A DNA stretch of 18,637 nt from Fonticula alba ATCC 38817 (GCA_000388065.2 KB932209.1), one strand, 5' to 3'. Counted from the first letter of the stretch, positions 1-18,637 are shown. Notes: generated from the sequence alone by a model not told the origin. Made by a program: numbers and translations.

Positions 1-126
1 CCCCCCCGCCCGTCGACTGCCTCTCAGGCAGGAAGGGAGAGGGAAGAACAAACACCAGCCGGACGGGAGATCACCCTCCGCCGGTGGCAAAAGTGATCAC
101 CCCCTATGCTTCGGCCTGTCCGCCCT

Positions 127-2602
127 TCACATCTGACGATTGAAACCACGGTAGGTCCCGGGGCCAGCCGACCCGGGCCCGAGCCCGGCGCCGGGAAAAC
201 GGCCCATGGGCGCCATGCCGGGACCGGGGGTCGGCGACGGGCCACCGGCCTCCGGCTGGCGGGCAGCGCCCATCGGCCCGTGCATGGCCCAAGACCCCTC
301 GCGCTGAGCCCGGCGCTCGGTGCTTAGAATGCCGCGCAGCTGGGCCTCCGGATTACCCGCGCCGGAGCTGTCCCTGGCGGAGAAGGCCACCGGCAGGTGT
401 CCGGAAGCTGGCCAACGGCGGATGACCTCACCACACCACATCTTCATGAGGCCGGCATGTGCGCGGCGCCAGTTGCCGGCCTCGGCCACCGGGTGGCCGC
501 GGTGCGTCGGGTCCGGCGATGCCATGTTCGGCTGCGTCGACAAGCTGTGCAGCAGTGGCGAGTGGACGCTCAGGGTGCCGCGCTTGGACTGCGTGCGATA
601 TGCGGGGTTTCCCATGAAGGAGGCACACCGGGCGATGGGAGGGGAGAAGAAAGCCGGGGGGGTTAGAGAAGTGGAAGAAAAGGAAACTCGCTGACAACCC
701 ATGCGGCAAACACGTACCCGGTAAACGGCCAGCACCGCGTCAAGCAACAAACGCTCGGCCGTGTAAATGGGGGTCGACGCGCGGTCCGGGCGCGGGACCG
801 CTGCCGGGATTTCGCCCAGCACCATGGGGAAGGCATGTGGGTTACCCTCGGCCTCGACACCGGTCGACAGGCGGAAGGCCGCTGCCTCCGGGCCCTCCGG
901 ATCGAATGCCGCCTCGGAGGCATACCGCACCACCACATTCGGCATCGACAAAGACATCGGCCCGACGGTTGGGTGGCCTGGAAACCCAATGTCAGACACA
1001 TGCGCAGGCAGCCACAGCCAGGCAAGAGAGACGGGAGGCAGGGAAGGGGGAAGAAAAAAAAAGAGCCCCAAACCAAGGCAAGCGCACGGAAAGCCCCCCC
1101 CATAGAAAGAACGCACCGATCAACTGCGCACTGCCCACCACATACGGCAGCATGACATAATCATCCAGGCCCCACGCGCCACGCGAGCCCGCCGGCTCCA
1201 GCCCATACCGGCGGATGATCAGTCGCACGGTGCGACTGTAGGCCGGCAGAACGCCGAGAGCCAGGGCGCGCCAATCGCGCAGGCCGCCAGCCACCGGCCC
1301 CGGCAGGGCGGGCGGCTGGCCGGCCATCTCCAGCCATGCCTCTGGCACTTGGAAGCCAAAGTCCAGGAAGGCCAGATCGTAGACGCTAATCTGAGCATTG
1401 CCCGGCAGGGGCATGGAGATGTCACCGACGCGCGGGCCCACTGCCTCGAGCACCGCCTCGGCCACCTGGGGCCCGGTGGAACCGGCAGCCTGCGCGGTAG
1501 CCGCCACACTGGCCGATGCGGACTCCGAGGCCGAGGTTGACGGCCGAGCTGGCTGGCCAACCAGACGCAGACGCGCCAGTCCGGCCACCAACAGCAGGAA
1601 GGCCGTCTCGTGGCCGGTGCCGAAGTCCAGCCGCACCGGGTTCCCGAGGCACGCCTTAAACAGGGCACACAGCTGCTCGGTGGCCGCGGCAATATGTGAC
1701 GAGTCGGCGGTCGAATAGACCGCAGCCAGCAGCGGGGTAAAGACATCCGAGAAGGTCTGGCCGGCAGGAGGTGATGGATGGACAAAGACAGGAGGAAAAG
1801 GAGGAGGCATGGGTCAGGAACATGGAGCAGCAAGACAAGCCACGGCCACGGCCACGGCCACGGCCAGGGTCACTTGCACGGAGACTCCCGGCTTTGGGCC
1901 AGAGGGAGGAAGGAGACAACGAACCTGTGATGCCTTCGAGTGGAAGGTCCGGAAGGCCACATCGCCGAAGCGCCGACCGGCGCCAGTCGGCTCCTTCACT
2001 GGGGCCACCTCGTCCAGCAGGGCCGGGAGCTGGACCTGGAAGAGGTCCCGAAGGGCAAGAATCGCGGGGCTAACCCCGGTCCCGGTGGCCAGGGCGGATT
2101 CCAGCGACTTGGCAGCCGTCTCGGTCCAGGCCCCGGCCGCGGCAGCCGACAGGGCCGCACAGCACTCAATGCAAGTGGCGAAGGCCGCCGAGCTGACCCA
2201 TCGGCTCAAACCGCTGTCATAGTGACGGTGGTGGATGGCGCCGGCCTCGCTGGCGCGAGGATGAGCCACGGGCCCGGCGGCGCCAGCCGATCCGAGAGCC
2301 TCGGTTGCCGGCGCGCCAGCCGCCGGCATCCGCCCGACGTCCGCCAGACGCGTCGGGTCTGCCGGATTGTGCGACGCAGGATGCGACAGGGAGCTCGGGA
2401 GCGGGACCTCGCGCAGGGTGGCGCCATCCTCGAGAACAATGTTCTGAGGCACTGGCAGGTAGTTCAGGTCAAGGATCTTCATAGTGGAGGGAGCAGAAGG
2501 GAGGTCTTAGCATGCCAGGACGAGGAGGAGGCGGAGGCGAGAGAGCAAGAGAGAGGGAGTGAGAGAGAGAGAGAGGGAGGGAGGGAGAGAGAGAGAGGGA
2601 GG

Positions 2603-2635
<33 letters not shown>

Positions 2636-2858
2636 GGAGGGAGAGAGAGAGAGAGGGAGAGAGAGAGAGAGAGAAAGAGGGAGAGAGAGAGAGAGAAAGA
2701 GGGGGAGGGAGAGAGAGAGAAAGAGAGACAGAGAGAAAGGGGGGGGGACGGGCGGTTGGGGAAGATGGACACACCGAAAGGTCCTCGAGGGGCTGGTACA
2801 GCTCGCCAGCTCCGACACTCGGGTCGAAGTCGCTGGCCTTCTGAAGCAGTGTGGCCAT
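127..2858 (-). CDS. PTPA: PP2A phosphatase activator (PTPA/Rrd1-Rrd2 family), 5 exons, about 665 aa
   Basis: Exons (minus strand): 2858-2775, 2476-1925, 1756-1117, 977-718, 588-127. Total 1998 nt with all phases consistent. Family motifs occur in order: RRFGDVAFRTF, GNPVRLDFGTGHE, YGLEPAGSRGAWGLDDY, GSAQLIG|HPT, SKRGTLSVHSPLL, AHAGLMKMWCGEV. Donors are GTGTGT, GTTCGT, GTGCGT and GTACGT. The intron 1 acceptor (GAAG at 2477) is the least certain boundary; a downstream in-phase CAG is an alternative. Confidence 0.9.
1839..1866 (+). repeat. (GCCACG)4 hexamer tandem repeat in PTPA intron 2
   Basis: Four exact GCCACG units plus a partial GCCA, read directly from the sequence. Confidence 0.95.
2539..2736 (+). 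repeat. Imperfect (GA)n purine microsatellite filling PTPA intron 1
   Basis: About 200 nt of GA/GGA/GAAA units. It reads as a CT polypyrimidine tract on the PTPA sense strand. Confidence 0.95.
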
Positions 2859-3361
2859 AGTAGGGGGGAGGGAGGGGGGGAAGGGCAAAAGGAGGACAGG
2901 GGGGGGGGGGTAAGGCCAAAAGGGGGTGGAACCTTCAAGATGGCTTTCGATCGGGTCCGGAATGGGCCCGGAGTGCCGCCCCTTGTGCGGACCCAGGCAG
3001 GACGGCCCTGCAGGCAGTTGTGATAGTGGCGACGTCGGGGGGAAGGCCGCTGGCCAAAAAGGTCAACACTGCTGAGTTGGGAGCTCCCCGACGCCCGGGC
3101 CCCTCTTTGCACCCATCCCCGTGGGGGCAAAAACACATGCGCGAGGGCATTCGCGCGCTAGACGCAGGGAGAACAGAAAAAGCACACACACCATTCGACC
3201 GACCAGCAGACCGGCAGACCGACCGACAGACAGACAGGCAGAGAGACAAAGATTGCCACCTGCGGGAGGATGGGAAAACGTGGTTGTATTTTTGGAGAGA
3301 TCCCCGCCCAGCAGGGGACCGCCGGCCAGGGCACGGCAGGAACATGCCCTGCGTGCTTCTC

Positions 3362-4198
3362 TCAGCGGGAGCGGCGACGCGAGCGCGAGCGCGAGCGCGA
3401 GCGTGAACGACGACGGCGCGAGGAAGAGGAAGAGGACTTCTCGCTTCGGCGGCTACGGCGATCATCCTCGTCCGAGGAGGAGGCCGAGTCATACGAGTCT
3501 GAGGCCGAGTCGTATGAATCATATGAGTCGGAGGAGTCAGACTCGCTATCGTAGCGCCGACGTCCACGGCCCGTGCGCGACGACCGTGAGGAGCGAGACG
3601 ACCGTGAGGAGCGGGAAGATCGCGACGACCTTGAGGACCGCGACGACCGCGATGACCGGGCAGGCGAACGGCTGGCCCGGCGCGACCGCCGTGGAGAGAC
3701 ATCCGACCGTGATGAGCGCGAAGAGCGCGACCCCCGGTCATCGCTGACATTGCCCTTGCCATCGCCGGTCGTGCGTGATGGCCGCACCGGGGGACCCGTC
3801 GGCACGGGGGCTGGGGGATCCAAAACCGGCGCCGGGGCTCCAAACGTCCGGCCCGCCAGCTTGATGTGGTTACGGCACTCATGAGGCAGGTGGCCAGCTG
3901 CATGAAGGGCAAGTGTCGGCCCGGGGACAGAGCGAGGGAGAGTGTCAGACCATTCGGACGGTGTCTCAGACGCGCCGGGTGGGGGGGGTGAAGTAGGCTA
4001 GAACGCACGCTTATTGCAGTGACGACAGGCTCCCGGGAGCTGCTGATCGGTACGGGAAAGGCGCGAGGCCGAGGTACTGGCTTAGTGGGCCAATTCACCG
4101 GCAGAGAAGGGTTAGATGTGGGAGGATAGGAGGAGAATAAAGAAGCAGCCGGGCAGCCGGACAGGCAAGTGGCCTGACGCACCCTGGTGCGATTCCAT
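3362..4198 (-). CDS. SREK1IP1: SREK1IP1/CXIP4-like CCHC zinc-knuckle protein with Ser/Arg-rich tail, 3 exons, about 207 aa
   Basis: Exons: 4198-4183 (16 nt), 4080-4009, 3897-3362; 624 nt in total. Splicing rebuilds CRHCNK|PGHLPHECRNHIKL (CX2CX4HX4C), resembling CKKCGYPGHLTFECRNF of SREK1IP1 as recalled. Both introns start GTGCGT and have CTAAC or CTGAC branch motifs. The C-terminus is SSR/RS/acidic low complexity. The exon 1 assignment is less certain. Confidence 0.75.
3379..3402 (+). repeat. (GCGAGC)4 repeat encoding RS dipeptides on the minus strand
   Basis: Four exact units that encode SRSRSRSR at the C-terminus of the zinc-knuckle protein. Confidence 0.9.
3576..3660 (+). repeat. Degenerate 9-nt coding repeat encoding (SSR)n on the minus strand
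   Basis: CGCGACGAC/CGTGAGGAG-type units with 9-nt period. The minus-strand translation is RSSRSSRSS. Confidence 0.8.
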
Positions 4199-4549
4199 GG
4201 CCGCGGAGAAAAGAAGGCGCAAGGAAAAGTGCGCGAGGAGGGGAGGAGGAGAGCCGAGGGAGATCTGCACACCTCGGCCGGCGGCCTCGCCCCCGACGAC
4301 CAACTGCCTTTTGAGAGGGAAGAAAGTCCAAAATTGTGCTCCTCCAGAACACCCCTCGGGCATGTGATCTGCCTTCGCGCATCCAGTCGTCTTCACTTGA
4401 AAATCAGCAGTCCCGTAGCTCCCTCCAGGAGCGGGAAAAGGGCGGTAAATCCCTGAGCATGGGAGAAAGAGCAAGAGAGCCAGCCGGCTGGGTCGCAGGA
4501 GCTGGGCACCCCCGCCCGCTCCCCGCCCCCCCCCCCCCAGGGGGCCGGC

Positions 4550-4657
4550 NNNNNNNNNNNNNNNNNNNNNNNNNNNNNNNNNNNNNNNNNNNNNNNNNNN
4601 NNNNNNNNNNNNNNNNNNNNNNNNNNNNNNNNNNNNNNNNNNNNNNNNNNNNNNNNN
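4550..4657. other. Assembly gap (108 N) in the divergent intergenic region
   Basis: Run of N. Confidence 1.
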
Positions 4658-5135
4658 CCCCCGCCACCATCATCATCCCCTCATCAGGAGATCTATCCCG
4701 TCCCGCTGGCCGGCGCCCCAGGTCCAGGTGGAAGATCGATTGGGGGTTGAGAGCACTGTCTGCCAACCAAACACCCTCTGGCCCCCCCGTCAGCTGCCCC
4801 CTCTTCCTGTCTCCCTTGTCGCCGGATGCCGCGGCGCGCGGTGCACACCCCCCGAACCGAGGCATAGTCGTGGCAGCGCTGCCGGGCATCGCCCGTGGCG
4901 GCCAAGAGGGTCTCCCCCGCTTGCATACTGGGATCTGAACTGCTCATCCGAATCCTCTCCCCTCCTCCGCCCGCCCGACCCCCGCGCCCCTCCGGCTGCT
5001 CCCTCGCTCCTGCGCTCGCGCGCCCGCCCCGCCCCACTTCCCTGGCATTGCCCGCCCATCCGGCGGCGCCTCCCTCCTCTCCCTCCCCCCCCCCTTCTCC
5101 TCTTCCTCCCTTTCCCTCCCTTTCTCTCCCACCAG

Positions 5136-6445
5136 ATGGCAAACATCACGCAGATGCTCCCTACCGACATGTCCGCGCACGGCGCCACCGGTCCAGCCGA
5201 CTTTTCTCCCCTGGCCCGGGCGCTGTATCCGCACCGCTATGCCGTTGCGGCCGCGGCAGCCGGTGCCTCCGGCGTTCTTGTTGGCTATCCATTCGATCTG
5301 CTGAAAACCCGGATGCAAAACCTCCAGGCCGCCGCTCCCGGCAGCCGGAATTTGTCGGCCTACGCCGTGGCCAAGGGCATCTACCGCGCGGAAGGTACGC
5401 ACCCATGTGCCCTCTTGGCTTGCGCCCAGTCCCGGCCCTTCCCCACCACGACCCACCCTTGGCCGCCAATTCCAAGTCCCTCCCAGCCAACCAACCATGA
5501 CATCTGCTCCCATGCACCCCGCCAGGCGTCCCGGGTCTCTTTCGAGGCATGCTGCCGCCGCTCTTTGTCGTGGGCTTCCTCAAGTCGCTGGCCTTCCAAA
5601 CATATGAGTCACTGAAGATGGGCATGGAGGAGCCGTATGTGCGCACCTTCCAGCCCCAGCCCTCGGACTTGGCGGTGTTCGGTGCTCGCTTTGAGGTCCC
5701 GATGCCGGTGATCATCGCGGCTGGCGCACTGTCCGGCGCGGCGATCGCCGCCCTCAACAGCCCGCTGGACACTATCAAGGTCAACATGCAGATGGCCCGC
5801 GCGTCGGTCGCCGACTCTCCCTCCGCCGGTCCTGCCGCCTCGGCCACCGCGGCCCCCGCCCCGGCCAAGCCCCCACGTGTCAGTCTATTTGGCACGATCC
5901 GGTCCATTCGGGAGCGGAATGGCTCCTACCTGGCCCTGTACCGGGCGGCGCACATCCACATCGGCCGGGACTTCATTGGCACCGGGGTCTACTTTGCCAC
6001 GTACGAACTCTTCCGGCGGATGTATCTTCACTCCAGGCTCCGCCTGCACCAGGCCAACACGGCGGCCGCCGAGCAGGGCGGACCCCGGGGCCCGGTGGCT
6101 CCGCTGACGGCTTCCGAACTCGGCGCCATGGCCATGGTCGCTGGCGGCCTCGCTGGCATGGCCTCCTGGACGGTGATGTTTCCCCTGGATCTGGTCAAGT
6201 CGCGACTACAGTCGGCCCTCCTCGGAGCGGCATCCGGCCAGAACTCCCCTGGTGCCCGGCCCGGTGGGAACTCCTTCCTGGCATGCGCTCGAGCCACCCT
6301 GGCCGAGGGCCACGGTGACTATCGTGTCTTCTACCGCGGCCTCGGGCCAACTCTCTTCCGGGCCTTCCCTCTGCATGCGCTGAACTTCATCGTATACGAG
6401 TCCGTCCGCGAGTGGATAGAACAGCGTAGCGGCCTGACAAACTAA
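5136..6445 (+). CDS. SLC25 mitochondrial carrier, probably of the amino-acid/carnitine-type clade, 2 exons, about 392 aa
   Basis: Exons: 5136-5394 and 5526-6445; intron 5395-5525 runs GTACGC...CCAG, phase 1. There are three carrier signatures (PFDLLKTRMQ, PLDTIKVNMQ, PLDLVKSRLQ), GLFRG/FYRGLGP motifs, and RD at contact point II (GRDFIG), typical of amino-acid-type carriers. The substrate cannot be assigned from sequence. Confidence 0.93.
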
Positions 6446-7132
6446 CATACAATAGACGACCCCGCTCTAGGCATGCAAGTGCTCGCGTGTGCCTGTTTGT
6501 GTTCCGGCGGAACGGGCGCCTCCGCTCGCGCGCTCCCCTCCGAAGCTGTCTGCACGCGAGTGCGCCCGCTCCGGCCTCTGCCCTTGGTGCATGTGTGTGT
6601 ATCTCCACAAACCCTCGCCCCCTCCCCCGCACCCGGGCTCACGAAAAACAAGCAAGAAAAGTGCCCCAGAAGCGGGAGCGCCGACACGCCGCAGCAAGAC
6701 CGAGCTACACGTGCTTGACGATCACGTGCCCCACCTCGTGGAGGTATAGCTCCTAGATCTCCCCCACCGCCGCTGGTGGCCGCGCATTTTTTGTCTCTCC
6801 CTGTGCAAGCATTTTTACGCCCACGCCCACACGCACACACCGACGCCCATGCGTTTTCTCCCGGTGGATGTGGCTCCCCGGAGGCGAGAGGCGGCCAAGC
6901 CTCAGACGATGTCTAGGGGACTGTCACCACCGGCAAGAGGGCAAGGCAGGGGAACGCCCCCCCCAAGAGCCCCCGCGGCATTCCCCGCACCCAGGTGCAG
7001 TGTGATCTGGCTTCCCTCCCTCCCTCTTCCTCCCCCTCCTCCGTCACACTCCTCCCCCCTCTGTCCCTGGCGCCTGGGCCCCCTTTTCTCCTCTGGGCCT
7101 CTCTTCCCCCTGCCACGCCTGTTGCCATCCCC

Positions 7133-7135
<3 letters not shown>

Positions 7136-7180
<45 letters not shown>
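7136..7180 (+). repeat. (CA)22 microsatellite ending 19 nt upstream of the RIX1 start codon
   Basis: Perfect CA run read directly from the sequence. Confidence 0.97.
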
Positions 7181-7182
<2 letters not shown>

Positions 7183-7199
7183 CCCACCACAAACGCACC

Positions 7200-10086
7200 A
7201 TGGCTACCCTCCTTCCGAAGAGCTCGGCCGCCGGGATGCACTTCCCGGACCCGCTGCGCCATCTTCTTGACGGCCTTCTGGCCACGGATCATTCGGTCGG
7301 CCAGAACTTGGCCCCGACTCTGGACATCCTGCGGTCGGACGGAGCGCGCATGTTCGCCTGGGCCGCGGCCGAGGAGACTCGCCTGGAGGCCGGCGCCGTG
7401 GCCGCTGGCACTTCAACCGACGAGGCCTTCCAGCGGACGACCCTCCACGCATGGACACAGAAGGTGTCCGGGTTGTTGCAGGGCCGCGCCCTGCGCGGAC
7501 GTCTTGCCGGATGCCTGCTGGCCTCGGCCACGGCGCACTTTCTGCCGGCCACCGCCCTGGCCCGCGGTGCTGGGGCCTGGTTCAACCACCTGCTTGCGAA
7601 TGCCCGCATGAGTGCTGCCGGGTTCACGGCCCGCGAGGGCGAGCTGCCGGCCACGCAGCTTGGACCGACCATCCGCGCGGCGGCCCTGCACGCGGTGGCC
7701 CATCTGACTGCTGTGTGCGCCCGGCAGCCCACCCTCCGTCGGGACGTCCTCCTTGGCGGGTCGGCCGGCAACCAGGTCCAGCAGAAGGTCGTTGCCCTGC
7801 TGGGGGAGGTGGCCTCCTCCAGCCGCAGCAGCCCGGCCGAGGTGGAAGTGGCCCTGGCGGCTTTTGCCGCACTGGCCCCGGTCCTGGGGACCAGCCTGCG
7901 CCCGGCCCAGGAGCGTATCCTGTCGGGGCTCTGCCGGTCGCTGTCTGAGGCGGCCGGCCGCCAGCAGGCCACCTGCGACCTGGCCGCCAGTCGGGCCTTC
8001 TGGGCATTGGCCGGTCTGGCCGGGCCGCGCATGGTCCCGGTCTCCTGGTCTGGGGCCGTCTGTGCGGTGGCCTGCGCCGTTGATGATGCGCTGGATCTCC
8101 TGACCCTCCCGGTGCAGCAGGACCTGTCACGGATGTCCTTGCGTATGCTGGCCGGTCGCCTGCCCGGGCCTCCGGGGTCCGGCGGTGCCACCACCCGTTT
8201 GCTGGACTTCGCCCCTCCGGCCCGACTGCTGGACAGCCTGGCCACCGTTACCGGGTCGACCGGTGCCTCGGCCGCGACGACCATCGAGTTGTTTGGGCGT
8301 TTCAGCCGCGCGGCCGATCTCCTGGTAGCAGGCCTGTCGCGCAGTGCGCCGCCCATGCTTGGCCCGCCGCCCATCCCGGCCGGTGTGCTTTTCCTCCTGG
8401 CCGAGCGTATCCTTTCTTTGGGGCTGGCCCCGCCCCGGTCGCCGCAGATGGCCCCCTCCAGTGACTACTCAAGCTTGCTGGCGGTTCTGCCACGCGTCCT
8501 GGCCCATGGCCTGCGTCTGTTGCAGGCCTTGCTATCGTCGCTCGGAGTCCGCGCTGCGGCCGTGGCCCCGCGCTTTGCCATGCTGCTGCGCATGGTCCTC
8601 AGCCAGTCGGCCCATTGCCCGTGCGTGAGCTCCCCCTCGTCTCGTACTCGACATCCCCCCCCCTGTCGGGCCCCCCCCCCCCCCTACCATCGCCTGCATG
8701 TCCGGGACTAACATTTGCCCCTTGTCGGATTTCCCGCCCACCCCTCGCCCTCGGCCCGGTGCCGCCACCATTCTGTCTCTCAGGGAGGTCCGGATTGAGG
8801 CCTACAAGACCATGACCCTGGCGGTGGATATTCTTGGGCGTGACTTTGTCGGTCGTGCGTGTGCCAATCCTCCCCCTCCCCCTCGCATCGCTCGCCATTT
8901 GTTGCCCATGCTCACGCGTCCATTCGGCCTGTGTGCATGCATCTGTCCAGTCGATGTCACTCCATTTGCGGCCTTCTGCCTGGCCGATGTGGATCGGCTG
9001 CTTAGCGCGGCAGTGACCCAATCGGCCAATAGCTCGACCGCCCCGCTGTCGGAGGATGCCCGCATTTCGGCTGCCTCGCAAGGGAAGAAGCGCCGGCGCG
9101 CGCGCGGTGATAATGACACCAGCCCTCCGGTGGCCAGCTCCGTCGGTGTGGCGGTCGACCCGGACCAGATCCCCGGTGTGGATCTCTTTGATCAAGCTCC
9201 GGCAGAGATTGCCCTCCATGGCTTGGGGTTCTTGAAGGCGCTGCTGCTGGCGGCCGGTGGTCAGCCGGAGGAAATCGGCTGGCGTGCCCGGTGTGAGTTG
9301 ACTCTGGCCCGGCTGCTTGTCCCGGCCAGCATGTGCACCTACAGCGCCGGCGAGCTGGGCAACGCCGCGGCCCCGGTCCTGGCCGCGGCTCTCGAGTGTC
9401 TGGCCATTGCTGCCGGGGCGCCGAATGCCCGGGCCGACTCGCCGGCCCTGCCTCTGGCTCTCCAGGTGGCCTCCGGGGTGATGGCTTCTCAAAACCCGGC
9501 CCTGCGCGCGGCTGCCCGTGTCCAGGCTCTTCCCCTGCTTGTGGCCAATGTGCATCCCCGGGCTCCGGCCATGCGCGGCTTCTCGGCCGAGGATTTGGCC
9601 GGTGTGGCGGTGGCCCGACAGGCCACCGCGGCTGCCGATCTCCAGGACGCCCTTGAGGACCAGTTGGCCCTGGAGGCTGCCAGCTACCGGGCCCCGGTCG
9701 TGAGTAAGGGGTCTCCCGCGGAGCCGGCCTTCGGCTTCGGCCAAACAGCGGCCACGGCTGCCGCCGCCACCGCCGCCGCTACCTCGACTCCGGCTCCTGC
9801 CCCCATGGTGCCTGCCACCGCACCGTTGACCATGGCATTGCCGCAGGTGGCCTCGGTCCCTCCATCGACCACGACGCCCGCTTCTGCCCCTTCGGCCACC
9901 GAGGACTCGCCTTCCAAGCGCCAGAAAACCGCGGCTCCGGCGCTGGCCATGCCCACTGCCCCGGTCTCTGCTTCGACTCCGGACAACACAGCGTCGAAGA
10001 AGGACGAGTCGGAGGACGACCTGCCGCAGGAAGATAGTGACATCGAATTTGACCTTGACGCCGGCCCTGACAGTGATCAGGATTAG
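7200..10086 (+). CDS. RIX1: Pre-rRNA processing protein RIX1/PELP1 (rixosome subunit), 2 exons, about 907 aa
   Basis: Exons: 7200-8620 and 8784-10086; intron 8621-8783 runs GTGCGT...GACTAAC...TCTCAG, phase 2. The N-terminal WTQKVSGLLQGRALRGRLAGCLL...GAWFNHLL matches the RIX1 N-domain pattern. Also present are EVRIEAYKTM after the junction, the VHPRAP motif (PELP1 HPRxP) and an acidic C-terminus EDSDIEFDLDAGPDSDQD. Confidence 0.8.
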
Positions 10087-13000
10087 ACTCCGACCATCCT
10101 TTCCTCGCCCCTCCCCCCCCCTTTTTTTTGGCTTGATCGCAAGAAGAGGGGCGCCAAAGCCCGTTCCCTGCCATTGTAGTAGACAATATGACACCATAAC
10201 CATGCTTTCCCTTGATCACGGCCGTCAAAGGGAGAGGCTAACCACCCAATCCCAGCTGGGTCTGGCAAAGATGCGGCGCATTCGCTTGCTTGTATGCTTG
10301 AGACTCGCGCGATGGGGAGGGGCATTTTTGGGTGTTTCCCGACAGCTACCTGTCTCCCAATGGAAGTGCGAACGTCGCTCCCATTGACGATGGGCAGCGT
10401 GGCGATATGCTGGCAGTGTGGGCATAGGAGGAAGAAAGGGTGGACGAGGCCACACGGATGGCCATCCCTTCGGAGTCTCTTGCCGTGGGGACAGGGCCCG
10501 GGGAAAGGGGCCAGAGAGCCCAAAGCACCGGGCCTTCCTCTTGCGATGAGATCTGTCTCGGTCTCCGTGGGCGTGGCCAGGTCTGATGGGTGACTTCCCT
10601 TGGTTCGACTCGCTTACATGAGTAGTGATGCTATCTCCCCGAGCAGTAGGCTGTGCGGCTTTCACTTTCGGAGGGAGGTCCTTCGGTTCGTGCACACTCG
10701 AAAGATAGACACAGGCTTCTCAGACGGGCGGGAATCGGTTTGCATCAACGCCGGGCCCGTCCGGGCGCGAGGATGTCGCTGTAGCCTGGCTTGAGTCCGG
10801 CGAAGAATGCGCGATCGAGAGGGCCGGGATTTGGGTTTGGCGTCTGCATGGCAGGAAACTCTCGGGGATTGCATCCCACTGGCGGAGATGAGGGGCGGGG
10901 GGGGGGGGGAGCTCGAGGGTGCTGAGGCTCAATCTAGCATGGCGACCAGAGGAGTATGCTGTTCGTCGGGGCCGGCTACCGATGGGCATCGACGGTCCAA
11001 CATGGCAATCACCATGGCAGGCCCGTATCCGGTTCTTGGTGATACCCGCAGCGCTGAGGGACTCCTGGCCCGAGGATATGCACCGATGGGGCGAATGCAG
11101 CATGATAATGAGAAGATGGCAGGATTCTTTATTTCTCGGCCAACATGACAAGCACAACACAAGCGCACAGCCTTTGGCCGAGGATCCAAGTTGACAGGTG
11201 AACTTTTCTGGAGCTACCAAGGAGTCGGAGGTGGCACATGGCCCGCGAAGAGGATCGTGGGCCTCGCCCTGGCGGACTGGGATCTGGTCGAGCGAGAAGG
11301 AACCAGCCATCTCCTCGGTATATAGCGAAGCCGGGCATGCGGGACCACCCTCCTGACAAGCCTGCTCATGAGCGGGCCCCCAGCCTCAGGCGGAAGGAGG
11401 CCCAGAGCACCTGAGACACCAGCCGACCTCGACACCGCTACGATGTCGCAGAGGCCACACCACAGCGTGGCAGGACAATGCCATGACCGGCTGAGAGCCA
11501 GGATCATGGGGCCAATGCAGAGGAGTATCGATTGGGGGAACCTTGGTCCTGCAGAGAGAGACCTCCTACTTGCTGAACGACCAATTTTATATCCCCGCTC
11601 GCTGATGGCGAGAAGATCTGCGCTCATGGAAGGAAAGGGGCCCCTCTTCGACTGGCAGCGCAGTTATGGCAGCCAGTGAAAGCACGGGCCAGCTCGAGTC
11701 GATCCGGTGATGATGGGCAGGAAGATTGCCTGGATTCGCTCGTAGCATAGACCACCCGGCGATGAGAAGGCTCCCGATTTGGGCCGCTCGTCGGGCCATA
11801 CGAGCCCATCATGTATCGCGGCCACCAGGGGCTTCCGGCTGGGGGAGGCCTGCCTACAGGTAGCCTCGGCACAGGATATCTCGGCGACGGCCTCCCCACA
11901 CTTGATCCGGGGGGATGACACCGGGAAAGCGCGGCGGAAGATGGGTTGTCTCATGTCTCCAGCACTTCGGTTGGACAGTTCATCCCTGCTTCCTCGTCCT
12001 CCCGCTCTCAATCCCCCTCCCAGCCGACACAATACCCGGATTGAGACAGGATCCCACGAGAAAGAGGTCCTGAGGGGGGAGCTGTTTTGTAGCGGGAACT
12101 TTCCAAGGCTGCCAGGCAACACGGACACCTTCTCGCGGGGGGAGAACAGCCGAGCTTCCATGAGAGGGGCTAGATAGAGGCAGTGCAGGAGCGCGCTTCG
12201 CGGGAAGATACACCAGAGCTCACTTTACCGCAACCACCGTGCATCCACCCAGGAAGCATGACACCAGGGGCAGGGCGCTTCCCCTCCCCATTCCCAGGAG
12301 CAAATACAGGAAAGGGCCTGGCGGGGCATCGGCCGATCTCGCGATCGGCCCTCGAGGGCGGAAAGGGGCAAGGAGGCGGACGACCACGAGGAGCCAGAGA
12401 ATGTCCAAGGGCAGGGAGCAGAGGGCCTCCCGAGAGGATCGCAGGGCGCGCGGCTTTCAACGAGGCTTATTCGAGCCCGAGCGAGCACCCGGGCATCGAT
12501 GGGAAGGGAGGGCATCAATCTCGGGGAGCACCAAGAAGCCGCCGCGCCCGCCTCGCGAAAGGGCCTGGGGGAGGGGCCCGCCCCGCGCCGGGGTCGGGCG
12601 TATTTGCTTGTTCACCGCCACCACCCTCCCCCCCCCAGCCTTCGGAGAATATTCCCCGTCATCGGAGGGAGGCACGGGGTCGGCACCCAACTATCCACGG
12701 ACTCCGGGCCCTGGGCGCCTGCTCCGGCGCAGGGGGCTCGCCTTGGCCAAGCTACCACCAACCGGCCATGCCTGGCGCGTGACCAAAAACCAGGAGTACG
12801 TGTGACGAACCTCGATGGGCCCTCGCTGGGGCATTGCCAATGACCACGGGCACGTGCAATGGCAGCGCACTTTCCTGATCGCGTGAAGGGGGCCGAAATC
12901 TGAAAATTGGAAGGTCGATTGTGGCACTCCACCGCCGGACCATCCGGCAAGTCGTGTCCCCCCGGTCAGGTCAAGCACCGGGCGTGCCGGGGCGCACGCG

Positions 13001-13221
13001 GTGCCACCGCCCCCCGCTCCGCCCGACGCGTGCGGGCGGTGTCGTCGCTCCTTCTACCCTACCCCATTCGCTACCATCACTGCCAAGGCCGTCCGCTTGG
13101 AAAGCCTCGCGGCAAATGGCAAACCGCCATGCTTGGGCCATGTACACGTCGCTGGACCTGTGTCGCATCTGCCTAGACCGGCTGGAACAGTTACAAGCCC
13201 CCGCTCGTACTACCCGAACCG

Positions 13222-13250
13222 CAGGTGCGTGCACACTCGGCACGCACCTG
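13222..13250. repeat. Perfect 11-bp inverted repeat with 7-nt loop
   Basis: CAGGTGCGTGC-ACACTCG-GCACGCACCTG. Confidence 0.95.
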
Positions 13251-14059
13251 TTTCCAGGCAAGCGGGAGAGTGATCCACTTTAGGAGTCGGCGGGGCGCGG
13301 AAACGACGACTGACCCCGCGAGTCATCGTCCCCCCCAGGGCGCAGGACGCCCTCGGAGGCGGGACAAGGAGGCAATCGCAAACACCCGAAGCGGCGGCTT
13401 TCCTCAACCCAATCTGTGCGGAGGCCCCGAAAGACATGACCCTCCTCCCGCGCGCACCTGGGGAGGACAGCGAAAATGGCCCCCCCGGGGCATGAGGGCG
13501 GCGTATATGACACACAACATACACACACACACACATGTGCGAAGTCCCTGCCCCCCCCCCCCCCTCCCTGAGACCCCTCCTCGAGACCCGAGGCACGCCG
13601 GAGAGCCGGACACATAGAGCCGTGGTGAAGTGCTTATATTGTCTTCCTACAAGAAGGAGCATGGACAGGCACGCCAATGCACCCCCCCCCCCCCTCTCAA
13701 GCACGGAGGAGAGAGCCGTCACCGCGTGGCAACACCTCTTTTGGACTCCAACATGCTTGCATAGCGCCACCATCATGCACAGCGATGCTATGCCGAGGGG
13801 GGGTGGGGGGGGGGAAGGAGAGTGCGCCTCTCGAAGCACCGGCCATCCTGTGCCACCGCCGCCTGCGGGTGCAGGGATACACACGCCACATGTGCGCGCG
13901 CGAGCCTATGCACATCCCAAAAATGGGGGCGCAGTTGGGGCGCGTAGATGTACACATGCTTGTGCATATCCCTCCTCGCTGCCGCACAAGCGGAGGGGCG
14001 CGCGGGCGGCGGCGGGGCGGAAGAAGGGTGGAGAAGCAGCAAGCAGCGGGCGAAGGCGC

Positions 14060-17000
14060 TTACTTGAAGATCTTGCCCTCGTTGAACTTCTTGTTGGTGA
14101 TGGAGGCGAAGCTGCAGCCCTCAATGGAGTCGTCCCAGGTGAGGAAGGCGTTGACGAGGGCCTTGGTCTCGTCGTTGATCTCAAGCTTCTTGAGGACGTA
14201 CGACTCGAAATCCGGGGCATCAGACAGCTCGAAGGGGATCTCCTGACCACGGACGAGGTAGATGGCGAAGAGCTCGGAGTCGTTGTCCTCGCCGAAGATG
14301 ACGAAGGAGCCGAAGGCATACTTGCGAGCGCGCTCAGAGCGCTGGAACAGACCGTTGATCAGGTTGCAGGTCATGAAGGTCTGCTTGAGGAGGTGGTTGT
14401 CCATGTAGCTGGCGAGCCACAGGGAGTAGCCCTCAAGGTCGACGTTGTCCCAGAAGTACTTGATGGAGTCGACCTCGGAGTTGTTGGAGTAGAAGCGCTT
14501 CCAGTTGTCCAGGACGAAGGACGAGGGGGGGAGCAGATCCAGGGGGTTCTTCTCCTTGCCGTCGGCGGCGGNNNNNNNNNNNNNNNNNNNNNNNNNNNNN
14601 NNNNNNNNNNNNNNNNNNNNNNNNNNNNNNNNNNNNNNNNNNNNNNNNNNNNNNNNNNNNNNNNNNNNNNNNNNNNNNNNNNNNNNNNNNNNNNNNNNNN
14701 NNNNNNNNNNNNNNNNNNNNNNNNNNNNNNNNNNNNNNNNNNNNNNNNNNNNNNNNNNNNNNNNNNNNNNNNNNNNNNNNNNNNNNNNNNNNNNNNNNNN
14801 NNNNNNNNNNNNNNNNNNNNNNNNNNNNNNNNNNNNNNNNNNNNNNNNNNNNNNNNNNNNNNNNNNNNNNNNNNNNNNNNNNNNNNNNNNNNNNNNNNNN
14901 NNNNNNNNNNNNNNNNNNNNNNNNNNNNNNNNNNNNNNNNNNNNNNNNNNNNNNNNNNNNNNNNNNNNNNNNNNNNNNNNNNNNNNNNNNNNNNNNNNNN
15001 NNNNNNNNNNNNNNNNNNNNNNNNNNNNNNNNNNNNNNNNNNNNNNNNNNNNNNNNNNNNNNNNNNNNNNNNNNNNNNNNNNNNNNNNNNNNNNNNNNNN
15101 NNNNNNNNNNNNNNNNNNNNNNNNNNNNNNNNNNNNNNNNNNNNNNNNNNNNNNNNNNNNNNNNNNNNNNNNNNNNNNNNNNNNNNNNNNNNNNNNNNNN
15201 NNNNNNNNNNNNNNNNNNNNNNNNNNNNNNNNNNNNNNNNNNNNNNNNNNNNNNNNNNNNNNNNNNNNNNNNNNNNNNNNNNNNNNNNNNNNNNNNNNNN
15301 NNNNNNNNNNNNNNNNNNNNNNNNNNNNGGACAACCACCTCCTCAAGCAGACCTTCATGACCTGCAACCTGGGGGGCGGCGTCTCCACCGTCACTCCCCC
15401 CCCCCCCCCCCCCCCCCCCCCCCGTCACCGTGCCCCGGGTCGCCGGCTGGCTTCTTGCGAGGAGGCTACCGACCCTGGACTGGACAGGGGGAGTGTGTCG
15501 TACACGCGCGCACACACACACACACACACACCATCGACCGCTGACGGGTTGCATTCTGCCTTGTGCATGCTTGCCGTGTTCGCCACTTGCCAGCAAGGCC
15601 CCTGGGGGGGGGGGGAGAGAAAGGTGGGCTGACTGGGAGGGGCGGGCTCGCAGGCACCCCACCGACGTGCACGCCCGAACATTCCCCCTCGCGCGCCAGG
15701 GCCGAACTGGGGTGGGCGCCACAAACATCGAAGGGCCGATACTGGGCCTAGGCGCACAAAGGCCCCTTGGTCCGGGGTCCGAGCGCGGACCCATGAATCA
15801 GCCTGGTTGCATAGGCGCGAGATGGCCTGAAGCGATATTTCGAGAAAAAACGCGCACGCGCCGGGGGAGGGAGAATAATGCGCCATAGAAAGGTGCTCCC
15901 CGCCGGGCCCGATGCCCCTGAGAACAACGAAGCGAACAAGTTTCAACTGGTGCCCCCCCCCCTCCCGTGGGGCGAGCAGGGGGGGGGGGAGGGGGGAAGA
16001 CACGGCCCCAGCACGTCGCCTAAGACAGATTGATGCCTGGGCCCTTGACGCCTCGGTCTGCGGCGGGGACAGATGGCAGACAAGTCGCGAGAGGCGGCAA
16101 TAAGAGAAAGGAATAGAGGGGCCGCCTCTGGGGGGCCGGGGCCGGGGCCGGGGTCGGCCCGGGGGGGGGGGGCACCAGGAAAAAAGAGAGGCATATGCGC
16201 GAGGTTACGCGAGACGGAAAAGCGAAAAGCAGCCGGCCCCGGGACAAGCAGGCAGCCCCCTGGAACCCCCATTGCCAGGGAGGCCGGGAAGAAAGAGGGG
16301 CCCAAGGAGCACCCCCAAAAGCGCTGACACACACACACACACACACAACACCCACACACAGCACAGATGCATGCACCTGGCGAGGGCTAGCACCCCCATC
16401 CTTCCTGGGCAATGTGCACAGCCGGGCCAGCCAACGATGGGCCGGTTCCCTTCGTCGGCCCTGGGGGGATACACGAAAAAATACTCAGCGGCGGGATATT
16501 CCAAGCCGGCCGCCTGAGGAGGGTCTCGTGGGCACCTGAGGGCTCCTGTCCGTGATGACCATGAGCGGTGTGGTGTGGAAATGTCGTTTTGAATTCTGCA
16601 AATATGTTGAATTCCATTCAAAAAGATCGGACACGCGGGACTCGCCGATCGGGGAGGGTCATCCGCGTCCCTCAGGTTCGTCGGTGGGGCAAAGGGACAC
16701 GCGGGGCGCAGGATGCCCGCCCGGCTGGCAGCGCGCCACCTGTGCCCTCTGCCCTGTGGTTGCTGGGGCGGGGGGCCAGGGTATGCCCGACAAAAAACCC
16801 ACACCAGGCAGTGGTGCCGGGGCTACTCTGCGCAGGGGAGAGGCAGGGGCATCCCGGCCCTCGGCTGGCCGCTGGTCGGCCAAGAGGGTTCCCCTTGGGT
16901 GGTGGGCCAGGAGGCGAAGGGCCTGAAGCAAGTCGGGTTATCTCTTTCTATTTCGGATATTTATATTTTTCCATATATACCCTTGTCTTTCAGGCGAGCG

Positions 17001-18516
17001 GGTCCCTCGATGGGGGCCGGACAAGCCTTGTGCAGCAGACACACATGCTGGCCCGTTGCTTGGGGTCCCCGCCTCCCCCTGCCAGTGTGTCACTCCTGGC
17101 GCGCGTGCATGTGGGGCTTGGCGCGGGTGGGCGGGGGTGAATGCGCGGAGCCGGAGCCCGGGATACGCGAGGGGCCCGCAGCCTGTCGAACCCCTGGGCG
17201 CACGAGGTGCGGGCACCCCCGCACGCGTGTGTGCGTGCGCCGGTCTGCCAGCCGGGGATGTGTAGGTGGGCCTGGCCGTGCGCGCCCCCTCGCCAGGCTG
17301 GCTTGATTGGGTGGGTGCCACACACACACACACACAGACACCCGGGCCCCGGAAAGCGTGGTCATTTCCCCATGTACCTGTTGGTGCGGCTCTTTTCTGC
17401 CCACCGACCTCCGGCGGCAGGTTTTCTGCCCGCGGTCGGACGTCCACCCGCATGTCCGGGACCGTAGGCTGTGGCTGTGTTGCACCCGCCGCACCTGCGA
17501 CCGAGAAGTGACGGGGGGGGGGGGNNNNNNNNNNGCAACGTTGGGCTGGTTGAGGATGGTGTTGAACCAGCGGTTGAGGTTGACGAAGGGAGCGCGGGTG
17601 ATGGTGTCGAGGTACTGTGAAGGAGGGGAGGGGGCATTTCGGAGGGGGAGGATGGAAAGCGTGTCAGAGAGGGAAGAGTGTACAAAAGAGAGAGGGGGGG
17701 CGGGGAGGGAGGGGAGGAGGGAGGTGGGAAGGCGGGAGAGATGTAGGCAGGTTTCTTAAACACAAGGCCGATTGACTCAGACTTGGCCTCAAACGGCTAC
17801 CACATTGCTGTCGCAAGTCTCAGGAAAAACCGCCGCAGTGGAAAGGCTCACGATGGTTTTGCAATAAATACTTGCATATGTGTGTGTGTGTGCGAGGGGG
17901 GATGTAGAGAGACAGAGAGAGGGAGGGGGGGGTAATGGGTGGCGAGGAAGGAGAGCAGAGGCTGTGCTGCCTCCCCTGGCTCCGGGAAACGCACCATCTT
18001 GTACAGGGGCAGCAGAGTGCAGAACAGGACAATATCGGCAAGGGTGACCTGCTCGGAGGCGAGGTAGGTGCGGGTGGTGAGCCACTTCTCGAGGGCGTTG
18101 AGGGAGCGGCGCAGACCGGAGGCAGCGGCGTTGTGGGCGTCCTTGTCGTAGGCGCGGATGCCGAAGATCGGGTACAGGAGAGTGGCGAGGTGGCCGACGA
18201 TCTCGTTGTCAGCGAAGGACATGAAGGTCTGGACGAGGCCCTTCTCGTAGGCGGTGGCACCGAGCAGGCCGACGGACTCGTCCTGGGCGGCCAGGTAGAA
18301 GGCAATGGCGTTGGACTCGAAGAGGGGCTTGCCGCAGGGGGTCTTGAAGACGGGCATCTTGGCCATGGGGAAGAGCTCCTTCATCTCGTCGGTCTGCAGA
18401 TCAGCAGGGAAGTTGAAGGCAGGCTGGTCGACGGTCTTGCCGACATACTTGGCCGCGATCAGGGCCTTGAGGGCGCGGGGGTTGGCGGCGGAAGAGTACA
18501 GGGTACCGGCAGACAT
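14060..18516 (-). CDS. EEF1G: Elongation factor 1-gamma (eEF1B-gamma), gapped model
   Basis: Exon 1 is 18516-17995 (GST-like domain, FESNAIAFYLA, TRTYLASEQVTLADI; donor GTGCGT). Exon 2 runs from 17614 to the gap at 17535 (YLDTITRAPFVNLNRWFNTILNQPNV). The C-terminal domain is 14571-14060 (NPLDLLPPSSFVLDNWKRFYSN...TFMTCNLINGLFQR...FNEGKIFK*). The Lys/Ala-rich linker is not visible and presumably lies in a gap. Confidence 0.96.
14572..15329. other. Assembly gap (758 N) inside EEF1G
   Basis: Run of N. Confidence 1.
15330..15371 (+). repeat. Exact 42-nt inverted copy of EEF1G coding sequence
   Basis: GACAACCACCTCCTCAAGCAGACCTTCATGACCTGCAACCTG is the exact reverse complement of 14360-14401 and directly abuts the gap. 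Confidence 0.97.
15511..15531 (+). repeat. (CA)10 microsatellite
   Basis: Direct reading. Similar CA/TG runs lie at 13521-13535, 16327-16347, 17319-17336 and 17878-17892. Confidence 0.95.
17525..17534. other. Assembly gap (10 N) truncating EEF1G exon 2
   Basis: Run of N; the true size is unknown. Confidence 1.
17739..17877 (-). ncRNA. Intronic box H/ACA snoRNA, probably SNORA9/snR43-like
   Basis: Hairpin 1 has lower stem UGCAAGU (17876-17870)/ACUUGCG (17818-17812) and upper stem AAAACC/GGUUUU. The H box ACAGCA (ANANNA) is at 17811-17806. Hairpin 2 has lower stem GGUAG/CUGCC and upper stem UGAGGCC/GGCCUUG. The ACA box is at 17744-17742. Pocket 1 (UUGC and UCCUGAG, starting 14 nt before the H box) is complementary to LSU rRNA CUCAGGA-U-A-GCA. 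The RNA lies sense-oriented in EEF1G intron 1. Confidence 0.85.
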
Positions 18517-18625
18517 GGTGGCAGAGGAGGAGGCGATTGGGACGATAATACGACAAACACGACTAACACACTTCTCGGAGGCCGAGCGCGCGGGCGGCGC
18601 TGGAGCCGGAGCGGCGCCTTTTATC
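18517..18625 (-). promoter_or_regulatory. EEF1G 5' region: TATA-like GATAAAAG and GCCACC Kozak context
   Basis: On the minus strand GATAAAAG lies at 18625-18618 and GCCACC at 18522-18517, directly before the ATG. The TATA role is unproven. Confidence 0.4.
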
Positions 18626-18637
18626 CCCCCCCCCCCC

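Follow-up and report, generated by a model that had tools for sequence, protein, structure and literature searches.

The first coding intron of an EF-1-gamma gene in Fonticula alba ATCC 38817 probably harbors a true box H/ACA snoRNA gene, homologous to the vertebrate SNORA9 and most likely serving as a guide for a single site. The element, referred to here as copy A, lies on the minus strand near the end of the window, the 18,637-nt stretch of genomic DNA that was analyzed. We regard copy A as more than a chance structure because it matches the SNORA9 covariance model, because a paralogous copy in a neighboring EF-1-gamma gene gives the same match, and because guide strands and boxes are conserved between the two copies. 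This SNORA9-type H/ACA snoRNA gene is missing from the gene calls at the locus, all of which are protein-coding. No catalogue of Fonticula snoRNAs was found in the literature, and the snoRNA adds annotation to the Fonticula genome.

Location, anatomy, and fold of copy A

Copy A comprises two predicted hairpins, each with a putative pseudouridylation pocket, followed by the H and ACA boxes, respectively. Nucleotide n of the snoRNA corresponds to window position 17878 - n, and the individual features are listed below.

17739..17877, minus (17877 -> 17739): probable H/ACA snoRNA copy A, SNORA9-type, 139 nt (RF00411 full-length match, two-hairpin fold, conservation in the paralog)
17813..17875, minus: 5′ hairpin with pseudouridylation pocket 1, nt 3-65 (MFE and consensus folds)
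nt 3-8 / 60-65 of copy A: lower stem 1
17861..17869, minus: pocket 1 5′ strand, AUUUAUUGC, nt 9-17 (read from the sequence; 0/9 positions differ from the paralog)
nt 18-28 / 42-52 of copy A: upper stem 1
17819..17825, minus: pocket 1 3′ strand, UCCUGAG, nt 53-59 (read from the sequence; 0/7 positions differ from the paralog)
17806..17811, minus: H box, ACAGCA, nt 67-72, fitting ANANNA (aligned to the AGAacA H box of the SNORA9 model)
17746..17801, minus: 3′ hairpin with pocket 2, nt 77-132 (SNORA9 alignment, MFE and consensus folds)
nt 77-81 / 128-132 of copy A: lower stem 2
17789..17796, minus: pocket 2 5′ strand, CCGUUUGA, nt 82-89 (GUUUGA pairs with UCAAAC)
nt 90-101 / 107-119 of copy A: upper stem 2
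17751..17758, minus: pocket 2 3′ strand, UAAGAAAC, nt 120-127 (diverged from AUAGGAAAU in the paralog and AUAGAAA in the SNORA9 consensus)
17742..17744, minus: ACA box, nt 134-136, followed by 3 nt (UCU) to the predicted 3′ end (aligned to the ACA of the model)

An earlier note on this DNA had proposed a hairpin-H box-hairpin-ACA unit of about 139 nt, and such a unit is indeed present at 17877-17739 on the minus strand. The note had also made its reading depend on folding into both hairpins, and the MFE fold shows two. In both the MFE and centroid folds, each hairpin carries a large internal loop and the two are joined by the hinge. The distance from the top of the pocket to the box is 14 nt in both halves of copy A, from nt 53 to nt 67 (H box), as had been counted previously for the 3′ guide strand, and from nt 120 to nt 134 (ACA box), which lies within the 14-16 rule. 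The fold energy of copy A was not better than that of shuffled sequences (z -0.82) and, given this energy is ordinary for the composition, the fold alone constitutes weak evidence for copy A. The earlier note gave no strand, and mentioned neither the divergence of pocket 2 nor the paralogous copy.

Relationship to SNORA9

In a search of the whole window on both strands, the SNORA9 model (RF00411) matched 17877-17739 over model positions 1-133 of 133, with a score of 35.1 bits and an E-value of 5.3e-4 (1.4e-5 for the same match when the search was limited to 501 nt). SNORA9 was the sole Rfam family found in the window, on either strand, under E-value reporting; no family in the window scored at or above its gathering score, the score of copy A lying well below the curated cut-off of 85 bits for RF00411. 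The paralogous RNA likewise gave SNORA9 as its only significant match in Rfam (33.4 bits, E 3.7e-5). Based on the significant E-values, homology of both copies to SNORA9 is likely, while curated family membership is not reached at 35.1 and 33.4 bits. The comparison with Infernal that the earlier note had put forward came out differently for its two models: the relation to SNORA9 was borne out by the full-length match, while the snR43 model of Rfam gave no match in the region of copy A at E-values up to 10.

Copy A is collinear with the vertebrate SNORA9 (ACA9) over all 133 model positions, with the H and ACA boxes in register (AGAacA on ACAGCA and ACA on ACA). The likeness extends to the pockets, where UUCCU of the model falls on UUCCU in the 3′ strand of the 5′ pocket (for ...AGGA-U-A-GC...), and GUUUGAGGC falls on nine identical bases in the 5′ strand of the 3′ pocket, a stretch that the paralog also shares. 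Several differences were noted. The 5′ strand of pocket 1 reads UAUUGC in copy A versus CCAGC in SNORA9, tracking the variable rRNA segment that follows GGAUAGC, and the apical parts of copy A are unrelated. The 3′ strand of pocket 2 carries UAAG in copy A versus AUAG in SNORA9, whereas the Fonticula paralog retains AUAGG. Finally, the host in Fonticula is a protein-coding EF-1-gamma intron, in contrast to the non-coding SNHG15, the host of human SNORA9 (PMC6480895).

Host gene and expression

The host of copy A is the 380-nt first intron of EF-1-gamma, as claimed in the earlier note, with the following features on the minus strand.

17995..18516, minus: exon 1 of EF-1-gamma copy A, 174 codons, GST_N and GST_C (Pfam; PDB 5dqs; H696_05112)
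17615..17994, minus: host intron, 380 nt, GT..AG, after codon 174 (ORF from 18516; C/T-rich low-complexity flanks around the snoRNA)
17535..17614, minus: start of exon 2, 80 nt, cut by a 10-N assembly gap (17525-17534)
14060..14571, minus: C-terminal EF1G part of copy A, past a 757-N gap at 14572-15328 (called gene, PF00647; 96% identical to the paralog)

The protein encoded by exon 1 is 100% identical to the hypothetical protein H696_05112 [Fonticula alba] (KB932209.1 of GCA_000388065.2), and among solved structures its best match is the GST-like domain from human EF-1-gamma (PDB 5dqs, E 1.3e-32). Assignment of the gene to EF-1-gamma is based on the GST_N and GST_C domains in exon 1, together with PF00647 in both the downstream fragment and the 416-aa paralog. 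Past the intron, the frame resumes with YLDTITRAPFVNLNRWFNTILNQPNV. The snoRNA sits in the middle of the intron, with 117 nt separating it from the 5′ splice site and 123 nt from the 3′ one, and the low-complexity flanks described previously were found as C/T-rich stretches on both sides of it.

Downstream, the layout of the host gene is broken: exon 2 runs for 80 nt past the intron before the 10-N gap, beyond which come 2.2 kb of unrelated DNA, the 757-N gap, and then the EF1G domain, and the annotation splits the gene into two proteins. No coding content is recognizable in the 2.2 kb that separates the N gaps, where six ORFs are present, none with a Pfam match. The split may represent either an assembly problem or a real disruption; given that the breaks coincide with N gaps, the damage to the host gene may be an assembly artefact.

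Of the words sampled from 17560-18520, a fraction of 0.51-0.56 was present in assemblies of the RNA runs. In this interval, 0.56 of the 31-mers are wholly exonic, and only 0.07 occur in the paralog as well. As the RNA word share equals the exonic share, with little sharing with the paralog, the data indicate that host copy A is transcribed and its intron removed. The 139-nt snoRNA itself was absent from the three Fonticula RNA runs searched, an absence of little weight given the runs are tiny (~12 million letters each). Following general H/ACA biology, once the EF-1-gamma intron is spliced out, debranching and exonucleolytic trimming would free the snoRNA, and the trimmed RNA would be protected by the Cbf5/dyskerin-Nop10-Nhp2-Gar1 proteins.

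A sister copy in the neighboring EF-1-gamma gene

We examined 10 kb on each side of the gene (locus L121, where the window coordinate equals 28517 minus the L121 position). The window ends at a gap of 2206 N, and past this gap, at 2.7 kb from the window, there is another EF-1-gamma gene, this one complete, arranged head-to-head with copy A. It encodes 416 aa with the GST_N, GST_C, and EF1G domains, and carries a snoRNA of its own.

L121 6710 -> 6573: sister snoRNA, 138 nt, in an intron at the same codon as that of copy A (SNORA9 match, same fold)

Exon 1 of the two genes shares 85% identity in DNA, 82% in protein, and 73% at fourfold-degenerate sites. Starting 15 nt upstream of the 3′ splice site, no difference separates the copies, and their C-terminal domains share 96% identity; the likeness of the two genes in their 3′ part suggests that gene conversion took place there.

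The intron flanks of the two copies are unalignable, and the snoRNAs within them can be aligned with two gaps, of 2 nt and 1 nt, and differ in 30/140 columns (~21% divergence). These differences are distributed unevenly. Lower stem 1 and both strands of pocket 1 are free of them (0/28 columns), versus 6/13 columns in apical loop 1, 6/11 in the hinge (both versions fitting ANANNA), and 3/7 in the tail, where the ACA is kept. Were the 30 differences spread uniformly, the chance of observing 0/28 in the pocket 1 core would be ~0.8^30 = 0.001. Both boxes are intact in the paralog, with an H box of ACAUUA. Five changes fall in the stems, all one-sided and all preserving standard pairs in the consensus fold; double compensatory changes were absent between the two copies, with two sequences only to compare. 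The paralogous RNA adopts the same hairpin-hinge-hairpin-tail fold as copy A (MFE and centroid), its energy not differing significantly from that of shuffled sequences (z -1.20).

This pattern of differences is that expected of a working guide RNA, and represents the strongest evidence in our analysis. The diverged pair also offers a small natural experiment on the constraints acting on an H/ACA RNA: guide strands, boxes, and stems are held between the copies, while loops, hinge, and one now-redundant guide arm appear free to change.

Pocket 1 and its predicted target

In pocket 1, UCCUGAG (nt 53-59) is complementary to CUCAGGA, and UAUUGC (nt 12-17) is complementary to GC followed by R-R-U-R, with U-A left unpaired between the two arms. 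The Rfam eukaryotic LSU consensus carries UCCCUCAGGAuAGC at this site, followed by a variable stretch. The target previously claimed for this pocket, CUCAGGA-psi-A-GC, finds its counterpart in the consensus as CUCAGGA-U-A-GC, while the remainder of the claimed 3′ half (GCARUA) would fall in the variable part. On positions of the LSU consensus, which is a eukaryotic one and not Fonticula's own LSU, the duplex has 7 bp in the CUCAGGA arm and 2 bp or more in the GC arm; on metagenomic LSU loci it reaches as many as 7+7 bp. The U of GGAUAGC was the top bipartite site for pocket 1 in 120/120 metagenomic LSU loci, a count that is biased because the loci were fetched with the motif itself.

The pockets of the SNORA9 consensus, as read from the model alignment, are complementary to AGGA-U-A-GCUGG and CUAU-U-C-UCAAAC. 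From our own count on the yeast sequence, we take yeast 25S psi966 to be the U of GGAUAGC. Likewise, based on our own counting and the complementarity of the Rfam consensus pockets, human U1683 and U1782 are presumably the equivalents of yeast 966 and 1042. By these complementarities, pocket 1 of copy A, itself well supported, is predicted to guide modification of the LSU uridine equivalent to yeast psi966, one of the two SNORA9 sites. The 5′ pocket would hold the U of GGAUAGC at its top, 14 nt upstream of the H box, where it would be isomerized to pseudouridine. If this target reading is true, the Fonticula LSU would carry CUCAGGAUAGC.

The yeast RNA of comparable function, snR43, is independently transcribed and not intronic. 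Like copy A as predicted here, it guides the LSU uridine in GGAUAGC; the assignment of 25S psi966 to snR43 in Saccharomyces cerevisiae, which the earlier note had given, is confirmed by the literature (PMC5699541). It differs in having 5.8S psi73 as a further target, and psi1042 is not among its targets (PMC5699541). In vertebrates, the targets of SNORA9 are two 28S uridines, U1683 and U1782 (PMC12288042).

Pocket 2: a lost arm or a new target

The two Fonticula copies part at the 3′ strand of pocket 2, which reads ...GUGUU AUAGGAAAU in the paralog, as in the SNORA9 consensus, versus ...GUGUU UAAGAAAC in copy A. The three changes are the loss of one base and the substitution of two. Together with GUUUGA in its 5′ strand, pocket 2 of the paralog forms 5+7 bp with ACCUAU-UC-UCAAACU, and the Rfam eukaryotic LSU consensus carries CCuaUUgUCAAAC. 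This site was the best of the whole locus for the paralog in 55/59 LSU loci (those with at least 3 bp on both arms), and since selection of the loci did not involve the pocket 2 motif, the test is unbiased. Pocket 2 of copy A, on the other hand, forms 0+6 bp at CCUAU-U-C-UCAAAC in 102/102 LSU loci. Of the two SNORA9 LSU sites, the second is matched by the paralog and not by copy A. We noted no canonical pocket 2 duplex of copy A at the ancestral site in the 102 LSU loci; registers shifted by one position need the rRNA variant CUUAUU, which occurs in a few loci only.

The ancestral SNORA9 layout would have been a double guide, with the 3′ pocket directed at CCUAU-U-C-UCAAAC (the yeast psi1042 site). 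Copy A would have lost the arm for this site through the three changes in its 3′ strand, while the neighboring paralog retains the pocket. Given that the intact pocket 2 of the paralog implies that the Fonticula LSU has the usual CCUAU, copy A has most likely lost its psi1042-site function. Its 3′ hairpin would then be retained mainly as the structural half needed by every eukaryotic H/ACA particle. In S. cerevisiae, psi1042 is assigned to snR33 (PMC5699541). The target of snR33, CCUAU-U-C-UCAAAC, is the one common to the 3′ pocket of SNORA9 and to the Fonticula paralog; the difference is that snR33 is a separate snoRNA in yeast, whereas copy A is without a pairing arm for the site.

An unlikely alternative, in our estimation, is that the 3′ pocket of copy A, after the duplication, exchanged its LSU site for one near the start of the 18S rRNA, GCUUG-U-C-UCAAAG, whose U we take, by our own count, to be human 18S U34. 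Copy A pairs 4+5 bp at this site, versus 0+5 bp for the paralog, and the match is the sole one of that strength common to all 28 loci carrying the SSU 5′ end. Nine base pairs, including one G.U, are nevertheless marginal for an H/ACA guide, and pocket 2 of copy A has ~0.6 other matches of equal strength per rDNA unit. The 5-bp arm is moreover a simple inheritance, owed to the resemblance of UCAAAC to UCAAAG, and the pairing rests on the 18S of other organisms rather than Fonticula's own. While human 18S psi34 is a known pseudouridine (PMC10227372), no pseudouridine is listed for the 18S 5′-end region in yeast (PMC5699541, table). We are equally doubtful of the wider scenario in which, following an inverted EF-1-gamma duplication, the snoRNAs split the work, with the neighbor serving as a double LSU guide and the 3′ pocket of copy A directed at the 18S 5′ end. 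If true, this would be a caught-in-the-act gain of a new pseudouridine site via the likeness of two rRNA segments, and the Fonticula 18S 5′ end would carry GCUUGUCUCAAAG. Loss of the psi1042-site arm is the reading we prefer for pocket 2.

Is copy A a working snoRNA?

Loss of one guide arm could also mark copy A as a decaying duplicate, i.e., a pseudogene or redundant copy within a damaged EF-1-gamma paralog, with both sites served by the complete 416-aa neighbor and its intact double guide 2.7 kb away. The state of the host gene, which is interrupted by gaps with 2.2 kb of unrelated DNA between them and is annotated as two proteins, would fit such decay, but these breaks coincide with N gaps and may be artefacts of assembly. 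Exon 1 of copy A, moreover, has an open frame with 82% protein identity to the paralog, and the exons occur in the RNA assemblies at exactly the exonic word share. Within the snoRNA, decay has touched neither pocket 1, nor either box, nor any of the stems, and the absence of changes in the core (0/28) stands against an overall divergence of ~21%. We thus hold decay to be improbable. Least plausible of all, and barely worth entertaining, is the possibility that the H/ACA-like fold arose by chance in a low-complexity intron and yields no RNA. The unexceptional fold energy, the Rfam score below gathering, and the absence of the 139 nt from three tiny RNA runs (~12 million letters each) could be cited in its favor, but it would have to account for a full-length covariance-model match at exactly these bounds (E 5e-4) and for the sister RNA in the matching intron of the paralog, with guide strands and boxes selectively conserved amid unalignable intron flanks. 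A working snoRNA with one functional guide pocket remains our favored interpretation of copy A.

Evolution of host and guide

Translation-apparatus genes are common snoRNA hosts, and among the snoRNAs they carry is the yeast snR38, a box C/D methylation guide unrelated to the Fonticula snoRNA. In S. cerevisiae, snR38 is encoded in the intron of TEF4 (PMC2705663), in agreement with the earlier note, and TEF4 thereby resembles the Fonticula gene in being an EF-1-gamma gene with a snoRNA-encoding intron. This host relation may be inherited or convergent. The earlier note went further, proposing an ancient host with swapped cargo and movement of snoRNAs between introns, a claim we found unsupported. 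With only two data points (TEF4/snR38 and Fonticula/SNORA9-like), an ancient host role is not separable from the independent recruitment of highly expressed translation genes, and 'ancient host, swapped cargo' stands as conjecture. Our literature searches returned nothing relevant on snoRNAs in EF-1-gamma introns outside yeast, and no work treating SNORA9 and snR43 together.

The guide itself permits a somewhat firmer statement. Given the double-guide layout is seen both in Fonticula, a holomycotan amoeba (via the paralog), and in vertebrates, the SNORA9 layout is probably old, and probably predates the split of the fungal and animal lineages. For specialists, this overall picture will be unsurprising. 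Budding yeast divides the yeast-966 and yeast-1042 jobs between two RNAs, snR43 and snR33.

Structure of the Host Gene and Its Neighbouring Paralog

The EF-1-gamma gene that hosts the SNORA9-type H/ACA snoRNA (copy A, window 17877-17739, minus strand) is split by two runs of N, with an additional assembly gap elsewhere in the window, and is accompanied by a second, complete EF-1-gamma gene in the surrounding locus (L121, which reaches 10 kb either side of the host gene).

Assembly gaps and the neighbouring gene
4550-4657: additional assembly gap, 108 N
14572-15328: N gap splitting the window's EF-1-gamma copy
17525-17534: 10-N gap splitting the same copy
L121 5744-7293, minus strand of L121: second EF-1-gamma gene, complete, 416 aa, ~2.6-4.1 kb past the window end

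Public annotation divides the window's copy into H696_05112, a 254-aa protein that spans the 10-N gap, and a second protein of 166 aa that carries the EF1G domain. The 2.2 kb between the gaps (15329-17524) holds no ORF recognisable by Pfam; it represents a contig placed wrongly in the assembly or else a genuine insertion. The low G+C at 14-16 kb in the composition profile is a product of the N run, not a true composition shift.

The two genes lie head-to-head across a gap of 2206 N. Given that their identity is 96-100% from the 3′ splice site onward, as against 85% (DNA) in exon 1, the pattern suggests that the 3′ part underwent gene conversion or that the assembly has partly collapsed.

Apical Motifs and rRNA Variation

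Both hairpins of copy A carry an apical UGAG.

UGAG tetranucleotides in copy A
17847-17850 (snoRNA nt 28-31), minus strand: apical end of the 5′ hairpin
17776-17779 (nt 99-102), minus strand: apical end of the 3′ hairpin

The latter is also found in the paralogous snoRNA. These tetranucleotides are similar to the CAB box found in H/ACA RNAs of the Cajal body, a likeness that could easily be due to chance.

At the yeast-1042-equivalent U, the LSU site of the SNORA9 3′ pocket, the four preceding bases vary among eukaryotes in the metagenomic LSU loci compared (L001-L120), with CCUAU, UCCAU, UCUAU, CUUAU, CCAAU, and others observed; given this variability, the guides of this site must co-vary with the rRNA, lineage by lineage.
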